Source: an uncultured Methanosarcinales archaeon | Lineage (GTDB): Archaea > Nanobdellota > Nanobdellia > Woesearchaeales > UBA10107 | Direction: 5' to 3' | Length of the DNA stretch: 39,069 nt | Assembly (NCBI GenBank): GCA_964572885.1 | Contig: CAZNFC010000001.1 | Location: 1 to 39,069, forward strand | Part shown: piece by piece, positions 1 to 39,069 of the stretch | Layout of the letters: each line of letters begins with the position of its first letter | How positions within the stretch are numbered: position 1 is the stretch's first letter | The notes under the pieces: generated by a model | What the model was told of the DNA's origin: nothing | Database searches by the model: none | What the model saw: the letters and a program-made list of their open reading frames with translations, nothing else | Translations under genes and position numbers: made by a program

Positions 1-579
1 ATAACTAAGTTATCTGCTTTACCTGCAACATTTGCCTGCGGAGCAGCAACAAACAGGACAAGAATATCATACGAAATAACAAACACAGGAGACAATTCAC
101 AGGATGTTCAGTTATTCCTTAGAAACCTTGCTACAGGATCAGAACATGTACTTAACAATGGAGAAGACCTTGCACTTGGAAATGACTTTTCAAGCAGCAA
201 CAGCGACTTCACACAGCAGGGAAGCGAATATGTCACATTAAATGATCTTAAAGAAGGCCAGAACACATACACACTTGTAGCTTACTACAACAGCGGAAGC
301 CTGACAGTACAGCAGGATGTCGTTATAACTTCGCAGTCATGCGGAACAACAACATCAAGCAATAATGTTGTCGTTGTACCAACAAACTCGATACCAACTT
401 CAAGTTTGCCGAATGTTCCAACATCAGCAATCAGCGAGCCAGTATCAAATCCAACTTATGTCTCATTGAAGGACGTATCAAGCGGATTCAATTCAGATCT
501 GGTTCTTCCTATCGCAATAGGAGTCGGTGGATTGGTCATCGGAGTCATCGTCGCTCTTTTGGTAATCCCAAGAGGGTAA
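1..579 (+). CDS. C-terminal part of a cell-surface protein (5' end outside window) with Ser/Thr/Asn-rich linker and C-terminal transmembrane anchor
   Basis: Frame +1 is open from base 1 to TAA at 577-579 and is absent from the ORF track because no start lies in the window. It ends ...TTTSSNNVVVVPTNSIPTSSLPNVPTS...LVLPIAIGVGGLVIGVIVALLVIPRG, a hydrophobic helix plus a basic tail. Confidence 0.6.
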   Translation: MTKLSALPATFACGAATNRTRISYEITNTGDNSQDVQLFLRNLATGSEHVLNNGEDLALGNDFSSSNSDFTQQGSEYVTLNDLKEGQNTYTLVAYYNSGSLTVQQDVVITSQSCGTTTSSNNVVVVPTNSIPTSSLPNVPTSAISEPVSNPTYVSLKDVSSGFNSDLVLPIAIGVGGLVIGVIVALLVIPRG

Positions 580-655
580 ATAATTTTTTATTTTTAATAA
601 TTTTAATTAAGCATTATATAGAAAACTATATTAATCACCTACACACACATTCTAT

Positions 656-1075
656 ATGGCAAGTTTTCCAGTTGATTTACCAACTAAAGTTCGTGGAGAA
701 TCATTGTTAGAAGCATGCATAAAATCTGCAAAGGAATTAGGTCTTAAGGCAACTATCAAAGATGATATATTTATGAAGTATAGTTTAGGTTCTGATCTTG
801 AACATAAAGATTATTCTGAAATTCAAGAGTATGATCAAACAAATATTGAACTTGAAATTCCTGTTCCACCTAAAAAACTTTGGAGATTAACTCTTTTACC
901 AGGATATTATGCACCTTTTTTAGTAGTGCGCAATATTAAAAAAGGAAAAACACAGGATAGATTCTTTATCTGGACTGAAATGTATGGTCATCATACGCCT
1001 GAAGGAAAAACTAGAGCTTATCTATCTGCCGTTTCTAGAAATCTTAGTTTAACAGAAACTATTCCTTTTCAATAA
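656..1075 (+). CDS. hypothetical protein (139 aa)
   Basis: Clean ATG ORF in an otherwise non-coding gap. I recognise no family motif. Confidence 0.5.
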   Translation: MASFPVDLPTKVRGESLLEACIKSAKELGLKATIKDDIFMKYSLGSDLEHKDYSEIQEYDQTNIELEIPVPPKKLWRLTLLPGYYAPFLVVRNIKKGKTQDRFFIWTEMYGHHTPEGKTRAYLSAVSRNLSLTETIPFQ

Positions 1076-1865
1076 TATTTCTCATTGCTTTGACGAAGTC
1101 TTGTGTTTCTTCAAGCATCTTGTCATAAGAATGACCTGTAACTGTAGTCAATTCTCTATGAGCAATCATTTTAGATGTCTTATACAGATTCCTCATTATA
1201 TCTACATATCTCTTGCTTAATAATCCTGAACGGACAAATTTCTCCTGGATCATATCAGGAACATGCGATGGTGTTGGAGGCGCTTCACCTATTCTCATCA
1301 ATGCAGCATGCGAAGCATCAATAGCTGCCCAATACAAATCAATCACTCCCTGTAATATATGCCATTGTGAATTCTGTATTGTATTTGGGGCTCTTGCCCA
1401 GTAGACCCACATAGCTTCTTTAGTAGGTCTTACTCTTCCTTGGAATAATAATTGCTGAGCAGATTCAAACATCCCATTGTCGTGCAATGGAACTCCGTCT
1501 CTCAGCATATTTATCCCTATAGGATCTCCTACTCTTACATAATCCCAGAAATTAGATAATAACAATGTGTTGATATGGAATCTTCTTGATATCCTTGAAG
1601 CTGTTTTCTCGACTATGACTCTGAATGTTTCTGATACTTCAGGAGTTATGACGATTGAGACATCATTCATTATCAAAAGAATATCAACATCTTTTTCGTA
1701 AGCGACTTTCTCTGCTCTTGCAGAGCTTCCGAATAAAACGACTGAAGATAAGAAGCTGTGCATCTCTTTCACCAAAGCATCCGAAAGTCTTTTCGCTAGC
1801 TGGAATTCTTCTGTAGGATACTTAGATATGTTCCAATGTTCTCTTTGCGGTACTTTAAAGTCCAT
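1059..1865 (-). CDS. nucleotidyltransferase-domain protein with helical HEPN-like C-terminal half (MNT-HEPN-type fusion)
   Basis: Minimal nucleotidyltransferase signature LFGSSARAEKVAYEKDVDILLIMND (GS-x-AR ... D-x-D). The C-terminal helical region carries ...KMIAHRE. A TTTATAAA box lies 26-33 nt upstream of the ATG. Confidence 0.6.
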   Translation of the reverse strand: MDFKVPQREHWNISKYPTEEFQLAKRLSDALVKEMHSFLSSVVLFGSSARAEKVAYEKDVDILLIMNDVSIVITPEVSETFRVIVEKTASRISRRFHINTLLLSNFWDYVRVGDPIGINMLRDGVPLHDNGMFESAQQLLFQGRVRPTKEAMWVYWARAPNTIQNSQWHILQGVIDLYWAAIDASHAALMRIGEAPPTPSHVPDMIQEKFVRSGLLSKRYVDIMRNLYKTSKMIAHRELTTVTGHSYDKMLEETQDFVKAMRNIIEKE

Positions 1866-1890
1866 CTTTAACCTCTTTTATGAATGAGCC

Positions 1891-1898
1891 TTTATAAA
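1891..1898 (-). promoter_or_regulatory. TATA box (TTTATAAA) for the 1059..1865 gene
   Basis: TTTATAAA lies 26-33 nt upstream of ATG 1865. This spacing recurs across the window. Confidence 0.5.
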
Positions 1899-1911
1899 TT
1901 TTGTAGTTAAA

Positions 1912-3921
1912 TCACTCTAATGGAACCTGGCTCCATAATGTGAAATCATTGCTTGGCACATATGATTGGAATATTCCCGTCGTTCCGTAAGCCTGCTGAG
2001 CATAAGACATTCTTATATCGCTGAATCTTGAAGGAGCTCTTCCCTGGAAATAACTTGTTCCTATATGAGAACCAAATGTCTCCCATGCTTTGGTTAATAT
2101 TCTTCCCTGACCGAATCTTTCTTCTTCGTGACCTTCTGAAGTCAAAGCTCCTTTGTATCCGCCTTTTTCTTTTAGGATCTTCATATATTCTACAATATCC
2201 TTTCCTATGAATCCCTGTCCGGGAGGAAGATGAGCATGCTGTCCTGAAGCTGAATCAACGACCTGAACCTCTCCAACAATATCTTCTTTCTTGTTTACTT
2301 CAGAGATATGCTCTATCTGTTCTTTGTACCATTTCTTGAATTCAGGAACTCTCTTGTCCCATGGAAGATCAGGCCTGAAATTCTGCATCCACATTCCTAA
2401 GTGACCCGTATCTAATTCTCCCTTGATGTGTTTCTTAGCCAATTCTTTCGCTTCATTTTCTGAAACACCTGTATAATATTCATTCCTTACTTTTTGATGC
2501 GTCATAGGATCTTCAATCTCTTTTTTCGTTAATTTTTCGACCATCTTTTCTCTTGCTCCTCTTATCAAGCCTATCCATTCATCAGGATGGCTTCCATAGA
2601 ACTGCGGCCAGCTAAGTTCCGGACCTACATGGATGTCTCTCTGTTGTTTTTTAACATGTTCATTCTTCTGCGTCTCCTGCATCGCCCATATACCTGCTTC
2701 TGCATACGATTCCTTTGATTTATCTGCAGCATATTCATCAACTGGCTTGTATTTGTCTTTCATAGCTCTTGTTTCTGCTTCTTCCTGTCTCAAAGATCTT
2801 ATGCTGCTTTGAAGATTTTCTTTTCTTTTTTCCAGTTCTGTTATTTGATTCCTGTAATCAGGCACTTCACTTTTTAAATCATTTATTGCTGCTTCTTCTT
2901 TTCTTAATCTCTCCATTTCTGAATCAAAATATCTCTTTGCCTGAATATTATCCTTGACTCTTGGATCATTCATGTCTTCTTTGAGTTTATTTTCTCTTTC
3001 TTTTAATTCTTTAAAATCATATTCCGAGACCTCTTTTATTCTTGCGTTAAGTGCCTTTATCTGCTGATCTTCCTGATTAATAATCTGATCATAGTATGTT
3101 TTTTGACCTTCGAGCTGCTCTATTCTCTTTTCAGTACTATACTTGTCAAGCAAGAACATTCCTGTATCATCATATTTTTCTCTCTTGGCAATTTCGGCGA
3201 CCTGCTGCCAATTCAATTCAGATGGCTTGACGTCTTTGCCAACAAGAGGTTTTAATGTATCTTTATCATAATAGAGATAAAATTTATCTGTCTTATCGAA
3301 TGGCTGTATCTTTCCTGTATCGCTATCCACAAGCAAAGCTATCTCCTTTTCTCTCTGTCTGAAAACATCTCCTTGTTTTCTTCCTAAAGCATGCGATTCC
3401 TTATTTGCCCAGTCTGCATCAGATATATTTCTCGGGAATTCCCATGAAATGACATTCACTCCTCCACCGCCTGCGATATCTCCTACAAATTTTATCGCAT
3501 CTCTTACCTCATCAAGATTATGTTTTCTTGCTTCTTCGCTAAAACCTTGCTGTGTAAATCCGGATAAATTAGTGATATGGTTAGGCAATTCCACTCCCGT
3601 GATTCTTGCTCCGACTGCCTGCTGAATTTCCCTTATCTGATCTCTTATCTCCTCACCGTAACCTTTTGGACCGCCTCCCATCCCTCCTGCCTGGCCGCCT
3701 GCCATCATTACTAACTGAATATTTCCTGCTCCTTTCCTGAAAGCTCCCTGGACAGTCTCAAGAATTCCTCTTCCTGTAGCAGGATCTGTGTCAGGAACTG
3801 TTGCGCCGATCAGACTTATTGGAAAAATAGTTTCCTCTGGAGCGCTTCTGGAATTAGCCTGCTGTATCTCATTGTGATACTGCTGATCCATCGGTGTGTA
3901 ATACGGTCTGTCGAAATCCAT
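1912..3921 (-). CDS. large hypothetical protein: putative xylose-isomerase-like TIM-barrel halves separated by a roughly 250-aa coiled-coil insert
   Basis: 669-aa ORF and last gene of a 4-gene coupled operon. C-terminal motifs ELDTGHLGMW and VQVVDSASGQHAHLPPGQGFIGKDIVEYMKILKEKGGYKGALTSEGHEE resemble the AP-endonuclease-2/sugar-isomerase TIM-barrel metal-site pattern. The central region (about residues 250-400) is Lys/Glu-rich heptad-like sequence. The fold call is tentative. Confidence 0.75.
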   Translation of the reverse strand: MDFDRPYYTPMDQQYHNEIQQANSRSAPEETIFPISLIGATVPDTDPATGRGILETVQGAFRKGAGNIQLVMMAGGQAGGMGGGPKGYGEEIRDQIREIQQAVGARITGVELPNHITNLSGFTQQGFSEEARKHNLDEVRDAIKFVGDIAGGGGVNVISWEFPRNISDADWANKESHALGRKQGDVFRQREKEIALLVDSDTGKIQPFDKTDKFYLYYDKDTLKPLVGKDVKPSELNWQQVAEIAKREKYDDTGMFLLDKYSTEKRIEQLEGQKTYYDQIINQEDQQIKALNARIKEVSEYDFKELKERENKLKEDMNDPRVKDNIQAKRYFDSEMERLRKEEAAINDLKSEVPDYRNQITELEKRKENLQSSIRSLRQEEAETRAMKDKYKPVDEYAADKSKESYAEAGIWAMQETQKNEHVKKQQRDIHVGPELSWPQFYGSHPDEWIGLIRGAREKMVEKLTKKEIEDPMTHQKVRNEYYTGVSENEAKELAKKHIKGELDTGHLGMWMQNFRPDLPWDKRVPEFKKWYKEQIEHISEVNKKEDIVGEVQVVDSASGQHAHLPPGQGFIGKDIVEYMKILKEKGGYKGALTSEGHEEERFGQGRILTKAWETFGSHIGTSYFQGRAPSRFSDIRMSYAQQAYGTTGIFQSYVPSNDFTLWSQVPLE

Positions 3922-3922
3922 T

Positions 3923-4471
3923 TTAATTGTAATTCATTGTCGTTGAAAGCTTGTTTTTGTTTCTCTCTATTATTTTTTCTGCTTCTGACATAGCAAACAT
4001 TGCCTGCTGATTTGCCTTGTATCCTGACTGCTCTTTATTCTGTATCGCTTCTGCCCTGTTCTGGAACATATATTGTTCTTGTTTAGTAAAATAACCTCTT
4101 TCTCCTCTTTCATCAAGTTCTCTTAAATCACTTAATAATTCTGTTGCAGGTCTTCTCGCGTATTCCGAAATATTTGTCCTATATGGCTGTGCTCCTTGGT
4201 CTCTCACCAAAGGTTTTGCTTCCTCTGCGATCTCTTCCAGTGATTCTTCAGGTTTCTTCTTTTCTTTTGACTTCTCTTCTTCCTCTTCGATATCTCTTTC
4301 TTCTTTTGCTATCTCGTCAATGCTTTTCCTTATTATCTCCTCTTCTTCCTGCTTTGATTTCTTTTCTTCCTCTTCCCTTTTCTTTTTCTGCTCAGCTTCG
4401 AATTCCCTTAATCTCTCAATTCTTATTCTTGGAGGAAGTTTCTTGATCTCTTCAATAGTAAGTTCTGCCAT
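3923..4471 (-). CDS. acidic Glu/Lys-rich coiled-coil protein (182 aa), function unknown
   Basis: ATG ORF whose stop lies 1 nt from the start of the downstream gene and whose start lies 2 nt after the stop of the upstream gene. It contains a long EEEEKKSKQEEEE low-complexity segment. Confidence 0.65.
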   Translation of the reverse strand: MAELTIEEIKKLPPRIRIERLREFEAEQKKKREEEEKKSKQEEEEIIRKSIDEIAKEERDIEEEEEKSKEKKKPEESLEEIAEEAKPLVRDQGAQPYRTNISEYARRPATELLSDLRELDERGERGYFTKQEQYMFQNRAEAIQNKEQSGYKANQQAMFAMSEAEKIIERNKNKLSTTMNYN

Positions 4472-4473
4472 GA

Positions 4474-5988
4474 TTAAGGAGTCATCAATCCTCTTGCTTT
4501 CTTGAATATGGTGTATATCAATGATGTCAACTTTGCATTTCCTTTGGCCATATCTTTTCTTTTTTCCTCTATCTCTCTTGCTAATTTGATATCTGATTTT
4601 CCTCTTCCGGGAATAAAGCTTTTTGCTGCTCCTTTGAATCCTGAAACGATGTCTCCAATCGGGCCGAATGGCTTTTTGCTTTTATCACTGAACATCTCTT
4701 TCACTTTTTCTCTTGCAGAGTCCATGTTCGGAGAAGCTCCTGTATCGACAAGATTCTTGGCTAATCTGTATCTTTCTTCGTCTTCGCCGAATTTCTCCTC
4801 GTATTCTCCAAGATATTTTCTTAGATCTTCTTCAAGGAAGTCCATCGAGCTTTCTATCGAACTGTCTATGCTTTTCAGAAGTTCGAAATCTTCTGCCATC
4901 CTTACTTTTTTATAATCTGCTACCTCTTTATCTGTCCAGACATATCCTCTGAAAGTCATTTCAGCACGGCCGATATGAGTCGGTCCTCTTTGATAATCCT
5001 GACCGGTATTCATTACTGGTCTTGTCCTGAAATAGAAATGGACTAAAATGCATGATCTTGGATAACCTGGCTTTTCCGCGGGCATCTTAGCCAAGAATTC
5101 AACTTCAACGACTGAACCTTCAAATGCTCCTACGATATCTGCAGACATCTGAGTCTCAGGATCCATCCCTAATCTTTTTATATTTCTAAGATACGGCTTT
5201 ACCCAGTCAACATAAAGTTTTATCGCATTGTAATGCTGCCTTAGATAGCTTATCGTGAATTTTTTCTTTGCTTTAATCTGCTTATCAGTTGCATCTCTCC
5301 ATGCAGTGTATTGCTCTAATTTCCTTACCAAAACTGATTTTACATCTTTATTGAATTCCAATTTATCAACGTATTTTGAAACATTTTCTAATTTGAGTCC
5401 AGCAGGCGCATCAAAGAAAATAATAGGCAGTGTAGCATATCCTACTTGAGAAGCTAATCCATATACTGAACTTGCTTTCAATCCCTGCGGTCCGTTATCG
5501 ACAAAATCAATCCATAAACCTTTCAATGATTTTTCTGCGCCGTCATCAGGTGTTCCTGTCGTTTTTCCTGATGCCAGATCATAAAGTTTCTCTCTCTCAT
5601 CTAATAATTGTATGTCTCTTACTATCTGGAACATCTCTTTTACCATCTTTCCTATTGTTGCCATATATTGCGATGCAATATTCTGCTGTGCACCCAATCT
5701 TTGCTGCGCAGAACCGAAGAATGCACTTTGTTCCGATGCAGTAAATGTATCGACTATCTTTTCCACATCAGCAAATCCAAAGTCAACTAAATAATCCTTG
5801 AACCAGAAATATAATTCTTCAACTGATTGTCCAAAACTTTCATACACCATGTAATGTCTTTTGACAGGCTTAGGATAATGAGTCTCTACTAATTCATCAG
5901 GCTTGAATTTTCCTCTTACTATCTCTATCTTCTCTATATCCTTGAACTTCTTCTTTATTATCTCTTTTACTTTGTCTCTGTCTACCAT
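4474..5988 (-). CDS. conserved-looking hypothetical protein (504 aa), function unknown
   Basis: Long uninterrupted ORF with non-repetitive globular sequence, translationally coupled on both sides. I recognise no family. Confidence 0.75.
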   Translation of the reverse strand: MVDRDKVKEIIKKKFKDIEKIEIVRGKFKPDELVETHYPKPVKRHYMVYESFGQSVEELYFWFKDYLVDFGFADVEKIVDTFTASEQSAFFGSAQQRLGAQQNIASQYMATIGKMVKEMFQIVRDIQLLDEREKLYDLASGKTTGTPDDGAEKSLKGLWIDFVDNGPQGLKASSVYGLASQVGYATLPIIFFDAPAGLKLENVSKYVDKLEFNKDVKSVLVRKLEQYTAWRDATDKQIKAKKKFTISYLRQHYNAIKLYVDWVKPYLRNIKRLGMDPETQMSADIVGAFEGSVVEVEFLAKMPAEKPGYPRSCILVHFYFRTRPVMNTGQDYQRGPTHIGRAEMTFRGYVWTDKEVADYKKVRMAEDFELLKSIDSSIESSMDFLEEDLRKYLGEYEEKFGEDEERYRLAKNLVDTGASPNMDSAREKVKEMFSDKSKKPFGPIGDIVSGFKGAAKSFIPGRGKSDIKLAREIEEKRKDMAKGNAKLTSLIYTIFKKARGLMTP

Positions 5989-5990
5989 GT

Positions 5991-6128
5991 TTATTTTGTC
6001 AGAACAATCTCACCTCTTTCATTCAATAGAATCTTTACTTTGTTTCCTTTGGCCCATCCCTTAGCTTCAATGATGGCTTTAGGAAGCGTTATTTTGTATT
6101 GTTTGCTGTCAAATTGAAGCTTGACCAT
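5991..6128 (-). CDS. AbrB/MazE/SpoVT-type DNA-binding protein (45 aa), first gene of the operon
   Basis: Hand translation gives MVKLQFDSKQYKITLPKAIIEAKGWAKGNKVKILLNERGEIVLTK, the typical swapped-hairpin motif (I-T-L-P-K ... GW..G..V). It is below the ORF-track size cut-off. Its stop lies 2 nt before the next ATG. Confidence 0.7.
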   Translation of the reverse strand: MVKLQFDSKQYKITLPKAIIEAKGWAKGNKVKILLNERGEIVLTK

Positions 6129-6152
6129 TAAGAGTTAAAATGTGATGTTTTC

Positions 6153-6160
6153 TTTATAAA
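6153..6160 (-). promoter_or_regulatory. TATA box (TTTATAAA) for the AbrB-led 4-gene operon
   Basis: Lies 25-32 nt upstream of ATG 6128, implying a leaderless or near-leaderless transcript. Confidence 0.5.
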
Positions 6161-6280
6161 TCTACCTGTAATAAGGTATATAATTAGATATTTTTATAGG
6201 TCTTTTATTATTAGTTATTTACAATATAGAAAATAAATAAAAGAATGAACTTTAAAACAGAATCATTTTATCTTAATATC

Positions 6281-7111
6281 ATGGAAATAAAAAACATAAT
6301 AGAGAAAGTAAGAATAAAGAAGTTCAGGAATCTTGATGAAGAAGCCGTAAAGCACAAGATAAATGAGTTTCTCAAAAGAAATCCAAAGATAAGATTGAAT
6401 GAATTGAAAGAAAAATCATCTGATCTGAAAAAAATAATAAAATATGTAAAAAAAGAGATGCATCATTCTTATGGAGCATTTCAGAACGATATTTCAAAAA
6501 GAGAGAGATTACTTGATGAATTAAAAAGAACAAATTCTATGTCTGATGATTTTATTGAACTACATAAGAAAATATTGTCAACTCATAAATCAACAAAAGA
6601 AAGATTGATGATCTATGATAAATTATATGAGGCTATATTTTCAATTATAGGAAGGCCTGAATCAATATTGGATATAGGCTGCGGATTGAATCCATTTTCT
6701 TTGCCATGGATGGGATTGAATAAACTTACATATATAGCATCTGAATTCAATAATGAAGACAATAGATTCATATCTGAATACTTTAATTTTATATCTGGTT
6801 TGTATCAAAATTACGAGCTGAAAACACTAAGGATCGATCTGAATAAAGATTTTGATAAACTGAAAGGGATAAAAGTTGACGCTGTATTCTGCTGGAAAGT
6901 GTTTGATTTATTAGATTTTAAGAAGACAGAGAATATCGTTAAAAGCTTGAATGCAAAGTGGTTGGTCGCTTCGTTTTCAACAAAAACATTGGGAAACAGG
7001 AAGATGAATTCACCAAGAAGAGCCGGATTCCAGAAGATGCTGAGGAGATTGAATTTAGAATATAAAACATTGAGCTATGAGAATGAGATATTTTATGTTG
7101 TGAAATTGTGA
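6281..7111 (+). CDS. FmrO/ArmA/Rmt-family 16S rRNA methyltransferase-like protein
   Basis: Matches my memory of ArmA along its length: IIEKVRIKKFRNL vs KKILESKKYENL, STHKSTKERL...ILDIGCGLNPFSLPWM vs HSSTNERV...ILDFGCGFNPLALYQW, VASFSTKTLGNRK vs VISFPIKSLSGKE, and C-terminal NEIFYVV vs NELVYI. Start is placed at ATG 6281 (MEIKNII), with CTTTAAAAC about 27 nt upstream; ATG 6245 is an alternative. Confidence 0.75.
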   Translation: MEIKNIIEKVRIKKFRNLDEEAVKHKINEFLKRNPKIRLNELKEKSSDLKKIIKYVKKEMHHSYGAFQNDISKRERLLDELKRTNSMSDDFIELHKKILSTHKSTKERLMIYDKLYEAIFSIIGRPESILDIGCGLNPFSLPWMGLNKLTYIASEFNNEDNRFISEYFNFISGLYQNYELKTLRIDLNKDFDKLKGIKVDAVFCWKVFDLLDFKKTENIVKSLNAKWLVASFSTKTLGNRKMNSPRRAGFQKMLRRLNLEYKTLSYENEIFYVVKL

Positions 7112-7132
7112 AGTAAATTTTCACAATATTGT

Positions 7133-7810
7133 TTAGCTTAGATTTAGTACTTTATCTCTGATAAAATTCAGAAATTCTTGTTTCTGTGCGTCACTCATTT
7201 TATCATACTCATCCTTGCCGTGAGCTGCCCAAGATCCAATTTCATAATTTGCCCTTAGACTGTTTTCAAACGGTTTAGTTATTATGAAGTTTATTCTCAA
7301 CTTTATTATTAATTGATCGAAACTTTCCTCTCGTATTCCATGCCTATTAGCAAATTCCCTCAATGTTGTTTCCAAAACAACTCTGCCGTAAATTCCAGCA
7401 GCTAGTTTAAAACCTTTTCTTAGGAATTCGTATGCCTGTTCCAATAAGTCACTCAATAATTCAACTTCCTTCTTATAGTAAAGATCGTCTGTTAGTCCCG
7501 ATTCTATAGCATCGAGTACTGATTGCAGAGCACCAAGTGCACGACCAACATTGTCTTCACAATATCGACCAGAACTATTATACAGCGTATCTATTTTTTT
7601 TGAGAAATTTAAATAATACTCAGAATCTGCTCCGAATCTGAGCTTCAACAAATTTAAGCATTTTGCCCTCCAGTTCTCTCCTTCTTGCGAATAATTATTG
7701 TTGTCATACTCTACAGAGTATCCGGCTCTGTATCGTAACAAGCGTGTTTTCAAGACCTGCCCCTCATTTACTAAGACCTTTAGTTTATCAATTACTTGCT
7801 TGTCATTCAT
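7133..7810 (-). CDS. hypothetical protein with DUF4145/HEPN-like C-terminal helical domain (tentative)
   Basis: 225-aa ORF. The C-terminus RVVLETTLREFANRHGI...LRANYEIGSWAAHGKDE resembles the DUF4145 pattern (R..LE..L ... R..GN.AAH). Confidence 0.55.
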   Translation of the reverse strand: MNDKQVIDKLKVLVNEGQVLKTRLLRYRAGYSVEYDNNNYSQEGENWRAKCLNLLKLRFGADSEYYLNFSKKIDTLYNSSGRYCEDNVGRALGALQSVLDAIESGLTDDLYYKKEVELLSDLLEQAYEFLRKGFKLAAGIYGRVVLETTLREFANRHGIREESFDQLIIKLRINFIITKPFENSLRANYEIGSWAAHGKDEYDKMSDAQKQEFLNFIRDKVLNLS

Positions 7811-8018
7811 ATAGTAATTAGTGTGTCTAACCCTTATATTTATCTTTCCTTTAGATATAGGTTAGTGCTCTGATTGCTTCCAGAACGTCCCTGTACAGCT
7901 TCTCCTCTAATCCACAACCTTTATATACTACCACGAACCTATATACTATAGTATACACGTGAACATACTTCTAGTATCGTTGGTCGGTATAACTAATTAA
8001 CACGGGTGAATATATACA

Positions 8019-8195
8019 ATGGGTTTTAACCAAGGTGGCAGCGGTGGATTCAAAAGAGATTTTGGTCCAAGAGAGATGCATAAAGCAACCTGCGCAGATT
8101 GCGGCAAAGAATGTGAAGTTCCTTTCAAGCCAAAAGAAGGCAGACCAGTTTACTGCAGAGATTGTTACGCTAAACACAGACCAGCTAGTTTCTAA
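8019..8195 (+). CDS. CxxC-x17-CxxC zinc-binding domain protein (58 aa)
   Basis: Hand translation gives MGFNQGGSGGFKRDFGPREMHKATCADCGKECEVPFKPKEGRPVYCRDCYAKHRPASF. There are exactly 17 residues between CADC and CRDC, matching the archaeal/bacterial CxxC-x17-CxxC family. The ORF track shows only an antisense ORF here. Confidence 0.75.
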   Translation: MGFNQGGSGGFKRDFGPREMHKATCADCGKECEVPFKPKEGRPVYCRDCYAKHRPASF

Positions 8196-8236
8196 CTAGT
8201 TAATCTGAGTAACAAAAATTCTTTATATTTTTTATT

Positions 8237-8725
8237 TTATTTTTCAACCATAGCAAGTATATCTTTCTTCAACTGCCATGAATATGCCTCGAATCCCTTG
8301 TTCCATCCATTGTCAGGATCCCTTGGATAGACTTTAACATCAAGTCTGCCTGCCTTAAGAAGGATATAAACTTCAGAATCCAGATCAGCGACTGCTCCGA
8401 ATCCTTTAGGGCCTACGACCACATTTTTTAATCCTAGAGATTCAAGCTTTGATTTATTGCCCAAAAGCATTTTTTCCATATCCAGATATGAATTCCATAA
8501 TTTCTTAAGATCTTTCGTGCTTATGTTATATCTCTCAGCCAGATCAAATACTATTGCTATGTCTCTTTTCCAGTCATATGTGCCTTTCTCAATAAGACCT
8601 TTAGCTCTCCTTACGTCAGTAGAATCATCGGCTTTCTGCTTTACAGAAGATGATATAGAAAGAACTTCAAATTTTATCTGTTCGCCGATATTTGCAAAAT
8701 TAAGCAAGTCCTCTTTCAAACTCAT
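8237..8725 (-). CDS. hypothetical protein (162 aa)
   Basis: ATG ORF with TTTAAATA 23-30 nt upstream. I recognise no family. Confidence 0.55.
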   Translation of the reverse strand: MSLKEDLLNFANIGEQIKFEVLSISSSVKQKADDSTDVRRAKGLIEKGTYDWKRDIAIVFDLAERYNISTKDLKKLWNSYLDMEKMLLGNKSKLESLGLKNVVVGPKGFGAVADLDSEVYILLKAGRLDVKVYPRDPDNGWNKGFEAYSWQLKKDILAMVEK

Positions 8726-8747
8726 GTTATTTATGATGATGAGCTTG

Positions 8748-8755
8748 TTTAAATA
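8748..8755 (-). promoter_or_regulatory. TATA box (TTTAAATA) for 8237..8725
   Basis: Lies 23-30 nt upstream of ATG 8725. It is half of a divergent promoter pair. Confidence 0.45.
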
Positions 8756-8775
8756 ATTAATGATATGTAGAAAAC

Positions 8776-8783
8776 TTTAAATA
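8776..8783 (+). promoter_or_regulatory. TATA box (TTTAAATA) for the SIMPL-MFS-DedA gene string
   Basis: Lies 23-30 nt upstream of ATG 8806. Confidence 0.45.
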
Positions 8784-8805
8784 ATCTTCAAAACAAGATA
8801 ACATC

Positions 8806-9519
8806 ATGCAAAAGGTCAATTATACTGCAATCATAATCACTGCTTTGATCATTCTCGGAGCATTTGGCGCATTAGTTTATGTATTCCCAAGCCAGAAGAG
8901 AACAGTCCAGGCGACAGGAACGTCGCAGATGACTGTTCCTCCTGATAAAGCAGTAGTCTATGTCCAGGTACAGACAACAGCTGATAAAGCAGAAGATGCA
9001 AAGAACAAGAATTCTGAGATAACCAACAAAGTGCTGTCGGCATTGGAAAGCTTGGGAGTCGATAAAGCAGACATTGAAACTGAAAATTACAATATTTACC
9101 CAGAATACGATTACATGCCATCAGGACAGAAATTCAAGGATTATGCAGCGACAAATTCTATAAAAGTATCAGTAAAAGATTTCGGCAATGTAGGAAAGGT
9201 CGTCGATGCTTCAGTAAATGCAGGAGCGACGATAAACTACATAAATTTCGAATTATCAACTGACAAGCAAAATCAATACAAGAAAACTGTATTATCAAAA
9301 GCAGCAGAAGATGCAAAAAGCAAGGCTGAAGCAATCGCTACAGGTTCGGGACAGACTCTTGGAAAATTAATCTCAATCACGACATCTGACTATAGCTATG
9401 TTCCTTATCCTTTGTTCAGAGCTGATTCTGGAGTTGCTGTAAAAGAAGCAGTAACAAACATTCCTTCTAAAAATCTTGACATAACCGCTACGATTACGGC
9501 AACATATGAGATAAGATAA
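8806..9519 (+). CDS. SIMPL-domain (DUF541) protein with N-terminal membrane anchor
   Basis: N-terminal hydrophobic helix, then the typical DUF541 pattern: ...VPPDKAVVYVQVQT...AEDAKNKNSEITNKVLSALESLGVDKADIETENYNIYPEY...ATNSIKVSVKDFGNVGKVVDASVNAGA..INFELS...AAEDAKSKAEAIA. Confidence 0.85.
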   Translation: MQKVNYTAIIITALIILGAFGALVYVFPSQKRTVQATGTSQMTVPPDKAVVYVQVQTTADKAEDAKNKNSEITNKVLSALESLGVDKADIETENYNIYPEYDYMPSGQKFKDYAATNSIKVSVKDFGNVGKVVDASVNAGATINYINFELSTDKQNQYKKTVLSKAAEDAKSKAEAIATGSGQTLGKLISITTSDYSYVPYPLFRADSGVAVKEAVTNIPSKNLDITATITATYEIR

Positions 9520-10671
9520 ATGGACAAGGATTCTAAGAAAACAGTAAAGACTTTTGCATTAGCTTCTTTCCTTAGCGATATGGGTTCTGACATGATCTTT
9601 CCCATCTGGCCTTTATTTGTAACGACAGTGCTTAATGCGAATGTCGCAATTCTCGGGCTTATTGACGGGATAAGCCTTGCGATTGTCTCATTGTCGCAGG
9701 CTGCATCTGGATATCTTTCTGACAGGATAAAAAAGAGAAAAGTATTCATATGGCTCGGATATATGTTTTCATCTCTTGCAAGATTAGGATATGCAGGCTC
9801 GACAATATGGCAGCACTTAGTTCCTTTCAGGATGATCGACAGAGCAGGAAAGATAAGAGATTCTCCGAGAGATGCAATAGTTGCTGATATTTCAGAGAGA
9901 TCAAATAGAGGTAAAAATTTCGGAATAATAAGGACGATGGATAATTTAGGCGCAGTAATAGGAATAATAACGACATTGATCATATTCGGAATACTTGGAG
10001 TATCTTACAGGACTCTGTTCCTGATCGCTGCTGTGCCTACATTCATAGGCTCAATGCTTGTCCTTTTTGCAGTCAAAGAAAGGACAAATCACATAAAGCT
10101 GTATAAAGGAATATCTTTCAAGGATATAACTCCTAACTTCAGGCTGTTCATGATATTGAGCACAATATTTGCTTTGGGAACGTTCACATATTCATTCCTA
10201 ATAGTCTATGCAAATCAATTTGGATTTGCAGCTCCTGTCGTTCCTTTGCTATACTTGCTGTTCACTGCTGTTGCTTTTGCCTCGACTTTTTTCTTCGGAA
10301 ATCTTGCGGATAAAATTGGAAGAAAATATGTTTTATTCATGTCCTTTGCATTTTGGGGATTATCATGTCTAAGTTTCATATTTTCAAAACAGAAATACGG
10401 GATTGTTCTTGCTTTTGCACTTTACGGACTGCATCTTGGAGCGATAGAACCTGTGCAGAAGGCGTTTGTATCTGAATTAGCAAATAAAAAATACAGGGCA
10501 AGCAGCCTTGGAGGATTCCAGATGGTCACAGGATTGGTCGCACTTCCTGCATCATTGATAGCAGGGATATTATGGCTTAGAATCGGAAGGTTCACTCCTT
10601 TCTACCTTTCAATTGCGTTAACTTTATTAGCATCAGTCATGCTTTTATTCGTAAAAGAGGATAAAAAGTGA
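9520..10671 (+). CDS. MFS-type transporter
   Basis: 383 aa and about 10-12 hydrophobic segments. The loop GYLSDRIKKRKVF after TM2 and the second-half GNLADKIGRKYV correspond to the MFS D-R/K-x-G-R-R/K motif. Its start abuts the stop of the upstream gene. Confidence 0.8.
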   Translation: MDKDSKKTVKTFALASFLSDMGSDMIFPIWPLFVTTVLNANVAILGLIDGISLAIVSLSQAASGYLSDRIKKRKVFIWLGYMFSSLARLGYAGSTIWQHLVPFRMIDRAGKIRDSPRDAIVADISERSNRGKNFGIIRTMDNLGAVIGIITTLIIFGILGVSYRTLFLIAAVPTFIGSMLVLFAVKERTNHIKLYKGISFKDITPNFRLFMILSTIFALGTFTYSFLIVYANQFGFAAPVVPLLYLLFTAVAFASTFFFGNLADKIGRKYVLFMSFAFWGLSCLSFIFSKQKYGIVLAFALYGLHLGAIEPVQKAFVSELANKKYRASSLGGFQMVTGLVALPASLIAGILWLRIGRFTPFYLSIALTLLASVMLLFVKEDKK

Positions 10672-11291
10672 TTGATATAATAAATTATTTCCTGCATCTT
10701 GATAAATACCTAAGCATAGCGATTTCCAGTTATGGGATGCTCATTTATGTCATATTATTCCTCATAATATTCATGGAGACAGGATTAGTCGTAACTCCTT
10801 TTCTTCCGGGAGATTCATTATTATTTGCAGCCGGAGCTCTTGCGACATTAGATTCGTTGAGTATCACCCTGCTTTTCATCATACTGGGAGCAGCGGCCGT
10901 CTTGGGAGATTCAGTCAACTACAGCATAGGACGTATAGTAGGACTTAAAATATTCACTTCTAAAAGCGGGATATTCAAGAAAGAATATCTTGATAAAACA
11001 AACAAGTTCTTCAGGAAATACGGGAAAAAGACGATAGTGATAGCCAGATTCATACCTATCGTAAGGACATTTGCTCCTTTTGTAGCAGGAGCATCAATGA
11101 TGGATTATTCTTCGTTCCTTACATACAATATCATAGGCGGATTATCATGGGTAGCATTGTTCCTTTTCGGAGGATACTTCTTTGGAAATGTTCTTTTTGT
11201 AAAGAATAATTTTTCTGTAGTGATACTTGCAATAATATCTGTGTCAGTCATCCCTGCGATAATAGAATATATCGTGTACAAAAGAAACTAA
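10668..11291 (+). CDS. dedA: DedA-family (SNARE-associated/VTT domain) membrane protein
   Basis: FMETGLVVTPFLPGDSLLFAAGALA and GKKTIVIARFIPIVRTFAPFVAG are canonical DedA motifs. There is a 4-nt overlap with the MFS gene. Confidence 0.85.
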   Translation: MIDIINYFLHLDKYLSIAISSYGMLIYVILFLIIFMETGLVVTPFLPGDSLLFAAGALATLDSLSITLLFIILGAAAVLGDSVNYSIGRIVGLKIFTSKSGIFKKEYLDKTNKFFRKYGKKTIVIARFIPIVRTFAPFVAGASMMDYSSFLTYNIIGGLSWVALFLFGGYFFGNVLFVKNNFSVVILAIISVSVIPAIIEYIVYKRN

Positions 11292-12346
11292 ACAGCGTCA
11301 TCTTCTTTTTCTATCTTAGCTGCCTTCTTTTTTGCTGTTTTTCTTTTTATTTCTTTTTTCTCGACTTCAACTATCTGCTTCTTTATCTCTTTTCTTGCTT
11401 TTCCTTTTGAACTTCTGAACTTTCTCTGCAGTTCAATAAGCTTTTTCTTATCAACGCTTTCCTGGACTAATCTATATGCAGTAAAGATCGAGACTATAGC
11501 TGCTGCAAGAGAACCGTAGAATAAAAGATTGTTTTTTATTTTCTGCTGGAAAGACACTTCCTGCTTCTTGGCAGAATCCAATTGATCTTCAATGTCATTC
11601 AGGCTTGTATTCAACACGCCTAAATTTACTTGTACTGATCTATAATCTCCTCCGAATAAGTTAGCTTCGGTCTGGGTGATGAAAGTTGCTGCTGTTCTCA
11701 GTTTATCATATACAATATCCACAGGATATCCCTGGCTGTTCTTGTCCTGATACAATGCCTCAAGCTCCTTATATCTCTGCTTAAGCTGATTAAGAGAATT
11801 TGTCAGTCCTGTGACATTAAATTCCGGTTCTACAGTCTTTGGCGCTTCAGGATTCAGGACTGTTATCTGTTCTGCATACTTCTGCTTCAGATTTCCTGAA
11901 TAATACAATTTTATCACGATATCTATGGTTCCGTTCTTTGCGGCATTTATTTTTGCGAAGACATAATCCTTATCTCCTGCTTTTAATTTTGCAAGAGGGA
12001 TCTTGTCTGTCGTCTCTATTCCGTCTCCGGATATCAATGCATAAACATCGCTCAAATCAACGGTTCCTGTATTTTTCAATACTATATTAATCTGGTTTGC
12101 GCCTAAAGGAATCTCTTCCGGGAAAAATTTGTCAAGTGTGACTTCTTCTGTGCATATAAATCCAGGATCATGACAATTTTTATCAATACATCTTACACAG
12201 CCTGAATCGCACTGCTTATCACTGCACATTATCTGAGGAACAGGAGGCTGCGTCGTGTTTGCTGACTGATTAGTCTGATTTTCCTGAGCAATGACTGCAG
12301 AGATGCTAAGTAATAATACAAATATGAACGAAACGACTCTTTTCAT
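11288..12346 (-). CDS. secreted/membrane-anchored hypothetical protein (signal peptide, Cys-rich module, coiled coil, C-terminal TM helix plus Lys-rich tail)
   Basis: Has N-terminal MKRVVSFIFVLLLSISAVIAQ, a Cys cluster CSDKQCDSGCVRCIDKNCHDPGFIC, the helix LLFYGSLAAAIVSIFTAY, and a KKxxKK tail. A TATA box (TTTATAAA at about 12369) is appropriately spaced. Confidence 0.65.
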   Translation of the reverse strand: MKRVVSFIFVLLLSISAVIAQENQTNQSANTTQPPVPQIMCSDKQCDSGCVRCIDKNCHDPGFICTEEVTLDKFFPEEIPLGANQINIVLKNTGTVDLSDVYALISGDGIETTDKIPLAKLKAGDKDYVFAKINAAKNGTIDIVIKLYYSGNLKQKYAEQITVLNPEAPKTVEPEFNVTGLTNSLNQLKQRYKELEALYQDKNSQGYPVDIVYDKLRTAATFITQTEANLFGGDYRSVQVNLGVLNTSLNDIEDQLDSAKKQEVSFQQKIKNNLLFYGSLAAAIVSIFTAYRLVQESVDKKKLIELQRKFRSSKGKARKEIKKQIVEVEKKEIKRKTAKKKAAKIEKEDDAV

Positions 12347-12445
12347 AAAATTTAAAGTTAAAAGCCGATTTATAAATATTACGTTAATAATTTCAATTAT
12401 TCAAACATTAGATTTAAATACAACATTAGCACCTACCAAAGTGCA

Positions 12446-12670
12446 ATGTCAGCAAGAAATCGTACTCAAAGGACTACAATAGAGAATGTTGTCAGTAAAG
12501 CAGTGTCAGGAGGACTTTTAGGGGTTGGAGCAAGCTACATATTTGATGCGAATATTAGTACTATGTTGCTTCTAACATTTGGTGGAGCAATCAACCTGGT
12601 ATGCACGGAAAGTTGGCTCGAAACAGACGATAAATGTTACAGAGAACGATATAAAAGACAATACATATAA
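12446..12670 (+). CDS. small hypothetical membrane protein (74 aa)
   Basis: ATG ORF with GATTTAAATAC about 26-36 nt upstream and two Gly-rich hydrophobic stretches. Confidence 0.4.
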   Translation: MSARNRTQRTTIENVVSKAVSGGLLGVGASYIFDANISTMLLLTFGGAINLVCTESWLETDDKCYRERYKRQYI

Positions 12671-12673
12671 ATC

Positions 12674-13402
12674 TTAGTATCCGAAGTAAAAGAACTGCCT
12701 GTATCCGAAGAATTTGTTTGTGTAAACATTCTTTACTACATTCTGCTTAGATGTTCCTGATGTTGTGTATTCAGTAACATTCTTCTTTTCTTCGACATTA
12801 TAAGGAACCTGCTTTATCTGATATGTTGTAGGCTCCAAATAAAAGCATTTTTCTCTTTTAGGGCAGTCAGTGCATTGAAGAAGGCATGATGCTGAATCTC
12901 CTAACCCAAGAGTGAAATTCCACTGGAATTTTACAGTTCCGAAAGGAGGTATGACCTGGGCATAATCAGGACTGTCGCTTATCTTTCCGCTCTTTAGTAT
13001 ATTTACATACATCCTGAATGTTCCTGCGATATCTTCTTCATTCTTGATATCATAAGTGCATATTCCTGTCCTTTGTCCATTTATTGCGACTTCTGAATAA
13101 GTGTAATCTTTTGTGAAATTATATGCGAGGAGTTCGCATCTTGGTTCTCCGAAAGGAACTTTCTCTTCCCTGTATTTAGTTACATTGACTGATTTCTCCA
13201 CGACAACAGGAACAGGATTCCCTCCTGACACAGCTTTTTCGACCTGCACTGTCTCAGTGCTTGTCTGCGCGGAAGTCAATACATAGAACAATAATATTAT
13301 AACAATCCATGAAACAATTTTCTTGACCGGAGATTTCTTTGCTGAAGATACTTTTACCTTAACATTGCTCCGAGAAATGTCAACACTCTTTTTATTTGCC
13401 AT
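12674..13402 (-). CDS. membrane-anchored extracellular hypothetical protein (242 aa)
   Basis: Basic N-terminus followed by the TM helix IVSWIVIILLFYVLTSA. The remainder is Cys-containing and has N-x-S/T sequons. Confidence 0.6.
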   Translation of the reverse strand: MANKKSVDISRSNVKVKVSSAKKSPVKKIVSWIVIILLFYVLTSAQTSTETVQVEKAVSGGNPVPVVVEKSVNVTKYREEKVPFGEPRCELLAYNFTKDYTYSEVAINGQRTGICTYDIKNEEDIAGTFRMYVNILKSGKISDSPDYAQVIPPFGTVKFQWNFTLGLGDSASCLLQCTDCPKREKCFYLEPTTYQIKQVPYNVEEKKNVTEYTTSGTSKQNVVKNVYTNKFFGYRQFFYFGY

Positions 13403-13447
13403 TGATGATAAATAATATGTTTAACTAAGATATAAATGTTTTGAAAT

Positions 13448-13996
13448 CTATACGTCAACAAATACTCTATGCTTTTCGTTTCCTTCAAGCTCAAGCAATA
13501 TCCTCTTTACTATTATCTTTTCAGGGTCAGGCATGAGTTTTATCCTTGCTTTCAGGTCTTCAAAACTCTCAAATTCCTTTACTCTTCTCTCTTCTATTAA
13601 CTCCCACATATGCTTCTTTCCCAATCCAGGAAGCAGTTCCAGCTGATGCATCCTAGTAGTCAAAGGCTGGGATTTATTGAAGAACTCCAAAAACTTCTTC
13701 TCATTCTTCTTTACCATGTCTTTGACGACAAACTCTATCTCGCTTTTTGCAGTTCCTGTAAGCTTGTCAGAGGTTATCTTGCCTATTATATGATGTATCT
13801 TGTCCCTTTTGCCTTCTCCGATATATATTTCTTCCAAAGGCTGTAGAAAAACGTCTTTTTTAGGAACTAATTCAAGCAAAGTGAAGTGTTCTGAACCCAG
13901 AGCTTGGACTATAGGAGTCTTCTTGTGACTCGGCCTGGGATCGTTCGGGTATCCATGCTGCAGGAAATCCAATACTATTGCACTTTCTTCTTTCAT
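13448..13996 (-). CDS. DUF655-family putative RNA/nucleotide-binding protein (OB + HhH)
   Basis: AIVLDFLQHGYPND...ALGSEHFTLLELVPK...MHQLELLPGLGKKHMWELIEER is the archaeal DUF655 (COG1491) pattern. It sits in the conserved archaeal L21e-RpoF-DUF655 neighbourhood. Confidence 0.85.
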   Translation of the reverse strand: MKEESAIVLDFLQHGYPNDPRPSHKKTPIVQALGSEHFTLLELVPKKDVFLQPLEEIYIGEGKRDKIHHIIGKITSDKLTGTAKSEIEFVVKDMVKKNEKKFLEFFNKSQPLTTRMHQLELLPGLGKKHMWELIEERRVKEFESFEDLKARIKLMPDPEKIIVKRILLELEGNEKHRVFVDV

Positions 13997-14013
13997 TTTT
14001 GTTTCCTTGTCCT

Positions 14014-14358
14014 TTATTTTCTGTGTTCTTTAATGACATCTGCGATCTTTACCAGGTTTTCATTCGTTAGGGTTACTGAATATGAGCTAAGCACAAGTCT
14101 TACGTCTTCTGCATCATTAGGCATTATGTCTATCAATTTACATATGTGTTCAGGCTTTAACCTTGGAATATTAAGCTCTTCTATCTTTTTCTTGATTGTC
14201 TGTATCTTGCTGTCATCCAATTTTGTAAAGCCTTTAAGATATTCATCTACCTTTGCTGCCCTGAAACCAAGCTCTTTATCTCTTCCTTTGATTTTCTCTA
14301 ACTCGTTCCTCAAGTCATACGTGCTTATCGGCTGTTCTGATATTACTGTCGCTTTCAT
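14014..14358 (-). CDS. rpoF: DNA-directed RNA polymerase subunit Rpo4 (RpoF)
   Basis: 114 aa with a typical Rpo4 layout (...ELGFRAAKVDEYLKGFTKL...IEELNIPRLKPEHICKLIDIMP...). It lies immediately downstream of L21e, as in most archaea. Confidence 0.8.
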   Translation of the reverse strand: MKATVISEQPISTYDLRNELEKIKGRDKELGFRAAKVDEYLKGFTKLDDSKIQTIKKKIEELNIPRLKPEHICKLIDIMPNDAEDVRLVLSSYSVTLTNENLVKIADVIKEHRK

Positions 14359-14359
14359 T

Positions 14360-14650
14360 TTAGTACCTTCTCAAGTGTATCGGATGAACTATCAATTTCT
14401 TCTTTTTCCCAAGGTCTTCAATCGCTACGATGTAGCATTTTCCCTGGCTTCCTACAATGACTCCTGACCTTGCATCAAACCTTCTGAAGTACATTCCATT
14501 GTGGATTGATGGCTCTGATTTAAGCAGGACTGCATCTCCATCCTTGAATTTCCTGAAATAGCTTGTAAGGCTGAATTTGCCTCTTTGGTTAGCCTTCTTG
14601 CTGAATATCTGCCTTGTTTTTCTTCTGCTTCCGCCGATTCTTTTTACCAT
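14360..14650 (-). CDS. rpl21e: 50S ribosomal protein L21e
   Basis: MVKRIGGSRRKTRQIFSKKANQRGKFSLTSYFRKFKDGDAVLLKSEPSIHNGMYFRRFDARSGVIVG... is canonical L21e. Confidence 0.95.
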   Translation of the reverse strand: MVKRIGGSRRKTRQIFSKKANQRGKFSLTSYFRKFKDGDAVLLKSEPSIHNGMYFRRFDARSGVIVGSQGKCYIVAIEDLGKKKKLIVHPIHLRRY

Positions 14651-14838
14651 ATTTTTACCTACCTTAGTATAATCTGCTCTTAACCCCTCTTTATAAGAAT
14701 ATGTCTTGCTTTACTTTATATAGTTTTCTATGTCCAGTGACGAATTAGGGCTTTAGACGGGTCTTAAACACCGTTTAGAAACATTTATATATTAATATCA
14801 TCAATAATTTTCTAACAGTTAAGGAGGAAATTTTTAAG

Positions 14839-15255
14839 ATGAGAGCGTTGTTTAGCAAAATAAAAAATAGACTTTCAGGCGATTCTGATTTTGATATCCC
14901 AGAAGAAGTAGACAAGGATTTCCTTCATGTTGATTCTGAGATGAAAGGAGAGAAAGCAAAGATATTATTGAGACCTTATGTTCTTGAAGAATTCGAAGAT
15001 GTTAAACAGATCTTGGATGCATTAAGAGAAGGATATACTATACCTCTTATTAATATCAAACCACTTAAGGATAAAGATTTGGTTGAATTGAAAAGAGCAA
15101 TAAACAAGATTAAGAAAACTGCAGATGCAATCGAAGGCGACATCGCAGGATTCGGAGAAGACTGGATTGCAGTCGTTCCGTCATTCGCATCGATCTACAG
15201 AGAGAGAAAAGTAGCTACAGAAGAGCAAAGACCTCAAAGAGTAGATAGATATTAA
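14839..15255 (+). CDS. sepF: cell division protein SepF (archaeal FtsZ anchor)
   Basis: LRPYVLEEFEDVKQILDALREGYTIPLINIKPLKDKDLVELKRAINKIKKTADAIEGDIAGFGEDWIAVVP matches the SepF/DUF552 core. A strong AAGGAGG Shine-Dalgarno sequence lies upstream of the ATG. Confidence 0.85.
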   Translation: MRALFSKIKNRLSGDSDFDIPEEVDKDFLHVDSEMKGEKAKILLRPYVLEEFEDVKQILDALREGYTIPLINIKPLKDKDLVELKRAINKIKKTADAIEGDIAGFGEDWIAVVPSFASIYRERKVATEEQRPQRVDRY

Positions 15256-15256
15256 A

Positions 15257-15280
15257 TTTTTTTCTTAGTGATTATTTTTT
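15257..15280 (+). terminator. oligo-T tracts downstream of sepF (archaeal-type terminator candidate)
   Basis: A T7 run (15257-15263) and a T6 run (15275-15280) lie directly after the TAA stop. Confidence 0.4.
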
Positions 15281-15400
15281 AGTTGCCGTCTTCTGTGAGC
15301 TTCATTCTATACTATGATAAACAAAGTTGAAGGGGACGTTCCCTACGGGACTTCAACGACGAAATAAAAAATAAAAATAAAGAAGCGAACGACGGCAACT
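15281..15400. ncRNA. strongly structured intergenic element (candidate small ncRNA or MITE-like inverted repeat); identity unknown
   Basis: Perfect 10-bp terminal inverted repeat AGTTGCCGTC (15281-15290) / GACGGCAACT (15391-15400). It is extended by TTC/GAA and GCTTC/GAAGC (15299-15303 / 15382-15386). An apical hairpin GTTGAAG(15326-15332)...CTTCAAC(15351-15357) encloses GGGACGTTCCCTACGGGA. Confidence 0.3.
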
Positions 15401-15466
15401 TAGAAAGTTTTTTAACTCTTTCTAAAAATAAAAAGCTTTATAACATTAAATTTCTGAAACTAACTT

Positions 15467-16012
15467 ATGGCTGAAACAGAACCGGAAGTAGTACAAGGAG
15501 AAGTATGTCCTTTCTGCAATGAAAAGACATTATCCTTGACTGAATTCAGGAAAGAAGTACCTTATTTTGGAGATGTCTTCATATTTTCAATGAGCTGCTC
15601 CAGCTGCAAATATCACAAAGCAGATCTTGAAGCAGCAGAAACACATGAGCCGATGAGATATTCACTTGAAGTTTCCTCAGAAGAAGACCTGAAGATAAGA
15701 GTCGTTAAAGCATCAACAGGAACGATCAAGATTCCTCATGTGATGACAATTGAATCAGGAGAAGCTGCAAACGGTTACGTGACAAACATTGAAGGGATAT
15801 TGAACAGAGTAAAACATGCATTAGAAACTGCGAAAGAGACTGAAGAAGAGGAAGATGCAGAAAAAGTAAGAAACTTATTGAAGAAGATAAACAAAGTCTT
15901 ATTCGGCGATGAAAAAATAAAGATAATAATCGAAGATCCAACAGGTAATTCAGCGATAATTTCTGATAAAGCAGTTAAAGAGCCTATGAAAGGGAAGAAG
16001 GTTAAAGAATAA
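15467..16012 (+). CDS. ZPR1-type zinc-finger protein
   Basis: CPFCNEKTLSLTEFRKEVPYFGDVFIFSMSCSSCKYH is the ZPR1 zinc-ribbon signature. It is followed by the ZPR1 beta-domain (LKIRVVKASTGTIKIPHVMTIESG...). Confidence 0.85.
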   Translation: MAETEPEVVQGEVCPFCNEKTLSLTEFRKEVPYFGDVFIFSMSCSSCKYHKADLEAAETHEPMRYSLEVSSEEDLKIRVVKASTGTIKIPHVMTIESGEAANGYVTNIEGILNRVKHALETAKETEEEEDAEKVRNLLKKINKVLFGDEKIKIIIEDPTGNSAIISDKAVKEPMKGKKVKE

Positions 16013-16045
16013 GTTTAAAAGTTAAATCAATTTCTTTTTGTTTGC

Positions 16046-16129
16046 GCGGGATTGGCAGAGTGGTCAAATGCGCACCGTTAAGGGCGGTGTCGGTTAGTCC
16101 GTACGCAGGTTCGAACCCTGCATCCCGCA
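16046..16129 (+). tRNA. tRNA-Leu (class II, long variable arm); hand-folded anticodon AAG
   Basis: Hand-folded cloverleaf: acceptor GCGGGAT/ATCCCGC, D arm GCA-GAGTGGTCAAA-TGC, anticodon arm CACCG-TTAAGGG-CGGTG, 15-nt variable arm TCGGTTAGTCCGTAC, T arm GCAGG-TTCGAAC-CCTGC, discriminator A. No CCA is encoded. Confidence 0.85.
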
Positions 16130-16408
16130 TATATACTAAAAGTTGAATGCGGTAAACCGAAAACGGGTCAAAACTCGGGTTTCGCAGCATACCAAGAGTT
16201 TGATGCGGTAATATTTTGACAGGTTGCAACTTAACGGTTGATTCCTGCCACCCGCATTTATTAATGTATATAACAAACCTTTAATACTTAAAAAACAATG
16301 TTCTATATGGGGTGTATTTATGAAGATAAGTCATAGCTTCGAACAGTTGAGAAAAGAGACTGAATTGATGAAAAAGCAGTCATATGAAGAAAAATACGGA
16401 AAAAAGAA

Positions 16409-16708
16409 ATGATAGAGATAGAAGAAAGAAAGGGAGTCAGAGTATCTACACAGGAATTGCTGGCTCTTTTGAAATCGCCTGACCCAAGAGGGATATTAAA
16501 GAAAATCGAAGAAACAAGAGTGAAGATAAGAGGAGAAACAGAAATAGGTGATAAAGTAAGACTAATATGCCGAGACGGATTTAATGATGAATCATATGTT
16601 GTTGCCGGAAGAGTTGTTGAAATTAGATCTGATGAAATAATTATTCAAGGTCAGCTTATGCCATATCCAATCCCATATTCAAGAATAGAATCTTGTAGAC
16701 TTAATTAA
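16409..16708 (+). CDS. hypothetical protein (99 aa)
   Basis: ATG ORF. It is preceded by a possible 30-codon upstream ORF (16320-16412) overlapping in ATGA. I recognise no family. Confidence 0.5.
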   Translation: MIEIEERKGVRVSTQELLALLKSPDPRGILKKIEETRVKIRGETEIGDKVRLICRDGFNDESYVVAGRVVEIRSDEIIIQGQLMPYPIPYSRIESCRLN

Positions 16709-16711
16709 AAA

Positions 16712-16903
16712 TTATTTCTTAGCAACAACTGTCAATTTCCTGCTTAAACCGTGATTAAGCCTTACAACGTCAAAACTTTTTATTCCTTCTTTCTGAGCCC
16801 AAGCCTTTGCCTGCGCTTCAGTCTTGAAAGTCTTGGCTCTGTCTTTCCTGTGCCTTCCTCTATGGAATCTTATTTCCCTTTTATGTTCTTTTCTTGTACC
16901 CAT
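16712..16903 (-). CDS. small basic hypothetical protein (63 aa)
   Basis: The start is trimmed to ATG 16903 (MGTRKEHKREIRFHRGRHRKDRAKTF...) because TTTATAAA (16926-16933) lies 23-30 nt upstream. The longer track ORF would begin upstream of this promoter. Confidence 0.5.
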   Translation of the reverse strand: MGTRKEHKREIRFHRGRHRKDRAKTFKTEAQAKAWAQKEGIKSFDVVRLNHGLSRKLTVVAKK

Positions 16904-16925
16904 AAAAACAATGACCAATAGGTGG

Positions 16926-16933
16926 TTTATAAA
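16926..16933 (-). promoter_or_regulatory. TATA box (TTTATAAA) for 16712..16903
   Basis: Lies 23-30 nt from ATG 16903. A second box, CTTATAAG (16945-16952), lies 24-31 nt upstream of the divergent ATG 16976. Confidence 0.45.
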
Positions 16934-16975
16934 GATTGTTATAAGCTTATAAGAAAGCATAAAGTCAATGCCAGC

Positions 16976-17428
16976 ATGCCTCTTGACAAAAGAAAGGTAA
17001 ATCAACTTCAGAGCATAGTTCGTGATTCCGGCATCACAGGGATTGAATCAAGACTTGATTCAGATGTCCTTGAGATATTAGTCCGGGCAGGATACAAGGA
17101 AGGCACTACTGCGACTACACATTCTTATCAAATACGCATGATGTGCAATCAGGATTCAATCCCTGAAAATGTTGAATTTGCACTGAGAGTATTCCGATAC
17201 TGCAGGAGCCATCCGGAAAGACACAGATATGGTATGTCTAATAAAATAACTAAGATAGCTCTCTATAAGAAATGCGGCATAATAGAACATGCAAAAGAGA
17301 AAAAGGAGCTTCCTGATATGAGATGGCTGACAGGGCCAAGCATGCACACATTGCAGGCAGAGGTCCTTGAAGAATTTTACGGAATAAAAGTCAAGAAAGT
17401 CTCGCTTGTGCCATTCAAAGCCATCTAA
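16976..17428 (+). CDS. hypothetical protein (150 aa from ATG 16976)
   Basis: ORF 16922..17428 is trimmed to the first ATG downstream of the promoter boxes. I recognise no family. Confidence 0.5.
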   Translation: MPLDKRKVNQLQSIVRDSGITGIESRLDSDVLEILVRAGYKEGTTATTHSYQIRMMCNQDSIPENVEFALRVFRYCRSHPERHRYGMSNKITKIALYKKCGIIEHAKEKKELPDMRWLTGPSMHTLQAEVLEEFYGIKVKKVSLVPFKAI

Positions 17429-17434
17429 AAAGTA

Positions 17435-18142
17435 TCAATGCATCAATCTTTTAAGTTTTCCGAAAAAATAAACTTCCCTGTCTTCAACTGCGAAAACTTC
17501 AATATCTTTAGATGATTTCATGACAGGACTTAAGAAACCTCCCTGCAGGACATCAGTACCTTCTACAAACAGATTCATCGAAGGAAGGACAATCAGATTC
17601 CTTCCTTTATAATTTCCTTTAAGGAAGCACTTGTACTTCTCGGATTTTGTTTTCTCCCTTAATGTGACAGCAGGATGCTCATGTCCCATGAACATCGTCT
17701 TGATATTTTTATCCAATTTAGGAACATAATCTCCATGGATAAATAGCATATCTCCTATCTTGAATTCTTTTACAACTTCCAGATCTCTTTTCTTCGCAAT
17801 CGGGCCTAAAAATGGATCGTGATTTCCTTTCAACAATATTATTTTCTTTGAATATTTAGAAAGATAATCAAAGAATCTGAGAAGCTCTCTCCATTCCTGG
17901 GTAGAAATGCCTCCGAATTCCTGCTTTACATCTCCTGTGATTATTATTATTTCAGGCTTTACTTTTGAGAATATGTAATCAAATCTTTTGATCAATTCCC
18001 TGAAATGGAACTTCGGGACTAAGACTCCTTTTCTGCTGTATTCCTCTTCAAGCCCTAAATGCACGTCAGATATCACAAGAATCTTTTTCTTTTTAATGAA
18101 AAGTGATAAATCGACTATTTCGATCCCTTTAAGTATTTCCAT
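17435..18142 (-). CDS. calcineurin-like metallophosphoesterase (archaeal SbcD/Mre11-related small phosphoesterase type)
   Basis: Motifs occur in canonical order: ISDVHLG, ITGDVKQ, LKGNHD, MGHEHP. Confidence 0.8.
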   Translation of the reverse strand: MEILKGIEIVDLSLFIKKKKILVISDVHLGLEEEYSRKGVLVPKFHFRELIKRFDYIFSKVKPEIIIITGDVKQEFGGISTQEWRELLRFFDYLSKYSKKIILLKGNHDPFLGPIAKKRDLEVVKEFKIGDMLFIHGDYVPKLDKNIKTMFMGHEHPAVTLREKTKSEKYKCFLKGNYKGRNLIVLPSMNLFVEGTDVLQGGFLSPVMKSSKDIEVFAVEDREVYFFGKLKRLMH

Positions 18143-18146
18143 TTTT

Positions 18147-18836
18147 TCAGAATAATTTCTTCAATATATCGATAGTGAACAGTACTGTCGCCTGAGCCTG
18201 TTCTTTTGAAGGCTGGAAAGGAGCGCTTTTCTTATGTACTGAAAATATTCTCACGTTGTTGATCAAATGGATCTGTTGAGCTACAGCCGGATCTATTTCT
18301 ATGCTTGATTCTTTAAGTTTAGAGAGTATATTTCCCAATCCTATACCTGGACTTGTCTCCAATAAATCTTTTCCTGTGACATCATAATATTTCCTGTGCA
18401 ATGCAGTCTCCATTATCCTTCCGCATAAGATCATTGTCGACCTGTATGCTTCTGCATTGAAGCATCTTTCCGCTTCAGCAAGGTCAAATAAAATATCATC
18501 TCTTATCTCATGAGGAAGATTCAAGTTTGTCTTTGCCACCGGACGGTTTTGCTTCGGAAGATTTAATTCAACGACCAACCCAAGCATTCCTTTCGGATCT
18601 CCCCTCATCATCAGGTTGTCAAGTTCTGCCGCTTTTTTCTTTGTATCTTCATCCAGATCTTTTGCCAGAATCTTGATCTTATCGACATTCTGCCTGACTA
18701 AACTCCTGTAATATTCTGCTCTCTGTTCCTTGTAATCGGGAACTCCTCTCTTGGCGCTTAAAGTGGATAAAGAAACGTTGTGATTCAACACACCAATCAA
18801 TGCTAATTTCAAGTCCTCTACCGGATCAAATCCCAT
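18147..18836 (-). CDS. hypothetical protein with DUF4145/HEPN-like C-terminal domain (tentative)
   Basis: CFNAEAYRSTMILCGRIMETALHRKY...ILSKLKESSIEID...INNVRIFSVHKK fits the DUF4145-like layout, including an R-x4-H element. Confidence 0.55.
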   Translation of the reverse strand: MGFDPVEDLKLALIGVLNHNVSLSTLSAKRGVPDYKEQRAEYYRSLVRQNVDKIKILAKDLDEDTKKKAAELDNLMMRGDPKGMLGLVVELNLPKQNRPVAKTNLNLPHEIRDDILFDLAEAERCFNAEAYRSTMILCGRIMETALHRKYYDVTGKDLLETSPGIGLGNILSKLKESSIEIDPAVAQQIHLINNVRIFSVHKKSAPFQPSKEQAQATVLFTIDILKKLF

Positions 18837-18912
18837 AGCATAATATCATACAAGTATGTATTTAAAGGTTGTGGCAACAAAATATTTAAACAGAGAGGTC
18901 GGAATTTAGTGT

Positions 18913-19545
18913 ATGAAAAAGATATTAATCATACTTTTACTGCTTCTTCCTGTCGTTTATGCTCAGGATTTCCCTTTAGAAGCAAGAAAAGCAAGTCTTG
19001 ACCTGCAGGCGAGCAGGTTTCTTCTTAAGATGAATGCTGCAATTGATTACGGAAACAGCAGAATGGTCGATACGACAGGATTGAATTCATTAAGAGATAT
19101 GTTCCAAGAAAGGATGTCTGAGATGGCGACAGTTATTTCAGCAGAGGATCTCATGACAAGGGAGACTCAGATGAGGAATCTCTCTGATGAATTCAGAAAA
19201 ACAGTCAGGAAAGTTTTTGAGAAGCCTGCAGAATTAAAAGCAATAAAGATAGATGAATCAGCTCTTGGGGAAAAAAGGATAAGATGGGAAGAGGAGAGCA
19301 AGAAAGTATTACTGGCAGCTTATAGCTCAAAGATCGGTGAATTGAATTCGGAAGGGAATAATACTGACATAAAATTATTATCAAATTTTAAGAAAGAAAG
19401 CGCAAAAGTTGAAAATCTGACGCCATCTTCAAATTCAACTGACACAAAAGAAACTCTTGCAAGATATTACACATCATCTAAGAGTGTTGCAAGTACGATA
19501 ATTAATTTCTTTTCAGAGAAGATACAGGAGCTGAATAAAGAATGA
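18913..19545 (+). CDS. secreted coiled-coil hypothetical protein
   Basis: Signal peptide MKKILIILLLLLPVVYAQ, with a helical charged remainder. First of three overlapping genes. Confidence 0.6.
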   Translation: MKKILIILLLLLPVVYAQDFPLEARKASLDLQASRFLLKMNAAIDYGNSRMVDTTGLNSLRDMFQERMSEMATVISAEDLMTRETQMRNLSDEFRKTVRKVFEKPAELKAIKIDESALGEKRIRWEEESKKVLLAAYSSKIGELNSEGNNTDIKLLSNFKKESAKVENLTPSSNSTDTKETLARYYTSSKSVASTIINFFSEKIQELNKE

Positions 19546-19730
19546 AAAGAATGATTGTTTTTGTCTTATTGTTTATTTTCCTCATAGGATGCACAAAGGT
19601 CGATCTTGCAGCAAAAGAAGCTCCGGTCGTCAAAGAAAAGGCTGTAAATGAAACAGCGAAAACTCCTGAGCAAGTAAAGCAGGATACTCTTCAGAAAATT
19701 GAAGTCCAGGATTTCGGAGAAGTTGCATGA
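19542..19730 (+). CDS. small lipoprotein-like protein (62 aa)
   Basis: MKRMIVFVLLFIFLIGCTK has a lipobox-like LIGC. There are ATGA overlaps with both neighbours. Confidence 0.5.
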   Translation: MKRMIVFVLLFIFLIGCTKVDLAAKEAPVVKEKAVNETAKTPEQVKQDTLQKIEVQDFGEVA

Positions 19731-19987
19731 AAATAGAGAAAAAGGTCTGGCCTGAATTCTTTCAGAGCATAGTGGACGGAGATAAGACATATGAAGTAAG
19801 ACTCGCAAATTTTAGATGCAAAAAGGGTGATGTATTAGTGCTTAAAGAATGGGATCCGAAGACTAAAAAATTCACCGGAAGAGCTATGGAGAAGAAGGTA
19901 ACTTATGTCTTAAAAACAAAAAATATAAAGTTTTGGCCTGAAAAAGAAGTTAAAAAATACGGATTACAGATAATTTCTATTAAATGA
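19727..19987 (+). CDS. DUF3850/ASCH-like (PUA-fold) small protein
   Basis: KKVWPEFFQSIVDGDKTYEVRLANFRCKKGDVLVLKEWD...TGR matches the DUF3850 pattern (W.e.F..i..G.KtfE.R..d....GD.l.L.E). Confidence 0.65.
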   Translation: MKIEKKVWPEFFQSIVDGDKTYEVRLANFRCKKGDVLVLKEWDPKTKKFTGRAMEKKVTYVLKTKNIKFWPEKEVKKYGLQIISIK

Positions 19988-22900
19988 TTAAATCTCTTTT
20001 TCTGCCTTGATCAGGAATTTAATAAGTTCATCAGGCCATGTCTTAGGTATTGAGCCTGACAATAATTCCTTGAGCCATTTCTTAAAGCTCTGATTGAATG
20101 GCTTTCTTTCTCCTTCTATCAATCTTCTAATCTCATATACGATATCAGAAGGCAGCTTAATCCTTCTCGAAACCTGAGTCAACTGCTCATTCAACAGATC
20201 CTCATCTTCTGAAAATTTCTTGCTCGGCTTTATCTCTAATCTTGTAAAGACAAAGTTCCTTAGATGAGCAGGCCATTCTTTCTCGATGTCTTTCTGGTAT
20301 TTCTTTACTGCAGAGATGAAATCTTCTCTTGGCTCGTATTCTTCATCATCTACCATATGGAATATCTCGTCTTTTGCATATCCAGGAACATGAGCTAACT
20401 GTCTTGCTGCGAATTTAAGTTTTCCTTCCTTGCTTTCCATCTCTTTTTTTCTTTTTTCCTCTACAGACTGCCAGAACTCAGCATAATCTATCTTCTCTAT
20501 CTTTTTTTGAGGTTTTATCCCTCTCTTCATCTCTATAGAATCTATGACCTGCTGATGCATCCTTTTCAGGAATTCCATCCTGTCTTCAATCCTTAAGACA
20601 TCCAGATATCCTTGCAAAACTAACATGAATGAGAAAGGAGAAGGAACATTCGATATTATCTCTCTTATCTTCACTTTTCCTTCATTTATATCCTTCAGGA
20701 CTAATTTTGCATTCTCGATATCCATCAGGTCTTCCAAGACTTCTCTTCTCGCTTCTTTCAATATCGGAAAATCCTCAGAAATTCTTTTTACTGCCTGCAA
20801 TAAAATCATGGAGCTTACCTGCTGTCTTCCTACTCTTTTTTCATGGCCTTTGTAATTCTGCAGTATCATAAATGATCTCGCTGCGCAGTGCCTGAACCTT
20901 CTTCTCAATATCTCTGTCTTATCTAAAGCTAATTTCATCAATTCCTCTATTCTATTCGCTTTTAACAGTTCGAAAGCTTTTACTGCCTGGACAGGATGAG
21001 GGGAAGCGATGTAGAATCCGTTGTCTGAAATTCCTATTTCAACGTCTCTGTGCTGTATCTTTGAGATTGCATAAGCTACTGCCCTTGCCAAACAGTCATT
21101 TACTCTTCTTCCATACAGAGTATGGAAAACAGCGTATTTCTTCTCTCCTTCATCATAATGTTCTATAAGTAATTTTGTACTTGTTGGAATCTCTGCATAT
21201 TCATACTGCTCTTTGAAATATTCATAAATGGCGTTTGCTGCATTGTCATCAACATATAAGAATTCGTTAAGGAATTTTATGATTTCATCTTTTGATTTTT
21301 TATGTGTGAATTTTTCTTCCATCAGTTTCCTGAATCTTCCTATCTCATTAGCTAAATCGAAACTTAACGGCAAACTTTCAGAATACCATGAAGGAACTGT
21401 AGGTCTTCTTCCTGTAGCTGCCTGTACTCTTGCGACCATTCCAGATGCGTTTCTGAATTCATATGTATTTCCGCCTAAAACGAATATATCTCCCTGCCTT
21501 AACTTTTCCAGGAATCCTTCGTCTATGGTTCCTACAGCGATATCTCCTACTTTGACTATGACTCCTGATTCAGATGGGATTGTCCCTATGTTTGTCATGT
21601 AGATGACTCTTGCCATCTTTCCCCTTTTTCCTATCATCTTTGTAATTGGATCAATCCATATCTTAGCGTATATGTTCCTATCTTCCAATTCAGAATATTC
21701 TCCAGCAAGATATGATATTATCTGGTCGTAATCTTCTCTTTTGAGATTTTTATAACAATAGCTTCCTTTCACTAATTTGAATAGATCATCTATGTGTATC
21801 TGTTCTTCTAAACAGATGCCGAATAACTGCTGCGCTAAGACGTCTAAACAATTCTCAGGAATGTGAATCCTGTCTATCTTCTTTTCCACTGCTGATTTTA
21901 AAAGAACCGAACATTCAACTAAGTCATCTCTGTCTAATACTATTATTCTTCCCTTTGTGGTGTCATGAAGCTTATGCCCTGATCTTCCTATCCTTTGCAA
22001 TGCTCTTGCTACTGATTTTGGAGAACCCAATAGAATTACTAAATCGACGTAACCGATATCAATTCCTAACTCTAAAGAGGTTGAACATACAACACATTTC
22101 AATTCTCCTTTCCTTAATCTTGATTCCAATTCTGTTCTGTGAGTTTTAGACAATGAACCGTGATGAGCTCCAATGTTTTCTGAGTAGTTTTTAGGAAATC
22201 TCTCTTTCAGGTGATGGACAACTCTCTCCGTGCCTGATCTTGTATTTGTGAAGATTAAAGTTGTTTTGTGTTCTTGTATTAATTTGTCAATTAGATTGTA
22301 AGTTTCATTGCTTACTGTGTTATAATCTGTGTTGATTAAGTTGGCTACAGGGCTTATTACTTTCAGATCTAATTTCTTTAAGCTTGGAATATCGACTATT
22401 TCGCAGTCTCTATCGTTTCCGACTAAGAATTGAGCCACATTGTCCAATGGAGCAACTGTTGCAGACAAACCAACTCTTGCCATTGCTGGGGAAAGTCTTT
22501 GCAATCTTTCAACACTCAAACTTAGATGGACTCCCCTCTTGTTCTCTGCCAATGCGTGGATTTCGTCTGCTATGAACCAGTCTGTATTTTTTAAGTGGTC
22601 TTTGAATTTAATTGATGAAAGCATCAATGCTAAAGATTCTGGAGTGGTTACTAAGATATGGGGAGGATTTGCCAGCATTTTTGCTTTTTCTGTTGCTGTC
22701 GTATCTCCTGTCCTTACTCCGACTCTTATTCCGAATTTTTTATCTGCTTGTTTTTCCATTTCTTCTAATGGTTCAATGAGATTGATTTTTATGTCAGAAT
22801 TGAGCGCTTTCAAAGGAGATACATAGACGGCATATACTTTGTTTTCTAATATTCCTTTTTCAGAGCAGTCTATCAAATGGTTTAGAATTGATAAAAATGC

Positions 22901-23089
22901 AGTCAGAGTTTTACCGGAGCCTGTATTTGCTGATACTAATATATTCTTTCTTGAGTTTATATCAATGACTGCATTTCTTTGCGGCTCTGAGAACGTATTG
23001 AATTTATTTTTGAACCAATCCTTTACGATAGGGTTCAAAATAGAGAAAATAGATTCATCTGTATCCGGCTTTTGCTTATATGATATCAT
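19988..23089 (-). CDS. lhr: Lhr-type ATP-dependent DEAD/DEAH-box helicase
   Basis: 1033 aa. Has Q-motif/motif I FSEPQRNAVIDI...ANTGSGKTL, motif II ADEIHAL, motif VI RIGRSGH, and a long Lhr-style C-terminal (DEAD-associated) region. Confidence 0.9.
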   Translation of the reverse strand: MISYKQKPDTDESIFSILNPIVKDWFKNKFNTFSEPQRNAVIDINSRKNILVSANTGSGKTLTAFLSILNHLIDCSEKGILENKVYAVYVSPLKALNSDIKINLIEPLEEMEKQADKKFGIRVGVRTGDTTATEKAKMLANPPHILVTTPESLALMLSSIKFKDHLKNTDWFIADEIHALAENKRGVHLSLSVERLQRLSPAMARVGLSATVAPLDNVAQFLVGNDRDCEIVDIPSLKKLDLKVISPVANLINTDYNTVSNETYNLIDKLIQEHKTTLIFTNTRSGTERVVHHLKERFPKNYSENIGAHHGSLSKTHRTELESRLRKGELKCVVCSTSLELGIDIGYVDLVILLGSPKSVARALQRIGRSGHKLHDTTKGRIIVLDRDDLVECSVLLKSAVEKKIDRIHIPENCLDVLAQQLFGICLEEQIHIDDLFKLVKGSYCYKNLKREDYDQIISYLAGEYSELEDRNIYAKIWIDPITKMIGKRGKMARVIYMTNIGTIPSESGVIVKVGDIAVGTIDEGFLEKLRQGDIFVLGGNTYEFRNASGMVARVQAATGRRPTVPSWYSESLPLSFDLANEIGRFRKLMEEKFTHKKSKDEIIKFLNEFLYVDDNAANAIYEYFKEQYEYAEIPTSTKLLIEHYDEGEKKYAVFHTLYGRRVNDCLARAVAYAISKIQHRDVEIGISDNGFYIASPHPVQAVKAFELLKANRIEELMKLALDKTEILRRRFRHCAARSFMILQNYKGHEKRVGRQQVSSMILLQAVKRISEDFPILKEARREVLEDLMDIENAKLVLKDINEGKVKIREIISNVPSPFSFMLVLQGYLDVLRIEDRMEFLKRMHQQVIDSIEMKRGIKPQKKIEKIDYAEFWQSVEEKRKKEMESKEGKLKFAARQLAHVPGYAKDEIFHMVDDEEYEPREDFISAVKKYQKDIEKEWPAHLRNFVFTRLEIKPSKKFSEDEDLLNEQLTQVSRRIKLPSDIVYEIRRLIEGERKPFNQSFKKWLKELLSGSIPKTWPDELIKFLIKAEKEI

Positions 23090-23129
23090 TCAAATACGTT
23101 AATGATACTTTATGAACACGATAGGTGGT

Positions 23130-24247
23130 TTATATGTGTTTCGCATCTATATCTGTGAAATTTTTGATATACCTGTCGAGCTCGATATCTGAAATCTCGC
23201 TTGGAAATGATAGTTCTATTTCTTTGCCTAATCGTTTCCTTAGCTTGTAAGTATTGGCTTGCTTTGCGTATGCCATCCAGCCTTGAAGTCGCTCGTATAT
23301 CTCATCATAATCAATTACTTTGGAATCGTAATCTTGCTTGAACTGTTTTATCCTTCTCTTTGTTTTTCTCAGATTTGTCCTTCTTAGAAGTTTGTGGTAA
23401 TAAAACGATCTAAAGCCCAAGAAATTTATTCCTCGCTCTAATTTGATTATTTTCGATTTATTTGGATGCAGTTCTATAAGAAGATTTTTCCTAATAAACT
23501 CGTTGATTTTATCTTTGTAGTATTCAAGCATATTCTTATCGTTATGCAAAATCACGAAGTCATCGACATATCTTATGTAATATTTTACTTTTAATTCGTG
23601 TTTTACAAAATAGTCTAATTCATTTAGATAGACATTGGCGAAGAATTGGCTCGTTAAGTTGCCAAGGGGCATCCCCCTCTGGGAAGAGCGTGTAGAGAGA
23701 GAGAGAGAGAGCAGTTTGAAAGTATTTTTTTGATTAGCCAAATGATTCTATTGTCCTTAATCTTATTCTTAATTATACTGATAAGAACACCATGGTCAAC
23801 TTCTTCAAAATAGTGCTTTATATCTGCCTTCAATACATAGGTTTCTTTTGTATTATTTCTGCTTGCTTTCCTTTTGAAGTAATCAAATCTATTTAACGCG
23901 TTTAAAGTTCCTTTGCCTATCTGATTGGCAAATGAATCGTAGATGAAGCTTTTGCGAAAAATAGGTTCAATGATGTTACATAGAGCATGGTGAACAACTC
24001 TATCTCTGAAATCAGACTTGCTTATCTTCCTTGTCTTTGGATCCCTTACTATGAAATTAACTAATGGTTTTGGTATATAAGAATGTAGCAACAATTCGGT
24101 TCTTAGTTGTTCAAGATTTTCTTTGAGATTATTTTCAAATTCAATAACATATGGTTTCAATGTTTTTCTTCTTCTTGCTTTCTTGAAAGCGAGCTCTAAA
24201 TTCTCGTAAGAACAAAGATTTTCAAATAAATTTCCGTGTCGCTTCAT
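23130..24247 (-). CDS. DGR reverse transcriptase, interrupted by a frameshift inside a (CT)9 tract
   Basis: Track ORFs 23654..24370 and 23130..23741 together carry all RT motifs. These are FIVRDPKTRKIS and FRDRVVHHAL (motifs 1-2), SFANQIGKGTLNAL (3), GMPLGNLTSQFFANVYLNELD (4, with the DGR-typical LGxxxSQ), YIRYVDDFVIL (5) and the thumb LQGWMAYAKQANTYKLR. The start is placed at ATG 24247 (MKRHGNLFENL...). Removing one CT unit gives a continuous reading frame of about 371 aa. Confidence 0.9.
23695..23712 (-). repeat. (CT)9 dinucleotide microsatellite (AG9 on + strand) at the RT frameshift point
   Basis: agagagagagagagagag read directly. It encodes the SLSLSL stretch seen in both overlapping ORFs. 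Confidence 0.95.
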
Positions 24248-24282
24248 TGATAAGTATAAAGTCTTAGTATTCAAAGCCATTT

Positions 24283-24366
24283 CACGAGAGTGGCCATTGT
24301 TGTTGTCGAAGTTGTTGTTGCCATTGACATGGAACCTACCGTTGTTGTGGTTGAACCTGACAGCCC
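24283..24366 (-). repeat. DGR template repeat (TR), AAC/AAT-rich
   Basis: Coding-strand sequence: GGGCTGTCAGGTTC AAC CAC AAC AAC GGT AGG TTC CAT GTC AAT GGC AAC AAC AAC TTC GAC AAC AAC AAT GGC CAC TCT CGT G. It lies 36 nt upstream of the RT ATG. I count about 26 adenines by hand. Confidence 0.9.
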
Positions 24367-24472
24367 ACACCCTTATAGCCAGTTTATTGTATAATCACTG
24401 CCACTTCACAGTTTCGTTTCCTACTCAGTGTTGTAGCTGCATTTTATAACCAACAATGTGTCATAATACGCA

Positions 24473-24520
24473 ATTTCGGCAGAGCCGAAATGCGCCCATT
24501 TGGACTTTGTCCAAATTGGG
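24473..24520 (-). promoter_or_regulatory. two adjacent stem-loops in the VR-TR spacer (candidate DGR RNA 5' structure or target-gene terminator)
   Basis: ATTTCGGC-aga-GCCGAAAT (24473-24491; 8-bp stem) and CCCATTTGGAC-ttt-GTCCAAATTGGG (24495-24520; 11 bp with a one-base bulge). Both are unusually GC-rich for this window. Confidence 0.5.
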
Positions 24521-24600
24521 AACTGACGTGTGGCCTCGAATTTTCACCAATGAATTGTTTCATCAGCTCAAACCAAGACAAATAAGAAAATGTTAGAATC

Positions 24601-24608
24601 TATTTAAA
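24601..24608 (-). promoter_or_regulatory. TATA-like box (TTTAAATA on minus strand) just downstream of the target-gene stop; candidate promoter of the TR-RT transcript
   Basis: Same box type as the gene promoters in this window. It lies about 235 nt upstream of the TR, and there is no properly spaced box directly upstream of the RT ATG. Confidence 0.4.
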
Positions 24609-24616
24609 AATACTGC

Positions 24617-25354
24617 TTATTTTTTGCGTTTCGCGCCTTCGGCGCTCACAGACGAACGCACCCCACGAGAGAGGCCAAAGTTGCCGAAGTCGAAGTCGTC
24701 GTAGCCATAGACATGGAACCTACCGTTGATGTGGTCGAACCTGACAGCCCTTTCAGGGTATGATTTTCTTGAGCTTTGGTCTGGTGTCCAAAGTGCAATC
24801 TTTTCTGGATTCATTTGAGATAAATGTTCAAGTGTTTCTGCGATTTTCTTATCACTATCTTTTGTATTAAACAATGCTTGCAAATAAGCAACTGTTTCTT
24901 TTGATTTTAATGCTTCTGTTAATCTTGTTCCTTCATATCTTGGAACAACTTTAAGTTCAATTACTGTCGGCTTTACAATAGTGCTTCCGAAATTATGAGT
25001 TATTTTTGCGCCTAAATCATTTGGATTATATGAATTTCTTGTGCTTGTTACTTCCCAATTATCGTTGAAATCTTTTCTTAAGGAGTCAAGGACTTCTTTT
25101 GGAGCTGAAACAGCTCTGTATACATCAGGAGCTGAAATCATTTGTCTTTTTTGCTCATTAAAATATGCAATCCAGTCCTTTTGCGTTAAACGTCTTCCGT
25201 CTAATGCTGGTAAAGAATCTATTGAAACTAATCCATTTGAAGAAACTGGCAATGAATTTAAGTATTGAACAACTGCTTGGGATAAATCTCCCTTTCTAGC
25301 CTTTTGAGCTAATTCGTATGCTTTGTTGCTTACTGGTATTTTGAGTGTTTTCAT
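24617..25354 (-). CDS. DGR variable (target) protein, 245 aa, VR at C-terminus; no obvious signal peptide
   Basis: ATG ORF with an AGGTGG Shine-Dalgarno sequence about 8 nt upstream. The C-terminal ...ERAVRFDHINGRFHVYGYDDFDFGNFGLSRGVRSS corresponds to the TR-encoded AVRFNHNNGRFHVNGNNNFDNNNGHSR. Confidence 0.9.
   Translation of the reverse strand: MKTLKIPVSNKAYELAQKARKGDLSQAVVQYLNSLPVSSNGLVSIDSLPALDGRRLTQKDWIAYFNEQKRQMISAPDVYRAVSAPKEVLDSLRKDFNDNWEVTSTRNSYNPNDLGAKITHNFGSTIVKPTVIELKVVPRYEGTRLTEALKSKETVAYLQALFNTKDSDKKIAETLEHLSQMNPEKIALWTPDQSSRKSYPERAVRFDHINGRFHVYGYDDFDFGNFGLSRGVRSSVSAEGAKRKK
24626..24659 (-). promoter_or_regulatory. GC-rich hairpin just 3' of VR (IMH/cruciform-like target-recognition element candidate)
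   Basis: Coding strand GCGTT cgtctgtga GCGCC gaa GGCGC ga AACGC. The inner 5-bp GC stem with a GAA loop is at 24633-24645 and the outer arms are at 24626-24630 / 24655-24659. It is present next to the VR only, not next to the TR. Confidence 0.55.
24664..24750 (-). repeat. DGR variable repeat (VR)
   Basis: Coding strand GGGCTGTCAGGTTC GAC CAC ATC AAC GGT AGG TTC CAT GTC TAT GGC TAC GAC GAC TTC GAC TTC GGC AAC TTT GGC CTC TCT CGT G. It has 11 substitutions versus the TR, all at TR adenines, plus one extra codon. Confidence 0.9.
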
Positions 25355-25474
25355 TTCATAACCACCTAAACCTGGTAGGTAACACTCATATATAAATCTT
25401 TCGTATTATGACTACTATTTAGTAACAACTAATTAACCACAAAACATATAAACTATAGTATTATAGTCTATAAT

Positions 25475-25615
25475 ATGAAGATGCTCAGGATAGATGACAA
25501 AATCGCTAAGGAGCTGGATGAGCTTAAAGAGTTCTACAGAGTCAATTCATATGATGAAGTCATCAGAATGTTAATCAAGAAAATCAACGGCGAAACAATA
25601 GAAATAATCGTATAA
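25475..25615 (+). CDS. small VapB/RHH-like antitoxin paralogue (46 aa)
   Basis: Hand translation gives MKMLRIDDKIAKELDELKEFYRVNSYDEVIRMLIKKINGETIEIIV. It shares the I.L.(D/E)..(K).L...K.....(Y/F)DE.IR.L pattern with the next ORF and is below the ORF-track cut-off. Confidence 0.55.
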   Translation: MKMLRIDDKIAKELDELKEFYRVNSYDEVIRMLIKKINGETIEIIV

Positions 25616-25619
25616 CAAA

Positions 25620-25820
25620 ATGGCAACAACAATAGCGCTAAAGGAAGAAACGAAAGACATTTTGGAGCATGCAAAAGAAGAGTTAAAAGCAGAAACTTTT
25701 GATGAAGCAATAAGGAAATTAGTCATCAACATGAAAAGGACGAGAATCTCTTTCTTTGGGATAGGGAAAGGAAAGATCAAGGGAGAATTTGTGAGGGAAG
25801 AAATTGACCGTTTTGCTTGA
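25620..25820 (+). CDS. vapB: VapB-type antitoxin
   Basis: MATTIALKEETKDILEHAKEELKAETFDEAIRKLV... is typical of archaeal small antitoxins. It overlaps the PIN toxin gene by 17 nt. Confidence 0.65.
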   Translation: MATTIALKEETKDILEHAKEELKAETFDEAIRKLVINMKRTRISFFGIGKGKIKGEFVREEIDRFA

Positions 25821-26175
25821 TTCTTGGGCTTGGATTGAATATATCAAGGGCTCTAAATTCGGAAACGAAGTTAGGAGATATATAGAGGACGATGAAGAAA
25901 TAATAATCAGTTCAATAAATGTTTCAGAGATATATAGAAAACTTCTTGTAGATATGCCTGATGATGCAGACAAAATTATTACGATGGTATTGAATAGGTC
26001 TTTCTTTGTTTTTTCTGATGTTGAAATATCTCTGAATGCTGCCAAAATAAAGCATGAAAAAAAGATGGGCATGGCTGATGCAATTGTATTGGCGACAGCG
26101 ATGTCACATAAAGCAACAGTTATTACAGGAGATAATGATTTCAGAGGATTGGACAATGTCAAAATCATATCTTAA
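25804..26175 (+). CDS. vapC: PIN-domain ribonuclease toxin VapC
   Basis: VLLDSWAWIEY (first acidic Asp), SINVSEIY, MGMADAIVLATA and VITGDNDF give the four-acidic-residue PIN layout. The start codon is TTG. Confidence 0.85.
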   Translation: MTVLLDSWAWIEYIKGSKFGNEVRRYIEDDEEIIISSINVSEIYRKLLVDMPDDADKIITMVLNRSFFVFSDVEISLNAAKIKHEKKMGMADAIVLATAMSHKATVITGDNDFRGLDNVKIIS

Positions 26176-27019
26176 CATAATTATTTTAATATTCCTTTTT
26201 ATCCCATTAGCATCAGCTTCCTATGCCCCTTCTTCATCATTTCCTAAGGAGACATTATTCTTCGATAGATTAGTCGCAAATAATGAGCAGATTAAATTAA
26301 TCAATAATGAAGAAATTTTATTCACAAGCATCGGAATAACAACGAACCAAGACATAACAAGGGCAAGAATAATAGTCCAGGCGATGCCTGACTGCCCTGA
26401 GAATGCTCCATATCAGAAAAACGTATTGCAGTGCTTCTTTGTAAGCTCTAATTTCAATGAAGACAATATAACAAATTTAGAGATCATATTCAAAGTTCCG
26501 AAAGAATGGATAAAAGCGAATAACTTCGATAAAAACACACTGCAATTAAAAAGATATTCCTATTCATGGAATGAGAATATGCATGGAAAGCTCAGCAACT
26601 GGAAAAGTGAGAAAACATCATTGGAAAATGAAGATGAAAACTATTATTACTACAAAACAATCTCAGATGGGATAGACTATTTCAGCATAGTCGGAATTGA
26701 AAAGCAAAATAAAGCATCATCAAATAAGATAACAACAAATGCAATCATAGGCAACGATGATCAATCAATAGAGATAATAAAATCTGTGCATAACACATCA
26801 AGCAACTATATCTTGATTTTCTTGATCGGTATAGGCTTGATGATAACTGTGACATCAATACCTAAATCAACTCTGCAAAAAAATCAGTCAACATTCCAGA
26901 TACTTTCGACATACATCAAATCTTCAGATATGGAAGAGAAAATGATAAAGCATGAGCTTAAGAAAGCCGGATGGCAAGAATGGCAGATTCAGCTCGCTTT
27001 TAATGAGACTAAGAGATAA
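26156..27019 (+). CDS. secreted PGF-pre-PGF-like domain surface protein with C-terminal TM helix
   Basis: The start is trimmed to ATG 26156 (MSKSYLNIIILIFLFIPLASAS signal peptide). NLEIIFKVPKEWIKANNFDKNTLQLKRYSYSWNE...YYYYKTISDGIDYFSIVG matches the archaeal PGF-pre-PGF pattern (I.F.V.k.Wi....id...i.L.RY...W..l......d...yY.a...gfS.FaI.G). The TM helix is ILIFLIGIGLMITVTSI. Confidence 0.6.
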   Translation: MSKSYLNIIILIFLFIPLASASYAPSSSFPKETLFFDRLVANNEQIKLINNEEILFTSIGITTNQDITRARIIVQAMPDCPENAPYQKNVLQCFFVSSNFNEDNITNLEIIFKVPKEWIKANNFDKNTLQLKRYSYSWNENMHGKLSNWKSEKTSLENEDENYYYYKTISDGIDYFSIVGIEKQNKASSNKITTNAIIGNDDQSIEIIKSVHNTSSNYILIFLIGIGLMITVTSIPKSTLQKNQSTFQILSTYIKSSDMEEKMIKHELKKAGWQEWQIQLAFNETKR

Positions 27020-27090
27020 TATCCACAGTATCCACAGACCACAAGACAACCGCGCGTGAGATATTTAAACCATCAAATTCTTTATTTCTT

Positions 27091-27270
27091 ATGAAAATAA
27101 ATAAAAAGCATTTCATTAAGAAATGGGAAGTATCAATCATAGAATTCAAAGATAGCGAAGGAAAACTCTACAAGGTAACAAGAAGCATCCCTGAATTAAA
27201 AGTATCTGAAACAAAAATATTCAGATCTCTTAACATTGCAAAAAAGAAATTCAATGAATGGCTAAGCTAA
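27091..27270 (+). CDS. hypothetical protein (59 aa)
   Basis: Hand translation gives MKINKKHFIKKWEVSIIEFKDSEGKLYKVTRSIPELKVSETKIFRSLNIAKKKFNEWLS. TATTTAAA lies 22-29 nt upstream. It is just under the ORF-track cut-off. Confidence 0.45.
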   Translation: MKINKKHFIKKWEVSIIEFKDSEGKLYKVTRSIPELKVSETKIFRSLNIAKKKFNEWLS

Positions 27271-27567
27271 TACTTTAATTTTAGACAATAAAGCATCCTT
27301 AAGCTCAGGCTGGCCGTAAGTATAGACATCTGGGATGTCCAGAGAGATTATTCTCTTTTTCAGATACAGATCAGGGAACCTATCGGATAATTCTTTCCTT
27401 TGAAAATCTTCCATGACGACAATCACATCTGCCCACTCGATCTGCTTTTTTGCAACAGGAACATCATTGAACAGCCCTGCCGATTTTGTCTCGAACTTAA
27501 ACCTAAATAGCTCTTCAGCCATCTTGCTTCTGTTCTGGTTTTGGTTGCAGATGAATAATACTTTCAT
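27262..27567 (-). CDS. low-molecular-weight phosphotyrosine phosphatase/ArsC-like protein
   Basis: MKVLFICNQNQNRSKMAE contains the C-x5-R-S P-loop. ATG 27567 is chosen because a TATA-type box (27591-27598) lies 24-31 nt upstream. Confidence 0.75.
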   Translation of the reverse strand: MKVLFICNQNQNRSKMAEELFRFKFETKSAGLFNDVPVAKKQIEWADVIVVMEDFQRKELSDRFPDLYLKKRIISLDIPDVYTYGQPELKDALLSKIKVLA

Positions 27568-27611
27568 AACATTCAATTATCCTTAAAAGGCTATAAATCT
27601 TTGCCGTAACC

Positions 27612-27619
27612 TTTATAAA
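27612..27619 (+). promoter_or_regulatory. TATA box (TTTATAAA) for the S19e-L39e-L31e-Cbf5 string
   Basis: Lies 23-30 nt upstream of ATG 27642. Confidence 0.5.
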
Positions 27620-27641
27620 TGACCATAGAAGCAGAAATAAC

Positions 27642-28079
27642 ATGACAACAGTATTTGAAGTTGATGCTAACGAATTGATAAAGAAAGCAGCTAAAGAGTT
27701 AGAGTCAAACCCTGAATTCAAGGCTCCGGAATGGGCAAAATTCGTAAAGACAGGAGTCTCAAGACAAAGACCTCCTCAAGATAAGAATTGGTGGCCTTCA
27801 AGAGCAGCTGCAGTTCTAAGAACAGTTTATACTCAAGGTCCAGTCGGAACAAACAGATTGAGAGTCAAGTACGGCGGATTGAAAAACATGGGTTACGCTC
27901 CTGAGAGACCAAAGAAAGGTTCAGGATCAATCGCAAGAAAAATATTGCAGCAATTGGAAAAAGCAGGATTTGTAAAACAAGATCACAAAGGAAATCATAA
28001 AGGAAGAGTAGTAACTCCTGCAGGAAAGAAATTCCTTGACAAGATAGCGACTCAAATAACAAACGAGAGCAAAAAATAA
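27642..28079 (+). CDS. rps19e: 30S ribosomal protein S19e
   Basis: VFEVDANELIKKAAKELE...PEWAKFVKTGVSRQRPPQDKNWWPSRAAAVLRTVY...GSGSIARKILQQLEKAGFV is canonical S19e. Confidence 0.95.
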   Translation: MTTVFEVDANELIKKAAKELESNPEFKAPEWAKFVKTGVSRQRPPQDKNWWPSRAAAVLRTVYTQGPVGTNRLRVKYGGLKNMGYAPERPKKGSGSIARKILQQLEKAGFVKQDHKGNHKGRVVTPAGKKFLDKIATQITNESKK

Positions 28080-28252
28080 TGGCAAGATACATGACTAAAG
28101 GAAGAAAGATAAGACTTTCAAAGCATGGAAGGCAGACAAAATGGGCTCCGTTCTGGATAATCCCGAAGATTTATGGAAAGACAAGAAGAGTCCATCCGGG
28201 AAGAAAGACATACGTAAAGAGAAATTGGAGAAGGTCAAGGACTAACGCTTAA
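28079..28252 (+). CDS. rpl39e: 50S ribosomal protein L39e
   Basis: Hand translation gives MARYMTKGRKIRLSKHGRQTKWAPFWIIPKIYGKTRRVHPGRKTYVKRNWRRSRTNA. It overlaps the S19e stop (TAATG) and is missed by the ORF track (57 aa). Confidence 0.85.
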   Translation: MARYMTKGRKIRLSKHGRQTKWAPFWIIPKIYGKTRRVHPGRKTYVKRNWRRSRTNA

Positions 28253-28253
28253 G

Positions 28254-28760
28254 ATGGCAAACTTAGAAAGAATATACACAATACCATTGAGAAAACAGGC
28301 AATGAAGGTTCCTATGTACAGGAGAGCAAAAAAAGCTGTAAGGACAGTAAGAGAATTCCTTTCTAAACATATGAAATCAGATGATGTAAGATTAGGTTCG
28401 ATGCTTAACTTGGAGTTGTGGAAGAGAGGAATGAAAAATCCGCCTATGATAATAAAGGTTACCGCAGTCAAAGATGACAAAGGAGCAGTAAAGGCGGAAT
28501 TGTTTGGACACAAATATGTTGATAAGAAGAAAACAGAAAAAGTTGAAAAGTCAAAGTTAGAGCAGTTAAAGGAAAAGATGATGGGCAAGGAAGCAGAGCA
28601 TAATAAAGAAGCGATAGAGCACATACATGAGCATGAAGGACATGACCATACGTCGCATGAAAAGCCTGCCATGCATGAAAAGAAACAGGATGCTGCAATA
28701 GAAAAAGAAAGAAAAGTGACTTCTGGTACAAAGAAAGGCGGAATCAGAGATAAGAATTAA
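28254..28760 (+). CDS. rpl31e: 50S ribosomal protein L31e with a roughly 80-aa Lys/Glu/His-rich C-terminal extension
   Basis: The N-terminal 85 aa (ERIYTIPLRK...RRAKKAVRTVREFLSKHMKSDDVRLGSMLNLELWKRGMKNPPMIIKV) are canonical L31e. The tail contains EHIHEHEGHDHTSHEKPAMHEKK. Confidence 0.9.
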   Translation: MANLERIYTIPLRKQAMKVPMYRRAKKAVRTVREFLSKHMKSDDVRLGSMLNLELWKRGMKNPPMIIKVTAVKDDKGAVKAELFGHKYVDKKKTEKVEKSKLEQLKEKMMGKEAEHNKEAIEHIHEHEGHDHTSHEKPAMHEKKQDAAIEKERKVTSGTKKGGIRDKN

Positions 28761-28791
28761 TTTTCATATTCACCTATATTAGAGTATAAAC

Positions 28792-29778
28792 ATGAAACTA
28801 CCTTTTGAAGAAGTAAATAGAAGAATTCAGATCAAGAAACAGACAGAGACTTCTGATAAATTTGGATTGAATCCTGAACAAAGGTCAGTTGATAAACTGT
28901 TAGACTATGGAGTTGTAAATATAGATAAGCCAGCAGGACCTACATCACATCAAGTCTCTTCTTACGTCAAAAATATCTTAAAGTTAAGCAAAGCTGGGCA
29001 TTCCGGAACATTGGATCCTAATGTGACTGGAGTATTGCCTGTAGCTTTAGGAAGATCGACAAAAATAGTGCAGGCATTGCTTATCGCAGGAAAGGAATAT
29101 GTATGCATAATGCATCTCCATGATGAAGTTCCTGAAAATAAGATAAAGGAAGTTTTCCAGGAATATCTTGGAAAGATAATGCAATTGCCTCCATTAAAAT
29201 CAGCAGTTAAAAGACAATTAAGAGAAAGAAGCATATACTATTCAGAAATACTTGAGATAGACGGAAGAGATGTCTTATTCAAAGTCGGCTGCGAAGCAGG
29301 GACTTACATAAGAAAATTATGCACAGATATCGGAAAAAGCCTGAAGACAAATGCCCATATGGCTGAATTGAGAAGAACAAAAGCCGGACCGTTCAATGAA
29401 TCAACATCAGTCACATTGCAGGATCTAAGCGATGCATATGCATACTGGAAAGAAGACGGAAATGAAACTCCTATAAGAAGATGTATACAGCCGTTGGAAA
29501 ATGCTGTGAATCATGTGCCAAAAATATGGGTGACTGATTATACTGTGAATCCATTATGCCATGGCGCGGCATTGAACGTTCCCGGAATAGCAAAACTAAA
29601 TTCAGGAATAAGCAAAGACGATAAAGTTGCAGTCATGACGTTGAAAGGTGAGCTTATCGCGATAGGCACTGCAAGATTGAGTTCTGATGAGATGATGAGA
29701 AACAACAAAGGACTTTGCGTCCTGATTGACGCTGTTTTCATGGATCCTGGAACATATCCAAAGATGATTAAGAAGTAG
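28792..29778 (+). CDS. cbf5: H/ACA RNP pseudouridine synthase Cbf5 (TruB family, with PUA domain)
   Basis: GVVNIDKPAGPTSHQV...AGHSGTLDPNVTGVLPVALGRSTK contains the catalytic Asp motif GTLDP. The C-terminal PUA region is PKIWVTDYTVNPLCHGAALNVPGI. Confidence 0.95.
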   Translation: MKLPFEEVNRRIQIKKQTETSDKFGLNPEQRSVDKLLDYGVVNIDKPAGPTSHQVSSYVKNILKLSKAGHSGTLDPNVTGVLPVALGRSTKIVQALLIAGKEYVCIMHLHDEVPENKIKEVFQEYLGKIMQLPPLKSAVKRQLRERSIYYSEILEIDGRDVLFKVGCEAGTYIRKLCTDIGKSLKTNAHMAELRRTKAGPFNESTSVTLQDLSDAYAYWKEDGNETPIRRCIQPLENAVNHVPKIWVTDYTVNPLCHGAALNVPGIAKLNSGISKDDKVAVMTLKGELIAIGTARLSSDEMMRNNKGLCVLIDAVFMDPGTYPKMIKK

Positions 29779-30346
29779 ATTTATGTTCCTCAACTTCTTT
29801 TTTTACAATTTCCATGTCTTTCTCCCATTCAGTTATAAGATTTCTGTTATAGATTATGGCTGCTGGATGGAATAAAGGAATAAGTTTTATCGTCATTCCA
29901 TCTATATCAATCATTTTTACCTTGCCGTGCACCTGTGTTATTCCAGGCTGTTTGTCCATTCCATCAGGATCGCATCCTGCTAAAAAGAATTTTGTAGCGT
30001 AATTTCCTAAAGAACAGATAACTTTCGGCTTCATCTCTTTTATCTGTTTCATCAGCCACGGCGTATGTTTCTTGATTTCTTCTGAAGAAGGATTCCTGTT
30101 TTCAGGAGGACGGCATTTGAGAATATTAGCGATGTAAATTTCATTTGTACTTAATCCTACATTTGCTAATAATTTATCAAGGTTCTTTCCAGCTGCTCCA
30201 ACAAATGGCAACCCTTGCTCATCCTCGTTTGCACCTGGAGCTTCTCCTACAAATAATATATTCGACTTGAAATTTCCTCTTCCAATGACTATATTCTTGC
30301 AGTTCCTGCATATATCTGTACTTTTCGCAAGTTCTATCTCGTCCAT
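29768..30346 (-). CDS. udg: uracil-DNA glycosylase, family 4
   Basis: CRNC...FVGEAPGANEDEQGLPFVGAAGKNLDKLL...ANILKCRPPENRNP...HPAAIIY are family-4 UDG motifs (GEAPG, FVG.AG, HP). Confidence 0.9.
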   Translation of the reverse strand: MDEIELAKSTDICRNCKNIVIGRGNFKSNILFVGEAPGANEDEQGLPFVGAAGKNLDKLLANVGLSTNEIYIANILKCRPPENRNPSSEEIKKHTPWLMKQIKEMKPKVICSLGNYATKFFLAGCDPDGMDKQPGITQVHGKVKMIDIDGMTIKLIPLFHPAAIIYNRNLITEWEKDMEIVKKEVEEHKSTS

Positions 30347-30597
30347 AAGGAAAAAACATGAAGTTCTTGTATATAAATATGTCAGAAATAATGCCGCCCT
30401 GCGATGAAGGCAGCATTGCGATGTAATTATCTTCTTGATTTCTTGGATTTCTTTCCAGATTTCTTTTTAGCTTTAGCCATTTAGTGACACCTCGTTTTTG
30501 ATGATAAATGAACTGAAGTATTTAAATGGTAGTTTAATTGAATTTTACTGGATAAAATAACAAAAATTTAAAAAGAATCAATCTAAACATCAACAAT

Positions 30598-31119
30598 ATG
30601 AAAGGGAGTGGAGTTAAAAAATGGTTATTGGCAATAGGTATTGCAATAATATTCACTCTTTTCGTCAATTATGGAATATCTACATTTTTCCATGCTCCTG
30701 ATTATAACAATTATTGCAGACATAATCAGACAGAATTGAATTATAGCGATAAGGATGTTTGCATCTCTAATGGAGGACAATGGACAAACAATGCAGGGTA
30801 TGCAAAACCTATTCCTGAAGGATATCAGACAGGATACTGTGACATTGATTTCACATGCAGGAAATTATTTGATGACGCTCAAAAGATATATGATGACAGG
30901 TCATTTATTGTGATGGTGATCGCAGGATTCATAGGACTGGTCCTTGGAGTTGTTGTTGCTACTGAAAGCGTAAGCTCAGGATTCCTTTTGGGAGGAATAT
31001 TGAATCTTTTCTTCGCGACTGTAAGATACTGGGATAGATTCTCAGATGTGATAAGATTCATACTTCTTGGGGTTGTACTTCTCGTACTTGTATGGATAGG
31101 TTACAAGAAATTAAAATGA
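30598..31119 (+). CDS. membrane protein (173 aa), Cys-containing extracellular loop
   Basis: N-terminal TM helix and three C-terminal helices. I recognise no family. Confidence 0.55.
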   Translation: MKGSGVKKWLLAIGIAIIFTLFVNYGISTFFHAPDYNNYCRHNQTELNYSDKDVCISNGGQWTNNAGYAKPIPEGYQTGYCDIDFTCRKLFDDAQKIYDDRSFIVMVIAGFIGLVLGVVVATESVSSGFLLGGILNLFFATVRYWDRFSDVIRFILLGVVLLVLVWIGYKKLK

Positions 31120-31274
31120 CAAATTACAAGAAACTGGCTGTTTGGTTATTGATTGCTTTTCTATTTGTTAATCTTGTCGTATTTGCATTGAAATTGATAT
31201 CAACATTGTTGTTTTGGACAATCATAATCGTCATCGGGATAATCGCATACAAAGGTTTAAATAAGTCAAAATAG
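31116..31274 (+). CDS. small two-helix membrane protein (52 aa)
   Basis: ATG 31116 overlaps the upstream stop (ATGA). Sequence is MTNYKKLAVWLLIAFLFVNLVVFALKLISTLLFWTIIIVIGIIAYKG. Confidence 0.45.
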   Translation: MTNYKKLAVWLLIAFLFVNLVVFALKLISTLLFWTIIIVIGIIAYKGLNKSK

Positions 31275-31367
31275 CGCCACAGAGTCCAGGGTGGCAGTTT
31301 GTGAAGACAAATGTAGTCACTAGTTAGTGACAAAATATTCGAAAGGTTTAAATAGGAGTGATACTTT

Positions 31368-31856
31368 ATGTTTAGAAGAATGATAAGAATAGACTACGGA
31401 TTGCCGGCGGATGTCGCAAAGCTTATTGGAAGAAAGGATTTAGCTACTTCTGAAACTGGAAGACAATTGCTTGCTCAAAGAAAAAGGAACAGCAGACTTG
31501 CTAAAGCAGGTATAGTTGCTCTTGCTATAGGGGCAGGCTACTTTGGCGGATTAGGAAAATGGAACCCTGCTCATAAAGCGTATAGTGCTGTCAGTAAACT
31601 CGTGACAGGAAAACCATCTGCAGAACACAATGGTATTTTTACAGAAAATGGCCATACTTATCACTTCAGAAAAGCGCATCTTGCAAGAGAAGGACTGGAA
31701 TATGCAGTAAGTCACAGTACAAAAATACAGATACCTGAACTTGCTAACACCGATCTTGTTTATCTGACTATGCAAAAGAATGGATTATCCGGGAAAAACA
31801 TAGATATTTTGGCCGATGGAGATTATTGGCTTCCTGTTCCTCTAAAAACAAGATAA
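31368..31856 (+). CDS. hypothetical protein (162 aa) with one central hydrophobic segment
   Basis: ATG ORF with a GGAG about 10 nt upstream. I recognise no family. Confidence 0.5.
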   Translation: MFRRMIRIDYGLPADVAKLIGRKDLATSETGRQLLAQRKRNSRLAKAGIVALAIGAGYFGGLGKWNPAHKAYSAVSKLVTGKPSAEHNGIFTENGHTYHFRKAHLAREGLEYAVSHSTKIQIPELANTDLVYLTMQKNGLSGKNIDILADGDYWLPVPLKTR

Positions 31857-31886
31857 TTTTATAAACATTCTTTCTAAACTATATTT

Positions 31887-32282
31887 ATGATTAATGTAAA
31901 TGTCAAGTTTACTTCAATAGAGATAAGCAAATACATAAGAAATGAGCCTGTAACACTGAAAGTTCTCTTTAATGACGGCAAAAAAGAGCATTCTATCCTG
32001 AAAACAACAGATCTCGTCAATATTAATGAACTTGCAGATCAAATAAAGAGTGATGCAAAGAAGATGATGAAAGACATGAACTCATCTTCAGGAACGGGAA
32101 TGTTTGACGGAGTTGTCACGGTAGTATTCGGTGATATTGATGATGAAGTCAATGCAACTGAAAGACTCTCGAATTCTCTTGGAAGGATAAGAGAAGACAT
32201 AAGAAAGATGAAAAACAACACCACTTCGCAGAATTATCTTCAGAGAATAGCTATGTTTTCAGGCTCAAGATATTCAATATAA
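31887..32282 (+). CDS. hypothetical protein (131 aa)
   Basis: ATG ORF directly downstream of the previous gene. I recognise no family. Confidence 0.5.
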   Translation: MINVNVKFTSIEISKYIRNEPVTLKVLFNDGKKEHSILKTTDLVNINELADQIKSDAKKMMKDMNSSSGTGMFDGVVTVVFGDIDDEVNATERLSNSLGRIREDIRKMKNNTTSQNYLQRIAMFSGSRYSI

Positions 32283-32284
32283 TA

Positions 32285-32443
32285 TCATTCGTCTGTAAAT
32301 TCATTAAGAAGTTCCTGGGCTGTTTTCTCAGGGACTACAGTTTCCCTTCTGTTGCAGTAAGGGCATATTTTTGGAGGCAACGACTTGCCTTTATCTTTAG
32401 GAGCAAAACTGTACTTGCAATTTTCACAATAAAACCTTACCAT
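32285..32443 (-). CDS. small zinc-ribbon protein (52 aa)
   Basis: Trimmed to ATG 32443: MVRFYCENCKYSFAPKDKGKSLPPKICPYCNRRETVVPE, i.e. CxxC-x17-CxxC-type spacing (CENC ... CPYC). TTTATAAA (32466-32473) lies 23-30 nt upstream. Confidence 0.55.
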   Translation of the reverse strand: MVRFYCENCKYSFAPKDKGKSLPPKICPYCNRRETVVPEKTAQELLNEFTDE

Positions 32444-32465
32444 GTAAAAAACAAGAATATCCTGC

Positions 32466-32527
32466 TTTATAAACATTTTGGAAATGAAGGCCTGCAGAGG
32501 CCTTCCAGCCAAGAATAAATTTATAAA
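32466..32527. promoter_or_regulatory. divergent promoter region: two TTTATAAA boxes flanking a GC-rich 20-nt palindrome
   Basis: The boxes are at 32466-32473 (for the minus gene) and 32520-32527 (for pepA). The palindrome GAAGGCCT-gcag-AGGCCTTC lies at 32486-32505. Confidence 0.45.
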
Positions 32528-32549
32528 CATCTGAGGTTGAAGTAATAAT

Positions 32550-33974
32550 ATGAAGATAGACATAGGAAGAAAAAAAGGCGTTTATGTAATTCCGGTTTAC
32601 GGCGAAAAGGATAAAGTTCATTTTTTTGATTCTAAAAACAATGATTTAAAGGATAAGATAAAAAAAGAACTTGAAAACTTTCATTATGACGGTAAAAAAG
32701 AGACGACATTATTCTTTAAAGTTGGAAGCGATAAAGTACTTCTTGTCGGGATAAATAAAGAATACACTCTCGAAGATATAAGAAGAGCTTATTCAGTCGT
32801 ATTCAAGACATTGAAGACAAGAAAAGAGGAAAATTCCGTAATTGAAGTTCCTAAGGAAAGCGAAAAGGAAGTCAAGGCCGTGATTGAAGGGCTTGATTTG
32901 AGCGACTATAAATTTGATAAATATGTAATGGAAAAAGATGAGAAAGAGATTGAGATGAATGTCTCTTTGGATGTCAACTCAAAATTTAGTAACTTACTGA
33001 AAGAAACTCTTCTTATCGATGAAAAAGTAAAGTTTGTAAGGGATTTAGTCAATGAGAACTCAATAGAGAAACCTCCTCAGAAGATAGCAGAGATGGTATC
33101 TAATTTCGCTCACAGGAATAAATTGAAGTATGAGGTACTTGATGAAAAGAAAATAAAATCAGAAGGATTGAATCTCATATGGGCAGTCGGAAAAGGTTCA
33201 GAATTCCCTCCAAGATTGATAGTAGCAGAATATGATGGGGATCCTAAATCAAAAGAGAAGATTGCATTAGTAGGAAAAGGAGTGGTATTCGACACAGGAG
33301 GGACAAATCTTAAGCCGACAAACTACATAGAAGATATGAAGATAGACATGGCAGGAGCTGCGACATGTTTCGGAGCATTCATGCTTGCTGTTGAATTGAA
33401 GATAAAAAAGAATATAGTTTTAGTGATACCTTCTGTCGAGAATGCGATATCAGGAAACTCTTACAAGCCTGGAGATTTCTTTATATCATACTCAGGAATA
33501 GGAGTTGAAGTAGGGAATACTGATGCAGAAGGAAGATTGATCCTTGCAGATGCATTGTCTTACGTCCAGGAAAATTACAAACCTACAAAAATAATTGATT
33601 TGGCGACATTGACAGGAGCATGCACTGTTGCGTTAGGACAGAATATAGCAGGATTATTCGGAAATGACAAGGAACTGATGAATGAAATCGATAAAGCCGG
33701 AGAAGAGACAGATGAAAAAGTTTGGGAACTGCCTTTGACTGATGAATTCAGAGAGCAGATGAAAAGCAAATTTGCAGATATTAAAAATGACGGGGACAGA
33801 TACGGAGGAGCAAGCCAGGGAGCTGCTTTCCTTGAGAGATTCATACAAAAAGGAGTCAAATGGGCTCATCTTGATATAGCAGGCCCTGCAAAATCAAAGA
33901 AGGAAAGCTACTATATTCCTGAGTACGGAACAGGAAGAGGAGTAAGGCTTCTGATTGAATTCCTGAAGAAATAA
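32550..33974 (+). CDS. pepA: leucyl aminopeptidase (peptidase M17)
   Basis: VGKGVVFDTGG, DMAGAA and the signature NTDAEGRLILAD are canonical M17 motifs. Confidence 0.95.
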   Translation: MKIDIGRKKGVYVIPVYGEKDKVHFFDSKNNDLKDKIKKELENFHYDGKKETTLFFKVGSDKVLLVGINKEYTLEDIRRAYSVVFKTLKTRKEENSVIEVPKESEKEVKAVIEGLDLSDYKFDKYVMEKDEKEIEMNVSLDVNSKFSNLLKETLLIDEKVKFVRDLVNENSIEKPPQKIAEMVSNFAHRNKLKYEVLDEKKIKSEGLNLIWAVGKGSEFPPRLIVAEYDGDPKSKEKIALVGKGVVFDTGGTNLKPTNYIEDMKIDMAGAATCFGAFMLAVELKIKKNIVLVIPSVENAISGNSYKPGDFFISYSGIGVEVGNTDAEGRLILADALSYVQENYKPTKIIDLATLTGACTVALGQNIAGLFGNDKELMNEIDKAGEETDEKVWELPLTDEFREQMKSKFADIKNDGDRYGGASQGAAFLERFIQKGVKWAHLDIAGPAKSKKESYYIPEYGTGRGVRLLIEFLKK

Positions 33975-34026
33975 ATGAATTATTCTATCGGTTAACTTTA
34001 AATAATACTTCTAAGTTGGCTTGAGA

Positions 34027-34599
34027 ATGGACTATTTGTTTTACATACAGCCAAACTCAGAAATAATAGAGGAACTGCATTCGTTTATAGAGACATATCC
34101 GGACGTCTATAAAGTTCACACTCCTTTTGCTCATTGCACTGTGATGAGAGCTTCATTTCCAAGTCAAAATCAATCTCAGATGACTGAAACTCTTGATAAC
34201 ATAGCAAAAAGCCATGATCCATTTGAAGTTGAACTTGGAAAAATAAAAACAATCGATAAAAATTTATTCACAATCGGAATATCATCTTCAGGATTGATAG
34301 GTCTTCATATGAAAATTATAGAAGGGATGGCTCCTTTAATAGACAGGGACAATCCGTTGAGGTTAAAGCCTGAATTAAGAGATGGGCCGAAAAGAGAAGA
34401 GATGGTAAAGAAATATGGATATCCGCATGCCGGAGAATTTTACACTCCTCACTTAACATTATTTTCATTAAGGCCTAACCATATGGAAGTTTTCCCAGGA
34501 AGATTTGAAGGAAAATCCTGGACTGCAAAAGAAATAAGAATCGCTTTCCTGGATCAGGGAAAATATCATTTGCTTCATACATCTGAATTCAAAGTATGA
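34027..34599 (+). CDS. 2H phosphoesterase superfamily protein (LigT/2'-5' RNA ligase-like)
   Basis: Has two H-x-T/S-x motifs (FAHCTVMRA and TPHLTLFS) at the expected spacing. ATG 34027 is chosen over TTG 34021. Confidence 0.6.
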   Translation: MDYLFYIQPNSEIIEELHSFIETYPDVYKVHTPFAHCTVMRASFPSQNQSQMTETLDNIAKSHDPFEVELGKIKTIDKNLFTIGISSSGLIGLHMKIIEGMAPLIDRDNPLRLKPELRDGPKREEMVKKYGYPHAGEFYTPHLTLFSLRPNHMEVFPGRFEGKSWTAKEIRIAFLDQGKYHLLHTSEFKV

Positions 34600-34600
34600 G

Positions 34601-35182
34601 TTACTTTCTAAGCAAACCTTTTCTTCTCTTTCTATTGGCGGTTCTGCTTGGTCTAAGCTTTTCAGTTCCAAGGCCTTTGCCTCTCAATAATCCTCTTGAA
34701 CGCTTGCCTGACGAAGTCAAACCTCTGAATGCTCTTCCTTTGTTTGAAGCCATCCAATTCAATATAGGATCCGCTTTTATCGCAGGATGAGAGACGTCAA
34801 CCATGATCACTTCGTACCAATAATTGTTTCCGTCCACTCCTACTTCATATGAATTAAGAACTTCGCAGTTCACATATTTGTCTGCAACTCTCTGTTCTGC
34901 GATTGCCTGATAATTCTGCATCAATGATTTTCTTGTAGTCCAATTGGCTGATCTTCTTCCGCCAGTTGGGAAAGGCGCACTGTGTCCTCCTCTCTTTACT
35001 CTTTGCCTAACAATGAATATTCCCTGTTTTGCTCTGTATCCTAATGATCTTGCTCTGTCTAATTTTGTAGGAAAATCAATCTTTAAAGTTGACGGTTCGG
35101 ATCTCCATTGAACTAACCTATTTCTTTGTATTTCCGGAGAAATATTATGTGTGTTCTGTCTTATGTATTTGTATAATGCCAT
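34601..35182 (-). CDS. rpl15e: 50S ribosomal protein L15e
   Basis: MALYKYIRQ...RLVQWRSEPSTLKIDFPTKLDRARSLGYRAKQGIFIVRQRVKRGG...NSYEVGVDGNNYWYEVIMVD is canonical L15e. The start is trimmed to ATG 35182. Confidence 0.95.
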   Translation of the reverse strand: MALYKYIRQNTHNISPEIQRNRLVQWRSEPSTLKIDFPTKLDRARSLGYRAKQGIFIVRQRVKRGGHSAPFPTGGRRSANWTTRKSLMQNYQAIAEQRVADKYVNCEVLNSYEVGVDGNNYWYEVIMVDVSHPAIKADPILNWMASNKGRAFRGLTSSGKRSRGLLRGKGLGTEKLRPSRTANRKRRKGLLRK

Positions 35183-35360
35183 TTTATGTAGCCTCCATTG
35201 TTTTAATTTAACACATAGATTCAAGGAAGCAATTCCTCACAGCTCTATGATAAAGAAGCAAAACCCTGGCTCCTTTATAAAGGTTATCATTGATAACTCC
35301 GTAGTGGTCATAAATCTATATATAAAAACTCGAATTATTTTCCATATGGTGGGGTGTTAG

Positions 35361-36215
35361 ATGGATAGAGAATTCCTGATTGGAGTTGAAGTCAACTCAA
35401 AGACGATAACGACTGGATTAGTCGATTTGAGTGGCAAGATTGTGAAAAAGATCACTATACCTGCTGAAATATCTAAAGGCAAGAAGAAAGTCATAGATAA
35501 CATAGCTGCTTCTATCAATAAAGTCAAAAAGAATAAAGTCATAGGAGTGGGAGTTTCTTTGCCCGGAATCATAAACAGGGAGAAAGGAATCGTTGTTGAA
35601 TCATCATTTCCAGGATGGAATGGATTGCTGTTAAAGAAGTTCCTGGAAGAACAGGTCCATGTTCCTGTGTTTATCGAAAATGAAGGAAAATGTTTTGCTA
35701 TAGCTGAATACAAATGCGGCACATTCAGGAAGACAGAAAATTCAATAGGAGTCCTTTTCAATGATACAATAAGTTCCGGACTGATAATAGACGGAAAGCT
35801 GGCAAAAGGATGTTATTTCGCAGCAGGAAGCGTAAGCCACTCATCTGTAGACGGCAAAGGAGGAAAATTAGAGGATTATTCTTCTCCTTCCGCGATAGAA
35901 AGGATTTTTAAGGCAAAGACAAAAAAAGCAAAATCAATAAATGAGATAATTATGCTTCAAAATGACAAAGCAGCAAAAGATGTCCTTAAATCAGCAGGAA
36001 CTTATTTTGGGATTTCCATGTCTCATCTTGTCAATGCTCTTAATCCTGAATTGATAATCGTAGGCGGCGCTTTGGGAAGATCTGACTATTTCCTTGAAGC
36101 TGCCGAGAATGCGATGCAGAGCAAAAGCAATGAAGTATGCGGAAGAAGAGTGAAGCTAATAGGTTCCAAGCTTAATGATTCAGCAATGTTAGGCGCTGCA
36201 AGCATTGTCATATGA
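35361..36215 (+). CDS. ROK-family sugar kinase (glucokinase-like)
   Basis: IGVEVNSKTITTGLVDLSGKIV, GVSLPGIINREKGIV, ENEGKCFAIAEY and IVGGALG follow the ROK/ASKHA layout. Confidence 0.75.
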   Translation: MDREFLIGVEVNSKTITTGLVDLSGKIVKKITIPAEISKGKKKVIDNIAASINKVKKNKVIGVGVSLPGIINREKGIVVESSFPGWNGLLLKKFLEEQVHVPVFIENEGKCFAIAEYKCGTFRKTENSIGVLFNDTISSGLIIDGKLAKGCYFAAGSVSHSSVDGKGGKLEDYSSPSAIERIFKAKTKKAKSINEIIMLQNDKAAKDVLKSAGTYFGISMSHLVNALNPELIIVGGALGRSDYFLEAAENAMQSKSNEVCGRRVKLIGSKLNDSAMLGAASIVI

Positions 36216-36257
36216 TGACGACAAAACTTATTTAAGCTTCTGACTCATCAATATTCT

Positions 36258-38300
36258 ATGATTATCAGATCAATCCATCTAAATAACATAAGAAGCTACG
36301 TCAACCAGAAGATAAGCTTCAATGAAGGGATAAGCGTCCTTTCAGGAGACATAGGTTCTGGAAAATCTTCAATACTTCTTGCAGTTGAGTTTGCATTGTT
36401 CGGGATAAATGATTCAGGAGATTCTTTATTGAGAAAAGGAGAGAATGACGGATTCGTCGAATTAAAATTTGAAATAAATAACCAGGAATATTCAATAAGA
36501 AGATATCTGAAGAGAAAATCTGACGGCATAAGGCAGGCGAACGGATACATAATAACTAAAGATACAAAAAAAGATATGACGCCTGTCGAGTTAAAGCAGT
36601 TCATAATAACTTTACTTGGATATCCTCAGGAATCTGTAAATAAAAAACCGTTAATCTACAGATATACGACATATACTCCACAAGACGAGATGAAGCAGAT
36701 ATTATACGAAAACTCGGATGAAAGAGTGAATATAATAAGAAAGATATTCGGGATCGACAAATACCAGAGGATAATAGAGAATTCAACTATATTCTCAAGA
36801 ACTTTAAGAGAAAATAAAAGAGAACTCATAGGAAAGACTTCTGATCTTGAGATGAAAAAGATAGAACTTAAGAAAACGACAGAAGAAAAGGATGAATTGA
36901 TAAAAAAAGAGAAAGAAGCCGATATCAGGTTAATAGAAGCAAAAAAGCAGACAAATTCAATGAAGGAAAATATTATTTTAATTGAGCAGGAAATAAAAAA
37001 ATATAATGAGATAAGAAGAGAGAAAACTACACTCGAATCATCCATAAAACATATGGAAGTGCAGGAAAACTCCATTAAGACAGAAATAGCAAGATTGGAA
37101 GATGAACTGATAATTTTGAAAGGAAAAATAAGCCCGGATAAGCTTGAAAGATTAAAACTCAAGATAAGAAAAGAGATAAAAGACGAAATTTTGAATTTGG
37201 AAAAACAGCAGTTAGAATTACAGAGAATTATAGGAGAATTTGAAGCGATAAAAAAACAATCGGAAAAGACAAAAAGCCAGATAAGTGAATTGGATGACTG
37301 CCCGTTATGCCTGCAGCATGTCCATCATGAGCACAAGGAAAAGATAAGATCATCAGAGAATGAGAGGATAATGGAAGCAGAATATAAATTAAGAGAAGCC
37401 AAAGACAGCACATACAGGATAAAAGAAGAGTTATCAATAAAAAACAAGGAACTCAATGAAAGCAATGAAGCTGAAAGAGAAATATCAATAATGAGCATAC
37501 ATATAAAGAACATGAATGAAAAAGAGATATTTTTGAACGAAAAGAAAGAGATTCATAATAAATTGATAAAAGAGATATCAGAGCTGAAAGAAAAGAACAT
37601 GAAAATAAAACTTATTGATTTCGAGGAAAAGGAAAATCAATACAATCTTATGAAGAAAAACTATGAAAAATTCCAGAATGCCGAAAGAGAAGCAGAGATC
37701 GAGAAGATAAGGATGACTACTGAGATGAAAAATAAGGAGAAATCTGAATCAACGATCAAAAGTGAGATAGAAACAAAAGAGAAGATAAAGATGAAGATAT
37801 CGGAGATGACAAATATTGAGAACTGGCTGCAGAACAACTTTGCAAATATAATATCAATCATGGAAAAGCATGTCCTTAGCAGCATATATTTTGCCTTCAA
37901 TGATTATTTCAAAGAGATGTTTGAACTGTTGATAGAAGATGACAGATTATCTTCAAGGATCGATGAAAACTTCACTCCTGTAATCGAGCAGAATTCATAC
38001 GAAACAGGATTCGATAATCTTTCAGGAGGGGAAAAGACAAGCCTATGTTTAGCCTATAGATTAGCTCTTCACAAGGCAATAAACGGGATGATGTCTGGCA
38101 TAAATACAAGAGGGCTGCTCCTTATGGACGAGCCGACTGACGGATTCAGCAATGAACAGATAGACAAGATGAAAGATCTGTTCACAAACCTAAATGCTTT
38201 CCAGACAATCATAGTCTCTCATGAGAACAAGATAGAAAGCATAGCAGACCATGTAGTAAGAATAGTCAAGGAAGGCCACGAAAGCAAGGTCACAGCTTAG
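36258..38300 (+). CDS. rad50: Rad50-type SMC ATPase with CxxC zinc hook
   Basis: Has Walker A LSGDIGSGKSSILLAVEFALFG, long coiled coils, the hook DDCPLCLQHV in the middle, the signature LSGGEKTSLCLAYRLAL and Walker B LLLMDEPTDGF. Confidence 0.85.
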   Translation: MIIRSIHLNNIRSYVNQKISFNEGISVLSGDIGSGKSSILLAVEFALFGINDSGDSLLRKGENDGFVELKFEINNQEYSIRRYLKRKSDGIRQANGYIITKDTKKDMTPVELKQFIITLLGYPQESVNKKPLIYRYTTYTPQDEMKQILYENSDERVNIIRKIFGIDKYQRIIENSTIFSRTLRENKRELIGKTSDLEMKKIELKKTTEEKDELIKKEKEADIRLIEAKKQTNSMKENIILIEQEIKKYNEIRREKTTLESSIKHMEVQENSIKTEIARLEDELIILKGKISPDKLERLKLKIRKEIKDEILNLEKQQLELQRIIGEFEAIKKQSEKTKSQISELDDCPLCLQHVHHEHKEKIRSSENERIMEAEYKLREAKDSTYRIKEELSIKNKELNESNEAEREISIMSIHIKNMNEKEIFLNEKKEIHNKLIKEISELKEKNMKIKLIDFEEKENQYNLMKKNYEKFQNAEREAEIEKIRMTTEMKNKEKSESTIKSEIETKEKIKMKISEMTNIENWLQNNFANIISIMEKHVLSSIYFAFNDYFKEMFELLIEDDRLSSRIDENFTPVIEQNSYETGFDNLSGGEKTSLCLAYRLALHKAINGMMSGINTRGLLLMDEPTDGFSNEQIDKMKDLFTNLNAFQTIIVSHENKIESIADHVVRIVKEGHESKVTA

Positions 38301-38389
38301 AATTGGAAGAAACTTTAGAACACCTTCCTTTAAAAAGATTTAAATAGTAGTAAATGGTATTATTTACAATAACTATTGGTGTTAGATAG

Positions 38390-39069
38390 ATGAAAAAGAG
38401 GGCATTTATTTTCATATTAATTTTCTTCCTGGTACCATTAGCTTTTGCTCAAGTATCCAGCATAAGGATGGATAAGATAGGAAGTTCTGAAGCAACAATA
38501 TCTCCTCTCGGAGAAGCCGTATTTGACGTTACATTCACAAATGAAAAATTGACTGATGACGTAGTTTTCCTTGAAGTTTCAGATGTAAGATGGTCGATAA
38601 GCGCTACGAATGCGTATGAATATACGACAGGAATCGCATTAGGGCCTCAGGAATCACATACGACAAAGATTTACATGAAACCTGCTACAGGAATAGAGCC
38701 TGGAACTTATTTTGTTGAACTAAGAGCAAGATCGCAGAATACAAAAGAATACGCAAGCCAGATATTTGTAATAAAAGTCGATCCAAAAGTAATGGACTAC
38801 TCAGTTGAAGTTCCTGTCGAAGTCCTTGAACCGGTATCAATTGATCCGAGCAGGACAAATTCGATAAAAGTCTTATTCAAGAATCCATATCCTGTTTATC
38901 TGATAAATCTAAGCATCGATGCGAACAGCAAGTTCCTAAATAAAAATACTGAAGTTGATATCCCTCCAAATTCAGACAAGATAGTTGATTTTTCTCTAAG
39001 CATAGATTCGTCCACTCCTAAGCAGGAAGATACGTTGAAAATAACAGTGAAACAAAATGGAAAGCAGGT
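38390..39069 (+). CDS. N-terminal part of a secreted beta-rich surface protein (3' end outside window)
   Basis: ATG 38390 with the frame open to the window end. Signal peptide is MKKRAFIFILIFFLVPLAFAQ. It has repetitive Ig/CARDB-like beta-strand sequence and is not in the ORF track because no stop lies in the window. Confidence 0.6.
   Translation, partial: MKKRAFIFILIFFLVPLAFAQVSSIRMDKIGSSEATISPLGEAVFDVTFTNEKLTDDVVFLEVSDVRWSISATNAYEYTTGIALGPQESHTTKIYMKPATGIEPGTYFVELRARSQNTKEYASQIFVIKVDPKVMDYSVEVPVEVLEPVSIDPSRTNSIKVLFKNPYPVYLINLSIDANSKFLNKNTEVDIPPNSDKIVDFSLSIDSSTPKQEDTLKITVKQNGKQ

What the first reader, a model, noticed from the sequence alone, without database searches (positions are those of the whole stretch)
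23130..25354. Compact diversity-generating retroelement in an apparently DPANN-like archaeal genome
On the minus strand the order is: 245-aa target gene, 250-nt non-coding spacer, 84-nt template repeat, 36 nt, then a reverse transcriptase. The RT carries the features that separate DGR RTs from group II intron and retron RTs. These are FRDRVVHHAL, GKGT in motif 3, LGNLTSQ (LGxxxSQ rather than the intron-type xGxxxSP) in motif 4, YVDD, and a short thumb with no maturase/endonuclease domain. DGRs are known to occur in nano-sized archaea from metagenomes, but to my knowledge none has been studied functionally. This copy has several atypical features, reported as separate findings. It sits between a core helicase gene (lhr) and a toxin-antitoxin/surface-protein cluster, which looks like a small accessory island.
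Basis: partly seen in the sequence, partly recalled or inferred. Interest (0 to 1): 0.9.

Follow-up and report, generated by a model that had tools for sequence, protein, structure and literature searches.

The report
Archaeal hypermutation cassette with repeat-switched enzyme
This is a genuine diversity-generating retroelement in a Woesearchaeota-like nano-archaeon, of a kind already described, but its reverse transcriptase gene is knocked out of frame by a (CT)9 repeat sitting in a loop where hundreds of related archaeal elements carry similar slippery repeats, mostly out of frame, which suggests a previously undescribed on/off switch for targeted hypermutation.

Summary
On the minus strand lie a 245-aa target gene, an 89/92-nt TR/VR pair and a reverse transcriptase (RT). 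The TR/VR pair has 14 mismatches, all at template adenines, and none at 60 other positions. The RT's closest solved relative is the Bordetella phage DGR enzyme bRT. IMH (TGGGGT), IMH* (TGAAAT) and a GAA-triloop hairpin match the published nanoarchaeal DGRs. Host markers point to Woesearchaeota/Nanoarchaeota. As a DGR it is an ordinary new member of a very large DPANN family.

The "non-coding spacer" is the Rfam RT-16 RNA, present in 15 of 19 related loci. One of its segments forms a covarying long-range helix with the 10 nt just after TR.

The RT is split by (CT)9 in the loop before GMPLGNLTSQ. Relatives carry (GA)12 or G8-G12 in that loop. Of 64 non-redundant poly-G loci, 48 are out of frame, yet the RT halves and TR/VR remain intact. 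G/C runs of 8 or more lie almost only in RT genes (90 against 2).

The best reading is a slipped-strand phase-variable switch on the DGR, OFF in this assembly. Recoding, decay or artefact are not excluded. No held paper reports this.

The parts
24617..25354 (-). Target (variable-protein) gene, 245 aa. It has no Pfam, NCBIfam or PDB sequence match. It belongs to a small family of about 250-aa DPANN proteins whose C-terminal 'ERAVxF..GRFHV.G...FD....G.SRGV' block is the diversified region.
   Evidence: AF2 model pLDDT 86 with only weak C-type-lectin hits
24659..24750 (-). Variable repeat (VR), 92 nt, inside the 3' end of the target gene.
   Evidence: 14 differences from TR, all at TR adenines, plus one 3-nt indel
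24660..24665 (-). IMH core TGGGGT at the 3' end of VR.
   Evidence: read; the same motif is reported for nanoarchaeal DGRs in PMC4372165; also present in related locus L003
24625..24660 (-). Nested hairpin just after VR, still inside the target ORF. The outer stem is TGCGTT/AACGCA. The inner stem is GCGCC-GAA-GGCGC (24645..24633) with a GAA triloop.
   Evidence: fold; energy not better than shuffles, z = -0.48; matches the 'GRA trinucleotide-loop hairpin within the TP gene' of PMC4372165; L003 has GTCCGC-GAA-GCGGAC at the same place
24601..24610 (-). TATA-like box TTTTTAAATA, about 27 nt upstream of the 5' end of the RT-16 RNA. It is the putative promoter of the RT-16/TR/RT transcript (inference).
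   Evidence: read; the spacing argument rests on general knowledge of archaeal promoters, not on a test
24370..24578 (-). RT-16 structured RNA (Rfam RF03019), ending 3 nt before TR. It carries a 51-nt insertion with two extra hairpins.
   Evidence: 62 bits, gathering score 50, E 2.4e-7; found in 15 of 19 related loci, usually directly 5' of TR; the region folds better than shuffles, z = -3.3
24532..24541 (-). RT-16 segment ATTCGAGGCC, just 5' of the conserved ACACG. It is one strand of a long-range helix with the post-TR spacer.
   Evidence: 10/10 pairs in the window; 36 non-redundant loci average 7.83/10 against 6.39 when partners are shuffled (0 of 20000 shuffles reach it)
24278..24366 (-). 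Template repeat (TR), 89 nt, with 29 adenines and 10 AAY codons in the VR frame. IMH* TGAAAT lies at 24284..24279.
   Evidence: no further VR-like copy in the window
24269..24278 (-). Post-TR spacer GGCTTTGAAT, the partner strand of the long-range helix with RT-16.
23654..24280 (-). RT gene, 5' part: N-terminal extension, fingers and motifs 1-3. The start is ATG 24280 (MALNTK, overlapping IMH*) or ATG 24247 (MKRHGNL). The frame runs into a stop at 23656..23654 after the repeat.
23694..23711 (-). (CT)9 simple-sequence repeat in the variable loop between conserved N178 and GMPLGNLTSQ. It puts the 3' half of the RT out of frame. (CT)8 or (CT)11 would be in frame.
   Evidence: longest dinucleotide run in the window; the only other is (TC)5 at 5589; same-loop repeats in relatives: (GA)12 in L206 and G8-G12 in 76 non-redundant metagenome loci
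23130..23693 (-). RT gene, 3' part: motif 4 GMPLGNLTSQ, YVDD, thumb. It is an intact open frame up to TAA 23132..23130.

Best explanation
The locus is a chromosomal diversity-generating retroelement of the nanoarchaeal type in a Woesearchaeota-like genome.

Proposed working (inferred by analogy unless marked shown):
1. A transcript starts near 24578. It carries the RT-16 RNA, the 89-nt TR and the RT mRNA.
2. A segment of RT-16 pairs with the 10 nt just after TR. The covarying helix is shown. It brackets the template much as the upstream and downstream RNA brackets TR in the Bordetella phage element.
3. The RT copies TR into cDNA and misincorporates opposite adenines. The footprint is shown: 14 of 14 differences are at A.
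4. The cDNA replaces VR at the TGGGGT/GAA-hairpin site in the 3' end of the 245-aa target gene. This rewrites about 10 AAY codons of a putative ligand-binding surface.
5. No Avd partner is encoded nearby.

In this assembly the RT cannot be made as one polypeptide, because a (CT)9 tract in a permissive loop shifts the frame. I propose that the tract is a contingency locus. Slipped-strand mispairing changes the unit number. Lengths such as (CT)8 or (CT)11 switch the RT, and hence hypermutation, ON. Other lengths switch it OFF and freeze the current VR. The same design recurs across DPANN DGR RT genes, using poly-G, poly-C, (GA)n or (AG)n. Here the state is OFF.

Confidence is about 0.95 that this is a DGR and about 0.6 for the whole statement including the switch.
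For: DGR identity:
- A-only TR/VR mismatches.
- RT nearest to bRT, and its numbering fits R74/I181/Q187 of the bRT paper.
- IMH, IMH* and the GRA hairpin are as in PMC4372165.
- RT-16 RNA is present.
- Hundreds to thousands of DPANN relatives.

Switch:
- (CT)9 is the only lesion. Both RT halves are open and keep all invariant residues.
- (GA)12 sits in frame in the same loop in L206.
- Of the 64 loci, out of 76 non-redundant ones, where the frame could be read, 16 are in frame and 48 out of frame. This is close to the 1/3: 2/3 expected for a freely slipping tract.
- The out-of-frame share is already 67% for G8.
- Out-of-frame genes have no stop codons in the N half and a full-length C half in 47 of 50.
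- They keep TR/VR pairs with 195 A mismatches against 11 non-A mismatches, like in-frame ones at 81 against 3.
- The same strain shows G12 in two assemblies and G11 in a third, with 0 substitutions in 1827 nt.
- G/C runs of 8 or more number 90 inside RT genes (178 kb) against 2 outside (778 kb); in the unselected genome set the count is 8 against 2.
- Further tracts sit at the RT N-terminus (L025, L042 OFF; L073 ON) and in a second loop (L062 G8, L067 (AG)10).
- The target protein of the G12/G11 strain is identical in 7 assemblies. This fits a frozen VR.
Against: - No read-level data exist for the window, so length heterogeneity of (CT)n here is not shown. The organism was not found in any other assembly.
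- Only three dinucleotide examples are known, and the statistics rest on poly-G relatives.
- Between-sample polymorphism was seen in essentially one strain (G12/G11, both OFF) plus one paralogue pair (L116/L125).
- Poly-G is the homopolymer most prone to sequencing problems.
- The 75 top genome-set RTs are all in frame, though that set is biased towards intact genes.
- G tracts are followed by CGA(AC) regardless of reading frame. This hints at a nucleic-acid-level function that the simple switch model does not explain.
- SSR phase variation is, to my knowledge, poorly documented in Archaea.
Confidence: 0.6

Rival explanations
1. Recoding rather than DNA switching. The repeat is decoded at the RNA level, by RNA-polymerase slippage on the tract or by ribosomal frameshifting. 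A low, tunable amount of full-length RT would then be made whatever the genomic tract length, and the gene is never truly OFF.
For: - All three phases occur among otherwise intact genes. This is what is expected if phase does not matter.
- A nucleotide motif, G(n)CGA(AC), is conserved independently of frame, and some loci have a hairpin just 5' of the tract. Both suggest an RNA- or DNA-level signal.
- On (CU)n a +2 ribosomal shift keeps perfect codon-anticodon pairing (inference).
Against: - Two different shift directions would be needed to rescue offsets 1 and 2.
- No canonical slippery heptamer with a downstream pseudoknot is present in the window.
- The stimulatory-looking hairpins occur only in a subclade and lie upstream of the tract, not downstream.
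- Dinucleotide tracts are not known substrates for efficient transcriptional slippage (my knowledge).
- The tract length does differ at the DNA level between samples.
Confidence: 0.15
2. Dead element. The RT was inactivated by a chance frameshift and the cassette is decaying. The repeat has no function.
For: The RT is out of frame as assembled. The TR and VR differ by a 3-nt indel.
Against: - There is no second lesion in about 1.1 kb of RT, and all invariant residues are kept.
- None of 60 non-adenine TR/VR positions has drifted.
- 3-nt TR/VR indels recur in relatives and are reported for related lineages (PMC5758913).
- An 18-nt dinucleotide run is itself improbable as a random lesion. Independent repeats occupy the same loop in relatives whose genes are otherwise intact.
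Confidence: 0.1
3. Assembly or sequencing artefact. The true tract is (CT)8 or (CT)11 and the RT is simply intact, so this is an ordinary active DGR.
For: - Repeats are hard to assemble.
- Short Logan contigs of a related strain end at or before the poly-G tract.
- The window comes from a single assembly.
Against: - Dinucleotide repeats of 18 nt are not a typical short-read error site (my knowledge).
- The out-of-frame share among poly-G loci is already 67% at G8 and does not depend strongly on length.
- The same G12 call was obtained in two independent assemblies.
Confidence: 0.1
4. Not a DGR: a retron, a group II intron remnant or a defence RT that happens to lie next to a repeat.
For: NCBIfam gives sub-threshold hits to group II intron, Drt3a and retron models. 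Sources name some relatives 'retron-type' or 'maturase'.
Against: - All those hits are far below their cut-offs (156 against 300, and so on).
- bRT is the best solved relative by a wide margin.
- The LGxxxSQ motif is present.
- The TR/VR pair has an adenine-specific pattern.
- There are no intron RNA domains. The only Rfam hits are RT-16 and a sub-threshold RT-11.
Confidence: 0.02

Closest known systems
Nanoarchaeota (DUSEL4 single-cell genomes) DGRs and groundwater DPANN DGRs (Paul et al. 2015, PMC4372165; AvpA structure, PMC5006420)
   Same: - The RT is 67-68% identical to the RT of SCGC AAA011 genomes (P0004, L001, L002, L037).
- The order is the same: target, then RNA/TR, then RT.
- The IMH is TGGGGT, and a GRA-triloop hairpin lies inside the target ORF.
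- The VR is short and AAY-rich, near but not at the C-terminus of a protein of about 250 aa.
- There is no clear Avd next to the RT.
   Different: - The target protein has no detectable sequence similarity to AvpA, and AvpA's motifs are absent.
- IMH* is TGAAAT instead of TGGAAT.
- The RT is interrupted by (CT)9.
- SSRs in the RT gene, and the RT-16/post-TR helix, are not mentioned in those papers (the 2017 survey could not be read).
Bordetella phage BPP-1 DGR (bRT-Avd, TR, Sp RNA; Rfam RT-10 motif)
   Same: - The RT is homologous, with R74, Q187 and catalytic YxDD equivalents conserved.
- The adenine-specific TR-to-VR pattern is the same.
- An IMH plus a downstream hairpin is present.
- Structured RNA flanks TR, and sequences on the two sides of TR pair with each other.
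   Different: - The large structured RNA (RT-16) is upstream of TR. In BPP-1 it is the 140-nt Sp downstream.
- Only 0-33 nt separate TR from the RT ORF.
- There is no Avd.
- Leu replaces Ile at the I181 position.
- The host is archaeal and cellular, not a phage. Three scans of IMG/VR gave no hits.
- The priming site is unknown.
Simple-sequence-repeat contingency loci of bacteria (for example phase-variable Type III mod methyltransferases or 'phasevarions', and Campylobacter/Neisseria poly-G genes; PMC5909438, PMC8437040 listed)
   Same: - A homopolymer or dinucleotide tract lies inside a coding region at a permissive site.
- Alleles are found in all three phases with otherwise intact ORFs.
- Tract length differs between samples.
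- The tracts are strongly enriched in one gene class.
   Different: - The switched gene is a mutagenic reverse transcriptase, that is, a switch on a hypermutation system.
- The hosts are DPANN archaea.
- Reversibility and switching rates are untested.
- The conserved CGA(AC) after the G tract has no counterpart that I know of.

Membership tests
Diversity-generating retroelement (DGR) | Reverse transcriptase of the DGR clade (closest to bRT; motif 4 [LI]GxxxSQ instead of the intron-type xGxxxSP; YxDD) | tested here: met
   Best PDB relative is 8ub7_A (bRT) at 162 bits against 85 or less for group II and other RTs. GMPLGNLTSQ and YVDD are invariant in the family alignment. No full phylogeny was built.
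Diversity-generating retroelement (DGR) | TR/VR repeat pair whose differences are (almost) only at TR adenines | tested here: met
   14 of 14 internal mismatches are at A and 0 of 60 at non-A positions, p = 1e-7, with one in-frame 3-nt indel
Diversity-generating retroelement (DGR) | VR at the 3' end of a protein-coding target gene; TR non-coding and next to the RT | tested here: met
   VR is 24750..24659 inside ORF 25354..24617. TR ends 0-33 nt before the RT start.
Diversity-generating retroelement (DGR) | IMH/IMH* pair and a hairpin/cruciform downstream of VR | tested here: met
   TGGGGT against TGAAAT, and GCGCC-GAA-GGCGC, as described in PMC4372165. The fold energy alone is not significant (z = -0.48).
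Diversity-generating retroelement (DGR) | Intact RT reading frame | tested here: not met
   (CT)9 shifts the frame by 2 nt. This is a state of the gene, not of the family. Both halves are otherwise intact.
Diversity-generating retroelement (DGR) | Avd accessory protein | tested here: not met
   tblastn with the PF05635 protein of L001 gives E > 1 across the window, and no Avd-sized helical ORF is adjacent. Avd is not universal in archaeal DGRs, so this does not exclude membership.
Diversity-generating retroelement (DGR) | C-type-lectin (or Ig) fold displaying the variable residues | tested here: inconclusive
   AF2 model pLDDT 86. Best Foldseek hits include CTLDs (SP-D, PLA2R, mannose receptor), but E is 0.18-0.5 and probability 0.66 or less. 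BFVD gave nothing.
Diversity-generating retroelement (DGR) | Ongoing VR diversification in the population | not testable with these tools
   No reads are available, and no second assembly of this organism was found.
SSR contingency (phase-variable) locus | Long simple-sequence tract within the ORF, at a site tolerant of length change | tested here: met
   (CT)9 lies in a loop whose length ranges from 4 to about 33 aa among intact homologues
SSR contingency (phase-variable) locus | Alleles in ON and OFF phases with otherwise intact coding sequence among relatives | tested here: met
   16 ON and 48 OFF poly-G loci. OFF loci have no stops in the N half and a full C half in 47 of 50, with intact TR/VR. 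(GA)12 and (AG)10 are ON.
SSR contingency (phase-variable) locus | Tract-length polymorphism within a strain or population | tested here: inconclusive
   G12 against G11 in otherwise identical DNA from different samples. This is a relative, not the window, and there are no read-level data.
SSR contingency (phase-variable) locus | Reversible switching that changes phenotype | not testable with these tools
   Needs culture-independent deep sequencing or a heterologous assay.
Rfam RF03019 RT-16 RNA | Covariance-model score at or above the gathering threshold, next to an RT gene | tested here: met
   62 bits against 50, full-length model match. 15 of 19 related loci also match, at 53-103 bits.

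The most novel reading that the evidence does not exclude
DGR reverse-transcriptase genes of DPANN archaea are contingency loci. Hypermutable repeats placed in permissive loops or at the N-terminus of the RT stochastically switch targeted hypermutation on and off. The repeats seen are poly-G/C, (GA)n, (AG)n and, here, (CT)9. Most cells would then carry a frozen variable protein while a minority diversify. This would be a two-tier bet-hedging system, the first genetic switch described for DGR activity, and a clear case of SSR phase variation in Archaea. The frame-independent G(n)CGAAC motif may mark a dedicated slippage or recoding signal.
Probability: 0.5. Interest if true: 0.85.

Novelty: new variant of a known kind. 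Interest (0 to 1): 0.68.

Why it matters
How DGRs are regulated is an open problem. Cells must avoid overwriting a useful variant and avoid the cost of constant retrohoming.

A repeat-driven ON/OFF switch inside the RT gene would give a simple, heritable and reversible answer. It is directly testable by counting tract lengths and VR variants on the same long reads in groundwater metagenomes.

It would also extend slipped-strand phase variation, known mainly from host-adapted bacteria, to ultra-small archaea.

It has a practical consequence too. Many DPANN DGR RTs will be annotated as pseudogenes or split genes and missed by DGR callers. One related locus, L003, has no RT gene call at all.

Separately, the finding places the orphan Rfam motif RT-16 as the DGR RNA scaffold of these elements. 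The covarying helix that brackets TR gives a concrete starting point for reconstituting an Avd-less archaeal DGR.

Tried and rejected
- **Viral contigs.** IMG/VR was scanned for (CT)5, (GA)5 and G8 upstream of MPLGNLT. There were no hits, so nothing was learned beyond 'not viral'.
- **Target protein.** Pfam, NCBIfam, PDB sequence search and a member-wise Pfam scan gave no family. Foldseek against PDB and BFVD gave only weak CTLD hints. An RHH-like N-terminus is my impression only.
- **Other assemblies of this organism.** Exact look-ups of window proteins found none.
- **CGAAC as conserved Arg-Thr codons.** Rejected, because the motif occurs in all three phases relative to the downstream frame.
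- **Hairpin 5' of the G tract as a general feature.** Rejected, because it occurs only in a subclade.
- **RT-16 'CACG' pairing with the TR end 'CGUG' as a primer:template duplex.** Not supported, because the TR end varies without compensating change.
- **Post-VR hairpin stability.** No better than shuffled sequence, so it is accepted only through its match to published features.
- **First TR/VR auto-detection.** It failed on unsupported BLAST parameters and was redone.
- **Near-identical locus pairs.** Comparison gave few informative pairs.
- **Paul et al. 2017** could not be read.


Full report
**1. What is there**

On the minus strand, the ORF listing shows a 245-aa ORF (25354..24617) and two overlapping RT-like ORFs (24370..23654 and 23741..23130). 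Both RT-like ORFs hit Pfam RVT_1, covering profile positions 7-106 and 111-204.

The repeat finder independently reports a 62-nt direct repeat at 90% identity between 24305-24366 and 24689-24750. A gapped alignment extends this to TR 24366..24278 (89 nt) and VR 24750..24659 (92 nt).

Within the pair there are 14 mismatches:
- All 14 lie at TR adenines (14 of 29 A). None of the 60 other positions differs (Fisher p = 1e-7).
- The changes are A>G in 8 cases and A>T in 6.
- 28 of the 29 A sit at codon positions 1 or 2, and the TR holds 10 AAY codons.
- The single 3-nt indel lies in the AAC AAC AAT run, so it can be placed as one extra codon.
- No further VR-like copy exists in the window.

**2. 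The RT**

The two RT ORFs are separated only by (CT)9 at 23711..23694. This is the longest dinucleotide run in the 39-kb window.

Deleting one CT unit gives a 371-aa protein that aligns end to end with 18 homologues at 62-69% identity. It keeps every invariant column, including FRDRVVHHAL, GKGT, GMPLGNLTSQ and YVDD.

Against PDB sequences the best match is 8ub7_A (328 aa, E 2.5e-46, 162 bits). The next matches are group II intron and 'retron-type' RTs at 85 bits or less.

The numbering of 8ub7_A fits R74, I181 and Q187 as given for Bordetella bRT in preprint 10.1101/2023.10.23.563531. I therefore take 8ub7_A to be bRT.

NCBIfam has no DGR model. Its hits to group II, Drt3a, retron and AbiA models are all far below cut-off.

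**3. Cis elements**

- VR ends in TGGGGT (24665..24660).
- TR ends in TGAAAT (24284..24279).
- VR is followed, still inside the target ORF, by GCGCC-GAA-GGCGC nested in TGCGTT/AACGCA.

Paul et al. 2015 describe exactly this for nanoarchaeal DGRs: IMH TGGGGT, IMH* TGGAAT, and GRA-triloop hairpins within the target gene (PMC4372165). The related locus L003 shows TGGGGT / TGGAAT and GTCCGC-GAA-GCGGAC.

The hairpin's energy is not better than that of shuffled sequence. I accept it on the match to the literature, not on thermodynamics.

**4. The spacer is an RNA**

Rfam finds RF03019 (RT-16) at 24578..24370 on the minus strand, at 62 bits against a gathering score of 50. It ends 3 nt before TR.

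Weinberg et al. 2017 described RT-1 to RT-19 as orphan motifs near RT genes. They linked only RT-10 to a DGR, the BPP-1 spacer (PMC5737381).

RT-16 is present in 15 of 19 related loci. In most it sits just upstream of TR on the RT strand. In three it lies about 1 kb away on the other strand.

RNAduplex pointed to pairing between two 10-nt segments:
- the 10 nt just 5' of the conserved ACACG of RT-16;
- the 10 nt just 3' of IMH*.

This pairing is 10/10 in the window (24541..24532 with 24278..24269).

In 36 non-redundant loci the matched partners average 7.83/10 pairs, against 6.39 for shuffled partners. None of 20000 shuffles reaches the observed value. The six variable positions alone give 4.17 against 3.02. 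Relatedness of the loci inflates such tests, but the compensatory changes are plain: CCAAGGCC/GGCCUUGG, CUAGGGCU/AGCCCUAG, GUUGGGCU/AGCCCAAC.

The same RT-16 segment is the 3' arm of Rfam's P1 hairpin. Two alternative pairings are therefore possible.

By analogy with BPP-1, where RNA on both sides of TR pairs and positions the primer, I infer that RT-16 is the scaffold of this DGR RNA. The priming site is unknown. My first idea, CACG pairing with CGUG, showed no covariation.

A TATA-like box (24610..24601) lies about 27 nt before the RNA's 5' end. That it is the promoter is inference only.

**5. Host and context**

- Flanking genes are archaeal core genes: Lhr helicase, S19e, L31e, Cbf5 and a Rad50-like protein.
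- Cbf5's best named relatives are Candidatus Woesearchaeota and Nanoarchaeota, at 72-75% identity.
- RT relatives in GTDB genomes are all labelled as DPANN or unclassified archaeal MAGs.
- A PIN toxin with small upstream ORFs lies next to the target gene.
- GC content does not set the region apart, so 'island' is unproven.
- No Avd homologue was found.

**6. The target**

Sixteen homologues of about 250 aa share the frame 'ERAVGF..GRFHV.G...FDG..GRSRGV', and they vary at the AAY positions. There is no Pfam, NCBIfam or PDB sequence match.

An AlphaFold model is confident (pLDDT 86). It finds only weak similarity to C-type lectin domains (E 0.18-0.5). A CLec-like fold is plausible, as for AvpA (PMC5006420), but it is not shown.

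**7. The repeat in the RT is not a one-off**

- In L003/L004, which carry a target 53% identical to the window's, the RT is broken at the very same loop by G12. A third assembly of the same strain (L005) has G11, with no substitution in 1827 nt.
- The intact homologue P0016 has (GA)12 in that loop, in frame.
- Of the 64 loci, out of 76 non-redundant ones, whose N-terminal half could be placed, 16 are in frame and 48 (75%) are out of frame.
- The out-of-frame share is 67% even for G8.
- Out-of-frame genes are otherwise intact. They have no stops in the N halves, and C halves of about 155 aa in 47 of 50.
- 15 of 20 out-of-frame loci with enough flank keep a TR/VR pair, with 195 adenine against 11 non-adenine mismatches. 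This is indistinguishable from in-frame loci, where 6 of 7 keep a pair with 81 against 3.
- Across 161 loci, G/C runs of 8 or more occur 90 times inside RT genes (178 kb) and twice outside (778 kb). In the unselected genome set the counts are 8 against 2.
- Further tracts lie at the RT N-terminus (L025 G10 and L042 C13 out of frame, L073 G10 in frame, L054 G9 in the leader). Others lie in a second loop (L062 G8, L067 (AG)10) and at the C-terminus (L071 C10).
- The 75 best genome-set RTs are all in frame across the loop. That set is ranked by match quality, so it is biased towards intact genes.

**8. Interpretation**

This pattern is the signature of contingency loci:
- repeats concentrated in one gene class, at permissive sites;
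- all three phases represented at roughly random proportions;
- no other decay;
- length differences between samples.

I therefore read (CT)9 as a slipped-strand switch that is OFF in this assembly. (CT)8 or (CT)11 would restore the frame.

One observation fits a frozen VR: the target protein of the G12/G11 strain is identical in seven assemblies.

Shown:
- the repeat, the frames and the recurrence;
- the intactness of the interrupted genes;
- one length polymorphism.

Inferred:
- reversibility;
- the effect on retrohoming;
- selective value.

Rivals are RNA-level recoding, simple decay and artefact.
- Recoding is favoured by the frame-independent G(n)CGA(AC) motif, found in 63 of 76 loci.
- Decay is disfavoured by the intactness of the interrupted genes.
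- Artefact is disfavoured by the G8 result and by concordant independent assemblies.

**9. Literature**

Full-text searches combined DGR or retrohoming terms with phase variation, simple sequence repeat, homopolymer, frameshift, poly-G and DPANN. No paper describing repeats in DGR RT genes was found. The 2015 paper has none of these terms. The 2017 DPANN/CPR survey is not held, so a mention there cannot be excluded.

**10. Verdict**

As a DGR, this is a correct call and a new member of a known, very populous kind.

Two things raise it to a new variant worth following up. The first is the repeat-interrupted RT together with the family-wide evidence behind it. The second is the placement of RT-16 as the TR-bracketing RNA of an Avd-less archaeal DGR.

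Noticed in passing
L086-L165 (for example L003 7582-7598; L094, L103, L131, L165); also L062 about 967 and L071 about 1031 (opposite strand): The poly-G tracts in RT genes are followed by CGA in 63 of 76 non-redundant loci and by CGAAC in 34 of 76. This holds whatever the reading frame relative to the downstream motif. The same G(n)CGAA(C/G) appears in a different RT loop and once on the opposite strand. It is a nucleotide-level motif with no explanation so far.
   Followed up: partly
L009 1727-1989, L025 1704-1824, L031 1773-1980: In three related loci the RT-16 RNA lies on the strand opposite to the RT, about 1.0-1.3 kb upstream, instead of directly 5' of TR on the same strand. This implies a divergently arranged template unit in some DPANN DGRs.
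   Followed up: no
window 24247-24280 (-); L001 about 6085-6125; L003 about 7005-7040: An in-frame ATG inside IMH* opens a conserved 11-codon extension (MAL.TK......) ahead of the consensus RT start MKR.GNL. The same nucleotides form the post-TR strand of the long-range helix, so coding and RNA pairing overlap.
   Followed up: partly
window 24278-24366 against 24659-24750; L094, L104, L156 (3 nt), L154 (9 nt): In-frame TR/VR length differences (multiples of 3) recur in this DGR family and sit in AAC-codon runs. Template or replication slippage on the AAY repeats is the obvious cause.
   Followed up: partly
window 25220-25354 (-), target residues about 1-45; alignment A2 columns 1-60: The N-terminus of the target family looks like a ribbon-helix-helix module: a short strand followed by two helices, for example 'ISLSNKDTRILERLLESGEFKTPDEILRKAINDYLSVL' in P0124. 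Pfam gives no hit, so this is an impression only. If true, the diversified domain would be fused to a DNA-binding module.
   Followed up: partly
window 25475-26175 (+): A PIN-domain (VapC-like) toxin gene (25804..26175) is preceded by two small ORFs of 46 and 66 aa that look like antitoxins. The group is transcribed divergently from the DGR target gene.
   Followed up: partly
L125 6026-6072 and 10716-10759; L037/L058 (same contig AQRL01000028.1); L144 (two TR/RT-16 sets): Several DPANN contigs carry two DGR RT copies a few kb apart. In L125 the two copies differ at the tract: GGGGAG8 (in frame, interrupted tract) against G11 (out of frame).
   Followed up: no
L209, L210, L211 (Logan contigs of the L003 strain): Short-read contigs of this strain stop inside the RT, before reaching the poly-G tract (L209-L211). 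L005, the only short Logan contig that reaches the tract, ends 134 nt after it. This may reflect tract heterogeneity or poor coverage of G-rich sequence.
   Followed up: no
P0085 (563 aa), P0105 (548 aa): Two close RT homologues carry an extra C-terminal PF14493 domain, so some DPANN DGR RTs are fused to a further module.
   Followed up: no
window 5589-5598: This is the only other dinucleotide run of 5 or more units in the window, (TC)5. It lies inside the 504-aa ORF 4474..5988 (-), which has no Pfam match.
   Followed up: no
L001 9236-9616 (-): In the SCGC AAA011 genome a PF05635 (Avd-like / 23S rRNA IVS protein) gene lies 2 kb from the DGR RT, directly upstream of the rRNA operon. Whether it serves the DGR is unclear. 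The window has no counterpart.
   Followed up: partly

Follow-up and report, generated by a model that had tools for sequence, protein, structure and literature searches.

In bacterial simple-sequence contingency loci, such as those based on poly-G in Campylobacter and Neisseria or on tetranucleotides in Haemophilus, a pure in-frame repeat toggles the reading frame through its length (PMC11868660, PMC3315296). The same arrangement was found in the reverse transcriptase (RT) gene of a diversity-generating retroelement (DGR) carried by a DPANN archaeon, which was analysed here on a stretch of DNA of 39,069 nt (the window). Further likenesses to the bacterial loci are that (i) tract length varies among otherwise identical alleles; (ii) the repeats are over-represented at the locus compared with the genome; and (iii) most of the sampled alleles are OFF. 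The differences are that the host is a DPANN archaeon, that the gated gene would be a hypermutation RT and not a surface structure or restriction-modification enzyme, that the repeat is located mid-gene in a loop of the catalytic core instead of near the 5′ end, and that switching is proposed here from sequence comparison. The archaeal distribution of contingency loci was described as still to be explored in a 2025 review of phase variation (PMC11868660). With regard to the retroelement itself, the locus resembles the DGRs of Nanoarchaeota, Woesearchaeota, and Pacearchaeota (Paul et al. 2015, PMC4372165; Wu et al. 2018, PMC5758913; Roux et al. 2021, PMC8144416) in its GNLTSQ motif 4, and resembles archaeal DGRs from the same reports in its adenine-only TR/VR mismatches, in an orphan target gene that carries the VR at its 3′ end, and in having no Avd-like ORF apparent beside the cassette. 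In the portions of text available for PMC4372165, PMC5758913, PMC8144416, and PMC10053308, a text search returned no mention of a repeat, an RT frameshift, or phase variation. Searches for literature linking DGRs with phase variation, simple repeats, frameshifts, slippage, or homopolymeric tracts yielded nothing relevant, and no prior description of a repeat switch in a DGR RT was found in the literature searched.

The locus may also be compared with systems that share only part of this arrangement. General mutability is switched in Salmonella and E. coli by a 6-bp repeat in mutL. As would be the case for the DGR, a slippage-prone repeat reversibly inactivates a mutation-rate gene and generates subpopulations that differ in evolvability; however, the mutL switch acts genome-wide through disabled repair, whereas the DGR switch would gate a targeted mutator of a VR of roughly 90 nt in one gene. 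The IS1/IS3 transposases and dnaX, which use programmed frameshifting or transcriptional slippage, are similar in that two overlapping ORFs need fusion and a repetitive slippery tract is positioned at the overlap. Unlike these, the DPANN RT was found to have no fixed shift direction, conserved heptamer, or significant stimulatory structure, and its tract length varies in the DNA.

A complete DGR was identified in the window, with the target gene/VR, the RT-16 RNA, the TR, and the RT all on the minus strand. The features are as follows:

24617..25354, minus strand: DGR target gene, an ORF of 245 aa with the VR in its C-terminal part, at the 3′ end
24657..24750, minus strand: variable region (VR), a direct repeat of the TR
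24370..24578, minus strand: RT-16 RNA (Rfam RF03019), structured, on the TR strand and immediately upstream of the TR
24276..24366, minus strand: template region (TR), in which AAC codons are abundant
23654..24247, minus strand: N-terminal part of the RT, with the fingers and the motif 1-3 region; it crosses the repeat into an out-of-frame tail that ends at a TAA (23656-23654)
23694..23711, minus strand: (CT)9 microsatellite, the frame-switch point; a perfect repeat that reads (AG)9 on the plus strand
23673..23693, minus strand: flank after the tract, ACACGCTCTTCCCAGAGG followed by GGG
23130..23693, minus strand: C-terminal part of the RT, with motif 4 (GMPLGNLTSQ), YVDD, and the thumb, in the +2/-1 frame; its stop codon ends at 23130

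The RT gene was found to be split at the (CT)9 tract into two overlapping ORFs, as a first-pass annotation of the sequence had described; the repeat is perfect, and the position given there required correction by one base (from 23695-23712 to 23694-23711). The ORF at 23654..24370 (minus strand) terminates with KKILSNCSLSLSLHALPRGGCPLAT and a stop codon, and the ORF at 23130..23741 (minus strand) contains LLSLSLSTRSSQRGMPLGNLTSQ. Compared with the N-terminal frame, the C-terminal one is shifted by +2 (or, equivalently, -1), and therefore either (CT)8 or (CT)11 fuses the two ORFs, with (CT)8 and (CT)11 in frame and (CT)9 and (CT)10 out of frame. This arithmetic agrees with the earlier proposal that loss of one CT unit or gain of two generates a continuous RT of about 371 aa. 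The joined RT is 371 aa from the likely start, the ATG at 24247 (MKRHGN), while an alternative ATG at 24280 (MALNTK) would give 382 aa; RT homologues mostly start at the MK..NLW position. The junction of the joined RT reads SNCSLSLSTRSSQR and the out-of-frame tail reads HALPRGGCPLAT. By the gene caller the C-terminal part is a separate protein of 180 aa (P0122), and the invariant Met of motif 4 corresponds to the ATG at 23672-23670. The tract follows the motif-3 region (LKADIKHYF) and precedes motif 4 (GMPLGNLTSQ), where the first-pass annotation had placed it.

The joined RT was found to match Pfam RVT_1 (7.7e-23, residues 81-290) across the junction, and its best solved structure was the Bordetella DGR RT (8ub7, E 2.5e-46), in which IGSLTSQ was aligned with LGNLTSQ. 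Relative to the Bordetella RT, the residues encoded by the repeat represent a 9-aa insertion. Residues 193-197 of the modelled RT had a pLDDT <50, and this low model confidence is consistent with the repeat-encoded segment being a flexible loop; among intact homologues the loop varies from 6 to 24 aa in length. The (AG)9 run is the longest dinucleotide run of the window, with the runner-up at 5 units, and base-composition arithmetic predicts a specific 18-nt AG run by chance about 1e-6 times per window of such size. A composite pattern (the motif-4 codons, followed by a repeat and then by the WLI..N codons) occurred a single time in the window, compared with 0 of 100 shuffles.

The remainder of the cassette is typical of a DGR. 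All 14 TR/VR mismatches in the homologous stretch, aligned in register with a 3-nt gap, were found at TR adenines (8 A>G and 6 A>T), the TR and VR additionally differing by one 3-nt indel within an (AAC)n stretch; these 14 mismatches indicate that the window DGR has been active in the past. The adenine-located differences, the VR at the 3′ end of the target ORF, and the [LIV]GxxxSQ motif 4 of the DGR clade in the joined ORF are all in place, and the one exception is an intact expressible RT, which the (CT)9 allele does not encode and a one-unit change restores. This split in the RT is the point of the finding and no ground for excluding the cassette from the DGR family. The RT-16 model was matched at full length (62 bits compared with a gathering score of 50), and a member of this RNA family was located upstream of the RT gene at 16 of 18 related loci, out-of-frame alleles among them. 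The target gene had no Pfam match at E ≤ 0.1. No Avd-like ORF was noticed among the ORFs of 23100-25400, as judged from the ORF listing. The DGR is located within a variable island and is absent from two relatives. Synteny by way of the neighbouring Lhr helicase was also explored; the two contigs recovered (L002 and L003, ~80% nucleotide identity) do not have a DGR at that site and are therefore uninformative on the tract.

Metagenome and species-genome scans, both based on the repeat pattern itself (a pure (GA)n or (CT)n in the loop before motif 4), identified 32 true RT loci with tracts of 5-20 units, corresponding to 30 distinct alleles from 26 related DPANN lineages; three further pattern matches (L010, L025, and L036) were discarded as GC-rich, non-RT sequences. 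Only 5 of the 30 dinucleotide alleles were in frame and 25 were out of frame (binomial p = 0.035 against an expected 1/3), including all 12 of the nine-unit alleles. The shift needed to restore the frame was in one direction for 12 alleles and in the other for 13, and this lack of a preferred direction is better matched by random-walk changes in tract length than by a programmed, fixed frameshift. Six other split RTs were sampled, and every one breaks at a repeat (G9 in four, (CT)10 in one, and (AC)22 in one), while in intact homologues with ‘GGGG’ loops the loop was encoded by G12; thus, four repeat motifs (GA, CT, AC, and G) were detected in the loop. Across 317 kb of DPANN DNA, 58 of 59 repeats (dinucleotides of at least 6 units or G/C runs of at least 8) were located in the RT loop. 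Repeats are over-represented at this loop and essentially absent elsewhere in the 317 kb examined. The neighbour-joining tree contained one deep clade made up only of GA lineages, three GA lineages apart from it, the CT lineage, and scattered poly-G lineages, with repeat-bearing RTs interspersed among repeat-free RTs, a topology which suggests multiple origins of the repeats; throughout the deep clade pure tracts persist. No match to either the dinucleotide or the poly-G form of the pattern was found in the viral contigs scanned.

Direct evidence of change in tract length was obtained from four assembly pairs in which the RT gene is identical except for the tract, with the proviso that some of these pairs may derive from related samples or from the same reads assembled twice. 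A (GA)20 and a (GA)17 allele (L007 and L018) were aligned over 9,446 bp with 0 mismatches and a single 6-nt gap in the tract, though the length of tracts exceeding the assembler k-mer, (GA)17-20 and (AC)22 among them, can be misjudged in assembly. In-frame and out-of-frame alleles were paired in two of the four cases: (i) (CT)13 in L015 and (CT)9 in L029, which over 4.2 kb differ by an 8-nt gap and by 4 mismatches outside the RT; and (ii) (AG)12 in L027 and (AG)8 in L004, with the RT otherwise identical. In the remaining pair, (AG)9 (L022) and (AG)11 (L038) are both out of frame, in different frames, and lie on either side of 10 units, the predicted ON length. These two differ by 4 SNPs in 2,965 bp, of which 3 are inside the 96-bp VR, a clustering that favours the switch; of these 3, only one coincides with a TR adenine, which counts against gating. 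Based on these comparisons, hypermutability of the tract appears to be seen directly in sister lineages.

We consider a slipped-strand contingency switch that gates DGR mutagenesis to be the best reading of the locus, and probably the correct one. The hypermutable (CT)n would occupy a flexible loop that tolerates insertions and immediately precedes RT motif 4, where slipped-strand mispairing during DNA replication would add or remove CT units. At 8, 11, 14, or further such lengths, the RT would be produced intact, its loop consisting of (SL)n, and adenine-directed mutagenic retrohoming of the target gene could go ahead (ON). At other lengths, including (CT)9, motifs 1-3 would be separated from motifs 4-7, and therefore the catalytic core would not be complete in any single polypeptide (OFF). 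Such a population would consist of a mostly OFF majority and a reversible ON minority, with a stochastic switch placed atop a targeted hypermutator. The window tract itself is a pure in-ORF repeat that sets the reading frame, repeats at the locus exceed chance expectation in both frequency and conservation, and ON and OFF lengths occur among near-identical genomes of sister lineages with 100% identical RT flanks. The (CT)9 allele presumably makes no active RT, switching in the organism of the window would be frequent and reversible, and the repeat is likely kept by selection for switchability. We also lean, a little beyond even chances, toward a broader statement: that this DPANN clade of DGRs repeatedly evolved hypermutable poly-G, (GA)n, (CT)n, and (AC)n in one RT loop as heritable, reversible ON/OFF switches of targeted hypermutation, by which most cells keep a tuned variable protein and a small minority diversifies. 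The ON/OFF switch suggested by the first-pass annotation is thus favoured by the comparison of orthologous RTs that it had recommended, in that repeats of four motifs recur in exactly the same loop and four allele pairs differ in the tract only, including an in-frame and out-of-frame pair from a CT lineage that shares the flank of the window.

If the broader statement holds, a mutagenesis engine would for the first time be known to be under the control of a contingency locus, and Archaea would have their first well-supported case of simple-repeat phase variation. A switch of this kind would extend contingency loci both to this domain and to a new controlled function, evolvability itself. How DGRs are restrained is an open question, as unrestrained mutagenic retrohoming would keep overwriting a working variable protein; a repeat switch in the RT would answer it at the population level, with most cells OFF and a reversible minority ON. 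The switch also predicts that the in-frame fraction at the tract should foretell VR diversity across samples. In practical terms, gene callers split such RTs into two ‘hypothetical’ ORFs. Tools that rely on an intact RT ORF would overlook or drop these cassettes, and DGR surveys with that requirement probably count too few DPANN DGRs, leave many out, or class them as inactive.

Other explanations of the split gene were weighed against this switch. In the main rival, the RT would instead be made from out-of-frame DNA by slippage, the repeat serving as a permanent attenuator that holds RT at a very low level and length variation in the DNA being incidental; this could occur by RNA polymerase stutter (plus or minus one unit) or by ribosomal re-pairing of 2 nt on (CU)n/(GA)n or 1 nt on G9. 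Such recoding is in keeping with out-of-frame alleles being the rule (25 of 30 dinucleotide alleles, with no exception at nine units), and constant translation would directly explain purifying selection on both halves in lineages that are currently out of frame. A tRNA is also predicted to re-pair perfectly after a 2-nt shift on a dinucleotide repeat, which would rescue either out-of-frame class. The poly-G lineages point in the same direction: the four sampled out-of-frame lineages are all G9, the two measured by loop length require an identical one-base shift, and in three G9 lineages the 23 loci retrieved (from 27 fragment-bearing contigs) all share one out-of-frame length. Since a switch should give some samples with an ON majority, the uniformity of these three lineages argues against it; constitutive rescue through slippage explains the pattern no less well. 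The same lineages yielded no in-frame allele: a homology search with the repaired RT of a G9 lineage gave no near-identical full-length allele (best, 67%), and exact look-ups in the protein collection, which are a weak test because any SNP or different start codon defeats the match, returned neither their G8/G11 products nor the (CT)8 and (CT)11 products of the window. Counter to recoding, in-frame alleles occur at the level of the clade, inside the L015/L029 and L027/L004 lineages, and as G12; both shift directions are needed about equally (12 and 13), with motifs as different as GA, CT, AC, and G; and no slippery heptamer or stimulator is conserved from one repeat type to another. A single candidate hairpin, in which (CU)n pairs with AGAGGGGG and which as the minimum-energy fold at the tract forms a 9-bp (CU)n:AGAGGGGGA hairpin, was no better than shuffled sequence (z = -1.06, with 30 of 200 shuffles folding as well) and was dropped as evidence of programmed frameshifting. 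Furthermore, transcriptional slippage is established for A/T homopolymers and not for dinucleotide repeats. Overall, we regard recoding as the sole basis of RT synthesis to be unlikely, while slippage in transcription or translation may coexist with a switch in the DNA.

That the out-of-frame alleles are dead or dying DGRs, with a neutral repeat in a tolerant loop and no adaptive switching, is in our judgement very unlikely. The 6 to 24 aa tolerated by the loop, an in-frame share (5 of 30) close to the neutral one-third, the variable island that two relatives do not carry, and second lesions in two out-of-frame alleles (an additional TGA in L009; in L014, a frameshift upstream) are what decay would produce. 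Both of these lesions are on contigs of 2-4x coverage, however, and the other 23 of the 25 out-of-frame alleles have no second lesion in the available sequence. Every dinucleotide allele is rejoined by a one-unit change without a stop codon, and both RT halves are open to about full length wherever the contig permits, whereas a 150-codon open frame would arise by chance at a probability of only about 2e-5 at the base composition of the window (arithmetic). Between pairs of out-of-frame lineages dN/dS was 0.05-0.22 in both halves, including the half downstream of the frameshift, which together with the open frames indicates that these are not pseudogenes; both halves appear to be under purifying selection. 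Thus, with 23 of 25 alleles free of a second lesion and dN/dS low, the further disabling mutations in relatives by which the first-pass annotation would have recognized pseudogenisation are not what the relatives display. Conservation of the RT-16 RNA and TR in out-of-frame loci, the pure tracts across the deep clade, the origin of four different motifs in the same loop, and the near absence of repeats elsewhere in these genomes likewise oppose decay. A mis-sized consensus, with a true window allele of (CT)8 or (CT)11 altered by PCR stutter, sequencing, or assembly, appears more improbable still. Dinucleotide tracts do stutter in amplified libraries, and the repaired products are absent from the protein collection, although so are close relatives; on the other hand, the tract, at 18 nt, does not reach the length of any usual assembly k-mer, (GA)9 was recovered independently in three loci (L021, L023, and L037) and G9 in every retrieved locus of the three G9 lineages, and the out-of-frame state is the norm across 26 lineages from many projects. 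We give just as little credence to a two-piece enzyme in which both fragments are translated and assembled into an active split RT, the C-fragment starting at the GMPLGN Met. This Met is invariant among 28 aligned sequences, 72 of 119 C-terminal fragments (among the matches listed, that of the window not counted) were called as starting exactly there, and in the window GMPLGN follows a GAGGGGG run with a Shine-Dalgarno-like GAGG 3 nt upstream of the ATG. Yet the Met is equally invariant in many repeat-free single-ORF RTs and therefore does not mark split genes in particular, GA-type flanks have no such purine run, and single-chain in-frame alleles coexist with split alleles inside single lineages; we know of no split DGR RT.

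The contingency switch remains the favoured reading, and its application to the window depends on the relatives of this RT. The nearest homologues carry Nanoarchaeota or Woesearchaeota annotation; the best full-length homologue is 68% identical, none is above about 70%, and both RT fragments are singletons at 90% clustering. Switching in the lineage of the window is therefore extrapolated from sister lineages. The L015/L029 lineage, in which (CT)13 and (CT)9 were paired, was found to be identical to the window over the first 20 nt after the tract, with the RT region only about 66-71% identical overall.

The window carries a complete diversity-generating retroelement (DGR), every part of which lies on the minus strand:

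25354..24617, minus strand, target gene (245 aa, no Pfam domain)
24750-24657, minus strand, variable region (VR), at the 3' end of the target gene
24578-24370, minus strand, RT-16 RNA (Rfam match, RF03019)
24366-24276, minus strand, template region (TR), AAC-rich
after the TR, minus strand, reverse transcriptase (RT), in two ORFs:
23654..24370, minus strand, RT N-terminal ORF, ending ...KKILSNCSLSLSLHALPRGGCPLAT followed by a stop codon
23130..23741, minus strand, RT C-terminal ORF, reading ...LLSLSLSTRSSQRGMPLGNLTSQ...

All 14 mismatches across the homologous stretch of TR and VR were found at TR adenines, and therefore the window DGR performed adenine mutagenesis in the past. The TR is also one codon shorter than the VR within an AAC AAC AAC run (TR 24300-24315 vs VR 24681-24699), a slippage-type 3-nt indel in (AAC)n that is additional to the adenine-only substitutions. 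Tests of its RT clade, of the adenine pattern between TR and VR and of its target architecture each placed the cassette among the DPANN DGRs. Homology search returned thousands of RT homologues; the closest are 60-68% identical and, where named, annotated as Nanoarchaeota or Woesearchaeota, and each full-length match listed is a single ORF, in most cases 350-420 aa long. Of 18 related DGR loci, 16 keep an RT-16 RNA (L001, L004, L005, L007, L015, L016, L018, L020-L022, L032, L038, L039, L041, L049, and L056). This RNA adjoins the TR at its 5' end and seems to be the structured portion of the DGR RNA in this clade, positioned upstream of the TR rather than downstream as in the Bordetella element.

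The RT is split at a perfect (AG)9 on the plus strand (23694-23711, context ...GTGT(AG)9CAG...), which is (CT)9 on the coding strand and the sole dinucleotide run of more than 5 units in the 39,069 nt of the window (36% G+C). The first-pass annotation had rightly reported that this repeat is present and splits the RT, with coordinates shifted by one base. The C-terminal frame stands at +2 (equivalently -1) to the N-terminal frame; therefore (CT)8 or (CT)11 joins both ORFs, exactly as the earlier frame arithmetic had it. The joined RT is 371 aa (start MKRHGN, ATG at 24247), its Pfam RVT_1 match spans the junction, and it matched the solved Bordetella DGR RT structure 8ub7 (E 2.5e-46), in alignment with which the repeat-encoded residues form a 9-aa insertion immediately N-terminal of motif 4. 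This position corresponds to a variable-length loop between WLIKKILxN and GMPLGNLTSQ, typically of 6-8 aa in homologues. In an AlphaFold model of the joined RT (mean pLDDT 73), the repeat-encoded residues 193-197 scored below 50, which fits a predicted flexible loop. Every aligned homologue has the Met of GMPLGNLTSQ; in the window its ATG (23670-23672, minus strand) is preceded by GAGGGGG.

The finding proved far wider than the single window implied, as repeats recur in this loop across DPANN DGR RTs. In the intact homologue P0016, the loop PIEREREREREGN is encoded by (GA)13. A DNA pattern with three ordered elements (codons of motif 4, an AG/CT/AT/CG-type dinucleotide repeated 7 or more times, codons of WLI..N) was validated on the window and the P0016 locus, and then detected (i) 25 loci in metagenomes, 23 of them true RTs of the clade; and (ii) 10 loci in species genomes, 9 of them true, with 8 of the 9 titled Woesearchaeota, Pacearchaeota or Nanoarchaeota. 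De-duplication left 30 distinct dinucleotide alleles from 26 lineages (window included), each a (GA)n or (CT)n without interruption, 5-20 units long. Poly-G tracts occupy the same loop: G12 encodes the 'GGGG' loops of intact homologues and is in frame in two loci (L039 1052-1063; L040 1127-1138). Across 317 kb of retrieved DNA, 58 of 59 simple repeats lay within the RT loop. In a neighbour-joining tree, one deep clade has (GA)n in every member, while three separate GA lineages, a CT lineage and scattered poly-G lineages stand among repeat-free RTs; this tree, a distance tree only, suggests that the repeats may have arisen several times independently.

A search with the C-terminal fragment matched almost exclusively fragments of 155-310 aa. 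Among the 119 matches listed (P0127-P0245, the window's own excluded), 72 start precisely at the GMPLGN Met and about 15 more just before GGG. A two-piece enzyme is an unlikely account of the split. All six split RTs that were looked up were broken at a repeat:

L041 1981-1989, G9, out of frame
L049 2006-2014, G9, out of frame
L056 1976-1984, G9, out of frame
L066 1475-1483, G9, out of frame
L064 1451-1470, (CT)10
L068 1437-1480, (AC)22

Tract length was found to differ in four pairs of alleles from sister lineages in which the flanking RT sequence, about 1 kb to each side, is 100% identical. L015 has (CT)13 in frame and L029 (CT)9 out of frame; L027 has (AG)12 in frame and L004 (AG)8 out of frame. 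L007, with (GA)20, and L018, with (GA)17, align over 9,446 bp with no mismatches and a single 6-nt gap. L022 (AG)9 and L038 (AG)11 each occupy a different wrong frame, and 10 units, the length predicted to be in frame, falls between them; outside the tract they differ by 4 SNPs in 2,965 bp, three of which are in the 96-bp VR (L022 2123-2218 / L038 1394-1489), only one of these at a TR adenine. The tract is the fast-changing site of the RT locus. L015/L029 is the repeat-bearing lineage nearest to the window (RT region about 66-71% identical). The window (23673-23735) and L015 (around 5590-5680, coding orientation) share the 20 nt that follow the tract and most of the sequence leading up to it, whereas the RT loop is otherwise hypervariable; a shared functional element, two-frame constraint or repeat-block exchange could account for these flanks. 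Separately, L021 (about 2365-2375) differs from the otherwise near-identical L023 and L037 by a T5/T4 homopolymer near the RT 3' end, which alters the C-terminal end (151 vs 140 aa open after motif 4).

An assembly artefact in the window is unlikely, and so is neutral decay of the split genes. A one-unit change rejoins every allele without creating a stop codon and, where the contig is long enough, each half reads open for roughly its whole length. Second lesions were seen in two alleles, L009 with an additional TGA and L014 with a frameshift upstream; the two contigs have 2-4x coverage. For pairs with both lineages out of frame, dN/dS was 0.05-0.22 in N-terminal and C-terminal halves alike, with synonymous sites saturated in some. 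Low dN/dS, open halves and retained RT-16 therefore indicate that the RT was functional for most of the history linking presently out-of-frame alleles, which, judged from these sequences, are evidently not pseudogenes.

A slipped-strand contingency switch in the RT is the best-supported reading, and one we hold with moderate confidence. Replication slippage would alter the number of repeat units; one third of lengths would leave the RT whole, with (SL)n, (ER)n, (TH)n or a Gly-rich stretch as a harmless loop, and the remaining lengths would split motifs 1-3 off from motifs 4-7. The first-pass annotation had proposed such an ON/OFF switch, with orthologous RTs as the comparison to make; that comparison, which revealed repeats in the loop of many lineages, length polymorphism and purifying selection on both halves, supports its interpretation.

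The main rival, to which we assign a low probability, is that the tract serves as an RNA-level or ribosomal slippage site, such that a small amount of RT is always made. It is favoured by the predominance of out-of-frame alleles: 5 of the 30 dinucleotide alleles are in frame (p = 0.035 vs one-third), with 12 others off by one base and 13 by two. The modal length among them (L004-L038 plus the window) is 9 units, and none of the 12 alleles of that length is in frame (chance about 0.008 under the two-thirds expectation). G9 is likewise the tract in four of four out-of-frame poly-G lineages; in three of these, all 23 retrieved loci carry the identical out-of-frame G9, and protein look-ups and homology search found no in-frame allele. 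However, single lineages hold in-frame and out-of-frame alleles together, two shift directions would be required equally often, and the structure predicted at the tract was not significant against shuffled sequence. Under the contingency switch, nine units would be a resting length that happens to be OFF. DNA switching and slippage could coexist.

The repeat resembles bacterial contingency loci in frame logic and repeat over-representation; length polymorphism between alleles was found in sister lineages. No publication in the literature covered, which included part of that on DPANN DGRs, connected simple repeats, frameshifts or phase variation with a DGR RT, and a 2025 review of phase variation names the distribution of such loci among archaea as a subject yet to be explored (PMC11868660). 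Archaeal slipped-strand phase variation that drives a targeted hypermutator's engine on and off would probably be new.

The island of about 4.5 kb that holds the DGR (window about 23100-27600) also contains a VapB-like/PIN (VapC) pair at 25475-26175 and, at 26054-27019, an ORF that has no Pfam match; it is flanked by an Lhr helicase gene and ribosomal-protein genes. At the same site, the relative L003 has a single 208-aa ORF in place of the island, and the relative L002 has a different 383-aa gene together with 75 nt that repeat the start of Lhr (its 5' end) at 95% identity (L002 928-1002), which suggests that the site is an insertion hot spot. The sole tRNA in the window is a tRNA-Leu(AAG) at 16046-16129 (plus strand).

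Follow-up and report, generated by a model that had tools for sequence, protein, structure and literature searches.

The window considered here, that is, the whole stretch of 39,069 nt, carries a chromosomal diversity-generating retroelement (DGR) of a DPANN (Woesearchaeota/Nanoarchaeota-like) archaeon, which is confirmed as a member of the accessory-free nanoarchaeal class. The adenine-specific differences between its template repeat (TR) and variable repeat (VR) support a history of mutagenic retrohoming, and the element is "off" as assembled because a (CT)9 tract puts its reverse transcriptase (RT) gene out of frame. The explanation favored as a whole, to which a probability of roughly 0.8 is assigned, is that the element diversified its target in the past by a mechanism like that of Bordetella phage BPP-1 and that the break in the RT gene would be a reversible, slipped-strand state. 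The cassette runs in the order target gene with C-terminal VR, IMH, GAA-loop hairpin, RT-16 RNA, TR, IMH*, and RT, and its features are as follows:

24617..25354, minus strand: target (variable-protein) gene, 245 aa, with VR near the C-terminus
24664..24750, minus strand (24750->24664): VR, 87 nt, with 11 mismatches to TR and one extra codon
24660..24665, minus strand: IMH core TGGGGT at the VR 3' end; the same motif follows VR in 12 other cassettes
24633..24645, minus strand: GC-rich hairpin GCGCC-GAA-GGCGC, from folding, 20 nt past IMH and within the target ORF
24601..24610, minus strand: TATA-like box TTTTTAAATA, some 27 nt before RT-16 begins
24370..24578, minus strand: RT-16 RNA motif (Rfam RF03019), ending where TR begins
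24283..24366, minus strand (24366->24283): TR, 84 nt, with 26 adenines and 10 AAY codons
24279..24284, minus strand: IMH* TGAAAT, overlapping the RT start codon ATG (24280-24278)
23654..24280, minus strand: RT 5' part (fingers; RVT_1 positions 7-106), with a premature stop through frameshift
23694..23711, minus strand: (CT)9 tract, the frame-break site, in the RT loop flanked by WLIKKIL and GMPLGNLTSQ
23130..23693, minus strand: RT 3' part (RVT_1 positions 111-204; LGNLTSQ, YVDD, thumb), shifted to the -1 frame with respect to the 5' part

The Repeat Pair and the Target Protein

The TR and VR intervals, which an earlier note had proposed from a reading of the sequence, were borne out by an independent repeat search, wherein the pair was recovered as a 62-nt family of 90% identity, and by local alignment. 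The computed alignment also reproduces the hand count made in that note of 11 substitutions confined to the roughly 26 TR adenines: all 11 mismatches fall at TR adenines and none at C, G, or T, whereas 11 random TR sites would all be A with a chance of 4.2e-7 (26 A in 84 nt). As had likewise been claimed, the changes concentrate in AAC and AAT codons; in the reading frame of the target, 20 of the 26 TR adenines sit in the 10 AAY codons, which hold 10 of the 11 changes, the remaining one being CAC>CTC. The peptides read from the two repeats were recovered on translation as well (AVRFNHNNGRFHVNGNNNFDNNNGHSR for TR and AVRFDHINGRFHVYGYDDFDFGNFGLSR for VR). A 3-nt gap is needed in the alignment and can be placed anywhere in the AAC-AAC-AAT tract; according to its position, the changes comprise five or six A>G and five or six A>T. 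No third copy of the repeat and no further VR was found in the 39-kb window.

That VR is one codon longer than TR was implied by the intervals and peptides of the earlier reading and left unstated there. The AAC-AAC-AAT segment of TR is equal in length to that of the orthologous TRs of two related cassettes (L002 and L092), and codon-sized indels beside AAC repeats are a known feature of DGRs (PMC5758913). The likeliest origin of the extra codon is that the RT slipped on the AAC repeats or that TR subsequently lost one AAC.

One part of the earlier reading was not retained, namely the suggestion that the repeat extends 5 nt further 3' with three more A-to-G changes (AAATG versus GGGTG). These letters lie within the IMH/IMH* pair, and at least 90% of the 17 members of the target family keep the corresponding residues, R230 and G231; TGGGGT is likewise carried by the VRs of other cassettes, and an IMH/IMH* difference of this kind is described for nanoarchaeal DGRs in their first report (PMC4372165). 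The stretch is therefore read as a fixed IMH/IMH* difference and not as a product of mutagenesis. The adenine-specific signature itself is upheld, and every other DGR hallmark examined is also there. The related statement that the element has been active in this lineage holds for past mutagenic retrohoming; it does not extend to present activity, given the frame break in the assembled RT gene.

The target protein has no Pfam or NCBIfam match. Its 16 homologues, all of about 250 aa and from DPANN metagenomes, confine their hypervariability to 'ERAVxFxxxxGRFHVxGxxxxDxxxGxSRGV', and the positions that vary across the family coincide with the AAY codons of TR. By sequence, the target matches no PDB chain, and its AlphaFold model (pLDDT 85) yielded nothing at E <= 0.001 in a Foldseek search of the PDB, with a best CTLD probability of 0.47 and TM values of 0.33-0.47; AvpA, Mtd, and TvpA are absent among the top 50 matches, and a Foldseek search of BFVD gave no match. 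The target consequently lacks both the sequence and the structural similarity that would place it in the C-type-lectin-fold class of variable proteins (Mtd/TvpA/AvpA). It resembles AvpA in being a small archaeal target whose VR lies close to the C-terminus and precedes an invariant strand encoded by IMH (RFxGV in AvpA and SRGV here), but differs in matching neither a PDB sequence nor the AvpA structure (Handa et al., 2016; PMC5006420). The same study states that, AvpA apart, no fold is known for any of the eight remaining nanoarchaeal variable proteins (PMC5006420).

Cassette Architecture and Class Assignment

The IMH hairpin is enlarged by an outer stem to 24626-24659, and its GAA loop and pairing are kept across nine different stem sequences in relatives, so that the stem covaries. 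In the 2015 report, the nanoarchaeal DUSEL4 DGRs are described with IMH TGGGGT, IMH* TGGAAT, and a hairpin with a 'GRA trinucleotide loop' inside the target gene (PMC4372165); TGGAAT also occupies the IMH* place in three related cassettes (L002, L092, and L101). The TATA-like box TTTTTAAATA has, by standard archaeal promoter geometry, the position of a putative promoter of the DGR RNA, and a similar box, TTTTTTATA(C/T), is located past the stop codon of the target gene in cassettes L002, L092, L026, and L085.

Between this box and TR lies the RT-16 RNA motif, with a covariance-model score of 62.0 bits (gathering score 50) over model positions 1-158 of 158. RT-16 is present in 17 of 20 related cassettes plus 5 further ones (22 in all), and wherever TR was mapped, RT-16 ends no more than about 4 nt from the start of TR, on which basis it is placed in the DGR template RNA. 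Only RT-10 had been tied to a DGR when these motifs were described, the assignment of the other RT motifs being speculation (Weinberg et al., 2017; PMC5737381). The copy in the window is like the RT-16 of that work in matching the model over its full length above the gathering score and in lying upstream of an RT gene, and unlike it in adjoining a DGR TR.

The RT follows directly 3' of TR. No Avd or other accessory gene was found in the cassette, which has no spare ORF, and its neighbors are a VapB-like/PIN pair and Lhr. An accessory protein such as Avd occurs in about 74% of DGRs and is not universal. The cassette fits the accessory-free layout known as DGR architecture A (PMC5758913).

Assignment to the DGRs is founded on the TR/VR adenine pattern, the DGR-clade RT motifs (in a frameshifted gene), a VR inside the target ORF, and the IMH/IMH*/GC-rich inverted repeat. 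Accessory-free nanoarchaeal DGRs were first described in DUSEL4 single-cell genomes (Paul et al., 2015; PMC4372165), and the window shares the features of this class with the exception of IMH* TGAAAT, which is one G>A away from TGGAAT. The closest published counterpart is the DUSEL4 DGR of Nanoarchaeota SCGC AAA011-G17 (contig AQRL01000028), whose TR/VR mismatches fall at A in 9 of 10 cases; its RT is 68% identical to that of the window, a homologue of the target lies upstream of it, and the order target-VR, hairpin, TR, RT is the same. As target family and layout are shared, the DGR in the window adds to a known kind. The DUSEL4 DGRs are also alike in IMH TGGGGT, in the GRA (here GAA) triloop hairpin within the target gene, and in having no clear Avd; the window departs from them in its IMH*, its longer VR, and its out-of-frame RT. 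Term searches of the DUSEL4 report found no mention of RT-16 adjacency to TR or of RT repeat tracts (PMC4372165).

With the DGR of Bordetella phage BPP-1 (mtd-avd-TR-brt), the window has in common adenine-specific TR-to-VR transfer, an AAY-rich TR, IMH/IMH*, a GC-rich hairpin after VR, and an RT with an IGxxxSQ-type motif. It differs in having no Avd, in a TR that abuts the RT start codon, in a target with no significant fold match (FGE-type C-type lectin in BPP-1), and in being a chromosomal element of an archaeal host. RT-16, moreover, lies 5' of TR, unlike the RT-10 of BPP-1, which is in the spacer 3' of TR (PMC5737381).

A Reverse Transcriptase Split at a Simple Repeat

Deletion of one CT from the tract restores a 382-aa RT with LGNLTSQ and YVDD, 60-68% identical to many intact DPANN RTs of 355-440 aa. 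The restored loop ends in ...SSQRGMPLGN, resembling the common ...SSSQxRGMPLGN loops of the family. Apart from the repeat lesion, both halves are open and every invariant family residue is retained; the 3' part appears in the database as a separate protein of 180 aa (P0144). The window has no second RT. The earlier note had missed the split at (CT)9.

Other origins of the frame break were considered. The A7 and G5 runs are less likely sites, as homology brackets the CT tract (frame 1 to ...ILSNC, frame 2 from ...SSQR). The letters that follow the tract, CTACACG-CTCTTCC, resemble the TruSeq adapter CTACACGACGCTCTTCC. Contamination by an Illumina adapter was nevertheless rejected, since the stretch encodes TRSSQR, which matches the family loops ...SSSQxR-GMPLGN after removal of one CT.

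No other simple repeat in the window reaches the length of (CT)9, which is also the sole dinucleotide run of more than 5 units in 39 kb, and dinucleotide runs never rose above 7 units in Markov simulations. A long simple-sequence tract inside an ORF, exceptional for its surroundings, is what characterizes contingency genes. The likeness to the contingency loci of Haemophilus, Neisseria, and Campylobacter lies in an intragenic poly-G or dinucleotide tract that sets the frame of the ORF and, among relatives, in RT tract lengths that differ between near-identical genomes. The differences are the DPANN host and the gene concerned, the RT of a hypermutation system instead of a surface or restriction-modification gene.

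Repeat Tracts in Related RT Genes

In relatives, the corresponding loop of the RT holds poly-G or (GA)n tracts. An orthologous Woesearchaeota RT is broken there by G12, or by G11 in another sample, and this is the sole difference across 1.7 kb. In one sister species, sampled by 6 independent contigs, (GA)13 gives an intact RT, while (GA)12 (three contigs) and (GA)11 (two contigs) give split ones; over the 2.4 kb outside the GA tract these contigs show 7 differences, all of them in VR and 5 at TR adenines, with TR invariant throughout. This sister element thereby passes the population test of ongoing activity that the earlier note had proposed. Intact and broken alleles of one RT were found together in this species only. 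Three more species have RTs split in the loop at G9, G9, and G11, and G11 and GAG5 alleles were seen in the tract of one relative. In two relatives, an out-of-frame length is uniform in all six or seven assemblies (G9 in seven, G9 in six), an observation that a stable broken allele or recoding would explain just as well as fast switching would. Between strains of the species with protein P0192, both with a broken allele, 10 VR differences were counted, 9 of them at TR adenines, and 5 differing sites in the other 3.9 kb; in the species with protein P0233, VR is identical in all contigs with the broken G9 allele. Out-of-frame states are regarded as real in this RT family because each particular length was recovered from 2-7 independent assemblies.

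Long G/(AG) tracts are concentrated in RT genes, which hold 11 of 22 while making up 18% of the sequence (p = 7e-4). All 14 tracts in or beside the relatives' RT genes are G or AG; that of the window is CT on the coding strand. The loop that carries the repeat is a low-confidence coil in the predicted structure of an intact relative. Matches to the RT C-half begin exactly at the Met of GMPLGN in 79 of 120 cases and form at least 79 distinct clusters, numbers that do not translate into a frequency of split RTs, as the candidate step of this search evidently favors proteins of similar length; the scan of reference genomes keeps the best-scoring matches and is biased in the opposite direction. 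The lineage of the window itself was met once, with a single contig in the protein database, 6 distant loci in a metagenome scan, and none in a pattern scan of viral contigs.

Mechanism and Alternative Explanations

By analogy with BPP-1, one transcript would span RT-16, TR, and the RT mRNA; the RT would copy TR, misincorporating opposite adenines, and the cDNA would replace VR under the guidance of IMH and hairpin. Up to 16 codons of the ligand-binding surface could be recoded in this manner, for about 1e15 theoretical proteins. A slipped-strand change in the length of (CT)9 would then have put the RT out of frame, in the manner of phase variation and not of terminal decay. A reversible repeat-length switch in the RT of the window is likely, judging from the length-polymorphic poly-G and (GA)n tracts at the same loop of relatives and from the intact and broken alleles in one species. 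The odds are even for the broader proposition that hypermutable tracts in surface loops tolerant of change switch the RTs of DPANN DGRs on and off, with the window in the off phase, and that RT-16 may be a 5' structured domain of the template RNA.

The break could instead mark a fossil, with the RT a frameshifted pseudogene, VR frozen, and the TR/VR length difference a further sign of decay. The out-of-frame gene and the unequal repeats are what such a view expects; the lineage was sampled once, so no second sample shows ongoing variation, and the invariant VR beside the broken G9 allele in the P0233 species is of the same tenor. A fossil is nonetheless unlikely, given that the sole lesion lies in a simple repeat between halves that are otherwise open with their invariant residues kept, that many relatives have length-variable tracts in this loop, including an intact allele in one species, and that the P0192 strains with broken alleles differ chiefly in VR, as counted above; codon indels beside AAC repeats are, for their part, normal DGR products (PMC5758913). 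Error in sequencing or assembly, with a true tract of (CT)8 or (CT)11 and an intact RT, is improbable. The window is a single contig and repeats are error-prone, long homopolymers above all (as the G11/G12 orthologue may illustrate), but consensus assemblies seldom miscount a dinucleotide repeat by 2 nt, and out-of-frame lengths recur among relatives in independent assemblies ((GA)12 in three, (GA)11 in two, and the G9 alleles in seven and six).

A further possibility, quite unlikely on balance, is that the split gene is the working form, from which transcriptional slippage or ribosomal frameshifting yields full-length RT at low, tuned levels. This would accommodate the out-of-frame alleles fixed in many assemblies of two species, in one of which VR has diversified between strains, as well as the many distinct C-half clusters, and polymerases are known to slip on long homopolymers. 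Against it, a canonical slippery heptamer is absent at (CT)9, and the same gene also occurs as intact alleles that are in frame. Some loci need a correction of +1 nt and others one of -1 nt (the window, L001, and L120 as opposed to L003, L102, L107, and L114), so a single programmed shift, and with it a programmed -1 ribosomal frameshift as the general rule, was rejected. Finally, the view that a coding segment was merely duplicated and then diverged, its adenine pattern being due to chance, deserves almost no credence: beyond the bare existence of a repeat nothing recommends it, and it is opposed by mismatches at A only (p = 4e-7), by a DGR-type RT, IMH/IMH*, hairpin, and RT-16 in canonical order, and by the same cassette in a published DGR.

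Implications for DPANN Retroelements

Taken alone, the TR/VR pair is one more example of a described archaeal DGR class and is ordinary. Of greater interest are two features of the class for which no report was found in the literature, namely the repeat-interrupted RT genes and the adjacency of RT-16 to TR; a literature search likewise found no report of repeat-length phase variation in DGRs. RT genes in this class are repeatedly intact or interrupted by length-variable repeats at fixed loop positions, and pipelines that detect DGRs by their RT would meet two half-genes in place of one. If the switch is real, it would account for the many environmental DGRs that seem inactive or escape detection.

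RT-16 beside TR is a candidate substitute, in DGRs devoid of accessory genes, for the Avd- and spacer-dependent priming of Bordetella. Lastly, a real switch would join phase variation to targeted hypermutation, both of them bet-hedging strategies, such that a lineage could freeze a successful allele of its variable protein with the RT off while its siblings, with the RT on, keep diversifying.

TR/VR Pair

An independent repeat search with local alignment recovered the TR/VR pair where the earlier note, made from the sequence alone, had placed it:

24366 to 24283, minus strand: TR, 84 nt
24750 to 24664, minus strand: VR, 87 nt

When a single 3-nt gap was tried at every placement, the best alignments held 11 mismatches, 11 of 11 at TR adenines and none elsewhere, in agreement with the earlier count by hand; given the TR composition (26 A, 24 C, 18 G, and 16 T), the chance of 11 random sites all falling on A is 4.2e-7. 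Read in the target frame, the TR has ten AAY codons, which hold 20 of its 26 adenines, and ten of the 11 substitutions lie in AAY codons (the other is CAC to CTC), which bears out the claimed concentration there; the two peptides given for TR and VR match the translations exactly. The three further A-to-G changes suggested for a possible 3' extension of the repeat are instead a fixed IMH/IMH* difference. No third TR/VR copy was found in the whole 39-kb window.

Unstated earlier is that the VR exceeds the TR by one codon, the gap lying within an AAC-AAC-AAT tract. At this tract the window TR is as long as the orthologous TRs of two related cassettes (L002 and L092), whose own VRs align to their TRs without a gap. 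Wu et al. (PMC5758913) found TR and VR of unequal length in about 7% of DGRs; most of these differences are multiples of 3, 74% adjoin AAC, and the authors ascribe them to RT slippage on AAC repeats. The one-codon indel is therefore a recognized by-product of DGR activity rather than counter-evidence.

Target Gene and Neighborhood

The VR forms the C-terminal part of the target gene, an ORF without a Pfam or NCBIfam match:

24617-25354, minus strand: target gene, 245 aa

Directly 3' of the VR stands CG-TGGGGT-G, and at the same place in the TR CG-TGAAAT-G; a GCGCC-GAA-GGCGC hairpin lies 20 nt past the IMH, within the target ORF. The TGGGGT IMH and the in-gene GAA-loop hairpin match those of the DUSEL4 Nanoarchaeota DGRs, for which Paul et al. 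2015 (PMC4372165) give an IMH containing TGGGGT, an IMH* containing TGGAAT, and, within the target gene, a hairpin whose loop is the trinucleotide GRA; the IMH* here reads TGAAAT. In 12 related VRs, TGGGGT is followed after 13-20 nt by a GC-rich 5-8 bp stem with a GAA loop, and the stems have nine different sequences with pairing kept in all. Among other relatives, locus L086 carries two tandem target paralogues (3426-3962 and 4001-4582), each with its own VR, TGGGGT, and TCTGC-GAA-GCAGA hairpin, and no RT on the retrieved part of the contig, while L091 and L095 have a target homologue without adjacent RT or RT-16; these may be remote or orphan targets.

All 17 members of the target family come from DPANN-type metagenomes and are without Pfam domains; variability is limited to ERAVxFxxxxGRFHVxGxxxxDxxxGxSRGV, and at least 90% of members share the IMH-encoded R230 and G231. 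The target model is confident (pLDDT 85, pTM 0.76), but has no significant match among PDB and BFVD structures, nor has the sequence any among PDB sequences; the top structural matches, to C-type-lectin-like domains, are weak, with probabilities no higher than 0.47. Handa et al. 2016 (PMC5006420) state that 8 of 9 nanoarchaeal variable proteins are still unassigned and describe a non-variant strand encoded by the IMH, which in AvpA is RFxGV; the window IMH encodes SRGV, with a short modelled strand starting at G231. The target may plausibly have a divergent C-type-lectin fold.

No Avd-like gene was found in the cassette or its neighborhood, an arrangement that corresponds to architecture A as set out in passages of Wu et al. 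(PMC5758913). The neighbors are a VapB-like/PIN pair and an Lhr helicase, and because genes for ribosomal proteins S19e and L31e and a Cbf5-type pseudouridine synthase lie nearby, the DGR sits on a cellular archaeal chromosome. Directly upstream of the target gene are two small VapB/RHH-like ORFs (weak Pfam matches) followed by a PIN-domain protein (E = 8e-18):

25480-26175, plus strand: toxin-antitoxin-like module

RT-16 RNA and a Proposed Template Transcript

In the interval from the target stop codon to the TR, Rfam detects an RT-16 RNA (RF03019) over the full model length at 62 bits (gathering score 50), and the motif recurs in 17 of 20 reference RT loci and five further cassettes:

24370-24578, minus strand: RT-16 RNA of the window
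L002 6793-6924; L092 3304-3438; L101 3191-3313; L107 1703-1832; L114 1662-1812; L120 1666-1811: RT-16 RNA in related loci

Wherever the TR was mapped in these Avd-less cassettes, RT-16 ends at most about 4 nt from the TR start, so that this orphan motif probably forms a structured domain at the 5' end of the DGR template RNA. The only RT motif that Weinberg et al. [quoted passage not shown] About 27 nt before RT-16 begins stands a TATA-like TTTTTAAATA, and relatives carry comparable boxes after the stop codon of the target gene; RT-16, TR, and RT mRNA would form a single transcript. A small stem-loop, GCCACTCTCGTGAAATGGC (24276-24294, minus strand), spans the TR 3' end, IMH*, and RT start codon, with a stronger counterpart in L002, GGGCATTCC-CGT-GGAATGGCC; such an element could have a role in priming or in coupling translation to templating.

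A Reverse Transcriptase Split at a Repeat Tract

The window RT occupies two frames, the first holding the codons as far as WLIKKILSNC (RVT_1 profile positions 7-106) and the second, in the -1 frame, containing GMPLGNLTSQ and YVDD (positions 111-204), with a junction at the only dinucleotide run of more than 5 units in the 39 kb:

23694-23711, minus strand: (CT)9 tract

In 300 Markov simulations, no dinucleotide run exceeded 7 units. With one CT removed, the gene encodes a 382-aa RT, which shares 60-68% identity with hundreds of intact Nanoarchaeota/Woesearchaeota RTs of 355-440 aa. The loop of this repaired RT ends in SSQRGMPLGN, as do the commonest loops of the family (SSSQxRGMPLGN), which confines the lesion to the CT tract. 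As assembled, the element apparently cannot make a full-length RT. A resemblance to the Illumina TruSeq adapter at 23676-23695 (minus strand; CTACACG-CTCTTCC with a 3-nt gap) is judged coincidental, as this stretch encodes TRSSQR, in agreement with the family loop consensus. The Met of GMPLGNLTSQ (ATG, 23666-23668) is invariant in the RT family alignment, the Bordetella phage RT having L at this position, and supplies every split gene with an ATG at which its C-terminal half could start.

The same loop is broken in relatives. In a Woesearchaeota MAG (GCA_016180285.1) and in Logan assemblies, the orthologous RT is split there by G12, and another sample of that cassette has G11 as the sole difference in 1.7 kb. 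Intact homologues mostly have an 8-10-residue loop, and a minority have GGG or GGGG then R-T/S, or EREREREREG; in an AlphaFold model of one intact ER-repeat RT (pLDDT 82), the loop is coil with pLDDT below 50. The 90% cluster of this RT, from a sister species, contains full-length 370-aa and truncated 202-, 209-, and 172-aa proteins, otherwise identical and differing only in the number of ER repeats before the frame change. At the DNA level, in six contigs drawn from five ENA assemblies plus one JGI metagenome, (GA)13 gives an intact RT, (GA)12 a split one in three contigs, and (GA)11 a split one in two. This sister element passes the population test proposed in the earlier note, its VR varying mostly at TR adenines beside an invariant TR: other differences among five contigs over 2.4 kb fall at 7 sites, 7 of 7 in the VR and 5 at TR adenines, and the TR is identical in 6 of 6 contigs.

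A search with the C-terminal half returned about 120 clusters of 170-200-aa proteins, many on contigs of 17-200 kb; in 79 the first residue is the Met of GMPLGN, and roughly a dozen begin at a poly-Gly stretch of the loop. Three such species checked in DNA have internal genes split in the same loop at G9, G9, and G11 (alternatively GAG5), each length being repeated in 2-7 independent assemblies. One has a VR identical in every contig; in another, 10 VR sites, of which 9 are TR adenines, separate two strains that both have out-of-frame G9, as against 5 sites in the remaining 3.9 kb. Two contigs, L112 and L107, are otherwise identical and diverge sharply from about L112 3093, in the gene of a YfhO-like membrane protein that follows the RT directly; the dozens of differences, mostly third-codon-position-spaced, suggest recombination or a strain-variable surface gene.

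Across 80 reference loci (L005-L084; 455 kb, 36.5% GC), 11 of 22 long G/C or dinucleotide tracts lie within the RT, which makes up 18% of the sequence (p = 7e-4), and three more lie at most 31 nt upstream of it. On the coding strand these tracts all read G or AG. Within the RT they gather at about aa 142, 187-194, 254, and 282, with some at the N-terminus, and CGA(A/T) often comes next, even where the sites differ (a shared Gn-CGA context). Examples are:

L038 3417: G11
L045 3407: (AG)10
L064 3776: G9
L069 3710: G9
L080 3799: G7, coincident with another frame break
L036, L053, and L066, about 2970: G9-G10

The RTs of L050 (about 3032), L051 (about 2341-2353), and L073 (about 3858-3870) also shift frame, around residues 285-315, and lack a long G/C or dinucleotide tract at the site; these may be ordinary pseudogenes or assembly errors.

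Interpretation

The assignment of the window element to the nanoarchaeal class of DGRs is secure. Its closest intact RT (68% identity) belongs to Nanoarchaeota SCGC AAA011-G17, the genome that furnished the first description of such DGRs; the cassette there has a homologous target, RT-16, TR, and RT in the same order, and 9 of its 10 TR/VR mismatches are at A. The DGR reading of the earlier note is thus supported, and its description of the element as active stands for the past only: adenine-only mismatches show former retrohoming, and the RT is out of frame as assembled.

Both simple decay and random sequencing error are argued against by the family-wide pattern: the tracts occupy fixed loop positions and are overrepresented in RT genes, their length varies between genomes that are nearly identical, intact and broken alleles coexist in at least one species, and other lesions are absent. 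By analogy, the pattern resembles slipped-strand phase variation. Some loci would need a correction of +1 nt and others one of -1 nt, which speaks against a single programmed ribosomal frameshift that makes RT from the split genes. Polymerase slippage on the tracts may occur and would fit the species with a fixed out-of-frame length.

The literature searched yielded no description of repeat-switched or frameshifted DGR RTs, and broken RTs go unmentioned in the passages searched in the two large surveys of DGRs. The window DGR itself joins an already described class of archaeal DGRs; the repeat-broken RT and the RT-16/TR adjacency, for which no description was found, are features of that class as a whole and reach beyond a routine DGR call.
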